Assembly: GCA_035221665.1 (NCBI GenBank)
Contig: CM069132.1
Location: 107,074,001-107,138,000, forward strand
Direction: 5' to 3'
Length of the DNA: 64,000 bases
Origin: Okamejei kenojei
Taxonomy: Eukaryota
The notes below the pieces were generated by a model that saw only the letters and a list, made by a program, of their open reading frames with translations, did no database searches and was not told the origin of the DNA. The position numbers and the translations under genes are program-made. This document shows positions 1-64,000 of this stretch, in pieces. Every line of letters begins with the position of its first letter. Positions within the stretch are counted from its first letter, which is position 1.

Positions 1-167
1 GCATATCCTTTGCATGCAATGACTGCTTGAAGTCTACGATTCGTGGATATCACCAGTTGCTGGGTGTCTTCTCTGGTGATGCTCTGCCAGGCCAGTATTG
101 CAGCCATCTTTAGCTTATGCTTGTTTTGGGGGATAGTCCCCTTCAGTTTTTTCTTCAGCATATAAAA
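1..167 (-). mobile_element. Tc1/mariner transposon, distal transposase part (split from 3980-5183 by a LINE insertion)
   Basis: Ends ...cagcatataaaa and resumes as taaaaggcatgctcaatt near 3980, so it is contiguous once the intervening LINE is removed. Confidence 0.7.
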
Positions 168-616
168 GAATGAATGAATGAATGAATGAATGAATGAATG
201 AATGAATGCTTATTGGCCAAGTATTCACATACAAAGAATTTGCCTTGGTTCTCTGCCGCAATTGACAACATGACATACAGAGTCAGTTAGGAATGATACA
301 CAAAACATTAAACATTAATAATAAAACATTATTGATTAAACATGTGAATTAAATAAAATACCAGAACAAAAGGAGGCTACAGAATTTTGGTTATTGAGTA
401 GTGCTACTACTCGTGGAAAAAAGCTGTTTTTATGTTTGGCTGTGGCAGCTTTGGAGACGCCTTCCAGAGGAAAGTGATTCAAAGAGTTTGTGGCCGGGGT
501 GAGAGGGGTCAGAGATGATCTTACCCGCTTGCTTCCTGGCTCTTGCAGTGTACAGTTCATCAATGGAGCGAAGGTTGCAGCCAATAACCTTCTCAGCTGA
601 TCGGACGATTCACTGC
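168..616 (-). mobile_element. Rex1/Babar-like LINE, 3' part with (ATTC)n tail
   Basis: (TGAA)n at about 168-208 is the tail on the minus strand; remnant 'HKNSFFPRVVALLN' is typical of the Rex1-type ORF C-terminus; sequence continues after the LTR element at 2719. Confidence 0.75.
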
Positions 617-745
617 TGTTTCATTCCGGACGGCAAAATAAATAACAACTTACACGCTAGTTGCCTGGATCACGAGAGAGAGATTTATTACCCAACATTA
701 CCTGCTTATATTGAACACCATTAATATATGTATGAATACATTACA
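617..745 (-). repeat. 3' LTR of Gypsy-like element
   Basis: Direct repeat of 2575-2718, adjacent to the polypurine tract. Confidence 0.88.
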
Positions 746-2574
746 CTGCTCTCCTTTTTTTAAGTATTAAATCTAAGTACCCAGTTACAATTTTGCTGTT
801 GTGATACTTGATTTAAACCAGTATTCATGAAATCTTAAATGATAAACATAATATATTTCTTTTCCATATCTACACATTTTTGTTTTACTTGTGCAGTGAT
901 TTACTTAACTTTCAAACCTAATCTGACTACTGGTTTACGGATCCTGCCTGATCGTCTAACAGTAACAGGTGTAACAGGTTTATGTGTTGACTCAACTGTT
1001 GGCTTGTTTGGCTCTGTTTTAGTACCCTGACTTTGACCAGAGGAATCTGTTTCTTTGTCTGTACTAACTGAACTTTGTGTTTCAATCACAGTGGTCTCTT
1101 CCAACTCACTTTCAGATAAAAACTCAGGGATTAGGACTTAATGCTGAGTTTTTGGTTCATCTTTGGCTGGAATCATTTGATCAACATGAACATTTTTGAT
1201 CCTATCTCCAACTTCAACTAAGTATCTTTTTGTTCCACACACTTCCACTATTTTCCCAACATTCCATTTGTCTCAACTGGACTTGTTGGGTGGACTGAGA
1301 ACACAAACCTGCTCATCTGGCTTGAAGTACCTCTCTGACAACTGTTTTTGCTCAACTCTCAAGGCCAAATTGGGTTGAACTAGACAGGCGTATTTTTAGC
1401 CTTCTCTTCATCAACAGTTCTGCAGGTGAGTAATCTGTTGTGTGCTGTGTGGTTTTGTACTTCAGCAAGAAACTAGCCAAACAATGTTTCGTGCTGAGCT
1501 TTGAACTACCCTGCAACACCTGCTTCTTAAGAGCATCTTTGACAATTCTAACAGACCTTTCCGCCGCCCCGTTGCAGGCTGGATCATATGGGGGAACAAG
1601 TGTGTGTTTTACATTCTTTGATGCCATCTGCATTGTGGTAGCAATCTTGCATGCTTTCTCGAATGTAAGATCTGGAGTGTTCATGAGTTTGGACTGAATT
1701 CATTCATCCACTAGACCACAAACAAATCTGTCACGTAGTGCGCATCCGAGAAAGGTTCCAAAGTTACTATGCAAGGTTATGTTTTTCAAGGCAACAATGT
1801 ACTAGTTGATTGTCTCATTCTGCTTCTGGTTTCTAGTGCCAAATTTATAGCATTCTGCAAGTTCCAGAGGCTTTGGGTTGAAATGCTCCTCCAACTTCTT
1901 CATAATGTCTTTGAATAGCATGTCTTTTGCCTTTATGGGCGCAAGGTTCACGAGTGTGCCGTGCACTTCAGGACCGATCTCCATGAGCAGAATCGTTTCC
2001 ATGAGTTCGCAAATGGCCTTATTTGTTTCAGTCACTATCTCCCTCTCACCAATAATCTCCATTATGTTGTTTGCTGTGAAAAACATGTTTGCTCTCTCCA
2101 TACAGGAGCTGAACGGCTCTCTACTCTTGTCAAAAGTGCCAAGGTTTCCGATGTAGCCTGTGGACGCTGCCATCGTGTCATTCTCTTTTTTTTTAAAAAT
2201 TCCGTTAAAAAAACACCGATTTCCTTTCTGTTCTGATTTAACGATTCATCCAAAACCTAGCTGTACAAAGGCTATTCAGCTTGAGGAACTTGATAAAAAA
2301 ACATCTTATACAATCCCAAGGATGGCATCTTGCCACGCAGACACAACATAGAGATAGCCTGACAAACTCTCGACGATTTTTCCAGCTGCTGTTTTAAACT
2401 ACAGTCCCCTGCATAGAAGGATCTGCGGCCTATCATGTCCAGCTCGCAAATAACTGTGACACAACTCCGTATTAACTGTTTAAAATGTTAAACAATACTG
2501 CATGTTGCAAAACAGTCCTGCACTGTATTTCAAGGATGAGTTCACAAACTCTATCCCATCATCGTCGCCAATTT

Positions 2575-2718
2575 TGTTATGTTCCGGATGGCAGAATGAA
2601 TAACAACTTACACGCTGATGTCATGGATCAGGAGAGAGAGATTTATTACCCAACATTCCCTGCTTATATTGAACACCAACTCATTAACATATACATGAAT
2701 ATGTATGAATACATTACA
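2575..2718 (-). repeat. 5' LTR of Gypsy-like element
   Basis: Direct repeat of 617-745, adjacent to the PBS-like motif. Confidence 0.88.
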
Positions 2719-3960
2719 GCTGCAGCCTCCGGATGTCATGCTTGGTGGCTGAGCCAAACCAGACCTTGATGGAAAAGGTGTGGACAGACTTTACGATGGC
2801 CGCATAGAATTGGACAATCATTGCCTGTGGCAGATTGTGCTGCCTCAGCTGCCGCAGGAAGTACATCCTCTGTTGTGCCTTTTGACTGTTGAGTAGATGG
2901 TAGCCCCCCCACTTAAGATCCTTGGAGATATGGTTCCCAGGAACTTAAAAGACTCCACAGATGTGACTAGTGTTGTTGATGATGAGTGGGGTGAGGGGGG
3001 CGCTCCTAAAGTCCACTATCAATTCCACTGTCTTAAGAGCATTGAGCTCCAGGTTGTTGCGATGGCACCAGGACGCCAGCTGTGTCACTTCCTGTCTGTA
3101 GGCAGATTCCTCCCCTTCCTGGATCAGTCCAATCAGGGTTATGTCATCCGCAAACTTGAGAAGCTTGACAGAGGAGTCAGTGGAGGTGCAGTCGTTGGTG
3201 TAGAGAGAGTAGAGAAGAGGGGAGAGCACGCAGTCTTGCGGTGCTCCTATGCTGAGGGTTTGTGGGTCCGAGATGTGCTTTCCCAGCCTCACATGCTGCT
3301 TCCTGTCTGTCAGGAAGCTGGTGATCCACCGACAGAGGGGTTCAGGCACAGTCAACTCGGAAAGTTTGTCCTGTTGTAGCTCTGGCACAATGGTGTTGAA
3401 TGCAGAGCTAAAATCAACAAACAAAATCCTCGCATAGGTCCCCTGGTGGGCTAGTTCCTGGAGAATGAAGTGCAAGCCCAGGTTGATTGCGTCATCCACA
3501 GATCTATTGGCCTGACATGCAAACTGCAGATGGTCCAGCAGGGGGTCTGTAATATTTTTCAGCTTGGCCAGCACAAGCCATTCAAGGGTCCTCAAGACTA
3601 CAGAGGTCAGTGCGACAGTCATTAAGACCAGTAATCCTTGCCTTTTTGGGTAAAGGGACAATAGTGGAGGCTTTGAAGCAGGCAGGGACAGTACAGGTTT
3701 GTAGGGACTAGTTGAAAATGTCTGTGTGGACCAGTGCCAGTTGTTCGGCAAAGAGCTTGAGAGTAGAGGGGGAAACATATTCCGGTCCCGGAGATTTCCA
3801 GCTCTTCGGTCTTCTGAACAGCCTCTCCACCTCCTTTTATTGTTGACGACGGAGAAATGATGTTGTGCAGCACGGAGGAGATGGGTAATTGGGTGGTGAT
3901 TGGAGAGGGGTGGGTGGGAAATGGTCCAGTCTTTTCAGTCTTTGCTTAAGTCTGGAGTCA
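2719..3960 (-). mobile_element. Rex1/Babar-like LINE reverse transcriptase region (continuation of 168-616)
   Basis: ORF 2945-3778 contains RILFVDFSSAFNTI, GAPQDCVLSPLLYSLYTNDC, KFADD and WCHRNNLELNALKT. Confidence 0.88.
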
Positions 3961-3979
3961 TGCTTTAAAAGGCATGCTT

Positions 3980-5183
3980 AAAAGGCATGCTCAATTAGGT
4001 TCAGATCAGGTGATTGACTTGGCCACACAAGAATTTACAATTGTTTAGCTTTGATGTTAACAGTATGTTTGGGATAATTGTCTTGCTGTAGAATGAACCA
4101 CAGGTTAATGAGTTTTGAGGCATTTGTTTGAACTTGAGCAGATAGGATGTATCTCTACACTTCAGAATTCATTATGCTACTACCATCAGCAGTTGTACCA
4201 TCAATGAAGATAAAGTGAGCCAGTATCGTCAGCAGCCATACATTGCCCAGGCCATAACACCCCACCACCGTGTTTCACAGATGAGGTGGTAAGCTTTGGA
4301 TCTTGGGCAGTTCCTTCTCCCCTCTATACTTTACTCCTGCCATCACTCTGATATAAGTTCATCTTCGTCTCATCTGTCCACAAGACCTTTTTTTCCAGAA
4401 CTGTGGTTGCTCTTTGAAGTACTTCTTGGCAAACTGTAACCTGGCCACCCTATTTTTGCGGCTAACCAGTGGTTTGCATCTTGCAGTGTAGCCTCTGTAT
4501 TTCTGTTCATGAAGTCTTCAGCGGACAGTGGTCATTGACAAATCCACACCTGTCTCCTGAAAAGTGTTTATGATCTGTGGGACATGTGACTGGGGATTTT
4601 TATAGAGAGAATTCTTCAGTTATCAGCTGTGGAGGTCTTCCTTGGCCTGCCAGTCCCTTTGCAAGTAGTAAGCACATCAGTGCTCTCTTTCTTCTTAATG
4701 ATGTTCCAAACAGTTGATTTTGGTAAGCCTAAGGTTTGGCTGGTGTCTCTAACAGTTTTATTCTTGTTTCTCAGCCTCATAATGGCTTCATTGAGTTTCA
4801 TTGGCATAACTTTGGTCCTCATGTTGATAAACAGCAATAAAAGTTTCCAAAGGTGATGGAAAGACTGGTGGAAAGACTAGGTGCTGAGAGCTCCCTTATA
4901 CCTGCATTAAGGAGGCATTTAAACACACCTGAGCGATTGCAAATGCCCGTGATGACATGTGTCCTAAACAATATGGTGCCCTGAAATGGGAGGACTATAT
5001 ATAAACACAGCTGTAATTTCTACATGGTGATACCTAAATGTATAAAAATGGCCTTTAATAAAAGCTGACAATGTGCACTTTAACCACATGGGATTTTTTT
5101 TCGATTACAGATCTCAAATTGTGGAGTACAGAGGCAAATAAATAAATGATGGGTCTTTGTCCCAAACATTATGGAGGGCACTG
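3980..5183 (-). mobile_element. Tc1-like DNA transposon, 5' part with IR/DR-type terminal repeat
   Basis: Paired-like HTH and GRPRKT motif (ORF 4616-4837); terminus CAGTGCCCTCCATAATGTTTGGGACA on the minus strand abutting TA at 5184-5185; inner repeat tgtcctaaacaatatggtgccctg near 4960. Confidence 0.88.
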
Positions 5184-5819
5184 TATTTGCCAAAAGTTGC
5201 GTTATCTGCCTGAATATTCTCATGAATAGATAGTCAAAATATGATGAGCATTTCTATTCAGTTATAACAATCATGTTATAAACCTGAAATGAGAATGGAC
5301 TGAATTAATGCTTTAAAAACGAAGCATAAATGGTGTAAATATTTATAATGGGAAAAACTTGCCTGACATGATTAGTTAATGGACCAATGACCAAAAACTT
5401 GTGCCATTATCTTTTCAGAACTAGCACTTTTAAGACTTAAACAGTTATTTAAACAAAGCAAATTTTCTATATTACAGTTATTTAAACAAAGCAAAATATT
5501 GCTTGGTTCAGAATCCCATGAAGAACTTTACCAATTATATAACCTTTTCAACATTTAAATTGCAGTTTTCACTTTCATGTACCCAACATATTAAAAATCG
5601 ATGCTTCAACAAACAATTTCATTTTCTGACAGCTGAGATGTCGCTGAATTAAGAATCTTTAGCTGCGTCAGAGTTTGCTTGCATTATATTCCAAAAAGGT
5701 TTGAAAGAAACTAGGATCTCAAAGTTTATTACAGGCAAGTAATATAGAAAATGCTCTTTTCATTATGAATTGTGAAATCAGAACATATTTTTAATTATCA
5801 ATGGCTGTCATAGTTTCTT

Positions 5820-6180
5820 TAGAATAATAAATTACAGGAACATGTCCAATAGCCCACAATGTCCATGCCGAACATGGTACGTAGTTAAACTAATCTCCTC
5901 TGTATGCACATGATCCATATCCCTCAATTCCCACCATATCCCTCCACGTCTCTTAAATGCCCCTATCGTACCTGCCTCCACCACCATCCCTGACAGCACA
6001 TTCCAAGCATCTGCTACTCTCAGTGCAGAAAAAAAACATTCCGCTCACCTTAAAACTATGCCCCCTATCTTTGACATTTCTACCCTGAGATAAAGTTTCT
6101 GTCTACCTTCCTACGCCTCTCATAATCTTTTATGCTTCTACCAGGTCTTCCCTCAACTTCCAACAATCCAGAGAAAAATT
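5820..6180 (-). mobile_element. Old CR1-type LINE 3' end fragment
   Basis: Degenerate similarity to the CR1 3' region seen elsewhere in the window (cctgcctccaccacc, cataatcttttatgcttcta). Confidence 0.55.
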
Positions 6181-6690
6181 ATCTTATTATTTGGTCTAGG
6201 TAAAGATGATGAATATCCTGGAGGTACAAGTTTGACCATCTTGAACATGCTCATTGCTTAGCAAACGTCACTTGCCACTTAACAGCCCAGGGTTGAATGT
6301 TGTCCAGATCTTGTTACACACAGGGATGGTCAGCTACATTATCTGAGCAGCTACAGATAGAACTGAACACTGCAAGAATCTAAGGCACACCTTATGGTGA
6401 GGGAAGATGGAACATCTGAGGATTGTTTGGCTCGCGGTTCTTTTCCAAGGTTATTGTTTAACAATTTTGTGCTGGATATAACTTCAGCTACTGGAGCGAT
6501 TTCTCATTTTGTTTACAGTTTTACAAGGGATCAAAATTGTTGTCAAATGCTGCATTGTTTCCAACTTCACCTGTGGAATTTACCTCTGATTCTTCTGTCC
6601 ATATTTGAACCTAAAGCTATGAGTTCTGAAAACGAGTAGGAAGAAACTGCAAATGCTGATGAAGGGTCTTGACCCAAAACATCACCTATT

Positions 6691-7447
6691 GGGCCTGTCC
6701 CACTTAGGCGATTTTTCAGCGGACTGCCGGTGACTGTCAAGTTGCCGGCAGTCACCTGAAAAACCAGGAACTGGAACGGCGACTGTCAGAGTAGAACACA
6801 CACACACAAACACATCGCAAAGGCGGGGGCCAGGGCAAGGGGGGGGGGGGGGGGGGGGGGGGGCGCCATCTGAAATTCACACGATGCAAAGCCAAGGTGA
6901 TACAGACACACACCGTGATGAACAGGAAGGTTGGCGCTGTAATTAAGACGGCTAGCACAGTGTACGGTAAGTCCTTTAAAAGATGGAGGGAGGGGGGAGA
7001 AGGAGTGGAGACAACTTTTAAGAATCCAGACAACTTTTAATAAGCCAAAGATACACAGCTGTGAAGTTCGACGGACATTACCAGTCGGTTATCCTTGATT
7101 CTGAAAACTCCTGCTTATGTTTTTTTCCCCCAATGAGCCAATGAAAATGACCGGTCAGCAAAGGCGATTAAATAAAACTACCTACGACTACCTCGACTAC
7201 CTACAACTAATTGGCGACCCCACTACCACTGCATCTACGACTACAGGATTATCGATTATATCCATGGCGATCAATGTTGAAAAATTTGCGGCGACCATAC
7301 TGAGGCCGCGACTAGTTCCCAGAATGCGGGAACTCCTCGCGACCGTGAAGGAAACTCACCAGAGACCACCAGCGACCATGTGGCGACCATGTGGCAAGCG
7401 CAGAATCTCAAGCACTCGCCTAAAATTCACCTAAGTGGGACAGGTCC
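6691..7447. mobile_element. PIF/Harbinger-like non-autonomous MITE inserted in a PLE-LTR fragment
   Basis: TIRs gggcctgtcccacttagg / cctaagtgggacaggtcc; no transposase; flanks rejoin as a PLE-LTR piece (6640-6690 and 7448-7505). Confidence 0.75.
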
Positions 7448-7559
7448 ATATTTCTCGAGAGATGTTGCCTGACCTGCTGAGTTGCTCCAGCACTTTGTGT
7501 CTATCCTGGTTCTGGAATTGAATTGGCCTGGTGAAACGAAAAGTGAATGTTAGTGTGTA

Positions 7560-7683
7560 GGTAGACAAAAATGCTGGAGAAATAGCGGGTAAGGCAGCAT
7601 CTATGGAGCGAAGGAAATTTTCCTTTGCTCCAGCAATTTTGTCTACCTTCGATTTTCCAGCATCTGCAGTTCCTTCTTAAACG
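7560..7683. mobile_element. Short palindromic PLE-LTR-derived cassette (hammerhead core deleted)
   Basis: gtagacaaaaatgctggag ... ctccagcaattttgtctac inverted arms; gtgtgtaggt repeated on both flanks. Confidence 0.6.
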
Positions 7684-8954
7684 TTTGTGTGTAGGTTATT
7701 GGTGAGCAGGGACTGCTTGATAATGACACCATCCATAATTAGATTAGATTGGTTTATTGTCATATACACATGAAGTCAATGAAATTCCCTTTGCTTTATT
7801 GCTATGTTGTTGGTTGACAATTAACTGAGGCAGTAAAGACTGTACTGTTATTAGACGATGTACATTTTGTGGATAAGGTGTACTTTGACAATACTTTCCA
7901 TTTGCTAGGCAAATATTAGCATTGCAATTTTAATGTAACAATGTAGATGGAGGGATGGCAAGTTCTTGAGCCAATATCTTTATTCTTAGAATTTGTATAC
8001 TACCTTTTCAATCAGCCTTTGCAATATTCAACTGTTGTTCAACTGTTTACTGATATCAAGTGAAGTAACTTGGATGATAGGGACCTTGGAAGTAATATCT
8101 GAGCGATCATGCACTTGGCACTTCTAACAGAAGATGGTTGAAATGGTTCAACCTTTTTTTTTGCACTGATACATTAGGTTTTGCTGTTATTAAAGTTATG
8201 AATACTCATGAAATCTATGATTTGTGGTGTATTGCCCACCACTATTTCAGCTATTAAACTGGGGTTATGGTGAAAAGGCAGGAGAATGGGGTTAGGAGGG
8301 AGAGATAGATTAACCGTGATTGAATGGTGGAGTAGGCTTGAAGGGCCCATTTGGCCTAATTCTGCTCCTTTCACTTATGACCTTGTGATAAATATTGTGC
8401 AAATACCTGCCTCCACCATCTTCTCAGGCAGTACATTCCAGATTGCAACCATCACAACCCCCCCACCCCCAGATTATCCTCTGCTCTAAGGAAAGCAAAC
8501 CCAAACTCTACAGCCACTCTTCACAACTGAAATGGTCCAGTCCAGACAACATCCTGGTGAAAGAAATGACACAAAGTACTGGAGTGAATGTTTTGGTTCG
8601 GGACCCTTTGGCACCAGCATCTGCTTGTTCCTTTTATGCGTCATTTATCCATTTTCGCCAGAGATGCTGCCTGACCTGCTGAGTTACTCCAGTACTTTGT
8701 ATCTTTGTTTTTGTACACCAGTACCTGCAGTTCCTTGTGTCTCCGATATTCTGGTGGATCTCCACAGCATTTCTCTGTGGATTGCATCCTTCCTGTGAAG
8801 TGACAACTTAAAATATGAACATTACTCCAGTTGTCGCCTATTTAAGGTTTTATAAGATCATGTTTTTAAATTCTACATCCAGGCTAAAGATGGCAAGTAT
8901 CCTGCATGCCTTCTTTACCACGTTATTTTCCTGTGGGGTCATATTCAGGGATGG

Positions 8955-9115
8955 AGGAGAAACCAAGAACTGCAGATGCTGGTTTACAAAAAAAGGTCAC
9001 AAAGTCTGGAGTAACTCAGTGGGACAGGCAGTGAAATGAGTAGGTGATGTTTCGGGTCAGGATCCTTCTTCAGACTGAATATGGTGGGGGGGGAGGAGAA
9101 AGCTGGAAGCAAGGA
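8955..9115 (-). mobile_element. PLE-LTR fragment with hammerhead-like core at 9044-9077
   Basis: Minus strand reads cagtCTGAAGAaggatcctgacccGAAAcATC. Confidence 0.7.
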
Positions 9116-9129
9116 CCCACATTTTTCCA

Positions 9130-11154
9130 TCATCCCAGTTTGGCAAAAGAATAAATCAGGGAAGGTAGTGCATCCGTGGATAACAAGGGAAATCATGGAT
9201 AGTATCAAAACAAAAGATGAAGCATACAAATTAGCCAGATAAAGCAGCCTACCAGAGGACTGGGAGAAATTCAGAGTCCAGCAGAGGAGGACAAAGGGCT
9301 TAATTAGGGAAGGGAAAATAGATTATGAAATAATACTGGCAGGGAACATAAAAACTGACTGCAAAAGTTATTATAGATATGTGAAGAGAAAAAGATTAGT
9401 TAAAACAAATGGAGGTCCCTTGCAGTCAGAAACATGTGAATTGATCATGGGGAACAAGGACATGGCAGACCAATTGAAGACATAAATAATCTACAGGAAA
9501 TAGCAGGGGACCGGGGTTCAAATCCAGGTTAGTCAGGATGTGGTGTTAGGCAAATTGAATGGATTAAAAGCCGATAAATCCCCAGGGCCAGATAGGCTGC
9601 ATCCCAGAGTACTTAAGGAAGTAGCCCCAGAAATAGCGGATGCATTAGTGAAAATTTTTCAAAACTCTTTTGATTCTGAAGTAGTTCCTGAGGATTGGAG
9701 GGTAGCTAATGTAACTACACTTTTTAAAAAGGGAGGGAGAGAGAAAACGGGGAATTACAGACCAGTTAGTCTAACATCAGTAGTGGGGAAAATGCTAGAG
9801 TCAGTTATTAAAGATGGGATAGCAGCACATTTGGAAAGTGGTGAAATCATTGGACAAAGTCAGCATGGATTTATAAAAGGTAAATCATGTATGACGAATC
9901 TTATAGAATTTTTCGAGGATGTAACAAGTAGAGTGGATAAGGGAGAACCAATGGATGTGTTATACCTGGAGTTTCAGAAGGCTTTCGACAAGGTCCCACA
10001 TAAGAGATTAGTATGCAAACTTAAAGCACACAGTATTGGGGGTTCAGTATTGATGTGAATAGAGAACTGGCTGGCAGACAGGAAGCAAAGAGTAGGAATA
10101 AACGGGTCCATTTCAGAATGGAAGGCAGAGACTAGTGGGGTACCGTAAGGCTCAGTGCTGGGACCCCAGCTATTTACAATATATATTAATGATTTGGACG
10201 AGGGAATTGAATGCAACATCTCCAATTTTGTGGATGACACAAAGCTGGGCGCAGTGTTAGCTGTAAGGAGGATGCTAGGAGGCTGCAAGGTGACTTGGAT
10301 AGATTGGGTGAGTGGGCAAATGCATGGCAGATGCAGTATAATGTGGATAAATGTGAGGTTATCCACTTTCGTAGGAAGAACAGGAAATTAGACTATTATC
10401 TGAATGGCGGCCGATTAGGAAAAGGGTAGATGCAACGAAACCTGGGTGTCATGGTACGCCAGTCATTGAAAGTAGGCATGCAGGTGCAGCAGGCAGTGAT
10501 GAAAGCGAATGGTATGTTAGCATTCACAGTGAAAGGATTTGAGTATAGGAGCAGGGAGGTTCTGCTTCAGTTGTACAGGGCCTTGGTGAGACCACACCTG
10601 GAGTATTGTGTACAGTTTTGGTCTCCTAATCTGAGAAAATACATTCTTGCCATACAGGGAGTACAGAGAAGGTTCACCAGACTGATTCCTGGGATGGCAG
10701 GACTTTCATATGAAGAAAAACTGGATAGACTAGGCTTATACTCGCTAGAATTTAGAAGATTGAGGGGGGATCTTATAGAAACTTACAAAATTCTTAAGGG
10801 GTTGGACAGGCTAGATGCAGGAAGATTGTTCCCGGTGTTGGGAAGTCCAGAACATGGGGTCACAGTTTAAGGATAAGGGGGAAGTTTTTTAGGACCGAGA
10901 TGAGAAAAACATTTTTTACACAGAGAGTGGTGAATCTGTGGAATTCTCTGCCACAGAAGGTAGTTGGGACCAGTTCATTGGCTATATTTAAGAGGGAGTT
11001 AGATGTGGCCCTTGTGGCTAGAGGGATCAGGGGGTATGGAGAGAAGGCAGGTACAGGATACTGAGTTGGATGATCAGCCATGATCATAGCGAATGGCGGT
11101 GCAGGCTCGAAGGGCCGAATGGCCTACTCCTGCACCTATTTTCTATGTTTCTAT
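9130..11154 (+). mobile_element. CR1-clade LINE, 5'-truncated, with stops and frameshifts
   Basis: [71 protein letters not shown]; 3' tail cctattttctatgtttctat. Confidence 0.95.
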
Positions 11155-12487
11155 TTCATAACTTTTGTTAATTTTCTCCCTCTCTAATTGCCCCCATTAA
11201 TCCGTTGATCAGATAACTATCTCAACATGACGACTGGACAGGTTCATGGATAGAAAATTTTCAGAGGGAGGGATATGGACCAATTGCAATCAAATGGGAC
11301 TAATGGGGCACTTTGGTCGGTATGGACAAGTTGGGCCAAAGGGCCTGTTTCTCTTTGAGCAACACCAGAGAAGATCAAAAACATTTTAAAAATACTTGAA
11401 AAGTGGTATTTCTAATATGTTAATTTTTCTTTCCCTTTACATTAAAGCATATTTTTTAAGAAAAGCAAGTTTTTTATTAGTCATCAGGTTGTGGATGTGA
11501 GCATCATTATTTAGATTTTTTCATTTTCTCTTCTTACAGAATCCTTAGCTTATCGCTCTAATATTCATACAATTATTTTGTTTGACAACTGCAGGAGGTA
11601 TTATCTATGTTGGTAATTCTGTCACTTACATCACAGTACTTAAAATGTGGTGACTCAATCAAAATAAATGTCATTGCATGAATGAAGATACAAATGTTGC
11701 TGACTTTTGGTATTCACTATAATGTACAAATCTGAGCTTTCCTGAGATTGACCTGAATTATTGTCAAAAGGTTAATATTTTCTATATTTCTGTTTGAAAT
11801 ATCATTCCAACAGTGAAAGCATCTAAAAAATTAATGGAAGAATCTAAAAATATCCTACTTTAGCATCAGAGAATAATAAATGGATTACACCGTATATTAG
11901 GTTGCTGGATGAGCTGTTTTGAGAAGGAAGGTGTGTTGTATTCATCGACGATATCTTCAGAATCCTAATTTTAAATATAATGTACCATGTTTGACTTTAT
12001 TTCCACATATTTATCCCAAAATAAAACCCAAGAATCCCAAAGTTTCCCACTAGCATAATTTCCTCAGAAAGCAAGCACATCTGTGCATTTGACTTTATTA
12101 AAGAGGGCATAGTTGTCTAGGCTGACTATTATTATGGAATTGTGACAAAAGAAGAACCAGAATGAGTCGTTGGCATATTTACTCATCATTTTCCCATGCC
12201 ATTTATCCTTCATTCACCTTCCAATCTAATCTTAATCAATATTTCAGCATCTTTTTTCCAGATCCCTTTCCCTCTGCTTGATGAAACCTCTCTTGCCGCA
12301 TTTTCTAAATACTTTGTGTGTTCAATATGTTGCTAGATTGTCTTATTTTAGATTATACTTTTATTGGAAACAGTTTCTCCGATTCTGGAGAGAATGCGCG
12401 ATTCTTCACCATGTAGAACCTTATCTAACCAATGATTTTGATTATCTGCAACATTAGCAATTGATTTAAAATTAGATTGTTTTTGAA

Positions 12488-12590
12488 GAGTCTGAAGAAG
12501 GGTCTCGACCCGAAACGCACCTATTCCTTCTCTCCAGAGATGCTGCCTTTATACTGTCCCGCTACTCCTGCTTTTTGTGTCTATCTTTTG
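12488..12590 (+). mobile_element. PLE-LTR fragment with hammerhead-like core at 12492-12520
   Basis: CTGAAGAagggtctcgacccGAAAcgcacc followed by the ttctctccagagatgctgcc LTR sequence. Confidence 0.7.
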
Positions 12591-12680
12591 TTTTGAAGTT
12601 ATTTGTTTATAAAATTGGGGCTGTGTGTTCAGCTGATTTTACTGTCACTTTATGCTCTCCCAGCTCCTCTAGCCTTTCAA

Positions 12681-14520
12681 GGCAAGAGTGACCATAATAT
12701 GATTGAGTTCTTCATTAGAATGGAGAGTGACATAATTAATTCAGAAACAAGGGTTCTGAACTAAAAGAAAGATAACCTTGAGGGTATGAGACGTGAATTG
12801 GCCAAGATAGACTGACAATTGATTCTTAAAGGGTTGACGATGGATAGGCAATGGAAGGCATTTAAAGACTGCATGGATGAACTACAAAAATTGTTCATCC
12901 CAGTTTGGCAAAAGAATAAATCAGGGAAGTTAGCACATCCGTGGATAACAAGGGAAATCTGGGATTAATTAGGAAAGGGAAAATAGATTATGAAAGAAAA
13001 CTGGCAGGGAACATAAAAACAGACTGCAAAACTTTTTATAGGTATGTGAAGAGAAAACGATTAGTTAAAACAAATGTTGGTCCCTTGCAGTCAGAAACAG
13101 GCAAATTGATCATGGGGAACAAGGACATGGCAGACCAATTGAACAACTACTTTGGTTCTGTCTTCACTAAGGAATACATAAACAATCTGCCGGAAATAGC
13201 AGGGGACAGGGGTCAAATGAGATGGAACTGAGTGAAATCCAGGTTAGCCGGGAAGTGGTGTTAGGTAAATTGAGTGGATTAAAGGCCAATAAATCCTCAG
13301 GGCCAGATAGGCTGCATCCCAGAGTACTTAAGGAAGTAGCTCCAGAAATAGCGGATGCATTAGTGATAATTTTTCAAAACTCTTTAGATTCTGGAGTGGT
13401 TCCTGAGGATTGGAGGGTAGTTAATGTAACTCCACTTTTTAAAAAGGGAGGGAGAGAGAAAACGGGGAATTACAGACCAGTTAGTCTAACATCGGTAGTG
13501 GGGAAACTGCTAGAGTTAGTTATTAAAGATGGAATAGCAGCACATTTGGAAAGTGGTGAAATCATTGGACAAAGTCAGCATGGATTTATGAAAGGTAAAT
13601 CATGTCTGACGAATCTTATAGAATTTTTCGAGGATGTAACTAGTAGGGTGGATAAGGGAGAACCAGTGGATGTGTGTTATCTGAACTTTCAGAAGGCTTT
13701 CGACAAGGTCCAACATAAGAGATTAGTATGCAAACTTAAAGCACACAGTATTGGGGGTTCAGTATTGATGCGGATAGAGAACTGGCTGGCAGACAGGAAG
13801 CAAAGAGTAGGAGTAAAAGGGTCATTTTCAGAATGGCAGGCAGTGACTAGTGAGGTACCGCAAGGCTTGGTGCTGGGACCCCAGCTATTTACAATATATA
13901 TTAATGATTTGGACGAGGGAATTGAATGCAACATCTCCGATGACACGAAGCTGGGGGGCAGTGTTAGCTGTGAGGAGGATGCTAGGAGGCTGCAAGTTGA
14001 CTTGGATAGACAGGGTGAGTGGGCAAATGCATGGCAGATGCAGTATAATGTGGATAAATGTGAGGTTATCCACGTTGGTGCCAAAAACAGGAAAGTAGAC
14101 TATTATTTGAATGGTGACCGATTAGGAAAAGGGGAGATGCAACAAGACCTGGGTGTCATGGTACACCAGTCATTGAAAATAGGCATGCAGGTGCAGCAGG
14201 CAGTGAAGAAATCGAATGGTATGTTAGACAGTTTAAGGATGAGGGTGAAGTCTTTTAGGACTGAGATGAGAAAAACATTTTTCACATAGAGAGTGGTGAA
14301 TCTCTGGAATTCTCTGCCACAGAAGGTAGTTGAGGCCAGTTCATTGGCTATATTTAAGAGGGAGTCAGATGTGGCCCTTGTGGCTAAGGGGATCAGGGGG
14401 TATGGAGAGAAGGCAGGTACGGGATACTGAGTTGAATGATCAGCCATGATCATATTGAATGGCGGTGCAGGCTCGAGGGGCCGAATGGCCTATTCCTGCA
14501 CCTATTTTTTATGTTTCTAT
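12681..14520 (+). mobile_element. CR1-clade LINE with internal deletions, near-identical to 9130-11154
   Basis: Starts at the endonuclease-end motif GKSDHNMIEF; RT ORF 13222-14289; same 3' tail; deletions near 12958 and 14228. Confidence 0.95.
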
Positions 14521-15984
14521 TTTTCTAATGAGCTCAGTAGTGGCCCTGACCTACATGGGAATCTGCACTGATTTGAGTAATGTTTCAATGAATAGTAATA
14601 TTTAATAGTAGTAATAAACTGGACGAATTTGAATGCTATATGAGTTCAATGTGAGTACCCAGCTATGTTTTTTCTAGCTTTTGAAAAGAAGGCTATTGTC
14701 ATAAACATGAGTACTCATTACGTTGTGAATTACACAGAGGTGAATTATTTTGGAAATATCAATAGTACCCTTATGGTTACAGTTGTGTTTAAAGGGACGA
14801 GACAATCAATAATGTCAATATATTTATATTACCATTGCAACATTTGGCAGGAATGGTAAGAAAATTAAAAAGTTTTAAACGACCAAATGGCCAGCAGCCC
14901 CTTGGTCATGAATTATGGGAAACGGGCAGTCGGGCCAGCAATGGAACCTAAAGCCTTATGATTGATTCAATTATCTATATTTATTATTATAAATTGTAAA
15001 ACAAAAATAATGTTGCCATTAGACCAACATTTGTGATGTTTTGTATGTGATCTATGTCTGTTAACAATGAATTTGGACAATCAGTTTCAACATGGCATTT
15101 CAAAACTGTTTTTGTTATGGCTTGCAATGAAATCAAAAAGAAAGAGGTAGGTGGAATAGAGAAATGTGAGTTACCAAGGAGACAAGATCATGTTGGGTCA
15201 GAAAACAGAGATTGCAGTTTGCTGCAGGAGCGATGTGAGATCTACTCTCTGGAGGAGCAGTAAAATCAATTAAGTCTAGAATAGATATACTACCTTTTAA
15301 TCTAAACGCAAGATGCATTTGATGTCATGAATTTCCTGATTTTGACCTTGCTTCTTTAAAGTATCTTTTTTTTTTTTACCTTCATGACTTATGACATTCA
15401 TGTTGCTCACTGCCTACTCAATAATCTCTTAAATCACATCCTTGTTTGCAACCTTCTGCTGAGTAGTCATGTTTGTCAGCATTGACAATCTCAAAATATT
15501 CTGGCTTTCCTCCATCCTTCAAAATGTACCTACTACCTACCCTTCAATACAAAAAGCACATCTTTGGCCATTGTTCCCCAAGTACTTTGCTTTGGTTTCA
15601 TATTTTAGGCTGTGGAACTTTTTGCTGAAGCATACATTTCAACCATTAGCCTACCTTTTTTTCTTTAGAGATGCTAAATGCCAACATATATTTAAAGTAG
15701 TCTCTGATTTTGTTTTGAAGGAGACATTGATTGTGATCCAACTTTGATCTTCTAATCCAGTTCTCCATCAGAGCACTGAGTTTGTCTGTTCAAAATAAAA
15801 ATCCTTTGCGTCTGCAGTCTTTCTTTGATCAATGCCCTATACATAAATGCTTTGCTATAAAGTTTCATCTGTTGTAGCAAATCATCTGTGCAGAATCAAA
15901 TTTTACTTTCAATCATTCTTTGCGATTCTTTAAATTTATGTTTTGTGTTCAGTGTTGTTGTAAAAACAAATATTACATGTATAG

Positions 15985-16192
15985 AAGTTGGGAGGTCATG
16001 TTGCAGTTATATTGGACTGCATTTAGTGAGGCCGCATTTGGAGTATCTTGTTCAGTTCTGGGCACCATGTTATAGGAATTATATTGTCGAGCTGGAAAAG
16101 ATGCAGAGAAGATTTATGAGGATGTTACCAGGACTCGAGGGCCTGGGTAATAGGGAGAAGTTGAGCAGGCTAGACTCTAGTCCCTGGAGCAC
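15985..16192 (+). mobile_element. CR1 LINE fragment
   Basis: LVRPHLEYLVQFWAPCYR...QRRFMRMLPGLEGL. Confidence 0.8.
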
Positions 16193-16197
16193 AGGTG

Positions 16198-16328
16198 GAA
16201 CCCTTCTTCAGGTTTCGACCCGAAACTTTGCCTATTTCCTTCGTTCCATAGATGCTGCCTCACCTGCTAAGTTTCTCCAGCATTTTTGTCTACCTTCAAT
16301 TTTCCAGCAGCTGCAGTTCCTTCTGAAA
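16198..16328 (+). mobile_element. Rearranged PLE-LTR fragment
   Basis: cccttcttcag / tttcgacccgaaac ... gatgctgcctcacctgctaagtttctccagc ... ctgcagttccttc. Confidence 0.6.
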
Positions 16329-16404
16329 GACAAGAAACCAGCTAATGTGTGTTCAGCTTAGTCTGAAACAATATAATATTCTGGGAATCTATTTTGGTGG
16401 CACT

Positions 16405-16490
16405 GATTAAGAGGTAAACATGGGCCAGGACATTGTACAAAACTAAACCAGCTCTTCAGAATATTGCCATGGGACCTTTGGCAACCAAGG
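16405..16490 (+). repeat. Possible degenerate Deu-domain SINE remnant (AmnSINE1/SacSINE1-like)
   Basis: ggccaggaca...gctcttcagaatattgccatgggaccttt resembles the Deu-domain core as recalled. Confidence 0.4.
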
Positions 16491-18619
16491 CTTTTGTGTT
16501 CAAGTTTTTGGAATGAGACATGAATGACAATGCTCCTCTTCAGCTGGGTGAGGTTGCAACTGAATAGCCTGTTGTTGGAAACAATTCCTCATCCGACCCC
16601 ACTTTCAACCCCAGCTTCACTGCTGGGTGAGAATTTGTTTCTGAATAAGCAGACATGTGGCTACAAGATGCAACGATCTCTATGGTTAAATTTGTTCGCA
16701 AACTAGTAAGCTAAATGATTTACAGACTTGTGCTATTACTGAATTGTAACTCATTATTGGGACTATTATTAGCTGAGATGGTAAGTGATTTGGCTGCCTT
16801 AATTGCCAAACATTCCAACTACATGTGGCATGATATGTTTGAACCGCATTTAAAGTCTGTCTTGAGAACGCTTTGTACTGTGTTTACTTCCAATTCATAC
16901 AATTTTGAAGTACAGATTCCATTGAGTAGATGCAATAGGTGATGGCATAGAGAGCAATGATTTAATATTATAAACAAAATTGTTGATTAGTGAAGATGCC
17001 CTCTGGTAAGATCACAGCATACTGTGAGAGATGTTTTAGTTCAAACATGTTTTCTTACAGAACTTGTAAAAGGCAACTGAGTAACTAACTTGCACACATT
17101 AAAAAAACCCATTTGAATCTGGTTAGGTTATTGGTGAAATCACCCTGGTGCTCAATGCCCAGTGGCTTATTGGGAAAGAAAAAAAGACAAGTAGATTATA
17201 GAATATAGAATAAATAAATAGAGAATACAGAATTGATCATAACATGGATAAAATCAATAATTAACATGCCATTTCCAAGCTAATCTTACCTGTTTACTTG
17301 TCGGCTGCCTTTCACAGCTTTTTATTTCAATTACCATTTTTATGGTCAGTGCTGGAAAAGTTATCTCTCAATATAAAATGAAATTACAATTAAAATATAT
17401 GATGCTAAGTGTGATATATGGGAATACCATTTTAGTGGTCATATATTAATGGTTCAATGTACCAAGGTTGAGTGAAGTTTGCTTTTGTATGCAGTTCAGT
17501 ACGTATCACTAGACATGAGCACTTAGATACATCGTAGATAAGCATCTTAGAGACAGTGCAAGTGTATAGTAGTACAGAGACAGTATACAGATTCGCCAGA
17601 TTTGGCACTATTTTCAAGTCCCTGTTGTAAATGCAGGGTTCTTGACCTGACCATGAAGTCCCGTTGTCCTGGCGGCATTGCTGGTTCGGTCTGGTGAATC
17701 GTACCTGTGGTGTCCTCTGCCGCTGTTCCACTGCCGTAGGACGCATCCATCTACGTGCTCGGCCTCTTGGTGCCAGTTGCAGGGCCTCCAGCAGCCCACT
17801 TCTCCATCGAGGCAGCACACTCCCTCCCACAGCCGATCTCCTCACCGGCCCTCAATCCGACTTTCCTCTCTGGGCGGCCGAGCTGGACCTTAAAGTAGGT
17901 TCCCGGTCCAAGAGGGAACAATATTATAACAATAAGCAAAATGTTTGCATGTTGTTATCGTCTTGCATTTAATACTGCTGTTAGTATATTACAATGTTGC
18001 ACTGTGATGCATTGGAGCATTGTTCCGAATTTGATTTTGAGATCTTAAGACAGTTATATAAGGCAGAAGACAATTTTATTTTTAAGGAACAGATTTTTAA
18101 AATATGCTATTGTCATATTTGAGCTGTTGTAGAAATGGGAGATGGTGTTACCCAATGAACACAAGAGATTGGTGAACAAGACTCAACACGAGACAGATAT
18201 GGACAGAAGAACGTTTTGTTCCTATAAATGCTAACATTTATTGCCCATGTTTGAGAACAGGGCAGTGATCTGCTAATTGGAACATCTGGAGTTTTTGCTT
18301 TATAGGTAAATCTGCATTACTGTTAGGGGATTCCAATATTTTGAACCAGTGACAATGATGTAATGGTGATATTTTTAACAGTCTGTGTTACTACTACAGC
18401 AAATTTATAGGTGGGTGGCTTGATGTTCTTAATGTCCTGTTTTCTACATTACTTTTTCCTCTTCTATATAGTTTTTCTCCCCTTAAATGTATTCTATTTG
18501 TAACATTTTCAAACTTACAAAATGAATTATATTTGCATACAAGATTTATATTGTATTAATATGGCTTTAGTTTTTCTTTGACAAGTATACCATAAGCGAT
18601 AAATCGATACATCGATCTT

Positions 18620-20010
18620 AAGATGGCGCCTGCCTGCGGCAACTTTTACGGAGCACCATAACCTAGAAGGCTTAAATACAATTTCAATCAACTCACCTGG
18701 ATCAGGAAAACGGCAGAAAACGGTGCCGTTTCAGACAAGCTGCTTGAGCTCCTCAAGGCTCTCGCAATTTCATGATCTCACGCAGCTGCGGGAGCCCCGG
18801 ACATTAAACTTTCCCACGCTCGCTGGAAATCACCCGACCCGACTGAGGAACCCAGGTACTGTACCTCGGAACCCCGGGATGACCTCCAGAGCCGATGGGC
18901 TGGATCTCCCAGGAACAATGAAGCTGGAGCTGCAGCTGCCAACTTTGAAGGAGCTGGAGCTGCCGTCTGGGCACCACACAGTTGTTCGTATTAGTGGAAA
19001 TGTGTCAGATTCAATAACAATCAGCACGGGAGCACCTCAAGGCTGCGTGCTCAGCCCCCTGCTGTACTCACTCTACACTCATGACTGCGTAGCCGGTCAT
19101 AGTGCGAACTCCATCATTAAGTTCGCTGACGACACCACTGTTGTGGGACGTATCACTGATGGGGATGAGTCGGAGTACAGAAGAGAGATCGAGCAACTGT
19201 CCATATGGTGCCAGCACAATAACCTGGCCCTCAACACCAGCAAAACCAAGGAACTGATCGTGGACTTTGGAAGGAGTAGGATGGGGACCCACAGTCCCGT
19301 TTATATCAACGGGTCGATGGTTGAAAGAGTCAAGAGCTTCAAATTCCTGGGCGTGCACATCTCTGAAGATCTTTCGTGGTCCGAGACCACTGATGCAATT
19401 ACCAAGAAAGCACATCAGTGCCTCTACTTCCTGAGAAGATTACGGAGAGTCGGTTTGTCAAGGAGGACTCTCTCTAACTTGCACAGTAGTGAGCTTGCTG
19501 ACTGGTTGCATCGTGGCTTAGTTCGGCAACTTGAGCACCCTGGAGAGGAAAAGACTACAAAAAGTAGTAAGCACTGCCCAGTCCATCATCGGCTCTGACC
19601 TTCCTTCCATCGAGGGGATTTATCACAGTCACTGCCTCAAAAAGGCTGGCAGTATCATCAAGGACCCACACCATCCTGGCCACACACTCATCTCCTTTCT
19701 AGCTTCAGGTAGAAGATACAGGAGCCTGAAGACTGCAATGACCAGGTTCAGGAATAGCTACTTCCCCACAGCCATCAGGCTATTAAACCTGGCTCAGACA
19801 AAACTCTGAACATTAATAATCCATTATCTGTTATTTGCACTTTATCAGTATTTATTCATGTGTGTATATATTTTTATAATGGTATATGGACACACTGATC
19901 TGTTTTGTAGTCAATGCCTACTATGTTCTGTTGTGCTGAAGCAAAGCAAGAATTTCATTGTCCTATCAGGGACATATGACAATAAACTCACCTGAACACT
20001 TGAACTTGAA
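18620..20010 (+). mobile_element. Rex1/Babar-like LINE with GC-rich leader and internal deletion
   Basis: TGAPQGCVLSPLLYSLYTHDC, IIKFADDTTVVG, KAHQCLYFLRRL, RFRNSYFPTAIRLLN; aataaa then cttgaacttgaa tail. Confidence 0.9.
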
Positions 20011-20084
20011 ATCTGTGAGGGCCTAAACTTTGGATGTTGCATTCACAGACTTTGGCTGTGGATATTTAAAATGATGGTTGGTCT

Positions 20085-20543
20085 GCTTCTGCTCTGCCTT
20101 GTGCTGGGGTGGCAGGACAAAGGACGCGGACGGCAACAGAATCAACAAGCTCATCAGGAAGGCTGGCTCCGTCCTGCGAGTGGAGTTAGATTAATTGGAC
20201 GTGGCCTTGGAGGGGAGGATGCTCTTCAAGCTGCAGAGTACAGCTCACCCCTCCCATGACCCACCAGTCAACCTAAGGAGCACCTTCAGCAACAGACTGG
20301 TTCCACCAAGATGCAGCGCAGAACGCCACAGAAGATCAATTTTCCCTATGGCTATCAAACTGTACAACTACTCCGCCTTCTGTCATGGGGTAGACTGACT
20401 TCCCTTCGTCCCCAATCTTTGCATCCACAATCTTGGACTTTCCACTCGTCACTTAATTTCATGTTTCATGTATCTTGTTGTGTTTTATGCCTGTTTGCAG
20501 ATCAATTTCCCTCCCGGGATAAATAAAGTTCTATCGTATCGTA
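20085..20543 (+). mobile_element. Rex1-like LINE 3' fragment
   Basis: RLVPPRCSAERHRRSIFPMAIKLYN; aataaagttctatcgtatcgta tail. Confidence 0.75.
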
Positions 20544-21069
20544 AATGGCTACTTTAGTCCTGAATATTCACTTGAACATGTAAAGGTTTTGTGAGTCCAT
20601 AACATGCAAACATTCATGATTATATTTTTCAAATAGATCAATTCAACAAAATGAGCTCCTGGATCAGATTTTATATATTGTTTGTTAAGCAAAATTATGC
20701 AAAGCGTCAAAACAATGCATTTAGAAACCGATCCCATTACTTACTCCCTCTTCATAACTAAATGACAAATGGTGAAGTGAACAGATAAATGTGTGTTGCA
20801 TTAAATGCACAAATGCTCTCAACTAAGTGTAAATAATGAAATAGCATCTCAGGAGTCGCAGTCAAAGAGTAGGCTGTTCTCCTGGTGTACAGGCTTACAT
20901 TTAGCCTTCAGCTGGTACCACTAAAATTGATTGAGTAGCTATTTATATTTATCGTGTTTGTGGAACCTTGCTAAGGTGCAAGTTGACCACTGTTTCTTGG
21001 CATTCTAAAAATCATAACATTTCAAGATCATTTCACTAACTGTGAAGTGCCATGAAATGTCTTGAGATT

Positions 21070-21345
21070 TACTTTAGCAATACAGCACCTGGTGCACACC
21101 ATCCAGCAATCACCCATACACTAGTCCTATCCTACATATTAGGGACAATTTACAGAAGCCAGTTAACCTGCAAACCTGCATGTCCTTTGGACATGGGAGG
21201 AAACCTGAACACCTGGAGAAAGCCCACGTGGTCATAGGGAGTCCATTCAAACTCCGTACAGACTGCAATGCCTCCTGTAGTCAGGATTGAACCTGGGTCT
21301 CTAGCACAGTAAGGCAGCAGCTCTTCCACTGCACCACTTTGCCAC
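21070..21345 (-). mobile_element. tRNA-derived V-SINE (HE1-like)
   Basis: Reverse complement of the 55128 copy, with B-box GGTTCAATCC and V-domain GGTTTCCTCCCA. Confidence 0.75.
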
Positions 21346-21397
21346 TCAATGCACCATAGTGCAGTACATGAAATGTACAGCAAAATTGCAAGCTTTA

Positions 21398-22061
21398 AGC
21401 CCAGTCCCACTTATCTGTCCTTGGCACGCTAATTACATGACCCCGTGGTTGCATTGAGGCGTGACGGTCCCGTGAAGGTCGTCTGGAGTGCATGATCTCA
21501 TTTGAAGATGGACACAAAGTTGGAGTAATTCAGTGGGACCGTCAGCATCTCTGGAGAGAAGCAATGGGTGACGTTTCGTGTCGAGACTCTTCTTCGGTCT
21601 GAAAGAAGGGTCTTGACCCAAAACGTCACCCATTGCTTCTCTCCAGAGATGCTGCCGGTCCCGCTGAGTTACTCCTGCATTTTGTGTCTACCTTCAATTT
21701 TCTTGGCCCCGCTCTGGGAGTAGAAGTGGGGGCGGATCCGGACCGCAACGGCCGTGGGCCCCAGGCCGAGTTTGGCGATTGTTTGCCTGCTTCTGCTGCT
21801 GTTGGAGGTGAGATGTTGCATCGCGCCAGGGTCTTGGGTCTGTCCCACTTTGGCCGTCAGTTACGCGACAGGCCGTTGGCGCGCGAAGATTTCGTTCGCT
21901 ACAAAAATTTCAGAGCCCTGCGCGATGTCGCGCACAACTACATACCCCTCCGCTCTTCTCAGTGGGACCAGCCCCGTGCGGCCATACGATGCCCGTGCGC
22001 CTCAACGTGACGACGAGGTCGCGTAATTTGCATGCCAAGGACACCTAAGTGGGGCAGGCCC
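21398..22061. mobile_element. PIF/Harbinger-like MITE containing an inserted palindromic PLE-LTR cassette
   Basis: Imperfect TIRs gcccagtcccacttatctgtccttggcacgctaattac / gtaatttgcatgccaaggacacctaagtggggcaggccc. Confidence 0.7.
21502..21697. mobile_element. Palindromic PLE-LTR cassette with two back-to-back degenerate hammerhead cores
   Basis: Near-perfect inverted arms (cagcatctctggagagaagcaatgggtgacgttt / aaacgtcacccattgcttctctccagagatgctg). Confidence 0.8.
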
Positions 22062-23638
22062 TTTAATCTTTGCAAATCCAAAAGTTCCACCTCTGTTTGA
22101 ACTCTAGCTATTCATCATTGTATTTTATGACAGATCTGTTTAAAATTCCAGAATGTGTGTATAGAGCTACAATTTTGCAGGATAGAGGAATACTTGTTTT
22201 AACTTGTACTCAAACATACTTCAGATTCATACTAGTACTTGATTTAGCTTCGTGGACAACTTCATATTCCCTTGACAAGAAGGTTTGCTGACTACATCCA
22301 AATATTTGCCTTCTATTTTTAATAAAAGTGTGGCTAATGGTATTTGGCTATACCCACCTCCACCAGCTTTCTGTATTCCTTTCTGTAGTTCTTGACGGCA
22401 ATAGTAAAATCAATCAGGTCTATGCTCTTCACTGATGCCCGCTATCACTTGAGTGTCAGCGATTGAAGATATGTGACTTGTAATACACTTCAGAGCCTTT
22501 CAACATGATCTTGCAAAGAATGAACTGTTTCCCATATCATGGAAGCCTCTGCTCAGCAAGACATTTATGATTTAAAAACTCCATTGCCTTCAGTACATCA
22601 GAATATCCTTTGGTTGTCTGAAATGGAGTGTTTTTAACATCAAGATCTTGAAAAATATAACTTGTGGTCTACTGGAAAGCAGTGGTCTGTACCTTTGTAG
22701 ACGCTTAGCATTTATCAATTACCACAGTTCGCAGCTCAAAGTATTGGTGAACTATCAAAATTCTACCTCGATAAATTCCTCCAAATTCAAGCCGACTTAC
22801 CCAGTGTTGGGGCCCTGATTACATTCACTCAGCTCTAATGGGCAGACCACACGTTTCTTGTCCGACACTGGAATTCTAAAGCAGGCACTCGATTCTGAGC
22901 CGAGTCATCAGAAGAAATTTCCATTTAGAATAAATAATTCAAATCCTTCTTAGATAATGCTAACATCATCACTGATTTGTGGAATCACTGGTCCATGACC
23001 ACACAAGCTGGAGTAGTACTTGGGGTGACACTGCAAACCTTGTCCATTTCTTTGGAGATCACAGAGCCCCAGTGCAAATGGTCGAAGGAGTATATCATCT
23101 CCCAAATAACCCAGCCACCATCAAGGACCTCAGGCTTCTACATGGAAATGTCTTCGATTGACTTCACCCACCTAAAAAAAAACAGGGAGCTGGACTGGAA
23201 GCGTCATCCTCAACCATGAGGGGCCACCTATCAAGAGTAAGGGAGGAAAACACGGCTGTCTGTGGAACAGATTTTGGTATTGAAGAATAATAGTTTTGGC
23301 TTCCCTGGATTTAATTTGAAAAACTACTCAACTGCGCTGGCTTTTGGAAAAGTGATTAGATGGTTCAGAGGCCGAAGGATTCATGTTTTTTTCTCAAGAT
23401 ACACGTGTAATGCAATGAGTTTGAAGAAAGGTCTCAACCCAAAATGTCATCCATGTCCTCTCTCCAGAGATGCTGCCAGTCCCATTGAGTAACTCCAGAA
23501 TTTTGTGTCTATCCTCTGTGTAACGTGATGAGTTTTGTTATTCTTATAAGTACTCCATAAGTAGGTCATTTGTAGAAACACTTTTGAGATTGCCTATAGT
23601 AACTGTCTGCTGGACAGCATAAATAAGATATGATTTAT

Positions 23639-23957
23639 GACTTTGGAAAGAGAGCAGGAAATGGATTCTGAATGAGCAGGAAATTAGCAGAAATGACCAA
23701 AACATAAGAAATAAGAGCAGAGGATAGCCAAGCATCCCCTAGCATCTGCTCTGGCATTCATGGTGGATCTGATCTTGGCCTCTGGTTCACTTGCCTACAT
23801 AGGTCCTGAAATTCTTAACTTTCCAGTAAACCAAAATCTGCCCTCCTTGGCCTTGAATACAGTCAATGACTGGCTATGTGGGGCTCCAGGATTGATAATT
23901 TGAAATGTGCACATCACACTGCAATTTCATCTCAACATCCAAAATTTTGTCGACATT
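23639..23957 (+). repeat. Source copy of a 319-bp local duplication (second copy 24187-24505)
   Basis: Near-identical direct repeat gactttggaaagagagcag...gtcgacatt. Confidence 0.95.
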
Positions 23958-24101
23958 TAGAAAATGAATTTCACAGTGTTACACCAAGCCCAGTAAAGGC
24001 ATGAACATCAATAATGCTGCAAAGAGAATACATGATACACAAGTGATTATAAAGGAGTAAGAAGTTGGATTTGGAGACAAAATGAATGAGGATATTTATT
24101 A

Positions 24102-24532
24102 TGTTGTTAAAGAAGGAACTGCAGATGCTGGAGAATCGAGGGTACACAAAAGGCTGGAGAAACTCAGCGGGTGCAGCAGCATCTAAGACTTTGGAAAGAG
24201 AGCAGAAAATGGATTCTGAATGAGCAGGAAATTAGCAGAAATGACCAAAATATAAGAAATAAGAGCAGAGGATAGCCAAGCATCCCCTAGCATCTGCTCT
24301 GGCATTCATGGTGGATCTCATCTTGGCCTCTGGTTCACTTGCCTACATTGGTCCTGAAATTCTTAACTTTCCAGTAAACCAAAATCTGCCCTCCTTGGCC
24401 TTGAATACAGTCAATGACTGGCTATGTGGGGCTCCAGGATTGATAATTTGAAATGTGCACATCACACTGCAATTTCATCTCAACATCCAAAATTTTGTCG
24501 ACATTATGAGTTTCTCCAGCCTTTTGTGTACC
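24102..24532 (-). mobile_element. PLE insertion carrying duplicated flanking DNA
   Basis: 14-bp TSD gaggatatttatta (24088-24101 and 24533-24546); PLE 3' end 24108-24185; duplicated segment 24187-24505; inverted PLE piece 24507-24532. Confidence 0.85.
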
Positions 24533-24577
24533 GAGGATATTTATTAGATTTGAGCAATTGGATGACTGAGAGTTTGT

Positions 24578-24768
24578 AAGAAAGAACTGCAGATGTTGGT
24601 TTAAATTGAAGGTAGACACAAAATGCTGGAGTCACTCAGCGGGATAGGCAGCTTGTCTGGAGAGAAGGGTCTCGACTCGTCTGAAGAAGTGTCACGACCC
24701 AAAACATCGCCCATTCCTTCTCTCCAGAGATGCTGCCTGTCCCGCTGAGATACTCCAACATTTTGTGA
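24578..24768. mobile_element. Palindromic PLE-LTR cassette
   Basis: Inverted arms around ctgaagaagtgtcacgacccaaaac; tgactgagagtttgt repeated on both flanks. Confidence 0.7.
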
Positions 24769-24859
24769 CTGAGAGTTTGTTGATTTGGCAGAAACTGTAA
24801 TAATGGTACCAACGACTTGGTGTAGGATTAGCAGCAGATTTCTCTACACGTTTGATTAG

Positions 24860-25164
24860 ACGTCTACCCTCGATTACCTACGACTAACATGCCGACCTAC
24901 TACGACCTGCTACGACTAAACCTACGAGTAAAAAAAGTATCGTTTTTTTCCATGGTGACCTTTTTTTGCTTGCGGGTATTTTTTTAACATATTTTCAAAA
25001 ACGCCCGCGACCTAGCTGAGGCCTCGAGTACACGGAGACCACTCTCGAGCATGAAGGAGAGTTACGAAGACCTCCTACGACCTCGTGTCGACCATACTGC
25101 GAGTATGAGTCGAGGGCAAACTCGCCAGAACTCGCAGATTAGGTCGCCCAAGTGGCACATGCCC
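24860..25164. mobile_element. Truncated PIF/Harbinger-like MITE (right half)
   Basis: Homologous to about 54575-54855 (ctacgac repeats, gacctagctgaggcc); degenerate TIR aagtggcacatgccc. Confidence 0.7.
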
Positions 25165-26166
25165 TTTACGAAGGAGAGGTGACCATTAAGAAGTACACTG
25201 TTGTAAATCAGTCTAGAATTGCGCAGACAAACATCCAAGTTTAAACAGTACATGGACTAATCAGCTACAGGTATGGCATGGTTGCTAATAGGCGAATACA
25301 AATTATTTCTCAATCTCTGGCTATTAATAGTGGGGGAGAACCATATTCAGACTTGAAATTACTATATTAGTTCAATCTCTTTCTTTGGCAGTGAAACATA
25401 CCCACTAGCATTCGCAAAACAAGCCAAATGGAATGCTTAAGAATTCCAGAAATTCCACTGTTAGTCATGCAGATGAGATTTTTCTTCTCTCCAGCAGCTC
25501 TGTACCAGGTTGTCACTGTTTCTAAGATGGTATTAATTAGGTAGTGGGAGGGGAAGAGTGAGTGAGCTACAGCAGCTCTAAACTTGTTTGTAGTTTACCC
25601 ATTCATTACTTAATTCTAGGGCTGCTTTTGTAGTTAGGTTTGTGCATTGCTAAAACCAGTGCACAAGATTCTGATTGGGAAGGTGTAGAAAGCGTCGTGA
25701 AAAGTTAATTATTTTTAATTTTGAAAATAGGGAGGTGGTGGGAGTATTCAGTATTCTCATTCCTTTATATCTCTACCCTGTTCTGCAAAAGAAGTATCAT
25801 ACAACAAAAACACAATGTCATTAATGATGGTCAACCTGCATATTGCCTTGTACTTTAAAATCCAGGTGCTTAACTTTTAACCCTTTTTTATTGCCAAACA
25901 AACAATTTCACTGTACCTTGGTACACATGACAATAATAAACCCAAATCAGGGTCTTGGGTTTAATCCTGTTTTATATGGCAAGTCTAAACCTGTGCTTAG
26001 ATTTGGTTCCGTGACATGTTCAAAACCAACTCTTCTGAACCTATATTTTCCTGCTAAATATTTTGGGTAATTAGGTCTTCACTATTTAGAAAGTCTCAAG
26101 AACACCAACTTCAATTATTTCATGTCCAATTGTGGCAAGGTCATTGGGGTGTAAGTTAGCATTGCT

Positions 26167-26734
26167 ATAGACAATAGACAATAGGTGCAGGAGTAGGCCA
26201 TTTGGCCCTTCGAGCCAGCACTGCCATTCAATGTGATCATGGCTGATCATCCCCAATCAGTACCCTGTTCCTGCCTTCTCCCCATATCCCCTGACTTCGC
26301 TATTTTTAAGAGCCCTATCTAGCTCTCTCTTGAAAGCATCCAGAGAACCTGCCTCCACCGCCCTCTGAGGCAGAGAATTCCACAGACTCACCACTCTCTG
26401 TGAGAAAAAGTGTTTCCTCGTCACCGTTCTAAATGGCTTACTCCTTATTCTTAAACTGTGGCCCTTGGTTCTGGACTCCCCCAACATCGGGAACATGTTT
26501 CCTGCCTCTACTGTGTCCAAGCCCTTGACAATCTTATATGTTTCAATGAGATATCCTCTCATCTTTCTAAACTCCAGCGTGTACAAGCCCAGCTGCTCCA
26601 TTCTCTCAGCATATGACAGTCCCGCCATACCGGGAATTAACCTTGTAAACCTACGCTACACTCCCTCAATAGCAAGAATGTCCATCCTCAAATTAGGGGA
26701 CCAAAACTGCACACAATACTCCAGGTGTGGTCTC
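26167..26734 (-). mobile_element. CR1 LINE 3' fragment
   Basis: GLYTLEFRKMRGYLIETYKIVKG, FFSQRVVSLWNSLP; (attgtct)n tail. Confidence 0.92.
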
Positions 26735-26947
26735 TTATAATACACTTAAGTTATGGGATACTGGATGTATGAGGTTGCAAAATTTAAGATGCTAAAGAGT
26801 TTCTGCAGTAGATGACAGCTGCAGGTGTTGTGTACTGAAGACCTTTAATTAGCCATGTCCAAACTTGATGCCGCACTGCTCATGAATTGACAACTGTAAT
26901 TAAAGAAATATGCAGACCAGTAAGGCAGCATATGTATTCTCAAGTGT

Positions 26948-27043
26948 AGTAGACACAAAATGCTGGAGTAACTCAGCGGGACAGGCAGCATCTCTGGAGA
27001 GAAGGAATGGGTGACGCTTCGGGTCAAGACCCTGCTTCAGACT
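26948..27043 (-). mobile_element. PLE-LTR fragment with degenerate hammerhead core
   Basis: gtagacacaaaatgctggagtaactcagcggg ... cgggtcaagaccctgcttcagac. Confidence 0.7.
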
Positions 27044-28143
27044 TCTTCAGAATATTCTCAAGTATGATTTTATTTCAGATTGATAGAACTCAATAGTTTT
27101 AATGGAGAAATAAAATGACTGATTACATTTGTATTTTTCAGTATCGCCACACTGGAAGTTATAATGCAAACTCCAAAACTGTAGATAAGAAAATAAATAT
27201 TTTAATCGATCATTTATTTGGCTGTAAATGTAGGAGGATGGGCAAAGTAGTATTAAGTGGTGATCAAAGAAAAGTTTTCACAGAACAGGTAGGATGTGGA
27301 AAAGTTGAAAACAATTGACCACTCGACTGAGGTAATCAACCATTTAAAAAGAATGAAACACACACATGAAAAGGCAATTACTTAAGGGCACTCAGCAATA
27401 GAATTAGACTGGGGAATTTGTGAGAAAAAGCTCATTTAGATAACAGTATGATGTCTTCTGTACCAAGATTTGATTTAAAGACATCTCTAACATTATACCA
27501 CAAAGATCTGGACTGTTTTCACAAGTCATGTGTGGATGATTTCAAAAATTAACGTATTGATAACACAATGAATATTCTTGAATACAGCTTATGTAAACCA
27601 ACCTACAGCTAAGGATGATGTTTCAATGTTGATTAGGCGATGGGAGGAGTAAAGTGATAGTGAAAAACTATCGCAAAAGAGGTTGTAAGCTTGATGTGCT
27701 GAAGGAAGTAGCTGCAGAATGAGATACCTTGTCTGAAGAAACGATGTCTGCTGAAAGATAAAAGGAATGCAAAATAAAAATGTTAATTTGTTAAGGATGA
27801 GAGGGTTGTTGAAGGGGTCACACATTACAAAGGTGCGATGGACATTACGATCAGGTTTGGGGATGATGTAGGGTATTTTGTTGATTTGCAGCATATATGT
27901 CTGCAAAGGAACCTTCCTGCTTTTGTTTTCTTCTGTTTAATCGAATGAAGATTCTGGCAGTTTCCTTTACAAGGTCTTAATTTGACATGTCTTGTTTTAT
28001 GATTTAAGCGGTGCCTGAATAATTGAATACATCAGGGGCCAAATCCATGAAAAATTCCCTTTCAGGCTTTTCAAGGTCATAATAAGCAGTTGCTGAGAGT
28101 GGGTGATGGTCATGAGGTTGACAGGAAAGACAGCGAGGCATAT

Positions 28144-28245
28144 CAGTCTGAAGAAGGGTCTCGACCCGAAACATCACCCATTTCTTTTCTCCAGAAATGC
28201 TGCCTATCCTGCAGAGTTACTCCAGCTTTTTGTGTCTTTCTTCGA
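28144..28245 (+). mobile_element. PLE-LTR fragment with hammerhead-like core at 28148-28175
   Basis: CTGAAGAagggtctcgacccGAAAcATC. Confidence 0.75.
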
Positions 28246-28699
28246 GGTATATCAGCTCATGGTTGCCATGAGAATGGTGGTAAATGATAATAATGTTATT
28301 GAAACAAAGATATTCGTTTGTTCAAAATAGTTATGCATGTTGTTATTTTTGTTTATTTACGCAAGTTTTATTGAACTGAGATCTTGTTCAGAAACTTGCT
28401 GTTTGGAAATAAAACTACCACGTTTCTTCCCACTTGACAACTTGAGAGCAGCATGAAACAGAAATAACACGAGAACTGCCACAGCACCACAATAACACCT
28501 TGCTATTTATAAACTGGCCTTCATGAACTTGTTAATACCCACTTTTACCCCTGCATTGTTGAAGTCACCACTTCCTAAAGAAGTGCAAGTACCTCCAAAA
28601 CCTAATTAAAAAAAATATAAACATGAGTATGGTACTGCAATATTTACAAATATTTTTTTGATTATAAAAGACCAGCTGCAATTAGAATGGAATTCTGCA

Positions 28700-29566
28700 C
28701 AGGATCCCCCCAGGGTTGCGTCCTCAGCCCCCTATTGTACTCCCTGTACACACATGACTGTGTGGCTAGGTTCAGCTCCAACTCGATAATCAAGTTTGCT
28801 GATGACACTGTGGTGGTGGGCCTGATCTCAGACAATGATGAGAAGGCCTACCGGGAGGAGGTGGCTGATCTGGCACTCTGGTGTCAGGACAACAGCCTCC
28901 TCTTGAACATCAAAAAACGAAGGAGCTGATCGTGGACTTTAGGAGGGAGGGCACAACATCCTGAGGATGTACATACCATGCAGTGAGGCCTTTACCACCT
29001 CAGCAATTGAGGAAATTCAGAGTGTCTCCGAGGATCCTCCAGTGCTTCTACTCTGCGTCTGTGGAAAGCATCTTGTCCGGAAATATTACAATCTGGTTTG
29101 GGAATTGCTCTGCCCAGGACAGGAAGGCTCTGCAGAGAGTAACGCACTATGGGAACTTCACTCGCCCCTGTGCAGGAACCAAACATCAGGAGGTGCAACG
29201 CCAGAGCCAATAAGATAATGGGAGACCCCTTCCACCCCTGCAACGGACTGTTCCAGCTGCTACGGTCAGGCAAACGCCTCCGTTGGATGCTGTGAGAACG
29301 GAGAGGATGAGAAGGAGTTTCTTCCCAGAGGCCATTCGGACTGTAAACTCCTATTTCACTAGGGACTAACTCTACTAACTTACTGTACCACAATACCGCC
29401 CACAATATTTAATATGGAAAAGAACATGTGATTCCGTTTGTAGTTTGTTGGTTGTTTGTTTGTTAGTTTTTTGCACGAAGTCCGCAGACACTGCCACTTT
29501 TCATTTCACTGCACATCCCGTATGTGTATGTGACGAATAAACTTGACTTGACTTGACTTGACTTGC
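28700..29566 (+). mobile_element. Rex1/Babar-like LINE fragment
   Basis: GSPQGCVLSPLLYSLYTHDC, IIKFADDTVVVGLI; aataaa then (cttga)n tail at 29542-29566. Confidence 0.9.
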
Positions 29567-29753
29567 TTTAATAGTGATTAAATAAAACTTTTCTCTTTCC
29601 AAGTCGTTTATTTAATTGGGTAATTAAGTGATCTGGTACATCTTGATGTGGCATGGATTAACAATTGGGTTTGTTGAATGAGCAACCCCTGCAGTGTTGC
29701 ATTGTGTGGATTTGACAGTGAGCCAGAATGGCAGGCAGCATGTATTTCCAGCA

Positions 29754-32000
29754 GGGTACACAGAAGGCTGGGGAAACTCAGCGGGGGCAGCAGCTTTAAA
29801 TTTTTTTTTAGGTGAGGACCACTGCCCTTGTTGCGAGTGGGGGAATGGGGAGAGAGGGCAGTGTTGCGGGGTATGGAGGAGACCCTGGTGCGAGCCTCAT
29901 CTATAGTGGGGGAGGGGAATCCCCATTCTCTGAAGAATGAGGACATTTGTGATGACCTGGTGTGGAACACCTCATCCTGGGAGCAGATGCGGCGTAGACG
30001 GAGGAATTGGGAATAGGGGATGGAGTCCTTACAGGAAGCAGGGTGGGAGAAAGAGTAGTCCAGGTAGCTGTGGGAGTCAGTTGGTTTGTAGTGGATGTTG
30101 GTCAGGAGTGTATCACCTGCAATAGAGATGGTGAGGTCAAGGAATGGTAGGGAAATGTCGGAAATGGTCCAAGTGTATTTGAGTGCCGGATGGAAGTTGG
30201 TGGTGAAATGGATGAAATCAGTCAGTTTGTGTGTGGGTGCAGGAGGTGACACCAAAGCAGTCGTCGATGTAACAGAGGTAGAGGTCGGGATGGGGCCCTG
30301 GTACGCCGAGAACAAGGATTGTTACGACGTACCCGACAAAGAGGCAAGCGTAGCTGGGGCCCATGCGTGTTGCCCATAGCTACGCTTTGTGTTTGGAGGA
30401 AATGGGAGGAGTCAAAAGAGAAGTTATTGAGGGTAAGGACCAACTCCGCTAGGCGGAGGAGGGTGTCAGTGGACGGGTATGGGTTGCTCCTCTGGTCGAG
30501 GAAGAACCGGAGGGCTTTGAGACCATCCTGGTGGGGGATGGAGGTGTAGAGTGACTGGACGTCCATGGTAAAGATGAGAGGATGGGGGCCTGGAGAATGG
30601 AATGCGCGGAGCCGACGGAGAGTTTCTGAGGTTGAACGTAGGTGGGGAGGGATTTAACAAAGGGGGAATAGGATGGAGTTCGGTGGGGCACGAACAGGCA
30701 GAGACAATGGGTCTGCCAGGGCAGTCGGGTTTGTGGATTTTGGGGAGAAGGTAAAATCGGGCCGTGCGGAGCTGGGAAACGATGAGGTTGGAGGCTCGGG
30801 GGGGGTAGGGAACTGGAGCTGATGAAGTCGGTTATGGTGCTCGAGATGGTGGCCTGGTGTTCGTCAGTGGGGTCATGGTCCAGGGGTAAGTAGGTGTCCG
30901 AGAGTAGGTGCGCGGCCTCCGCTTTGTAGAGATCGACGCGCCAGACTACCACGGCACCTCTCTTGTCGGCGGGTTTGATAACCCAGTCTGGGTTGTTACG
31001 GAGTGAGTCGATGGCAGTACGTTCGGGGCTGGAGAGATTGGAGTGAGACAGGGGAGTGGAGAAGTCGAGGCGGTTGATGTCCCGACGGCAGTTCTGGATA
31101 AATAGTTCTAGAGCCGGAAGGCTACGAGGGGGGGGTCCAAGTGGAGGGGGTACGTTGGAGACAGGAAAAGGGATCATCAGTGGGGGGTGGGACTTCTTCC
31201 AAAGAACGCTGTGAGGCGGAGGCGACGGTAGAAGAGCTCCAAGTCGTGGTGGGCGCGGAACTCATTGAGGTGGGGACGGAGGGGGACAAAGGTAAGACCT
31301 CTGCTGAGGACAGACCTTTCAGTGTCGGAGAGGGGGAGGTCCGGGGGGATGGTGAACACGCTGTAAGGATGGTGGTTGTGGCCGGAGGAAGGCAGGTGAG
31401 TGTACTGATGATGGAGTGTTGTGTGGTGGAAGGGTGGAGGGTGGTCAGGGGGCGAGGGGGTATGAGGGCTGTGGTGTGTGTGGGGAAGAGCAGGGGTTAC
31501 ATGGTAGGGGGGGGATGGGGAAGACCCAGTGGAATAGCCACTAAGGTTACTGGGGCTGGGGAGCCAGGCACTAGGACCCAGTGCCGTTAAAAACAGAGTG
31601 GTGGGAGGAGTTAGCAACGTGGAGGCTTCAGGCCCACTGCAGAGTCCAGTCTGCAGGTGAGGCGACGGCTGTGGGCTGCTGGAGGGCGGTGGAGTGTCGT
31701 GGGTCGGCGGACCCAAAGGTAGGAGTCCCGTGGGTCGGCGGACCCAAAGGTAGGAGTCCGCGGGTAGTGGAGTCGGGGTCGGCGGGCGATGCGTTGGAGG
31801 TCCCGGTGGGCGGGTGGTCGGTCCGACCTGTGAGGTGGCGAGATGAGTGGGGTGCGGTGGGGCGGCCATGTTCGGGGAGCCCCGGTCCGGCGGCGATGCA
31901 TGGTGAGGCGGGTGCGGCTGTGGTCTTCGGCGGGCCCAGTACAACGCCGATGCTGGATGGGCCCGGTGCGGCGGTTGTGACCTTCGGCGGGCCCACATGC
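29754..32000 (-). mobile_element. Penelope-like retroelement with frameshifted RT, 3' region deleted
   Basis: LSDTERSVLSRGLTFVP, NLSSPERTAIDSLRNNPDWVIKPADKRGAVVVW, MDVQSLYTSIPHQDG, YKPTDSHSYLDYSFSHP, IPYSQFLRLRRICS; 13-bp TSD tgtatttccagca (29741-29753 and 32001-32013). Confidence 0.92.
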
Positions 32001-32926
32001 TGTATTTCCAGCATGTGGACTGTCTTGTGAATCATCAGTTCTTGGTCTACCTTGGAGAGTCTGATCATTTCCAAGGTTCCTAAAGCTAAGTCCTCACAAA
32101 AATACCCTGTGCTGTCAACCTTGTTTTGGTGAAAGCTGAAAAAACTGATGTTCGGATTCTCACCCTGAAGTGACAGGTGTCTACTTTTGATAGATTTCTT
32201 GACTGTGCAGATGTGAGTTTGCAGGATTCCATGTGTCTTAACCTATCTGCTTCTCAAGAGTTCATCGAAAGTGATGAGACCCAGCCTTCTGTGGGTGGAA
32301 ATGGCAGGGTCTGATTGGTTCAATATTAAAATTATCCCTTTTGCAACATTCGCTCACACTTTGCACTTTATGTACTTTTAATTTGACTACAGTTAGCAAA
32401 AGACAAAATTAAGTGATTTTATACCTGTGTAAAGCCGTGTGCGGACGTGGCGCTGACGGACGAGAGGCGAAGCAAAGAAGTCGAAGCCAAAGAACGGACT
32501 GGAAACAAGGCCGAAACGATAATAAAACAAAAGTGTCCGAAGACGAAACGCCTACTAACTGAAAGGGCGCCTAAATGCAAACTAACCAAAAAGGGTGGGA
32601 CGCCTAAAACCCAAGGAACCAAAAAGCTGCGTCGCCTAAAAGCAAACTTACCTGAATGGCCGCTCGAAACGCCACCTACCCGAAAACCGGCCAAAGCACC
32701 GACTGCCGCTCAACAGAAAAGTTCAATAACGGACTTGATGTTGCCGGGGTGCGGGACTTGTCAGCGATTGGTCCAGACCACCGCGTCCATCACATCACTG
32801 TGAAGGCATGAACATTGTCCCAAACCTCCGCTCCACCCGACCCGCAGCCCGCGGAGGGTGGCCGTGGGAGAGTGGGGGCTGTCCCGAGCGATGCACACCT
32901 TCGGCCGCTTTCACCTTGGTGCTTGA

Positions 32927-33287
32927 TGACGGATCGATGGTGGAAAGGGTCAAGAACTTCAAATTCCTGGGCATGCATATTTACGAAGGTCCCTCCTGGT
33001 CCCAGAACACTGATGCAATTATAAAGAAAGCACATAAGTGCCTCTACTTCCTGAGAAGATTACAGAGAGTCAGTATGTCAAGGAGGACGCTCTCGAACCT
33101 CTACAGGTGCACAGTAGAGAGCATGCTGACCGGTTGCATCATGGCTTGGTTCGGCAACTTGAGCTTTCGGTGGACACACTGATCTGTTCTGTATTTATGC
33201 CTACAATATTCTGTTGTGCTGCAGCAAGCAAGAATTTCATTCTCCTATCCGGTACACATGACAATAAATTCTCTTGATTTGACTTGT
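32927..33287 (+). mobile_element. Rex1-like LINE fragment
   Basis: VERVKNFKFLGMHI...KAHKCLYFLRRL; 3' end like the 18620 copy. Confidence 0.85.
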
Positions 33288-33399
33288 AGTCATGTAATCC
33301 TTTCGCTGCCTGGATAGCACGCAACAGAAAAGCCTTTCACTGTACCTCGGTATAGGTGATGATAAATTAATAATAATAACCTAATAAAGCTTGGCTCAT

Positions 33400-33680
33400 A
33401 GCTTTTTGTCGCCTTTTCATCTCTGGCCAATGTGCACCTATCTGCCAATCAACCTCCCTCACCTATCACTTACCTGGCTTTGTCCCGCCCCCACCTCTCC
33501 CAGCTTTCTCCCTCTACTACAGTCAGCTTTCTCCCCCCACAACAGTCAGTCTGAAGAAGGGTCCCACCTGAAACATCATCTCTCAATGTTCTCCAGAAAT
33601 GCTGTCTGACCCGCTGAGTGACTCAAGCACTTTCTGGTTTTTTAATCAAGATTCTGGCATGCACAGTACTTTGTGTCCAC
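33400..33680 (+). mobile_element. PLE-LTR fragment with degenerate hammerhead core near 33551-33580
   Basis: cagtCTGAAGAagggtcccacctGAAAcATC then ctccagaaatgctgtctgacccgctgag. Confidence 0.65.
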
Positions 33681-34553
33681 CGTTGTTCTAATGGCTTTGA
33701 TTTGAACTATGATCATTTTCAATAATTTGGATATCTATAAACATAATTGCCCAGACAAATCTATCCACCAGGAAATTTATTATTTGCTGACTACCAACTC
33801 ATTCTGCCATTTACTAAGGCAAGCTGAGACATTTGGTTGTATTGTATCTGTTTTGTGATGCTCCAATGAAAATTAATTTGTCCCAAGCAGAACAGAAATC
33901 AGCCCTGGCATTTATTGTAGCAAATCAATCTTATGCTGATCGGATGTTTTCGTTGTCAGCTGTGCATGTAATTGCATCTTTCTGTACCTTCTTCAGTATA
34001 GGCCAGGAGAATCTGGGTCACATTTTTCCAAAGCACATCTCTTGTTACACACAGTCAGCTCCACCAGGTATTAATGGTGCTGCGTTTCTATAGATACACA
34101 GTTTAAAGCCGCCTCGCTGAACAGATTTGGCTCACAACACATTCACTGACTGGAACTTCTTTCTTTCTGCCTCTCAGCCCTGACTTTGGTTAAAAGGTAT
34201 TTGGACTGCACCATGGATAGGAAAGGTTTAGAGGGTGTAGGGCCAAACATGGATTGGTGGGACTAGCATAGATGGGGCATCTGGTCAGCATGAGCATGTT
34301 GGGCTGAAAATCCACTTACACTACAAGTATAACTCTACAAGTGATTCCAAGTCATCAACTCGATTCTTTCTGACATTTGACCCTCCACTAAAACTCGGCC
34401 TATTCACCATGAAGTTCAACACTTCTCCTACTGCTTGGTTCTTCACTGTTCCCATGACCAAAGATTATATTTTTTCCTTCTAGTTCTTTGTGGTGGCGTA
34501 ATACATTTTTTTAAAAATCCTTTTGTAAAGCTAATTGGTAACTGTCAATATCT

Positions 34554-34707
34554 TTAGCTTTGGGTACCACTGAAATAGTAGGCAACAATCCTACAACCAA
34601 AATGGTTGGCATATTGCTCTGCAAACCAATTAGCTTTGGGTACCACTGAAATAGTAGGCAACAATCCTACAACCAAAATGGTTGGCATATTGCTCTGCAA
34701 ACCAATT
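34554..34707. repeat. Perfect 2-copy tandem repeat, 76-bp unit
   Basis: ttagctttgggtaccactgaaatagtagg...gcaaaccaa occurs at 34554 and 34630. Confidence 0.95.
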
Positions 34708-35619
34708 GATATGGCACTGAACGTCCTGGTTACAATCTCGTGTTGTTCGAAAATATCAATCATGATAGACAAATACAACTATTCTGTTATTCCTGCTGCT
34801 TAGAGTTTAGTTTTCAGAATTTTTGCTCAAGCTATATCAGTGAAATATTGTTTGTTGTATTTTTATAAATGTATGAAATATTATGATATCATCATCTCAC
34901 TATTACATTGGTAACATCTGATCATTTTGTGTAAAGTGTGAATGGGTTTATATTGTAAATGACTTGTTGGAAGTAACAGTATTGTTGGATGCATTTTTTC
35001 TTATTCATTTCTTCTTGCTGAAATCCCTCATAAAAATAATAGGTTAAATATTTATGAATAGCAGCAGTGAAAATACAATTAGACATATTGATCTATATTC
35101 GTTCAATGGAATTAATTTTGTAAGAAGGAGTTGCATTGTAAAGCAAAAAATCAATTTGTCACTTACAATGAGTGACATTTGCGTGATTTGTTAGCTCCAC
35201 TGTTTTCAATGTGTTCTGAATGATTTTATAATCTGCTTAATCTCTTGACTTCTTTTACTGTGCAATCAAAGGATATTGGACAATTGAAGTATTAACTATG
35301 GGAGGAATTTTCCTGCAAAAGTTAAGTAATTTGAGCAACATGCAGGTTGAATCTTTCCGTAGCGCTCGAGTTTTTATTACTATATACGAACACACACACA
35401 CGCACGCAATCACGCACACCTGTAAAAAAAAAATGCTCTAGTTGAATTATTTTTAATTTGCAGGGAAATGAACTGAAGCATAATTCTTTCTCGATATATA
35501 ATGTGTTAGGTGTCAAATGTCCCACAGTTACGTGGCAAGAGGCATAGTCACACTGCAGGGAATAGGTCCCTTTTGGCTGACCAAGTTGTCTCTCTGAGAT
35601 GGTTATTTTTGTATGTAGT

Positions 35620-36420
35620 TGGGCTACATCCCACTAAACTATTCCTATTCACATTACTGTCTAAATATATTTTCACCATTGTAATTGTACGAACTCTAAA
35701 GCTTACTCTGGCAGCTTGTTCCATATATCGGCTACCCTCTGTGTGAGAAGATTGCCCCTCACCTCCATTGAAATTGTTCCCCTCTTATTATAACCCTATT
35801 TCAGACTCCCCTACCCTAGAAAAAGACTGTGACCATCTACCTTATTAATGCTCCTCATAATGTTATATACCTCTATAAAGTCACCCTTCAGCCTTCTACA
35901 CGCTAGGGAAAAATATCCCAGCCTATCCAGACACTTATAATTCAAGCTCTCCAGTCCTAGTAACAACCTAGCAAAACTCTTCTGAACCCTTTCCATCTTA
36001 ATGATGTCCTTCCTATAACTGGGTGACCAGAATTTCATACAATACTCTAAATATGGTCTAACTAATAACATACTGTTGGAACATGATGCCCCAACTCTTG
36101 TACTCATTGCCCTGACTGATATAGGCATCCATGCAAAATGCCTTCTTCAATACTATCTACCATGTCTCTAATTTCAGGGAACTCTGTACCTTTACCTCTC
36201 TCTGTTCTATAACAATCTCTATGGTCCTACCTTAAATGTGCAAGTCCTAACCTGGTTTAATTTGCAAAGTGTAACACCTCGCACTTTTCTGAGTTAAACT
36301 TCATCTGCAATTATTTGCCCTGATTGATCTTGATTTCATTCTAATATTAGATAACCCTCTTCACAGTCCACAATACCACCAATGTTGGTGTAATCTGCAA
36401 ATTTATCAACTATGCTATCG
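35620..36420 (-). mobile_element. Older CR1 LINE fragment
   Basis: LVRPYLEYCMKFWSPSYRKDIIKMERVQK...RRLKGDFIEVYNIM. Confidence 0.8.
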
Positions 36421-36486
36421 TCCTTGATTATGCCCCTGGCCTTGCCGAGACAGCATGAGGTATAAATGGAATCAATAGAAGGGAGG

Positions 36487-37050
36487 GTACACAATAAGCT
36501 GGAGAAACTCAGCGGGTGCAGCAGCAGCTAAGGAGCGAAGGAGATAGGCGACGTTTCGGGTCGAGACCCTTCTTCAGACTGGTCAGGGATCAGGGAAACG
36601 AAAGATATAGACGGTGATGTGGAGAGATAAGGAACAATGAATAAAAGATATGCAAAAAAGTATCGATGATAAAGGGAACAAGCCATTGTAAGCTGTTTGT
36701 GGTGTGAAAATGAGAAGCTGGTGCGACTGGTGTGGGGGAGGGAGATAGAGATAGAGGGAATGCCAGGGCCTGAGGGCTGAGGGAGAGGTGGGAAGGGGAG
36801 GAGACAGCAAGGGTTAACAGAATTGAGAAAATTCAATGTTCAAGCCCAAAGGATGCAGACTCCCCAAGCGGAATATGAGGTGCTGTTTCTCCAGCTTGCG
36901 GTGTTGCTCACTCTGGCCGTGGAGGAGGCCCAGGACCGAGAGGTCGGATGCGGAATGGGAGGGGGAGTTGAAGTGCTGAGCCACCGGGAGGTCGGGTTGG
37001 TTTTTGCGGACCGAGCGGAGGTGTTCGGCGAAACGATCGCCAAGCGATCG
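36487..37050 (-). mobile_element. Penelope 3' fragment (GIY-YIG C-terminal part plus LTR) inserted in a Rex1-like LINE
   Basis: Minus strand reads RFAEHLRSVRKNQPDLPVAQHFNSPSH...LIFRLGSLHPLGLNIEF; 15-bp TSD tcaatagaagggagg (36472-36486 and 37051-37065). Confidence 0.88.
36550..36577 (-). ncRNA. Minimal type I hammerhead ribozyme motif in PLE LTR
   Basis: CUGAAGA-a-gggucucgaccc-GAAA-C-GUC: intact core, 5-bp stem II, loopless palindromic stem III; stem I only about 2 bp, so activity is uncertain. Confidence 0.65.
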
Positions 37051-37350
37051 TCAATAGAAGGGAGGTTGGTTTGTGTGATGGCCTGGGCTGGGTCCACAAT
37101 TCGATGCAATTTTTTTCAGTCCTAGATGGAGCTGTTCGCAAACCAAGCTGTGATGCATCTGGAAAAATGCGCGATATGGTGCATCTGTAGAAGTTGTTGA
37201 GATTTGGAGGGGAACATGCCAAATTTCCTAAGCCTTCTAAGGACTAGAGGCATTCGTGTGCCTTTTTGGTCGTTGCTTCAATGTGGATGGTCCGGAAGAA
37301 GTTGGAGGTGATATTGACTCAAAGGAATTTGAATTTTTCAACCATCTCTA
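37051..37350 (-). mobile_element. Rex1-like LINE fragment (host of the PLE insertion; other part about 36425-36486)
   Basis: Remnants 'NNFYRCTI' and 'HRIVDPAQAITQTNLPSID'. Confidence 0.7.
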
Positions 37351-38385
37351 TTTTATTTCATCTTTTTCCACCATCTCGGGACCTACACAATCCTTCGAAG
37401 TGAAGCAGCAATTCACTAGCAAACTTCTAATTTAGTGTATTGTGTGTTGTACTCACAACATGATCTCCTTTACACTGGAGGATCTGAGTTGTACAACTGG
37501 GGCAAGTACTCCACCGTGCTACCTGAAACCAATGATCAGCTTGTTTGTTTTGCACTTGTTGATGGTGAGGCTGTTGTCTTAAAACCCTCTATTTCCTTCC
37601 TGTACTCGTCATAGTAGAGAAGTAGATTGTTCAGCGTGGGCGAGTTGGCCTGATAGTCCTGTTTCCGTTCTGTGTGACTCTGACTCTGACATTATAAGGC
37701 TGTCATATGAAATATATCATGTTCTTATCATTGCAGTTCAGTACCGCAGCATAGCTTGCAAGCCCATTTCAGAACAGTTCACTCCAGAAACTGAGCGTTA
37801 TGGTTAACTATGGAACACGTTGGTCTCTTGGTAGCGGTTGTGTATTTACATTGTGATACTACTGAACAATAGATGCACCGTGCAACTGTGTCTCACGGAA
37901 TGTCATGATTTTGCAAATAGTTTGGAATGCTCAGTTTGCACTGGAAGGTTCTAGATTAATAATTTAAATCGTTAATCATCTGTGTTGTAAATAAACCCCT
38001 ACCACTTTGAATTGCAGCAATTATATACATCCAATGAAATATGAAGGCAAGGGAGTCATAGGAGACTTTGGATTTGCTTTCCGAATGCTACTGACCCAGC
38101 TGAGTTTAACAACATTTTAAAAACTTTATAATTACTTTTGCTGATACCAACTTTTATTTCTGGTGAAGTTGTGAAGTTCTGGATTTATTTCCAAGGGCAA
38201 GGGCAAGACAGAACAAGAATTATATACTGAAAGATTCAATTGGCCTCTGGAAATTGGCCTTATTGTGTGGGGAGTGGAAAGTGAGATAACCTAGACCTAG
38301 TGTGGATGGGTGATTGAAGTGGACTTGGTGGGCAGATGGGCCTGTTTTCCTGCAGTATCTCTAAATTAAACTAACCAGGGAGCAT

Positions 38386-38782
38386 CTCTGGGCTTGAACA
38401 TTGAATGTTCTCAATTCTGTTAACCCTTGCTGTCTCCTCCCCTTCCCACCTCTCCCTCAGCCCTCGGGCCCTGGCATTCCCTCTCTCTCTATCTCCCTCC
38501 CCCACCCTAGTCGCACTAGCTTCTCATTTTCACACCACAAACAGCTTACAATGGCTTGTTCCCTTTACCATTGATACTTTTTTGCATATCTTTCATTCAT
38601 TGTTCTTTATCTCTCCACATCACCGTCTATATCTCTCGTTTCCCTGATCCATGACCAGTCTGAAGAAGGGTCTCGACCCGAAACGTCGCCTATCTCCTTC
38701 GCTCCTTAGATGCTGCTGCACCCGCTGAGTTTCTCCAGTCTTTTGTGTACCCTCGATTCTCCAGCATCTGCAGTTCCTTCTT
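38386..38782 (+). mobile_element. Penelope 3' end / LTR, inverted relative to 36487-36840
   Basis: Near-identical reverse complement of the 36.5-kb copy; TSD-like taaccagggagcat / taaccagagagcat. Confidence 0.88.
38660..38687 (+). ncRNA. Minimal type I hammerhead ribozyme motif in PLE LTR, sense to the CTNNAL1 pre-mRNA
   Basis: CTGAAGAagggtctcgacccGAAACGTC with intact core and GUC triplet; weak stem I. Confidence 0.65.
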
Positions 38783-39987
38783 TAACCAGAGAGCATATTG
38801 CCTTGTGTAAATGTTCCCTCTGTCCTCACCCTGCAATAAAATTACTTAAAACAATTGTACCCATATGCAAATTAGATCGGAAGCCATAAACATAATGGTG
38901 GATTGAAAAGATTCTAACACTGCTGATCAGATCTTTTAGGGTAAAACATGCCAGAAGACCAGAATTGTCTAAAAAAAATCTCAAAGATGTCCATTATACG
39001 CATGTATTAAATTCTCCAGCTTGAGCTACCTTTTTTTTTAAAAAAAGGACCAATCTTCTTGAAACTTAATTTAAAATACCCGTTAAAAAACTGTAATTAC
39101 AAATAAATGAAAGCTAGATAATAAGCAATTACAAATTAATGTTTTCTTTTTAAAGTCTCAGTTGGCACTTTTTTCACAGTCAACATATTAACTTTGTTCT
39201 GTAAGCAAAAGGGCTTCGGGCTTAAGTGTTAAAATAGTCGATCACACTGTTTTCCATTATTAGATTACTAACAAATGTTAAAGTGTTTGGCAGAATAACA
39301 TTTGTACTGAATTGCTATAAAAAGTTAATTAAAATTAGGATAATCTTCAATCCCTTCTTTATGTGATGCCTGAAAATGATTGCTAAATTGTATTTACATT
39401 ATCTTATTATTGGTGTTATTTTACTCTTATTAGGAGGAGTTGCATTTGTTTTCTATCTTGTAGTATTTGTTAATGATACATTCTTTCATGTTTGAGTTGG
39501 CCTTTATTCAGATCTGCTTCTGAAAGGGCACCAGTCTTCTAATTGGATGTTTCAAAATGCAGAGATGAGGTGAAGAGACAGTGGAGAGGGCATTTCTGAA
39601 ATGTGTATGTTCTGTTTGCGCTGTTTCTGCATTCTATGGCCTTTCGAAGATGTCAGTTCAATTTTTGCCTTGTCAGACTCTTGAGACAATATTTCAACCC
39701 AGAAAAGGCTCGATTCAATTTGTTTTAGTGTTACCATTTGTTTAACTGTTTTCTGTGGCAGAGTAAAGCTTTTTGATATCCTCCACCTTTCTTCACCCCA
39801 GGCATGTTTTGTTGATCTTCAGTTAATGGCAGGTGAAATTGGCAGCAACAGAGGCTGAGGATCGTACAAAGTATAAAGTTATTCAGATATAAACATTAAT
39901 TGGTTATATAGCAAGAAAGTAATCAAATATGATTCACTGTATGATGGTCAGATGTTCATCTTGGTATTTGTGAAACAAGACATGAGG

Positions 39988-40230
39988 GTCTGAAGAAGGG
40001 TCTCGATCCAAAATGTCACATTACTTTTCTCCACAGTTGCTGCCTGACCCACTGGGTTACTCCAGCTTTTTGTGTCTATCTTTGGTTAACTGGATAGTAG
40101 AGCATTGCAGACACCAGGAACTGTAGATACTGGTTTACAAAAAAGTCACTGTGCTGGAGTAACTCGGCACGTCAAACAGCATCTTTGGGGAACATGGATA
40201 GGCAACGTTTCTTGTCGGGACCCAGACTCA
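39988..40230. mobile_element. Two adjacent inverted PLE-LTR fragments
   Basis: Plus copy ctgaagaagggtctcgatccaaaatgtc..., minus copy gaactgtagatactgg...ggcaacgtttcttgtcgggaccc. Confidence 0.65.
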
Positions 40231-40659
40231 GTGGAGTATTGCAACTGAACCAAAGTTCTCTAATCTTTTTCCAGCCAGTAGATAACAAGGACCAGTGCTA
40301 ATAATCTGAAAACCAAAAAAATGCTAAAAAATACTCTGTATTTCAGCTGTAGTTTGTCTATCGTAACTAGCAAATAGAGATAAGTAATGTCTAAAAACTA
40401 ATCAAACCAAGTTGTGTTGGAGTATTTGAGAGGAAGGATGGCACCTCAGCATGTACACATAAAATAATGTATATACAAAGTTGGATATGCAGTGATTATT
40501 TTTATCGTTAATTTGCAACCTGATCATTGTTTAAAAAAGAATCCTCTTGTAAACAATACATTGAGATATGGTGAGAACTAATGCAAATGAGAACTGGAGA
40601 ATTGATGGGATCTAATGCTGCATGAAGTTTCTAACTCTATATCCTTTATGCCAAGACTT

Positions 40660-41245
40660 ATTAAGTCAAGTTGCGTCAGTGGAATGTATTGCCATGTCGC
40701 AAGTACGTGATGTACAGGTACAGTGAAAAACCTACAGTGAAAAGCCGACTTAGGCAACGCATAAAACATGAAACATACATGAACCATTCATGAACATGAA
40801 AAGAAAAAGACTGCATAAACAAGATATTAGAGCAAAGCAAGTCCATGGTGGTGCAAGAGCTGATGCGTAGTGTTCTGTTGCCAAGGTAGGATTAGGGTTA
40901 TCCACGTGATTCAAGGACCTGCTAGCAGTGGGAAAGTAGCTATTCCTGAGCCTGATAGTGTGGGACTTCCATATCTCCTGCCTAATGATAGCAGCAGGTG
41001 AGAGCATGGCCCGGGTGATGGGTATCCTCAATGACAGACAATGCCTTTTTTAGACAGCACCTTATGTAGATGCTTTAGAAGGTGTGGAGGTGATGGACGG
41101 GTTGACTCCACCACTGTCTGCAGCCTATAGTGTTCCTGTGTCTTGAGATTGCTTTACTGGGCCTTGATGCCGTCAACCAGTCAAGTTATTTTCTACAGTG
41201 TATCTGTAGCAATTCATAAAGTATTTAGCGGTATGTTGAATCTCT
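40660..41245 (-). mobile_element. Degenerate Rex1-like LINE 3' fragment
   Basis: HTIRLRNSYFPTASRSLN remnant; tail-like aagtcaagttg. Confidence 0.65.
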
Positions 41246-41693
41246 TTGTTTGCATGCTCTAGACAGTTTACATACTTTGGACAGTATATACATCCTCTTT
41301 TTGTTGGTTAATATTTCCTTTCACTTAAATCATAGTAAACTCCTTTGTAAAACTATTGAGCCACTGTGTTATTGGTTTTGCTAATTTTATAAACTCAATA
41401 ATGTTATACAAAAGAAAACTCAACACATGGTTTCTGCGCTATCTTCCTTCATTTTGAACAGATTCAATAACTTTAAATGGGAGAGGGATGAAGCAGCTCA
41501 GCCTTTGTGGTTGAGAACAATTACTTCCTATAAAACAGAGAATGCTGGGAATAATCAGCAACATGTTCAGTCAACATCTTAGGAGCGAAAAACAGATTTT
41601 ATGTGCTGGATTGATAATATTTTAGAATTGTAAATAGAGATACACATTTTAAGTTGCAGAGAGAGAGGTTGGAGCGGAGAGAAGAAAAGGGAA

Positions 41694-41786
41694 GGTACAC
41701 CAAATGCTGGAGAAACTCAGCGGGTGCAGCAGCATCTATGGAGCAAAGGAGATAGGCAACGTTTCGGGCCAAAACCCTTCTTCAGA
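41694..41786 (-). mobile_element. PLE-LTR fragment with hammerhead core at 41758-41785
   Basis: Minus strand reads CTGAAGAagggttttggcccGAAACGTT. Confidence 0.75.
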
Positions 41787-42201
41787 TTGGGAAGGGAAGA
41801 TCTGTGCGTGAAAAAATAATTTCAGCGTTTGTTAATCAAATCATTAGAAGTTTGAAAAATACTTTTTCGTGAAAAAGTTAAATCGCTGCAACGGCGTGAG
41901 GTACACCATGTATGCTACTGCCAATGCTCATTGTTGCTCCACCATTTAGATTCCATTGCTTCTATTATCAAATTCATAATTTTAATATTCTAACACTTTG
42001 CATTCAGTAAAGGAATGATTAGAAGTGCATCTGATTTTGCATATAGCATTCAAGCCTCCACACTGCCATTCCTAATACGTTTTTTTCTACTTCAACTTTT
42101 AATCTGTACTATTGATCCAGATAAATAATTACAGGAATTAATATTATCTGTAGAAGATTTTAGAACCTAATTGCTTGAATCTTCTTTTTCATTGGCTGCA
42201 G

Positions 42202-42391
42202 ATCACAACACTTATCAATCACAAAGAAAAACCAAAGAAATCTGAGAAAACGTGGCGAGCAATTCAACGGGTCGGGCAAGCAGTGAGTTTGGCTGTTGGA
42301 AGATTTGTCGCTGTTGGTGAAGCCATAGCAAGTGAAAATGAAGAGTTAAAAGAAGAAATGTACTTTGCCTGTCAGGAGGCAAGGCAAGCAG
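42202..42391 (+). CDS. CTNNAL1: Alpha-catulin (catenin alpha-like 1), internal coding exon, probably exon 2
   Basis: ITTLINHKEKPKKSEKTWRAIQRVGQAVSLAVGRFVAVGEAIASENEELKEEMYFACQEARQAG closely matches vertebrate alpha-catulin as recalled (ITTLINHKDNTKKSDKTLQAIQRVGQAVNLAVGRFVKVGEAIANEN); pyrimidine tract and CAG acceptor ending at 42201; G|GTACGT donor at 42392; 190 nt, phase 0 to 1. Confidence 0.93.
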
Positions 42392-43499
42392 GTACGTTTA
42401 TCCTGTGATCCGCATCAAATTCCACCTTACATAATTTGCAGAGAAAGAAATAAAACCAAACCATGCATACCATTAATAATGAGCATGTAAGTCATCAACT
42501 TGCAGAGAAACTCTTTTAGTGTCATCTTGTGTTTAATCTCCTTTCCATTTTTTTGCCCTTTTCCCCTTTCTCAAACTAATCTTTTTCTTCATTTCTCTTT
42601 CTTTACATCCCTTGATTGAATGCACCCATTATAATCATCTATTTACTTACACTTAAATCTAGCTGTATCTTTTCCGTGTTTCTTTGTTCATCAAGGACCC
42701 ATTAAAGCAGAGTTACCACCTTCCCCTTCCAGGACTAAGAAGCCAAAAGAATTTTGAGTTGAAATCTGCTCACTATTGATGCCACTAGATGCCTTATTTT
42801 CAGGGCCATTTTCGCTATGGCATCAAATCATCCCCTTTCCAATCTTGCCTCCCCTCCAAAAGCTCAATTTGTCTCTGAGTCAATCCAATATTCGAAGTTG
42901 TTGTTACAAGGATTAAGGTAAACGGGTCATGGTGGGAATGTGAAATTTTCTTGCAGTCGTACTATGCTTGGGTTGTATACTCCCAATTTCATTTGACATA
43001 ATGGTACCTTGTGTAGTTTTTATTCTCATCTGTATATTTGCCCATGCTTTTATTTATATAGAGCTGGATAATGGCTGTCACAGAACATTATTACATGCCA
43101 TAGTGAATTCTTTAACAACAAAACAATTTAATTTCCTCATCTAACATTTATTCTAGGTTGTCACTCCAGAATCCTTCTGAACACAACGATACATTAACCA
43201 AGATTGCTTAGAAGAGATTCCAAGTTTCAACTTATTTGTTCAGACAGATATTAATGATTAAACTGCATTGTAAAAGCAAGGGAAATGTCATTGTTTTTCT
43301 CCTATTAAATGTTTCACTAAGAAAAGATGAGTTGATCATTGATCTGATTTGTTGTTTGCGAAACAGAACAGCTGCTGCATTTGTTAGAACCAAAAATGAA
43401 TCCATTGTGAATAAAGTGTTTTTGTACATACCTACATAATGATACTAAACACGTATTTCCACCCTACTTTCTGTATGCCTCATTCTACTTCACCGTTAT

Positions 43500-43945
43500 C
43501 CTATAATACGCACCCAACTCCTCCAATGACTACTGACCGGTGGTGCTGACTTCACACATCATGAAGTCCCTGGAGAGGCTGGTGTTCACTCACCTGCGAC
43601 TCCTGGTTAAACCCTACCTGGACCCCCTGTAGTTACCAAATAAAGATGAGGGTTGAGGATGCTATCATCCACCTGCTCCATCATTCTGATGCTCACCTGG
43701 ATAAGCTGGGAAGCACTGTGAGATTTATGTTTTTTTACTCCTCCAGTGCTTTAAACACCATCTGGCCTGCACTGCTAGGGAGAAAACTGACGAAGATGTG
43801 GGTGGATGCTCCATTGGTGTTCTGGATCACCAACCACCTGACTGGATGACCACAATATGTCAGGCTACAGAACTGTGTCTCGGGCATGGTAGTGAGCCAC
43901 ACAGGGGCTCCACAGGGGACGGTCTTCTCTCCCTTCCTGTTCACC
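43500..43945 (+). mobile_element. Rex1-like LINE RT fragment
   Basis: VEDAIIHLLHHSDAHLDKLGSTVRFMF..SSALNTI; TGAPQGTVFSPFLF. Confidence 0.8.
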
Positions 43946-46574
43946 TCAGATGTTTCCTGCCCTTGTTTATATGTAAATATATTTTCGTTTCATCTGTATT
44001 ATTGATCCAAATTGTGTTAAAGAGTATTTGGATCATGCATGCACTTGATCAAAATGTTGGTGCTTCCTGGTATGGGCGTCATTTTTTTGAGGGGGAGAGG
44101 GAGATGTCAGGATTGGTTATTTTGCTTTTGATTGACAGCTTTTGCTACCATCTACTGAATCTTTGAATTGGTCGCTTTTATAATTTTATTTTATTTAGTC
44201 AGCAACACGTTAATAATTTGCCTTTTTCTTATTACCATTTTCATAGAACACCAAATGTTAAATGTTTTCATCATGTCTAGTGAGATGTCATAGAATTGTT
44301 AGGTGTCAGAAGGAGTCGGTCAGTCCATCATGTTTTGTGATCTACAATGGACACGATGTGCATCATTGACATGGTGTTGTATGGCTACCCTTCCAGTGAA
44401 CTGTGTGTACTCTCTACTGCTGAAGTTCTCTGTCAGGAGAGAAGTGTCAGAAAAAATATTGTGGTGTAAGTTTGAACAATGGAATAATAATGTGATCCTT
44501 TAATTTTGTCCTTCCAAACTTGGGTTCAGTTTAGATTAAATTGCACCAAGCGGCACTGGAATGATGTACAGCCTAGAAAACCCTATTAATTTCATTGTCA
44601 ATGCTAATATTGGAAACAGTATCAAATTACATCATACAATCATAGTATTGGTTTAAATACTTTGCCTGATTGATATGTGCTATTTCAATCAATTTTTTTA
44701 TTCAACATGATATTCTTTTTACCGTTATTCAAAAGTGGCCAAAATTGGTACAATTTTAATTTTGTAGCCCAAATTTTAATTCTTGCATCTACAGAATGCA
44801 AATGTGAAATTATTTTATTTTGTTAGTTTTAGTGTGTGTAGAAATCAAATAAATTTGGGGTTGTCAGAACTGACAACACATTAACTGAAGTCAGTCATAT
44901 TTCGGATTTAAATGAAAATGCTTTTGAAATGTTCATCATTCATGAACTGAATTTTAAAAAGACAAATGCAGACATAAAATCAGGCAATGGTATAGCAGGT
45001 GCCACATCTATTACTTCAGAAATTGAAGGAGAATAACAAATAGAGCTATTAAACTGAAATAGTAAAGTTATGCTACTCATTTTATTTGCAGCTGTATTTA
45101 TGATGAATTACCAACCGTTTATCTGAAGAATCCTATGCGTTTAGTTAATATGAACATGATTGAAGCCGAGCATTCTCTATGAATTGAAATTAAAATATTG
45201 CTTTGTTGCTGGCATTTTGTACACTCAGAAATCTTGCACAGCCTTTAATGTCTGGACAAGCAATTTGCAATTTCCGCCATCAGCAGCTGTGCTCAGTTGG
45301 GCACAGATAATGTTACCTGTACTGGGAAATGACCTTTCAGCACATCCATAGTTAACATTTGTTTTGAATTGTTGATCAAAGGTGACATTTAGGATCTATC
45401 TTCATAGTCTGCATATGTAGCGCAACAGATTAGCTATGTGTTGCAGTGAAATTGATTCCTGAAGCACCGTTGACGGGGCATCTGCTGAAGCTCAGAGCTG
45501 ATTAACGTTGAGAAAGGTTTGAAGGGCAATTGAAATAAATACAGTGTTGTAGTCACCAGACAACAAGGGAAATACAGTTCAACTTCTGAGCCAGATTTTA
45601 ATTCTTGCATTAAATAGCACTTGACATATGTTTGTAATCATTTCCCCAGGTTATTGTTATTTTTGGCTTCTCCTTTTAAGAATGACAGAAATGCACATTT
45701 GAATCTACACAATCTTTTTGATCAGGAGCCTGGAAGATTAACGCTTTTTTTTGCATGTTTAAGCTTTTAATGGAAGCATTTGATTCTCCTGTTCATCTGA
45801 ATATTAATATTAAATTAAAGTTTTTTTTTTCTTTTGATTTAAACACAGCCCTATTTTATAAAATAATCCTAAATTAGATGGTTTATTTCTTGAAATGTAT
45901 CTGCTTGGTGGAAACTGAATTGTGGAGAGCCAAATGCTATGTTGCCCACTTGTTGGATCGTGCAAGCTGCAAGATTGTTTTAACCTGCTGTTCTATGCTG
46001 GCATGGGGCTTTGTCAAAAAAGTGGCATTACAGTATATTCAGTTGGATCAGAGAACATGTTATAGTAGACATGAAGGAGAAGGTGCCTCAAATTTCCTGC
46101 CATACAATCGTTAGATTGGGGCAACAGAGGTGAAAACAAAGAATAAGATACTGTGTCTCAAGGGCCAAATCATTACGGTCAAATCATCAAAGTTTCAATT
46201 AAAAGTAAGCTGGAGCCATCTTAAGGACATTTTGAAGCTACACTGAGCAATTTTGCTGTAGAGTTCAGTGTAAAATGTGAAAAGGCATGTTGGTAATTGA
46301 ATTTATTTGCAAATTGTGGGCATGAACTGCAGGGTCCAACTGCAGCCAGCTTGTTGGTTTCCAGATAAATTAACAACATTGATGATAGATTTAATTATAA
46401 CTGCAGCAAGTGCGGACCCATTGGGCCCGGTCCCCCAATGCAATATTCCACCACTCACCCATAGCCCCCAACTGCGCAGGCGTGGCCGGCAAGTGGGAGC
46501 ACGACGCAACACTTTTTTAAAGTTTAAAATGGCAATAACTTGTAAAATATAAGATCAATGTGAATGCATCTCAC

Positions 46575-46915
46575 TTTCCCTCTTCCGTCCCCTACTCCCA
46601 TCCATTATTCTCCCTCTCCCACCCTCCACCATCCGTCCTCTGCTTCCTCCGCTCACCCCCTCCCTCCCCTCCTCCCTCTTCCTCCTCCTCCATTACCTCA
46701 CCATCCCTCTTCCTACCTCTATCCTCCTCCATTCTCCCTCATCCCCCAGCACTCCCTCCCCCTCCTCTTCACCCTCCCTCTTCTTTTCCCTCTCATCTCC
46801 CCCCATCCGATCCCCCCCCACTCTCCCTCCTCGCCTACCCTACTGCCCTCCTCTTCCTCTATCCCCCACTCCCTACCCCCTCCTCTCCCTCAATCCCCCC
46901 CACTCTCCCTCCGCA
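46575..46915. repeat. Polypyrimidine/polypurine low-complexity tract (probable captured HTRA2 intron 1 start)
   Basis: About 340 bp, strongly C/T-rich on the plus strand, directly after the donor site. Confidence 0.7.
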
Positions 46916-46916
46916 C

Positions 46917-47200
46917 CTCCTCAGGATCTCAATGTAAACCACCGCCGGCCCTGTTTTCTGCACCACATCGGCGATGAAGTTGCATTTGAGGCGGGGGCTG
47001 TCGGGGGGATGGGCCGAGCGGCCTGGAGCTAGGGAAGGGAGAGGCCGAGGCTGCGGCCTAGTCCTTGGCTCGGGTCCCGCTCCTCTCCCTTCCAGCGGGC
47101 CCGGACCAGCAGCGTCGCCGCCCTCAAACCCAGCCCCAGCCTCAGCGCCCAGGCCCCGGACCCCGCACCGGCACCAACCCCAGCCCAGGGCCCGGAGGCA
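46917..47200 (-). pseudogene. HTRA2: Captured fragment of HtrA2/Omi serine protease exon 1
   Basis: [31 protein letters not shown] versus recalled HTRA2 [28 protein letters not shown]; upstream frameshifted hydrophobic stretch [18 protein letters not shown]; phase-2 donor AG|GTGCGG at 46917/46916; no further exons seen. Confidence 0.8.
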
Positions 47201-47334
47201 GAAATAATTTGCACTGTGACGTTGTGACGCCAGAGATCCCCGTTGTGACGCGCACGGGAACCCTCCCCAACTGCGCATGCGTGGGTGGCAAGTGGGGGCG
47301 CTGTAAAATATAAGATTAAATATAAGATAGAGAG

Positions 47335-47430
47335 AGCAGATGCTGGTTTAAACTGAAGATAGACACAAAATGCTGGAGTAACTCTGCGGGGCAGGCAGCA
47401 TCTCTGGAGAGAAGGAATGGGTGACGTTTT
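47335..47430 (-). mobile_element. PLE-LTR fragment truncated at the hammerhead
   Basis: gcagatgctggtt...agacacaaaatgctggagtaactc...gggtgacgttt. Confidence 0.7.
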
Positions 47431-48425
47431 GATTTTTATTGATTTTATTGATTTATATTGATTTTTTCATGACGTCTAAGATTTGTTTCATTTATTTACC
47501 AATGCAGAATCTCTAATTATATCTTGACATTTAATTGCTCCTGTGATCTTTGCAAGGCTAGTGCACACATTTCATAAAACTGTTTTATTGCATTTTATTA
47601 CCTTTCATCAGGTTTTTTACTTTGAAGGATGCTGTGTAAGTGCAGTTGTTTTTAATCTATCACTGAGGATCACTTTTGAAACTCCTTCCATTGCTTTCTG
47701 TGTGAGTTTGTACTCTACTTTCCAGTCTTTGAAGACAGGATTTCCTGAGGGACACCCTAGGTCTTAGCACTCCAGGATTTCTTTTGGCTGCCCTTCCAGC
47801 CTGAACAAATAAAGTAGTGTGCTCTCTTATCCTTTATCCTCTATTTTTAACAAAGGTAATTTTCCTGGTTGCCACTAAGGGTTGCTTTACGATCTGTTGC
47901 TGTGGTTACTGTTTGAGGGATGAATACATCATCTGAAGCTTCTTTATACCAGAAAATGGTAGGTTTTTTTGTTCACTTTGAAGATTGTGACTTTTTTTTA
48001 GAAATTAATAATCTGCAATAAAATAAGGAGGAAATCAGCCTTTTTATCTCATAAACACAGAGGTTTTTTTTAATCAAAAGTCCACAGCATTGTTATTTTA
48101 TTGATGTTTCCGTCAAAGCATGTACCCAGAAAACAGAAATCATTAACTCAGTGATGCTCATTAAGTATAATGACATTTTATCATACAGTAGGCCGTTGAG
48201 TCTGTGCCGGTTTAAAATCTCACCTTCTGCAGGTCAGGACTAGCCAGATACACAACTGTTACCATAATTCAGTTTAAATGGTAAAGTTCATAGCACAGTT
48301 CTATATGAACTGGAAATGAATTATGCTACTCAACTAGAAACCTGTGTTTATTTGTGAGTGCGGTCATGTGTGCCAACAAGCAACTTAACTGGAAGGGACA
48401 TCTCGAGTATCCTCAAGATTGGTGT

Positions 48426-49363
48426 TAGAAACAGAGAAACATAGAAAAATAGGTGCAGGAGTAGGCCATTCGGCCCTTCGAGACAGCACCGCCATTCAAT
48501 ATGATCATGGCTGATCATCTAAAATCAGTACCCTGTTTCTGCTTTTTCCCCATATTCCTTGATTCCTTTAGCCCGAAAAACTAAATCTAACTCTCTTGAA
48601 AACTCCCAGTGAATTTGCCTCCCCTGCCGTCTGTGACAGAGAATTCCACAGATTCACAACTCTTTGGGTGAAAATGTTTTTCCTCATCTCAGTCCTAAAT
48701 GGCCTACCCCTTATTCTTAAACTGTAACCCCTAGTTCTTGACTCCCCAACCTCGGGAACATTTTTCCTGCATCTAGCCTGTCCATCCTTTAAGAATTTTA
48801 TATGTTTCAATAAGATTCCCTCTCATCCTTCTAAATTCTAGTGAATACAAGCCCAGTCGACCCATTCGTTCATCATATATCAGTCCCACCATCCCGGGAA
48901 TTAACCTGGTGAACCTAAGCTGCACTCCCTCAATATCAAGAATGTCCTTCCTCAAATTAGGAGACCAAAATTGCACACTATACTCCAGGTGTGGTCTCAC
49001 CAGGGCCCTGTACAACTGCAGTAGGACCTCCTTGCTTCTAAACTCAAATCCTCTCGCAATGAAGGCCAACATGCCATTAGTTTTCTTCACTGCCTGCTGT
49101 ACCTGCATGCTTACTTTCAGTGAGTGATGTACAAGCACACTCAGGTTTCGTTGCATCTCTCCTTTTTGCCTAATCTGACACCATTCAGATAATAATCTGC
49201 CTTCCTTTTCTTTGCCACGAAAGTGGATAACCTCACATTTATCCACATTATACTGCATCTGCCATGCATCTGCCCACTCTACCCCACCTACCCAAGTCAC
49301 CCTGCAGCCTCACAGCCTCACATTGCTACCCAGCTTTGTGTCATCCGCAAATTTGGAGATGTT
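48426..49363 (-). mobile_element. CR1 LINE 3' fragment
   Basis: [38 protein letters not shown]; (tgtttcta)n-like tail. Confidence 0.93.
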
Positions 49364-51329
49364 AGTATTTGTGTGACATGCTTTTTCATTGCTTTCCGTG
49401 ATTAGTATTCAGAAACTGCACTTTACCTTTATTTGCCTTTGCAACCTATGGCAATTGTAGTATTCCATTATGAATCCATTTGAAATCGCAAAATGATCAT
49501 TGAGTTGACCTTTTTGATTTTTGATTCATGTGATAATCTGTTTATGGTTCATAAGTATGCTAATTATACATTGAAATACTATAATTCTGCATGTAATGTA
49601 GTATTTTACTTCGGAGTCACGTGAGTGACTACGTGAAGAAGCCCCGCCAGGAGCATGCGCGTCATTACGTCGACGCATGTCGCACCGGCAGGCTGGAGAG
49701 CTCAGCTCCACCAGCGGTAAGCAGTTACCCGCAGGTAAGTCACTGTTAAACCTTCCTGCGAGTGTTTTTAAACTCTGTAAGTCTGGTTCGCAGAGCCAGC
49801 TGGAGTTGCTCATATATATTGTTAAATTTTAAAACTCTGTAAGTCTGGCTCGCAGAGCCAGCTAGAGTTGGAAAAATATATTTTTAAACTGTGGTAATGG
49901 AGTGGAACGTGCGGGGACCACGGTTACCGCTTTTAGATCGGGTCGGGAGATAAGGGCTGCTCTAAAGCTGGCTCCCGCTATTACCGCTATTTAGATCGGG
50001 TTTGGAGATAACGGCTGCGCTAAATGCCGGCTCCAATACCCGCTACCGTTATACTAGGCAGGTAAAATGAAATGAAATTAAATAAAATGAAATACTAACT
50101 TTATTTCCCAACAGCCTCCATCAATTTCCAGTGCTTCAAGGCACTTAGAAATACCATGCTAAAGTACTCTTAGGCTCATTTGCCATGAATCTGATGATAT
50201 GGAAGATTCCCTCCTTTTTAATTTAAAGGTATGGGGATGGCACGACCAATGGGGGGAAAATACTCCAAATTTAAAGAGCCATGGGGGAGGGGGGGGAAAT
50301 TTCAATTAGGGTCAAATGCCCTAGGATTCCCAAACAGCCTCTCACAGAGGTCCATGCAGCAAAGAAGAAAACATTGTTATACATAGCAGTGGGAATCATC
50401 ATCCCCAGCACCTTGTTAGGGCTGAATGAGGCCTCCCTAGAGCATAACTCGGGAGAAGCAGGGCAGGAGGAATCTGACCCTGTAGCTGGTGTCACTGCTT
50501 ATGTACACGAGCCATGCTCCAGGTGTCCCGGATGTAGCGTTAAAAACTTCGCTAAACCCGGTAGGGACTGGTGAGGCTATCGAGGAAACTCTAGCCGCCA
50601 AATGTAAATTACATAGTTTCTCACCAGTTCCAGAATACGTTCATGAAGACTGCCATAAGTTATAAAACATCTGTAAACTGTGCTTCACTCAAAATGTTCA
50701 TCGTGAACTCGGCAAAGGCACAAATGAGTGCAACGATGCGGAGACAAAAAGTGAGGTTTCAACGCATCCCCAAGTTGTTGCTATTCAACAAGATATGCTG
50801 GCCTGTTCTGCAACACCTACGTTGAACCCAAAATTGCAGCTCTATGTAGGTCCACCAATATCCAAGCCAGATTATTTATTTGTGGTGGGCCTGCTCCAAC
50901 AAGCCAAGGACCTGGAGGAACATGCCAAAACAATCCGTCTCAGCAAGGCATACGTTCCTTCTGCCAGGATGTCGTCTCGCAGGTCGTTTCAGCGCGAAAG
51001 GTGACGGATCCAGGGGCAGGGCCACGCAGAGTGGGGGCAGTGGGAAGAAGGTATTCCTCACCTGTGTACCCCAGCTACAACCCCAATATGGGCAGAAGTA
51101 GTAAAGGATGACTGTAGAGGTACAGGTGATTCATTTTGTCCAGGATAAGTTCTGGGACCTCCGGTTGGGGGTAGGTTACAATTGGGTATGATGAACGGTG
51201 CTGCATAACATCTCATCAGTTTATACTACACACTGTCTCAAGCTCGAATACAGTTTATGTCAACAATTGATCCGCCTGTACACAATATGCCTAATACAGT
51301 ATTGGGGGTTTCTGCACAAACTCAGCAGG

Positions 51330-52030
51330 TAAAAGAATAAATTACGGGTTGTCCCAAAAAAGGGGAATTGAGAGGACAATAAACCATCCTCAACAATTGT
51401 GTCCAATATTTTCCCCAGACAGAGATAAAATGGGGGATGTAGAGGTATTCTGGACCTAAATCAGTTAAATTCCTATGTTTAGTACATGCATTTTAAATAG
51501 ACACCTTCAATACTGCGAAACGGCTGTTAGCACAAGGCTGTTATATAGCAACTATAAGTCTGAAAGATGCATATTATTCAGTACCAATTCATCATCAGTA
51601 TCGGAGATACTTGAAATTTAGTTGGATGGGACAGTTGCGGCAATTTAAGGCATTACCAATGAGTTAACCTCAGTTCTAGGCTAGTCAAGAAATTGTGTGA
51701 ACCAGTGCTAGAGCTACATTGGGCCCACAATTGGTAAAGGCTTATCTAGATGATATTTTAATCATAAGCAACACTCAAGAGACAGCTGAGGAATCGGTTT
51801 CATCAACCAAATACATATTAGAAAGGTTAGAGTTCCTGGTCCATCCAACTAAATCCAAGTTAGAGCCATCCTAAAAAATTGTTTATTTGGGATATGTCAG
51901 TGACTTGCCTACAGCCAAGGTTGTGGAGATCAGAGAGGTCTGTACCAGTCTTACTGGAAAACAATATCCCTCCATCCGGGAAGTAGCTACTGTTATTAGT
52001 AAATTGGTGGCAGTTTTCCCTGTAGTGCAG
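51330..52030 (+). pseudogene. DIRS reverse transcriptase remnant
   Basis: RGILDLNQLN, LKDAYYSVPIH and AYLDDILII motifs, disrupted by stops and frameshifts. Confidence 0.85.
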
Positions 52031-52723
52031 TTGGAGTGCAAGCTAGAGGTTGTGGAAAGTGCTGGGAGAGAGTCTGTTCGCAGGTAGCGTGGGGCGCGCA
52101 GTGATGCGGTTCCATCTCAGCGTTCGAGTCGGGAGCTAAGTGCGGTAATGCCGGCACTGATACCAATGGATGTTGCCCTGGTGATTGAACAGCCTCCAGC
52201 TGCTCCAGTGTCGCAGGGCACTGAGGCCACGGCAACAAGTAAATAAATAAATAAAATTATAAAATTATTAAAATAAATAAATAGATTTAATTTAAAAAAA
52301 CGAAAGTCTGTCAGACCAGTTTATCTGACGGGTCTGAGGAAGAAGAAGACTCTCCTCCAGACCGGAAAAGAATGTAGGGGAGACTGGAACAAATGGAGAA
52401 AATGCTCCAACCTTTAATCAGTCAAGGGTCCAAAGACCCAGAGATTTCCCAGGCAGCCTCCGAAGGAGTTCCATACACTGAGTATGGTGCCTATCAAGAA
52501 TGGGAATCTGACACTCCAGTGCCTTGTTTAGGTCTGGAAGAGGTCTCCCTAGAGCAAGACTCGGGAGGACCAGGGCAGGAGGGGACTGACCCTGAAGCTG
52601 GTGTCCCTACTTATGTGTATACACCAGAGCACAAGAGCCACGCTCCGGGTATTCCTGATGTAGCAATAAGTTTTGCTATACCGGAAGTGAGGCTATGGAC
52701 GAGAACCTGGCGGCCAACATTAA

Positions 52724-53344
52724 TTGGTTTCTCACCAGCTCCAAGAAACTGTTATGACTGAAACAGCTGAAATATATAAAACAACCGTCAATTGTGCCTC
52801 GCTCAGGGTGCCAACAGTAAAATCTGCAATTTGGGCACCCATGAGTGCAACGATGCGAGGGCAGGAAATGCGTTTCCAGCATGTCCTCAAGCTGATATCA
52901 GCAGGCATCACTGTATTTGGGAAACACATACAAGGGTCGACAATGTCCAAAACTCAAAAGGACATGCTTGCGTTGGTCTGCAATGCCTATTTCGAACTTA
53001 ATTGTATGAGGAAAATTGCCATTCGGCCAACATTGCACCCAAAATTTGCAGGACTGTGTAGGGCAAGCAACATTCAAGCACCGGATTACTTGTTCGGCGA
53101 CGACCTCATCAAGCAAATTAGGGACATTGACGATGAGGCAAAGACAATTGGGCTTATGAAGCCATTCATCCCTGCTCCCAGGATGTCATCTAAACAGTTA
53201 GGTTCGATGCGCAGGGGGTCAGATCACGGGGCAGGGCCAAACAGAGGAAGGCCGATGGGGCAAAAATATTACCCACCAGTGCAGCCCAACAACAACCCAA
53301 TATTGGGAGGTAGGCCAAATCCTCGGGACCGCAAGATGGTCTAA
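52724..53344 (+). pseudogene. DIRS gag-like ORF remnant (second copy)
   Basis: NCASLRVPTVKSAIW...RKIAIRPTLHPKFAGLC...YLFGDDLIKQIRDI; paralogous to about 50420-51100. Confidence 0.7.
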
Positions 53345-54355
53345 GGAATCGACGTTTCTACGTTTTATGATAAACTTGTTCTTACAGGACCAAGGTTTGG
53401 ACATGCTGTGTTGGGTCCTGTACAGGGTTTAAAGCATACCCTGTTGACCAAAGGTTAAGTGTAGTTAAGCACCTGGGTCAATATATCAAGGTAAATTAGA
53501 GTCTCAGAGGCTCTTAGACAGCAATGCTCATCAGTCACCAAAAAAAACAAAAAAACTTCATAAAACGTGTCAGTATAAACTATTTCTAGATGGTAAAACA
53601 GGTTTTGGATTCTGCTGGAGTAGACACTCATGTATTTAAATCTTACTCCACCAGGGCGGCATCAACATCCGCAGCAAGGCCGCAGGATGGTCTAAGGAAT
53701 CAACTTTCTAAAATTATGTTAAACCTGTCCTGACAGTGCCAGGGTTTGGGCATGCTGTTTTGATTTCTGTTTGATTTGATTTGCTTTGTCATTATAACTT
53801 TCATTTGTGATTTCCCCTGGGATAGAGGGGTTATTACTGTATTCTTATTTAAAAAATGATTATTGGATAATTCGAAGCAATGTTCAATACATTATTTATT
53901 CACTACTGTGTCAACTGAAGCAGTGTGTCGTATGGAGTGCATCTACGGCATGAAATCAAAGAGTTTTGAAATCTTCACGTAGTCACTCACGTGACTCCGA
54001 AGTAAAATAGTAAGATTAAACGAGAACTTACCAGTTCGAAGTTTGATCCTTATTTTATGAGGAGTTACGATGAGGGATTACCTGCCCTCCGCTCCCGGCC
54101 CTCATAATCGAAAGGATCATCTGGTAGTTCTAGTCTTCTCAAAGCCTTACTATTTTACCTCGGCTATCGGTTTCTGTGTTTTCACACCGCTGCTTTGAAG
54201 TATGGCGCGCATGCGCCTGGCAGGGCTTCTTCACGTAATCCCTCATAAAATAAGGATCAAACTTCGAACTGGTAAGTTCTCATTTAATCTTACTATTTTA
54301 TACTGCTGTGCTCGCTCTTGGTTTGACAAAACTTCAGCCTCAGTTCAGAGGTTAA

Positions 54356-54855
54356 GGGGCTGTCCCACTGTGGCGACACAATTGGTTAGTTTAGAAGAGT
54401 TTAGGAGAGTTTGAAAAAAATGTCATGTTGAAGACCTCCTTCGACTATGTAGAAGACTATCTTCGTCTAGCTTCGGGAAAATTGGACACCGAATAGTGGA
54501 GAATGAAGACGACGTCCTTTCGACTATGTTGAAGACTATCTACGACTACTTTCGATTATCTTCGATTACCTTCGACTACCCTCGATTACCTACGAATAAC
54601 ATGCCGACCTACTACGACCTACTTCGACTAAACCTACGAGTAAATAAAGTTGCGATTTTTTTTCCATGGCATTTTTCAGCATTTTGAAATATACGCCGTG
54701 ACCTAGCTGAGGCCTTGAGTATGCGGGAACTACTCTCGAACATGAAGGAGAGTTACAAAGACCTCCTAGGACCTCGGGTTGACCATGCTGTGAGTATGAA
54801 TCGAGGGCAAACTCTTCTGAACTCACGGATTAGGTCTCCGCAGTGGGACAGCCCC
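54356..54855. mobile_element. PIF/Harbinger-like MITE, complete, 500 bp
   Basis: TIRs ggggctgtcccactg / cagtgggacagcccc; preceded by TAA; internal ttcgacta/ctacgac repeats. Confidence 0.8.
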
Positions 54856-55127
54856 GTTGCATGCTCACCTCTTTGTCCAAAGAGTGCACTGAAATCTCAT
54901 TCCAGCAATATAAATGTTTAAGTACATTGTGTGGCGTCAGTGCAAAAGCTGTCTACATCTTAGGTTGTTGAAGAAGACCATGTGGGAACATTGTTCTTCT
55001 TTTGTTTCATTGTTTTTGTGTAGTTCTCTTCATTTGTAACCATCACAACTTCAAAGAGAAAGTCAGAAATGAAGCATATTTTTGTGGTTTCAGAGAGGTT
55101 TTGTGGTTTAGGAAGAGAATTCAATAC

Positions 55128-55436
55128 GGGTGGTGGTACAGTGGTACAGCGGTAGAGTTGCTGCCTTCCAGCACCAGAGTCACGGGTTCGATCCTGACTA
55201 CGGGTGCTGTTTGTATGGAGTTTGTACATTCTCCCGGTGACCACGTGGATTTTCTCTGGGTGCTCTAGTTTCCTCCCACACTCCAAAGATGTACAGGGTT
55301 GTAGGTTACTTCACGTCTATAAAGTTTAAATTGCCCCTAGTGTGTAAAATGGTGCTCGTGTACATGGTGATCTCTGGTTGGCGTGGACTCAGTGAGCCAA
55401 AGGGCCTGTTTTCGCACTGCATCTCTGAAGTCTAAA
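55128..55436 (+). mobile_element. tRNA-derived V-SINE (HE1-like)
   Basis: A-box-like tggtacagcgg, B-box ggttcgatcc, V-domain tggagtttgtacattctccc...tttcctcccacactccaaaga, 3' agggcctgtt tail. Confidence 0.8.
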
Positions 55437-55809
55437 TAAAGAATGGAATTTTCATTATGATGCATAGGGGCTAAATATCAATTGGAAATGTATGCAACTG
55501 GGAGAATTTAATGATGGTTTTATTATCATTGGCTATAAAGCATTATTTTACGATAACTCTGTGTGCCACTATTGTGCAAATGAGGGAATAGCATTATAAT
55601 TCAGTTGATTAGCTTGGAGGATCTACATGCAGTTGAGAAACCTATATACATAATACTTCTGTTGTTGATTCGGACTCGCAGAGTAAATGTCCAATTTGAA
55701 ATTTAAAAAAAAGAATAATAATTACTGCCAAAGTTATGAAATGACAAAAATATCAGATTCTTGTGCATTAGCTGTCTGTATTTGCGTGTTATTTTATTGC
55801 TTTCGATTT

Positions 55810-56582
55810 AGGTGTCGCACTTTGAAAGTCGATTGTACGTGGAAAATATACAATTAATGGCAAGATTTTTAACAACAATGATGTACAGAAGAATCTTGGG
55901 GTCCAAGACCATAATTCCCTGCAAGTGGCAGCATAAGTAGAGTGGTAAAGAAGACATGTGCTGTGCGTGCCGTCATTGGTCGGGGCATTGAGCATAAGTG
56001 TCAGAGAGTCATGATGCAGCTTTATAGGATTTTGATTAGGCTGTATATTGAGTATTGTGGGCAGTTCAAATTGACCCAATACAGGAAAGATATGGTGGCT
56101 TTTCGAAGGGTGCGGAGGAGGTTTACCAGAATGATGTCTGGATTAGAAGGTACAGGGAGAGGTTGGACAGACTTTGATTGTTTTCTCTGGAATGCCTGAG
56201 GTTGTGAGGTGACCTGATAGAAGTATGTAAAATTATGAGGGGCATTGATAGGGTAAACAGTCAGAACCTATTACCCAGGATGGAAATATCAAATAGTAGA
56301 AGGCACAGCTTTAAGGTGACAGTGGCAAAGTTTGAAGGGGATGTGCAACAAAATCTTTAGTGATGAGTGCCCGGAACGTTCTTCCAGGGGTGGCGGTGGT
56401 GGAGACAGAAATGATAGCAGCATTTAAGAGGCTTTTGGATAGGTACATGGATATATCGGGAATGGAAAGATATGAATTATTCCCAGGCAGATAATATTTG
56501 GTCTTGGCATCATGATCAGCAGAGGCATTGTGGACCAAAGGGCCTGTTCCTGTGCTGCGCTGTTCAATGTTCTATGTTCTAT
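55810..56582 (+). mobile_element. Older CR1 LINE 3' part
   Basis: MMQLYRILIRLYIEYCGQF...RRFTRMMSGLE; tgttctatgttctat tail. Confidence 0.8.
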
Positions 56583-57544
56583 TTAACCTATTTAGACAGT
56601 CCCTCGGAATCAAGCAAGTCTTGTTTTCACTATGGTTGTTATGATTCTAGGTATACTGAATAGACCAATGTGGATTTTGCAGGCGTTATCACAGTAAGTG
56701 CTTACTGTGACAGAGCTCAGAGTATACTTTTTTGGGAAGCAGCTATCTGGCATGCAAATAATGAGCTTGCCCAGTAGAACCAACAGAGTGTAGTTGTGGC
56801 CTTGATGCTGAGGATGTCAGTTTGGAAAAGGATGCTGTCCTTCACTTGCTTATCCTTCCAGTTAAGAGGACTTTGTAGAAGCAACATTGGCACTTTTCCA
56901 TGTCTTGTGTTGCCTGGTGTAGGTAGTCCATGTCTCAGAACTATGTAGAATGGCAGGGGTCAGTGCAGCCCAAGAGTCCTAATATATTCATTTTTCATCT
57001 CTGGGTCTCTTCCCTTGAGTATCCCACCATCCTCCTGCTCTGTCCTCTTCCAACCTTCCCACAAAAATACTCTTTCTCAACCCTTGCATTTCGCTCTCTC
57101 TCTGACACATCTTTCTACACTCCTGTTTCAGCCCCAGCTTCTGATTGCACACTTGACCCCATTCACGCAACACCCCTGGCTTTGTTCTCACTGCACTGCT
57201 TCTGAACACCAGTCCCCATTGCAATCACGTGAAAGAAGAGCATCCATACCCATTCTGTATTACTCTATGGCCACATGCTCTGTCCAAATGCCTGACCATT
57301 CTTGGCCTTGGTGTTTCTGTGATCCTTGACCTGTTCTTCCCTCTGCTCTTGCCTGCTTTTCCATCCCCCTTTTCCAATGCAATATGTCCCAATATGTTAT
57401 AACATATGAGCAGGATTTGAGGATTAGGATTAATGTGGAGGGAGACAACTTCTTTGACAGAGTGGATGTCTTGGGCAAAAGCTGGTGAGCGAGGCTGGCT
57501 ATATCTAGCTGCCTTAGAACTTTAGAGAAGGCCATTGCAATGAT

Positions 57545-57637
57545 GGACACAAAATTCTTGAGTAACTCAGTGGGTCAGGTAACATCTCTGGTGAAAAAGG
57601 ATGGGTGATGTTTCTAGTCAGGACCCTTCTTCAGACC
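57545..57637 (-). mobile_element. PLE-LTR fragment with degenerate hammerhead core
   Basis: ggacacaaaa...gagtaactcagtgggtcagg...ggtgatgtttctagtcaggacccttcttcagac. Confidence 0.7.
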
Positions 57638-57734
57638 ATGATTGGCCATTGTAAATTTGGTGAACATAATTAAGTATCAGGCACACACCCATCAATAAAC
57701 AAGGTGGTGCCTGAAACGTGGCGACTCTTGTGTA

Positions 57735-58610
57735 TCAATCAATCAATCAATCAATCAATCAGATTTATTCATCACATACACAATAAAGTGCAGTGAAATG
57801 ACTTGCCATCAGCAGTACAATCACGATAAAAATGTAACACACACATCCACAACGGCATTCTTCACTGTGGTGGAAGGCACAAAGTACAGTCAGCCCTCCG
57901 CCATTTTTCCCCCGTGGTCGGGGCCATAAACCTCCGCAGTCGCCGCTGCGGGCAGCCAGATGTACAGGCCCTCTCGTCTGGAAGGTAAGTCCCGAATCGG
58001 TGCTTCCGTACCGGTGACCGCGGCTTCAGGATGTTGTAGGCCGCAGTTCGGCGGTCGGAGCTCCGGGATTCCCTGCGAGGGATCCAGCTCCGGATGGTAA
58101 GTCCACACTGTGTCCGCAGCTAGAAGCTCCGCAGACTGCGGCTTCAAGATGTTTTAGGCCGCGGACCGGTGGTCGGAGCTCTTCTCCGGGGATCCCCAAT
58201 GAGGGATCCCAGGCTCCGGACAGCTAGGAGCTCCGCAGACCGCGGCTTCAGGCTGTAACAGTCCGCGGGCCCATGATCGGAGCACTACCTTCTGGCGACC
58301 CCATTAAGGGCTCGCCCACTCCGCGATTAAATGTCCGCGCTGCACCCGCTGCTGAAGCTCCGGCACTGACTCCGGGAAAGGCCGCACCAATCCATGGTGT
58401 TAGGCCTCGCGGGAGGCAACATGGAAAAAGTCGCCACTCCATGGAGGAGGTGACCAAAAGTGGTTCCCCCCATTAGCCCCCCTCACCACCCGCCACACAA
58501 GACACACCGAGAGACATTGAAACACATATTTGGACACACTAAAAAAAACAAAAAAAAGTAGAAATGACGAACACGCTGCTGGCAGGGCAGCCGTCTCGCA
58601 GTGCCCCCAC
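57735..58610 (-). mobile_element. Non-coding GC-rich retro-element with (TTGA)n tail and internal tandem repeats
   Basis: (tcaa)n at 57735-57760 next to tttatt; Rex1-like 3' sequence (cacaataaagtgcagtgaaatga); three gcggcttca(g/a)g units about 110-120 bp apart; no RT. Confidence 0.55.
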
Positions 58611-58945
58611 TGTATTGACTTAGTGTGGCCGACTGTCTTATACTCTTGTCCTTAGTATGATTGTTCCTGAAATGCCTGGTATGGTCGGATTGTCACTGAA
58701 CGAGATGCAAAAAAAAAAAGTTTCATGGTACTTGGGTACATGTGCCAATAAAGTACCATCGATCCATTCAACATTTCTAATGAAATCAGGAAACTGGGCA
58801 CAAATTAATCTTGAAATTATGCTATTTATTTGACTTGAAATTGATTCTGTTCTCTGTCTTTTCCTGTTTTAATATTTTTGCAGGCAGTAGTCAATGTTAA
58901 ATTTGAGTGTAAACCTGGTGCAGTTTTATTAGTATGCTGGCATAT

Positions 58946-59609
58946 CAATAGACAATAGGTGCAGGAGTAGGCCATTTGGTTCTTCGAGCCAGCACTGCCA
59001 TTCAATGTGATCATGGCTGATCATCCCAATCAGTACCCCATTCCTGTCTTTTCCCCATATCCCCTGACTCTGCTATCTTTAAGAGCCCTATCTTGCTATC
59101 TCTTGAATGTATCCTGAGAACCGGCCTCCACCGCCCTCTGAGGCAGGGAATTCCACAGACTCACAATTCTCTGAGAAAAAGTGTTTCCTCGACTCATCCC
59201 TTATTCTTAAACTGTGGCCCCTGGTTCTGGACTCCCCCAACATCGAGAACATGTTTCCTGCCTCTAGCGTGTCCAAACACTTAACAATCTTATATGTTGC
59301 AATAAGATCCCCTCTCATCCTTCTAAATCCAGAATATACAAGCCCAGCCGCTCCATTCTCTCAGCATATTACAGTCCTGCCAACCTGGGAATTAACCTTG
59401 TGAATCTACGCAGCACTCCTTCAAAAGCAAGAATGTCCTTCCTCAAATTAGGGGACCAAAACTGCACACAATACTCCAGCTGTGATCTCACAAGGGACTT
59501 GTACAACTGCAGAAGGACCTCTTTGCTCCTATACTCAAATCTTCTTGTTATGAAGGCCAACATGCCATTCGCTTTCTTCACTGCCCTCTGTACCTGCATG
59601 CTTACTTTC
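58946..59609 (-). mobile_element. CR1 LINE 3' fragment interrupted by L1
   Basis: KANGMLAFITRRFEYRSKEVLLQLYKSLVRSQLEYCVQFWSP; ends abruptly at the L1 poly(A). Confidence 0.92.
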
Positions 59610-62600
59610 TTTTTTTTTCACTTTAGTTTTTATTGCTTTCATATATACACAAATAAAACACAAATATAACAACGAAACATACAACAATACGGTGAAACGT
59701 ACAACTGTGTAGCGGGGGGTTCAGTTTACAATTAATGATGCAGTATACAGAACTATTTTCTTATTAAAACATTTTCCAATAACTTACATTATTGTCAATA
59801 AAATTATAGTGTTGATGTCTTTATTTCTACACCTAATCCGTTTTTCCCATTTTCTGTTAAACTCATCTTCTTTCATTCTTAGAGAATATGTCATTTTCTC
59901 CATGACAAATATTTCCTGTACTATGTCTAACCATTGTCTAAGTCTGGGTGTGTCCGCTGCAAGCCAGTTTCTTGTAATGGCCTTTCTGCCAGCTGTGAGT
60001 AGGATTTTAACCAAGTAATGGTCTTTCTTCAGCACCACTATTTATATTACCCAGGTATAAAATGGAACACTTCTTGGAGACTATATATCCTAATACCGCC
60101 GTCAATTCTGAATTCACTCTGTCCCAAAATGTTTTTTTTTTTTGGGCAACTCCAGAAGATATGTACATGATTTGCGTCTGTTTGGCCACATTGCCTCCAG
60201 CATGTTCGCTGCCTTAGAATTTGCTTGCTTTTTATGTTAGGCGTGATAAAGAAACTAATCAAATTTTTCCAATTAAATTCTCTCCAATTTTGTGAATTAG
60301 TGGATGTCTGTAGTGTTACACACATATGATGCCATTCTTCTTCTGAGATTGTAATGTTCAATTCCTTTTCCCACTTAAATTTTACATAAAATGTAGTTTT
60401 AGCTTGACATTCCATTAAACTATGATAAAGTTTAGAAATAATCCTTAATGTTTTTTGATGATACACATTAACTATCACTTCTATCACTGGATTGTTTTCT
60501 TCTAGTGCCTCTCTTTTTGCCTTTTTATTGTAATAATCTCTCGGAGGTATCTAAACAAGTCTTGATTCCGAAGTGCAAATCTATCCTTCAAATCTTGAAA
60601 ACTTCTTAGGTCTCCATTTTCAATAGCAGTACAAAATGCAGTCATTCCTTTCTTCATCCACTCTTTAAATGTTGAGTCATACATCCCTGGTTTAAATTCA
60701 TTATCCAAAGCTATCCATCTTAAAATTTGTTATCGTTTATTCAGTTTAAGTTGTCTGGTAAGAGTGAACCAGGTTTCTAAAGTAAATATCGTTATTGGAT
60801 CGATTATACTCCTGATATGTCCAGGAAGCGCTTTTTCTCCCAAAAGTGTTCGGATGTGGAAGTCAGGGATATATATCTCAATCTCTTTCCACCTAGCTAT
60901 ATAGCTATCCTCACACCAATTAATTAGTGGTCGTAGTTGAGCTGCATAGAAATATATCCTAAAATTTGGAAGTGCCATTCCACCTTTGTCCTTTGGCAAC
61001 TGGAGTGTAGTTTATCGAATTCTGGCCTTCTTTCCTCCCCAAATAAATCTAGACATTAATTTATCCCATTCCGTGAATTGTTTTAATGGTACCTCTATTG
61101 GCAGAGATTGAAACAAGTACAATAGCCTTGGCAAAATATTCATTTTCACCACATTTATTTTACTACTAAAATCCATTGGGTAGGTGGACCATCTTTCTAT
61201 ATCCTTTCTTATGTTTTGGTTGATGTGATTATAATTGGCCCCATACAACATTGATATATTTTTTTGGTATATGTACCCCTAGATATTTGATTGATTTTGA
61301 ATCCCATTTAATATTTTGAATCCCATTTAATATTATAATTTTGTTTGATTTCTTCTGGAGGAGGACAATTAAATAGGAGGATTTGAGTTTTTGAAATATT
61401 CACTTTATATCCTGCATAAAAATTAAATTTATCTATGATCCCCATCATCCTTGGAAATGAGGTGTTTACTTCCGTGAGATACATCATTACATCATCTGCA
61501 AAAAGGCCTATTTATGTTCTCTGTCTCTTATAGTTACTCCCGTCAGTTCCCTATCTTGACGAATCACTTGAGCCAATGGTTCAATATATATAGCAAACAG
61601 GGTAGGGCTAAGACAACATCCCTGTCTCGTTCCTCTTCCTAACACAAATCTCTCAGTTTAGGACCCATTCACCTTTACTCTTGCAGTAGGTTGCTGGTAA
61701 ATTGCTTTAATAACTTGAATTGAATCTTCAGTAAAGCCAGATCTTTCTAGAGTTTGATATAAGAATTCCCAATTGACCCTGTCAAAAGCCTTTTCCGCGT
61801 GTAGGCTTATCAGGACAGCACGTATACTTTCCTTTTGATTCTTGTGTATTATATGTAGGGTTCTTCTAATACTGTCCTGTGTTTGTCTGCCTATTATAAA
61901 ACCAGTCTGGTCTCCATCAATTAAATCTGGCATGAACTTTTCAAATCGTTTGTAGATAATTTAAGAATATAATTTATAGTGCACATTTAGAATTGATATC
62001 GGTCTGTAGTTGGTACAATTTTCCTTGTCTTTGTTCTCTTTGGAGATTAATGTTATAATTGCCTCCTTCCATGATGGGGTGTCTTGCCTTCTTTGATAAT
62101 CCAGTTAAAGGTTCTCCGAAGAAGTGGGTTCAGCTCATTCCGAAATAATTTATACCTTTCTATAGGGAAACCGTCGCTGTCTGGGGCCTTGTCTGATTTC
62201 ATCCTACCAATTGTCTACTCTATCTCCTCCAGTGATATTTCTGCTGTGATTATTTTATTTTGTGTCTCTCCAATACAGGGCATATCTATTGTACTTAAAA
62301 AAAGTCCTCATTGATTCCCCATCTACTGTAGAGGTTTGTGTATATAATTCTTTATAATATTCCTGGAATATATATTCCTATTTCTTTTGGATCACTCTTC
62401 TAATTCTGTGTACAGGGGGTCCTTAATTTTGTGTATGGTGTTGTCAGCTTGTTGTTTGCGTAGCCTTCAGGCAAGTATTTTAGTGGATTTAGGGCCAAGC
62501 TCATAATGTGCCTGTTTTACAAATCTTGCTTTTTTCTCCACCTCTTGACCCCAATATTCCATCCATATTGTCCCCTCAAATCGTCTATTTGCTTATAAGT

Positions 62601-64000
62601 TCTCTTGTCCTTATTATGTTTGTACTTCTGTTCTAAATCCCTCAGGTCTGTTATCAACTTATTATATGTTTTTCATTCTGGCCTTTTCAATATGTGATGC
62701 CCTAGCTATTAACCTACCTCGTATTACACCCTTCAATGAGTCCCATAGTATGGATAGGTCCACCTCCCCATTGTCATTCTCCTTTAGATAAGTTTTGATT
62801 TCCAATTTAATATCATTAACAGTTGTTTTAACATTCAATATTCCCAACATTTAATCGCCACACTGTATTTTTCCTTCTACTGTCCATTTGAATTGTTAAG
62901 TATATGGCATTATGGTCTGATACATCTGCCACACCAATTCTGCAATCCGTTATCCTATAACAGTCTTCTTTCTGCATTAAGAAATAGTCTGTTCTGGAGT
63001 AAACTGAGTGCGGTATTGAGTAATGTGTATAGTCTCTTTCTAGAGGGTGAAAATTCCTCCAGACATCAAGAAAACCAAATTATTCACAGGTAGTGTTTAG
63101 TGGTTTTGTTAACTGGTTCTAATTCTTGTTTTTACTTGTTGTATCAAGCCTATGATTCAGTACAACATTCAGAATCCTCCCCACATATACAAATTCCTTC
63201 TGCTTCCATTGCAATAATATCAAATAGGGATTTGAAAAAGTGTTTATCACTATCTGGGGGAGCATAGATATTCACCAGTGTCAGGACATTATTATCAACT
63301 TTGCCCTTTACTATGATATACCTCCCTTCTTTGTCTTTTGTTTCTTTAAAAATTTCGAATTTAACTGAGTTTGATATCAAGATTGCCACTCCTCTTTTAT
63401 GACTACGTGAGCTATAATGTGTTTTTATGTCCAAATCTTTTCAGCTTCTCATGCTCTTGTCGCGATAAATGGGTTTCTTGTAAGAAAATAATATGCATCT
63501 TCCCTTTTTTCAATTTAGTCATGACTTTCGCCCTCTTAATTGGATTACCCAAACTATTAACATTTAGAGACATCAGCTTAAGTCCTTGACATTGCATCAT
63601 TACACTTAGTGTGATTGATTTCACTGTATCCCCTCAACTCAACACCGGAACCATTCTGAACAATAAACCAAAACATATGAACAAACAAAGGTGTTTTACC
63701 TGGCAAAACAAAACAAAACATCAAAATATATATGGACTCCCAAAAACGGGGATTCTCTCTCCTCCATAGATCCCGAATCCCTTTGTAAATTGAGGGGGGA
63801 AGCCTAACACTAAGAAAGGGCCCTCTCCTAGATAAGGGGGGTAACCCTCTATGGGTCCCTCCATTCATTCTAGCTCTAATATTTCGCTAATCTCCCTAAC
63901 AGTCGGATTTATCTGATACAGAAAGTTGTATTAAATCAACATTAATTACACTCGCATGAGGTCTGTGATGCTTGGTGATATTTTTAGAACCAGGTTTATA
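59610..64000 (-). mobile_element. L1-clade LINE, near-complete but disrupted ORF2, extends beyond the window
   Basis: Endonuclease MSLNVNSLGNPIKR..FLQETHL, KRGVAILI, GRYIIVKG..LVNIYAPP; [41 protein letters not shown]; C-terminal CWRQCGQTDANHVHIFWSCP; AATAAA (59629-59634) and poly(A). Confidence 0.93.

Follow-up and report, generated by a model that had tools for sequence, protein, structure and literature searches.

How does the insertion of a Penelope element (PLE) come to enclose a copy of the chromosome that lies beside it? The question is raised by the segment 23639..24546 of the window, i.e., of the whole 64-kb stretch of DNA that was analysed, in which the following features succeed one another:

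23639..23957, plus strand: source of the patch, identical at 315/319 positions to 24187-24505; single-copy host DNA within the window
23958..24087, plus strand: spacer of 130 bp from the source to the target site, uncopied
24088..24101, plus strand: left copy of the TSD, apparently present as one copy in organism C (X8 record 23)
24102..24187, minus strand (sense on the minus strand): long PLE arm, the pseudo-LTR (pLTR) 3' end, 86 nt including the tail
24187..24508, plus strand: patch, a direct-orientation copy of the upstream source, 320-322 bp
24507..24532, plus strand (sense on the plus strand): short PLE arm, tail-less and inverted, 26 nt
24533..24546, plus strand: right copy of the TSD, crossed gap-free by X6 record 17

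The two 14-bp TSD copies (GAGGATATTTATTA) that the original prediction had placed at 24088-24101 and 24533-24546 agree at 14/14 positions and are the only 2 occurrences of this sequence in the window on either strand; the computed chance of such a match is ~1e-8 for one given pair of places. The pieces between them were also correctly recognised, since the near-perfect 319-bp copy (24187-24505 against 23639-23957) is identical at 315 of 319 positions, gap-free and with 4 substitutions, and the 26-bp inverted PLE piece at 24507-24532 matches 24141-24166 in reverse complement at 26/26 positions. The PLE 3' end is present too, but its limits are 24102/24106-24187 and not 24108-24185. Its tail occupies 35-39 nt (24102/24106-24140), and compared with the sister copy 38705-38786 the long arm is identical at 81/82 positions, 24102-24105 having no match in the sister. 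Among 124 self-matches in the 64 kb, source and patch form the sole direct pair less than 2 kb apart with at least 95% identity over more than 100 bp; the self-comparison found no further match of the source within the window, and six-frame translation, searched for a coding role of the source, found no long ORF. A tandem duplication with the PLE in its middle was rejected because the 130-bp spacer is not duplicated. The patched structure within the TSDs is real and is a single example. Elsewhere in the window, a perfect tandem duplication of ~77 bp occupies 34553-34707.

The locus could be followed in other organisms by comparing contigs only, over 23958-25300, from four runs, X1 and X5 (organism A), X6 (organism B) and X8 (organism C), out of 20 with part of 22300-25600 (24 runs listed). 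Organism A differs from the window flank at 5/175 and 3/175 bases; both of its samples (X1, X5) have one contig with the spacer, the TSD and the first 22-23 PLE bases, and X5 record 9, a 97-nt contig, runs across the junction of long arm and patch with 24 letters on the PLE side. At these two junctions the PLE side thus amounts to 22-24 letters, which is below the 31-letter rule. Organism B has a 289-nt gap-free piece (X6 record 17, 24312-24600, 10 letters different) that joins the patch, the short arm, the right TSD and the flank. Patch junctions therefore occur wherever the insertion is seen, the left one in organism A and the right one in organism B, and a contig across the whole insert is absent from the matches listed for the four runs (organisms A-C). 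Contig holes, i.e., X1 and X5 at 24555, X6 (with almost no cover) across 24003-24092 and all runs at 24813-24857, were not used as evidence.

In organism C, contig arithmetic indicates an empty site with one TSD. Bases 45-175 of the 241-nt contig X8 record 23 correspond to 23958-24087, and the 66 bases at its end fit 24533-24598; the depth at 24555, a position 23 letters away from where a piece ends, is the same (65.8). An alternative fit to 24512-24577, equal in arithmetic, was rejected because the left piece stops exactly at the start of the TSD and because, besides, other contigs reach 20-23 nt into the PLE before breaking. The source segment is also represented in organism C by one long contig, to which no PLE is joined. 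The single TSD that the original prediction expected at an orthologous locus is thus found in organism C, but by arithmetic, and contigs of organisms A, B and C together support one TSD-bounded insertion with an inferred empty site. Among the matches listed (4 runs, 3 organisms) there is neither the duplication without PLE arms, the observation named beforehand as speaking against a PLE origin, nor the arms without the patch.

Organism A also defines the limits of the patch. Its source continues with 'atg' and 43 further bases before the spacer (X1 record 1, X5 record 8; both samples). Because this source runs on through 'atg', base 24506 was templated, TG 24507-24508 is common to source and short arm (the organism A source contigs align to 24508), and the patch measures 320-322 bp; the copy stands, its length of 319 bp does not. 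At the left junction, G 24187 is common to the long arm and the patch, where PLE family copies continue GAGCGAAGG. The perfect microhomology is therefore 1 nt on the left, and 209/1001 flank positions do equally well or better. An overlap of 5 of 7 with a terminal G is reached by 11/1001 flank positions, this measure having been picked post hoc, and 7/1001 offer a 4-nt overlap. On the right it is 2 nt, with a TG frequency of 0.08.

Compared with organism A and its 'atg' and 43 bases, the window source has lost 46 bp where the duplicated segment ends. This deletion at 23957-23958 begins with the last 3 nt of that segment and could be a trace left by conversion between source and patch. Over the stretch compared, the copy types differ at 5/118 positions in organism A and 5/127 in organism B (phase unknown), compared with 4/319 in the window (Fisher p = 0.05; p = 0.23 on the matching 134 bp alone). 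At 24357 and 24370, the letters of both window copies are absent from the organism B patch, from the organism C single copy and from one organism A contig, a pattern in the letters that points to gene conversion between the window copies or to polishing cross-talk. Source and patch of the window were probably homogenised later, and for this reason their 98.7% identity does not date the event; dating by it was rejected, as it would make the event look too young: organism B already has the patch and differs at 10/289 positions.

That the repeat belongs to a PLE, as predicted, is supported by a related copy with P0001, by homology to P0057 and by a hammerhead core. The sister copy ending at 38786 is a plain 5'-truncated insert with a TSD of 13/14, and the related copy 36477-37050 shares 94.7% identity with this sister over 380 nt. 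The related copy has the same terminal repeat and, immediately 5' of it, P0001, a 78-residue frame that is 61% identical to the C-terminus of P0057, in which Pfam recognises RVT_1 below the cut-off and GIY-YIG above it, with CxxC; P0057 also matches an RT relic at 29815-30566. Endonuclease-bearing PLEs are characterised by an RT with a C-terminal GIY-YIG and two cysteines between GIY and YIG (PMC8557442), an architecture connected with our insert through the related copy 36477-37050 and not found in the insert itself. What the insert itself displays is a tail at one end only (35-39 nt), an inverted 5'-truncated copy (the short arm) and the 14-bp TSD. P0001 alone had no Pfam match; the PLE fragments of the window yielded 0/7 and, in a second set, 1/4 (sub-threshold RVT_1 only), a PDB search with the RT fragment gave no match, and ESM Atlas provided leads only (GIY-YIG on 15% of one cluster; PF26215). 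The best named match is a little-skate protein at 86%, so that the host is probably a skate or ray. By its likeness, the family may be of Poseidon type.

The hammerhead core has the pattern CTGANGA-stem-GAAA, and a search with it found a minimal hammerhead-like core at 5 places in the window, including the sister copies at 38660 and 36577. The arms of the insert stop short of this core, which is seen in the related window copies. A minimal form of the ribozyme has been described (PMC4209133). Rfam returned 0 matches at gathering score in the 64 kb and around the sister pLTR chance matches only, with no hammerhead; the folding of the sister 3' end gave z = -0.4. Other relics in the window comprise a decayed PLE ORF at 29753-31500 (minus strand), which retains an N-terminal part and the RT, misses the endonuclease part and adjoins a 44-nt tail-less pLTR fragment, and 67-bp inverted repeats (95.5%) around 164 bp at 54003-54300, beside decayed ORF pairs (50405-53770), which, as a guess, might mark one end of a tyrosine-recombinase retroelement or else represent a small DNA transposon.

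The inverted arrangement of the arms had been attributed to the capture of host DNA. This does not hold, as neighbouring inserts without a patch have the same form:

7549-7696: tailed arm and tail-less inverted arm joined directly, no patch; TSD 13/14
24563-24780: tailed and tail-less inverted arms, no patch; TSD 15/15
21493-21710: third inverted insert, no patch; no clear TSD

The first two, 7549-7696 and 24563-24780, have the same pair of arms together with a TSD, and PLEs are described as having an inverted copy and a 30-40-bp tail, often at one end only (PMC8557442). The long arm of 7549-7696 has an internal deletion between two CTCCA repeats, and 24563-24780, which lies 16 bp to the right of the patched insert, is older, belongs to another PLE subfamily and is apparently present in organisms B and C too. 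At 39988-40237, two old PLE ends stand tail to tail, ~40 bp apart, the reverse of the usual head-to-head order. When 26 PLE 3' ends of the window were scored by eye (leaving out 6656-6700, a fragment cut before its end), 16 were tail-less, i.e., they stop just after the TTTTGTGT block, 9 were tailed and 1 was intermediate; the 16 include the short arm of the insert. Three closely related copies have tail-less ends no more than 2-3 nt from the point where this arm stops, which is the second 3' terminus of the PLE family.

On balance, we consider it likely that the locus records one PLE retrotransposition with two-ended priming on PLE RNA, early-stopped cDNAs and a bridge templated by local DNA. 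The GIY-YIG endonuclease would have cut both strands 14 nt apart, as the TSD suggests. The left 3' end would then have primed at the tailed start site to give a cDNA of 82-86 nt, and the right 3' end at the tail-less start site to give one of 26 nt. Both cDNAs would have halted before the palindromic hammerhead region, a possible meeting place of such arms, and would thus have had no complementarity to each other. One cDNA end may then have paired over 1-2 nt with host DNA on the left side of the cut, supported ~320 nt of synthesis, been released and been joined to the other cDNA end; the product of this step lies in the sequence, the route is conjectural. Since resection of the left end exposes the plus strand, a course in which the short arm primed on the resected left-end plus strand and ran leftwards would be slightly favoured, and direct-repeat templated inserts are likewise explained by synthesis that one end primes on its resected partner (PMC7165422). 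The mirror route, with the long arm on the minus strand, would require a sister chromatid or invasion of the duplex; it is only slightly less likely. The bridge could have been made by the PLE RT or by a host repair polymerase. In the window lineage, the copies would later have become partly homogenised and the source shortened by 46 bp at the duplicated edge.

Of the template switch in the original prediction, local templating of the patch is retained, but the return to PLE RNA is not: a switch back would give a second arm in the same orientation as the first, yet the 26-nt arm is inverted, and to be so it must either have been primed separately at the opposite target end or have arisen by snap-back on the cDNA. 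The minus strand proposed as template is not favoured either, as the geometry of resection slightly prefers the plus strand. Nor is transduction a fitting label, because the copied DNA comes from the target site and no donor locus is involved; in 3' transduction terms, the cargo lies on the 5' (head-to-head) side of both arms. The PLE-arm pair without a patch in two neighbours counts for two-ended priming. Against it count the slight microhomologies at the junctions, the length of ~320 nt, far above that of polymerase-theta tracts, and also the fact that the two arms have no private variant, identical letters being predicted by second priming and snap-back alike. As to the timing of the patch, there is no patch-free filled allele among the matches listed (4 runs, 3 organisms); one organism empty and two filled leave room for a short-lived intermediate allele.

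Other histories can produce the same arrangement. A single top-strand cDNA, begun on PLE RNA, could have moved to the minus strand at 23639 and grown there by 320 nt; a snap-back through TG/CA pairing onto the PLE portion of the same cDNA would have added 26 nt in reverse before ligation to the right end. Such a relay would explain why the arms are identical (26/26) and why patch and short arm overlap by 2 nt, and snap-back synthesis on cDNA or nearby target DNA is known for R2 (PMC11371274). We nevertheless regard it as unlikely, since the stop could fall anywhere in ~64 nt, yet the arm ends in the ~10-nt tail-less window (rough chance 0.15), and since neighbouring inserts carry the same arm pair without a patch. 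Slightly less probable again is a history in two steps, where a palindromic PLE insert came first and its hairpin centre broke later, to be repaired from the flank independently of the PLE machinery. Palindromes are break-prone, patch-free inverted inserts are common in the window (7549-7696, 21493-21710, 24563-24780), and the outer ends of the patched insert are ordinary. However, the four runs list no match with a patch-free filled allele, older palindromic neighbours persist without a patch, and with organism C apparently empty and organisms A and B showing patch junctions, both steps would have to fall on one branch.

The template might also have been RNA, if the PLE RT had left its own RNA and continued for 320 nt on a nascent host transcript of the minus strand at this locus. 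The patch has the orientation expected if the top strand had copied a minus-strand RNA, there is an HTRA2-like first exon 22 kb away (46916-47145, minus strand), so that the site could be downstream in its transcript, and capture of intron-containing host sequence by PLEs has been described (PMC3846280). We hold this to be improbable: the HTRA2-like stretch is interrupted by an in-frame stop and a frameshift, neither tblastn with 14 homologues nor a search with short HtrA motifs revealed an exon after the first in the window, and a DNA template leads to a local origin without extra assumptions. An assembly or polishing artefact is very improbable. Polishing cross-talk could account for part of the high identity of the copies, and the contigs compared are not from the window's individual, but each junction recurs in contigs from independent runs of other organisms (TSD-long arm in X1 and X5, long arm-patch in X5, patch-short arm-TSD-flank over 289 nt in X6), and the copies differ by 4 substitutions.

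Comparison with known systems sets the two-ended reading in context. Templated insertions of L1 were reported in 22 tumour cases, typically <250 bp and with the template within 15 bp of the site (bioRxiv 10.1101/2024.08.27.596794), and in 3 cases in a cell model (PMC11702581). As in our locus, host DNA from near the integration site is copied into the TSD-bounded insertion, so that a host segment is duplicated. The L1 cases are somatic, whereas the PLE insert is germline, shared by several organisms, and holds its patch between two inverted arms; moreover, its patch measures 320-322 bp and was copied from DNA whose nearer edge is 130 bp, ancestrally 173 bp, away from the TSD, both larger than the L1 values, which are typical values and not limits. 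In R2, joining is preceded by further synthesis from the cDNA 3' end, with cDNA as the more frequent template and nearby target DNA as the less frequent one (PMC11371274), but priming there is one-ended, at a fixed rDNA site, in a system engineered in human cells. Inserts made by polymerase theta are direct-repeat copies of the flank at a break with short or no microhomology, and to that extent the orientation and the 1-2-nt overlaps of our patch agree with them; they typically measure 3-30 bp and come from within ~30 bp of the break (PMC7165422), whereas our patch is ~10x longer than such tracts and farther off. Insertion of the Dualen LINE in Chlamydomonas is coupled to a local duplication of hundreds of bases (PMC9977147), which resembles a very long TSD flanking the element, while the PLE insert has its 14-bp TSD outside and the copy inside, with 130 bp skipped.

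Within the PLEs, Arkhipova et al. described host DNA between pLTRs with a TSD and an empty allele in Adineta vaga Penelope and read it as mobilisation in trans (PMC3846280). Non-PLE cargo within PLE repeats and a TSD, an inverted pLTR and a tail on one side are features shared with our insert. In Adineta, direct pLTRs enclose the cargo, a gene or some unrelated sequence that was moved to a new place, whereas our insert took its cargo from the target site and holds it where two truncated arms join head-to-head; with inverted arms and a source 130 bp away, mobilisation in trans does not describe it. Frangieh et al. showed that the purified Poseidon-Ac PLE protein cuts and extends both target strands, using two start sites with a 30-40-nt tail between them and needing no homology to the target (PMC11167929). 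The two arms of our insert begin at the two corresponding start sites; cDNA joining and a host-DNA bridge are absent from the accessible part of that description. No PLE with inverted arms enclosing a copy of the target flank was reported in the literature searched, older PLE reviews being largely outside its reach. What would be new here is the locally sourced patch in a PLE, templated insertion itself being known from L1 and R2.

The formation of inverted PLE ends and the closure of the insertion are described as unresolved (PMC8557442; PMC11167929). The patched insert retains both start sites, the TSD, a deduced empty site and a traceable bridge, and is in this sense a natural record of the joining step. 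It is one non-coding event, and no second PLE with a local patch was seen in the ~20 pLTR clusters of the 64-kb window; it would become weightier only if recurrent. We also entertain, as a doubtful generalisation, that two cDNA ends, each primed on its own, normally coexist in an open intermediate of PLE integration and that, when these ends miss each other, the gap is closed by the PLE enzyme itself, which copies several hundred bases of the neighbouring chromosome. If this were true, a high PLE load such as the ~20 pLTR pieces per 64 kb seen here would lead to recurrent local duplications, exon-sized ones included, and the position and orientation of patches over many cases would reveal the PLE joining step.

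Follow-up and report, generated by a model that had tools for sequence, protein, structure and literature searches.

HTRA2 exon-1 sequence in a CTNNAL1 intron of a skate, carried by a putative non-autonomous Helitron family of high copy number

Among the gene-capturing Helitrons of bats, HelibatN3 and other elements are non-autonomous, start with 5'-TC, end in a hairpin followed by CTAG-3' and insert between A and T, and the HelibatN3 type carries a host first exon together with its splice donor in hundreds to about a thousand copies, as described in PMC4224331 and PMC4778049, which also state a bias of bat captures toward the 5' parts of genes. The Helraiser work (PMC4778049) defines Helitron ends, the AT target and the bypass of the 3' end. 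For Xenopus laevis, PMC12001565 reports Heli1Xen1 with 19 captured fragments at low copy number, 17 of which derive from a 5' end. In the skate Okamejei kenojei, the element analysed here likewise shows non-autonomous organisation, the same type of ends and target, and a host first exon with a donor in hundreds of copies. Unlike the HelibatN3 type, it resides in a cartilaginous fish and carries a coding piece, spanning about 80 codons in most copies and more in one subfamily; no start codon or promoter was found in the HTRA2 piece of the family, and its intron part is putative. With Heli1Xen1 it shares the Helitron1-type, non-autonomous structure and the capture of 5' coding fragments in a non-mammalian vertebrate, whereas that young frog family reaches at most 17 copies per fragment (PMC12001565) and the HTRA2 capture at least 235 copies at about 10% divergence. 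The type of capture itself is already known from bats and Xenopus; the skate family extends high-copy capture of first exons from bats and frogs to cartilaginous fishes, and adds a third vertebrate lineage to those showing the unexplained preference for 5' gene parts. No report of a Helitron with HTRA2, or from a skate or cartilaginous fish, was found in a literature search that covered subscription journals and repeat databases thinly. Overall, the observations are best explained by an old member of a non-autonomous, HTRA2-carrying Helitron family that has suffered a deletion at its 5' side, with a likely genomic capture and a likely functionless decay, a reading to which we assign a probability of roughly 0.88.

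Coordinates refer to the window, i.e. the whole 64,000-nt stretch of contig CM069132.1 that was analysed. The features discussed below are as follows.

42202–42391, plus strand: exon 2 of CTNNAL1 (alpha-catulin)
46401–47336, minus strand: non-autonomous Helitron copy with HTRA2 exon 1, its 3' end exact and its 5' end blurred by deletion (47327–47336)
46401–46404, minus strand: 3' terminus, GCAG where the family has CTAG; the flank beyond is AT-rich and begins with T at 46400
46413–46429, minus strand: subterminal hairpin at a distance of 12 nt from the end, its 7-bp stem including one G-T pair and its loop 3 nt long
46430–46574, minus strand: Helitron 3' subterminal module, its terminal part common to RepHel-coding elements
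46575–46916, minus strand: purine-rich tract, either derived from intron 1 of HTRA2 or already part of the family before the capture, present also in HTRA2-less copies
46915–46916, minus strand: GT at the HTRA2 exon-1 end, phase 2, window GTGCGG
46917–47149, minus strand: captured HTRA2 exon-1 coding piece, about aa 56–136 of the sawfish protein
46923–46924, plus strand: AG in CTNNAL1 orientation that may act as a cryptic acceptor, preceded by a stretch of about 345 nt with 88% pyrimidines
47150–47198, minus strand: low-complexity, GC-rich stretch, likely further upstream HTRA2 exon-1 sequence, common to the long-capture subfamily (15 of 67 copies)
47199–47319, minus strand: Helitron-internal module repeating 3' subterminal motifs (repeats D6 and D7), most similar to copy L045 (86%) and deleted further upstream
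47336–47431, strand not given: very high-copy repeat, presumably SINE/LINE-tail-like, adjoining the 5' end and shortened at 47336

As originally predicted, the insert is GC-rich, with a GC content of 0.6–0.76 against 0.3–0.45 in the flanks. The peptide encoded on its minus strand matches solved human HTRA2 (E 4e-9) ahead of HTRA1 and HTRA3 as well as shark and ray HTRA2 at up to 87%, which confirms its HTRA2 identity. All 12 proteins matched by the peptide in the database came from sharks or rays, and 10 carried the name HTRA2-like or a similar one; none of the matches listed in the protein searches was a skate-named HTRA2, the identity resting on orthologues from other species, and a metagenome scan returned no relative. 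The coding piece includes a hydrophobic LGLGL segment, the AARP motif and the start of the protease region. Its exon end lies in phase 2 at 46917 and is directly followed by GT (46916–46915), in agreement with the predicted phase-2 donor, and a whale-shark gene model that ends on HTRA2 exon 1 at IEILGR stops at the same residue. The column majority of 67 family copies restores an open frame that is 73% identical over 86 columns to aa 52–135 of Pristis HTRA2. This majority peptide includes the hydrophobic segment and the AARP motif, both absent from the paralogs of the genome, of which one matches over 28 aa. The presence of HTRA2 homology was thus borne out, but it is longer than the original claim, covering 46917–47149 and probably reaching to about 47198. 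Fifteen of the 67 copies, the window copy included, extend upstream in this way, while 25 have a shorter junction and 27 other forms; a low-complexity stretch in six loci may reach about HTRA2 codon 7. No exon-2 sequence follows the exon end in the copies inspected, and no further HTRA2 exons were found in or beside the window copy.

Rather than the single insert implied by the original prediction, of which the Helitron-borne HTRA2 exon 1 stands, searches of the genome revealed a family of hundreds. A 26-mer at the HTRA2 exon end occurs, with up to two mismatches, at 235 or more genome places, a lower bound, against 0 for the control. Using the HTRA2 part as a query gave 466 candidates, with 39 other places at 79–86% among the 40 scored; with the entire element as query, 5095 candidates were obtained and 40 of them scored. 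From 102 loci, 67 distinct HTRA2-bearing copies were kept. The family 5' motif is present in 40 of these 67, and relatives such as L005, L041 and L046 have a clean A|TC start. The 3' end was found in 40 of the 67 as well and reads CTAG in 28, with T as the next base in 26 of these 28. A hairpin folds at the subterminal site of 26 of the 40 ends, including that of the window copy, and family hairpins are slightly more stable than shuffled sequences (mean z −0.73). Termini are therefore shared across a repeat family, as the prediction had required. Among the 28 two-ended copies, 10 stand head-to-tail behind another element and 18 are free. In three of the free copies (L005, L046 and L041, the last with two small gaps close by), the two flanks, once joined, align to uninterrupted repeats across A|T without a duplication; this test gave no match for 14 of the 18 and was uninformative for one.

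The ends of the window copy itself are less regular. At the 3' side, a hairpin can form at 46413–46429 and T follows at 46400, as predicted, but the last bases are GCAG and not CTRR, and the hairpin alone is no better than shuffles (z −0.39 and −0.06); comparison with the family shows GCAG to be the mutated CTAG at the homologous position. The A|TC at 47327, proposed as the 5' terminus, could not be upheld as a canonical Helitron end. A motif search of the window found the family 5' start motif absent from this copy, and the repeat abutting it at 47336 lacks its usual tail, so the 5' junction (47327–47336) is blurred by deletion. The upstream part is closest to L045 (86%) and has lost sequence relative to it. 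Neither poly(A) nor a target duplication is visible at the window copy, in line with the original statement, and among the 25 longest of its 33 repeat pairs no inverted repeat joins the two ends.

The element encodes no transposase, and candidates for its mobilisation were found in the same genome, where 101 matches to Helitron_like_N are present. Four of ten fetched loci end 3–5 kb downstream in the hairpin-CTA/TG-type terminus of the family, and three of the ten have the family 5' motif upstream on the same strand. One of these RepHel-coding Helitrons (G000:C5, near 45.04 Mb) carries the HUH and YxxKY motifs together with PIF1 domains, its frame being broken. Unlike the window element, these Helitrons encode RepHel, broken at the C5 locus, and they share its terminal hairpin, CTAG end and subterminal motif, with a similar 5' motif. 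RepHel enzymes encoded by Helitrons that share its ends probably copied the family. The family termini, duplication-free A|T targets and RepHel partners with matching ends together corroborate the predicted Helitron membership, and the HTRA2 piece is almost certainly Helitron-borne. Judged by these sequence features, the family is assigned to non-autonomous canonical Helitrons of the Helitron1 type. Helentrons (Helitron2) are defined by a TT target and subterminal inverted repeats; this class was rejected, as the family targets A|T and not TT, and its subterminal repeats, including those of the window element, are direct and not inverted. By analogy with Helraiser (PMC4778049), mobilisation by RepHel may have proceeded through circular intermediates.

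The route by which HTRA2 sequence entered the family is less firmly settled. The original prediction had taken the retained donor and intron as evidence for capture at the DNA level. A purine-rich tract does follow the donor at 46575–46916 on the minus strand, as described, and the donor reads GTGAGG in 41 of 67 copies and GTGCGG in the window copy, with GT kept in 52 of 67. The tract, however, is a module of a wider family: of 30 loci selected solely for the tract, eight carry HTRA2 and 22 lack it, a tract-end 26-mer gives 478 matches against 235 for the exon-end 26-mer, and the GGGGAG-GTGAGG donor context recurs inside the tract of HTRA2-less copies. The presence of the tract in HTRA2-less loci and the recurring donor context weaken the argument from the retained donor and intron. 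These same observations, together with one subfamily in which the tract lies on both sides of the HTRA2 piece, favour an alternative in which HTRA2 RNA/cDNA or a short DNA patch was pasted into the tract of the Helitron via purine microhomologies at both ends, so that what looks like donor and intron would belong to the tract the Helitron already had, amplification still being due to the Helitron; retrogenes nested in bat Helitrons have been described (PMC4224331). We nevertheless regard such pasting as rather unlikely, since the switch falls exactly at the exon end with a good GTGAG donor, a position that cDNA would hit by chance only, and since poly(A), target duplication and exon 2 were not seen. 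Tracts of HTRA2-bearing and HTRA2-less copies are moreover equally diverged (9.6 vs 9.2%, p 0.92) and intermixed on the tree, which does not support a tract-first order. That tree (170 tract columns, 67 elements) is star-like with intermixed groups and 17 label changes, at least three of them forced; it was discarded as a test of whether the tract or the capture came first, as its shape gives no order.

We therefore think it probable that the HTRA2 template was genomic rather than RNA, because a good donor marks the exact end of the homology and neither exon 2 nor poly(A) nor a duplication was observed. Under genomic capture, a donor Helitron situated close to the GC-rich 5' end of HTRA2 would have taken up exon-1 DNA during rolling-circle copying, either by bypass of its 3' end or by a template switch at short purine microhomologies, and the captured DNA would then have been rejoined to the family 3' end. 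Later deletions and template switches could have produced the long-capture, short-capture, HTRA2-less and codon-7-reaching subfamilies, and the window copy would subsequently have inserted into intron 2 of CTNNAL1 and been partly deleted at its 5' end. Given an assembled parent locus, the nested subfamilies provide a natural series for models of capture.

Divergence from the family majority over the exon part has a median of 14.5% (11.1% at non-CpG sites) and amounts to 9.7% in the window copy, values that are biased low by the choice of the 67 copies for similarity in the exon region. The 3' junction of the window copy is common to four organisms, the source and three others (B, C and E). Single-copy flank contigs of the latter, 2–5% diverged, continue ungapped into the 3' end for 36, 44 and 58 nt, and an element with this end was thus in place before the four organisms split. 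All three also have contigs that match the HTRA2 part, and no contig bridging an empty site at the window insertion was present among the contigs of the other organisms examined.

The predicted setting in a CTNNAL1 intron was verified: exon 2 lies at 42202–42391 of the plus strand, and exon 3 follows at window-relative 69369, some 5.4 kb beyond the end of the window. The element lies in this 27-kb intron 2 with its HTRA2 piece antisense to CTNNAL1, and the gene cannot use the donor at 46916–46915 because it is on the minus strand; the suggestion of a cryptic exon through this donor accordingly finds no support. On the plus strand, 46576–46924 is a long stretch of pyrimidines that contains just one AG and closes with CAG at 46924, and the acceptor YAG is kept in 60 of 67 copies. 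Antisense intronic copies could, as far as sequence can tell, be exonised via this acceptor-like site. Co-option of the window copy or the family, as antisense or small RNA against HTRA2 or as a CTNNAL1 cryptic exon via the acceptor at 46924, would draw on this placement and tract, on the sharing of the insertion by four organisms and on small-RNA cross-talk to donor genes reported in maize (bioRxiv 10.1101/777037). It appears improbable to us, since the window copy has a weakened donor and is interrupted by a stop and a frameshift, its 9.7% divergence from the majority lies within the family range, sharing at 2–5% flank divergence is expected of a neutral insertion, and no strong plus-strand donor is evident by eye downstream.

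In keeping with decay, the coding piece of the window copy has a TAG at 47031, a 1-nt frameshift near 47008 and a 6-nt deletion near 47040. A crude frame filter was passed by 10 copies, two of which are in frame throughout by eye. Substitutions at codon positions 1, 2 and 3 in the last 30 codons amount to 11.5, 8.9 and 11.5%, and to 8.1, 7.0 and 8.2% without CpG, second positions being slightly more conserved than first and third. Rates and frame damage fit neutral decay in a sample biased toward well-matching copies. The proposed functional role thus found no support in the broken coding piece and the neutral-type substitution rates, and the window copy is likely decaying without function. 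Finally, an origin as a processed pseudogene or segmental duplication of HTRA2 with no Helitron link is hardly tenable: the window copy lacks a canonical 5' end and adjoins a retro-repeat, and the genome does hold a processed HTRA1-like pseudogene at another place, but hundreds of dispersed copies with common Helitron ends and unrelated flanks, together with the joined-flank matches across A|T, refute it in substance. The homology moreover ends at the exon-1 end, and no spliced junctions, poly(A) or target duplication were seen, nor any further exons in or beside the window copy.

Searches for the parent gene with full-length and exon-2-onward sawfish HTRA2, the latter with all 19 candidates scored, recovered HTRA1/3/4-like loci only, on C15, C1 and C38, together with an HTRA1-like retrocopy on C10; family copies crowd such searches. 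The three HTRA loci match HTRA1/3/4 references better than HTRA2, and exons 2–8 of HTRA2 were not found in the assembly. The C10 copy (L076, G000:C10:33218960-33219196) is a degenerate processed pseudogene of an HTRA1-like gene, which crosses an exon junction and has a stop. HSPA12B and LOXL3 are the presumed neighbours of HTRA2; a whale-shark fusion model (P0010) joins HSPA12B and HTRA2. In the assembly, a search for HSPA12B returned a C15 paralog only, and a lysyl-oxidase search gave five loci, none of them on C1 and none LOXL3-like. The region G000:C1:188.05–188.74 Mb holds a C20orf27-like gene and scaffold gaps at 188,089,416 and 188,677,244. The 600 kb searched beside C20orf27 on C1, outside 188.45–188.54 Mb, contained neither HTRA2 nor HSPA12B and included two 500-N gaps. 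A tandem unit of about 1.3 kb at G000:C1:188636059-188638908 gave three weak tblastn matches that are probably spurious. As HTRA2, HSPA12B and LOXL3 are all missing and scaffold gaps occur in the expected region, the absence probably reflects an unassembled GC-rich block, which is far likelier than loss. A true loss of HTRA2 from the lineage with its presumed neighbours HSPA12B and LOXL3 is decidedly improbable; if it were real, hundreds of Helitron-borne exon-1 copies would be the sole trace of a conserved mitochondrial protease gene. In either case, the copies record an exon that is missing from the assembly and can mislead annotation.

Several further observations concern the family as a whole. 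In the 3' flanks of 34 copies, for which base counts are given without a background control, T occupies position +1 in 32 and positions +7 and +8 in 19 and 22, while A is found at +9 to +12 in 25, 29, 25 and 21. This phased preference resembles the 5' end of the element itself and may explain the head-to-tail stacks seen in 10 of the 28 two-ended copies; a general preference for AT-rich 3' targets has been published for Helraiser (PMC4778049). The HTRA2 piece is tandemly repeated inside the single elements L015, L037, L044 and L048, consistent with slippage or template switching, and simple-repeat expansions of the GATA, GACA, ATCC and ATCT types occur at the 5' termini of L004, L007, L009, L035, L121 and L126. 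Lastly, a further module, marked by a CGCCATCTT motif and by CGGGTAAGT, which resembles a donor, lies upstream of the HTRA2 piece in L035, L068, L070, L128, L130, L135, L138, L147 and L148, and may represent the 5' end of a second captured gene.
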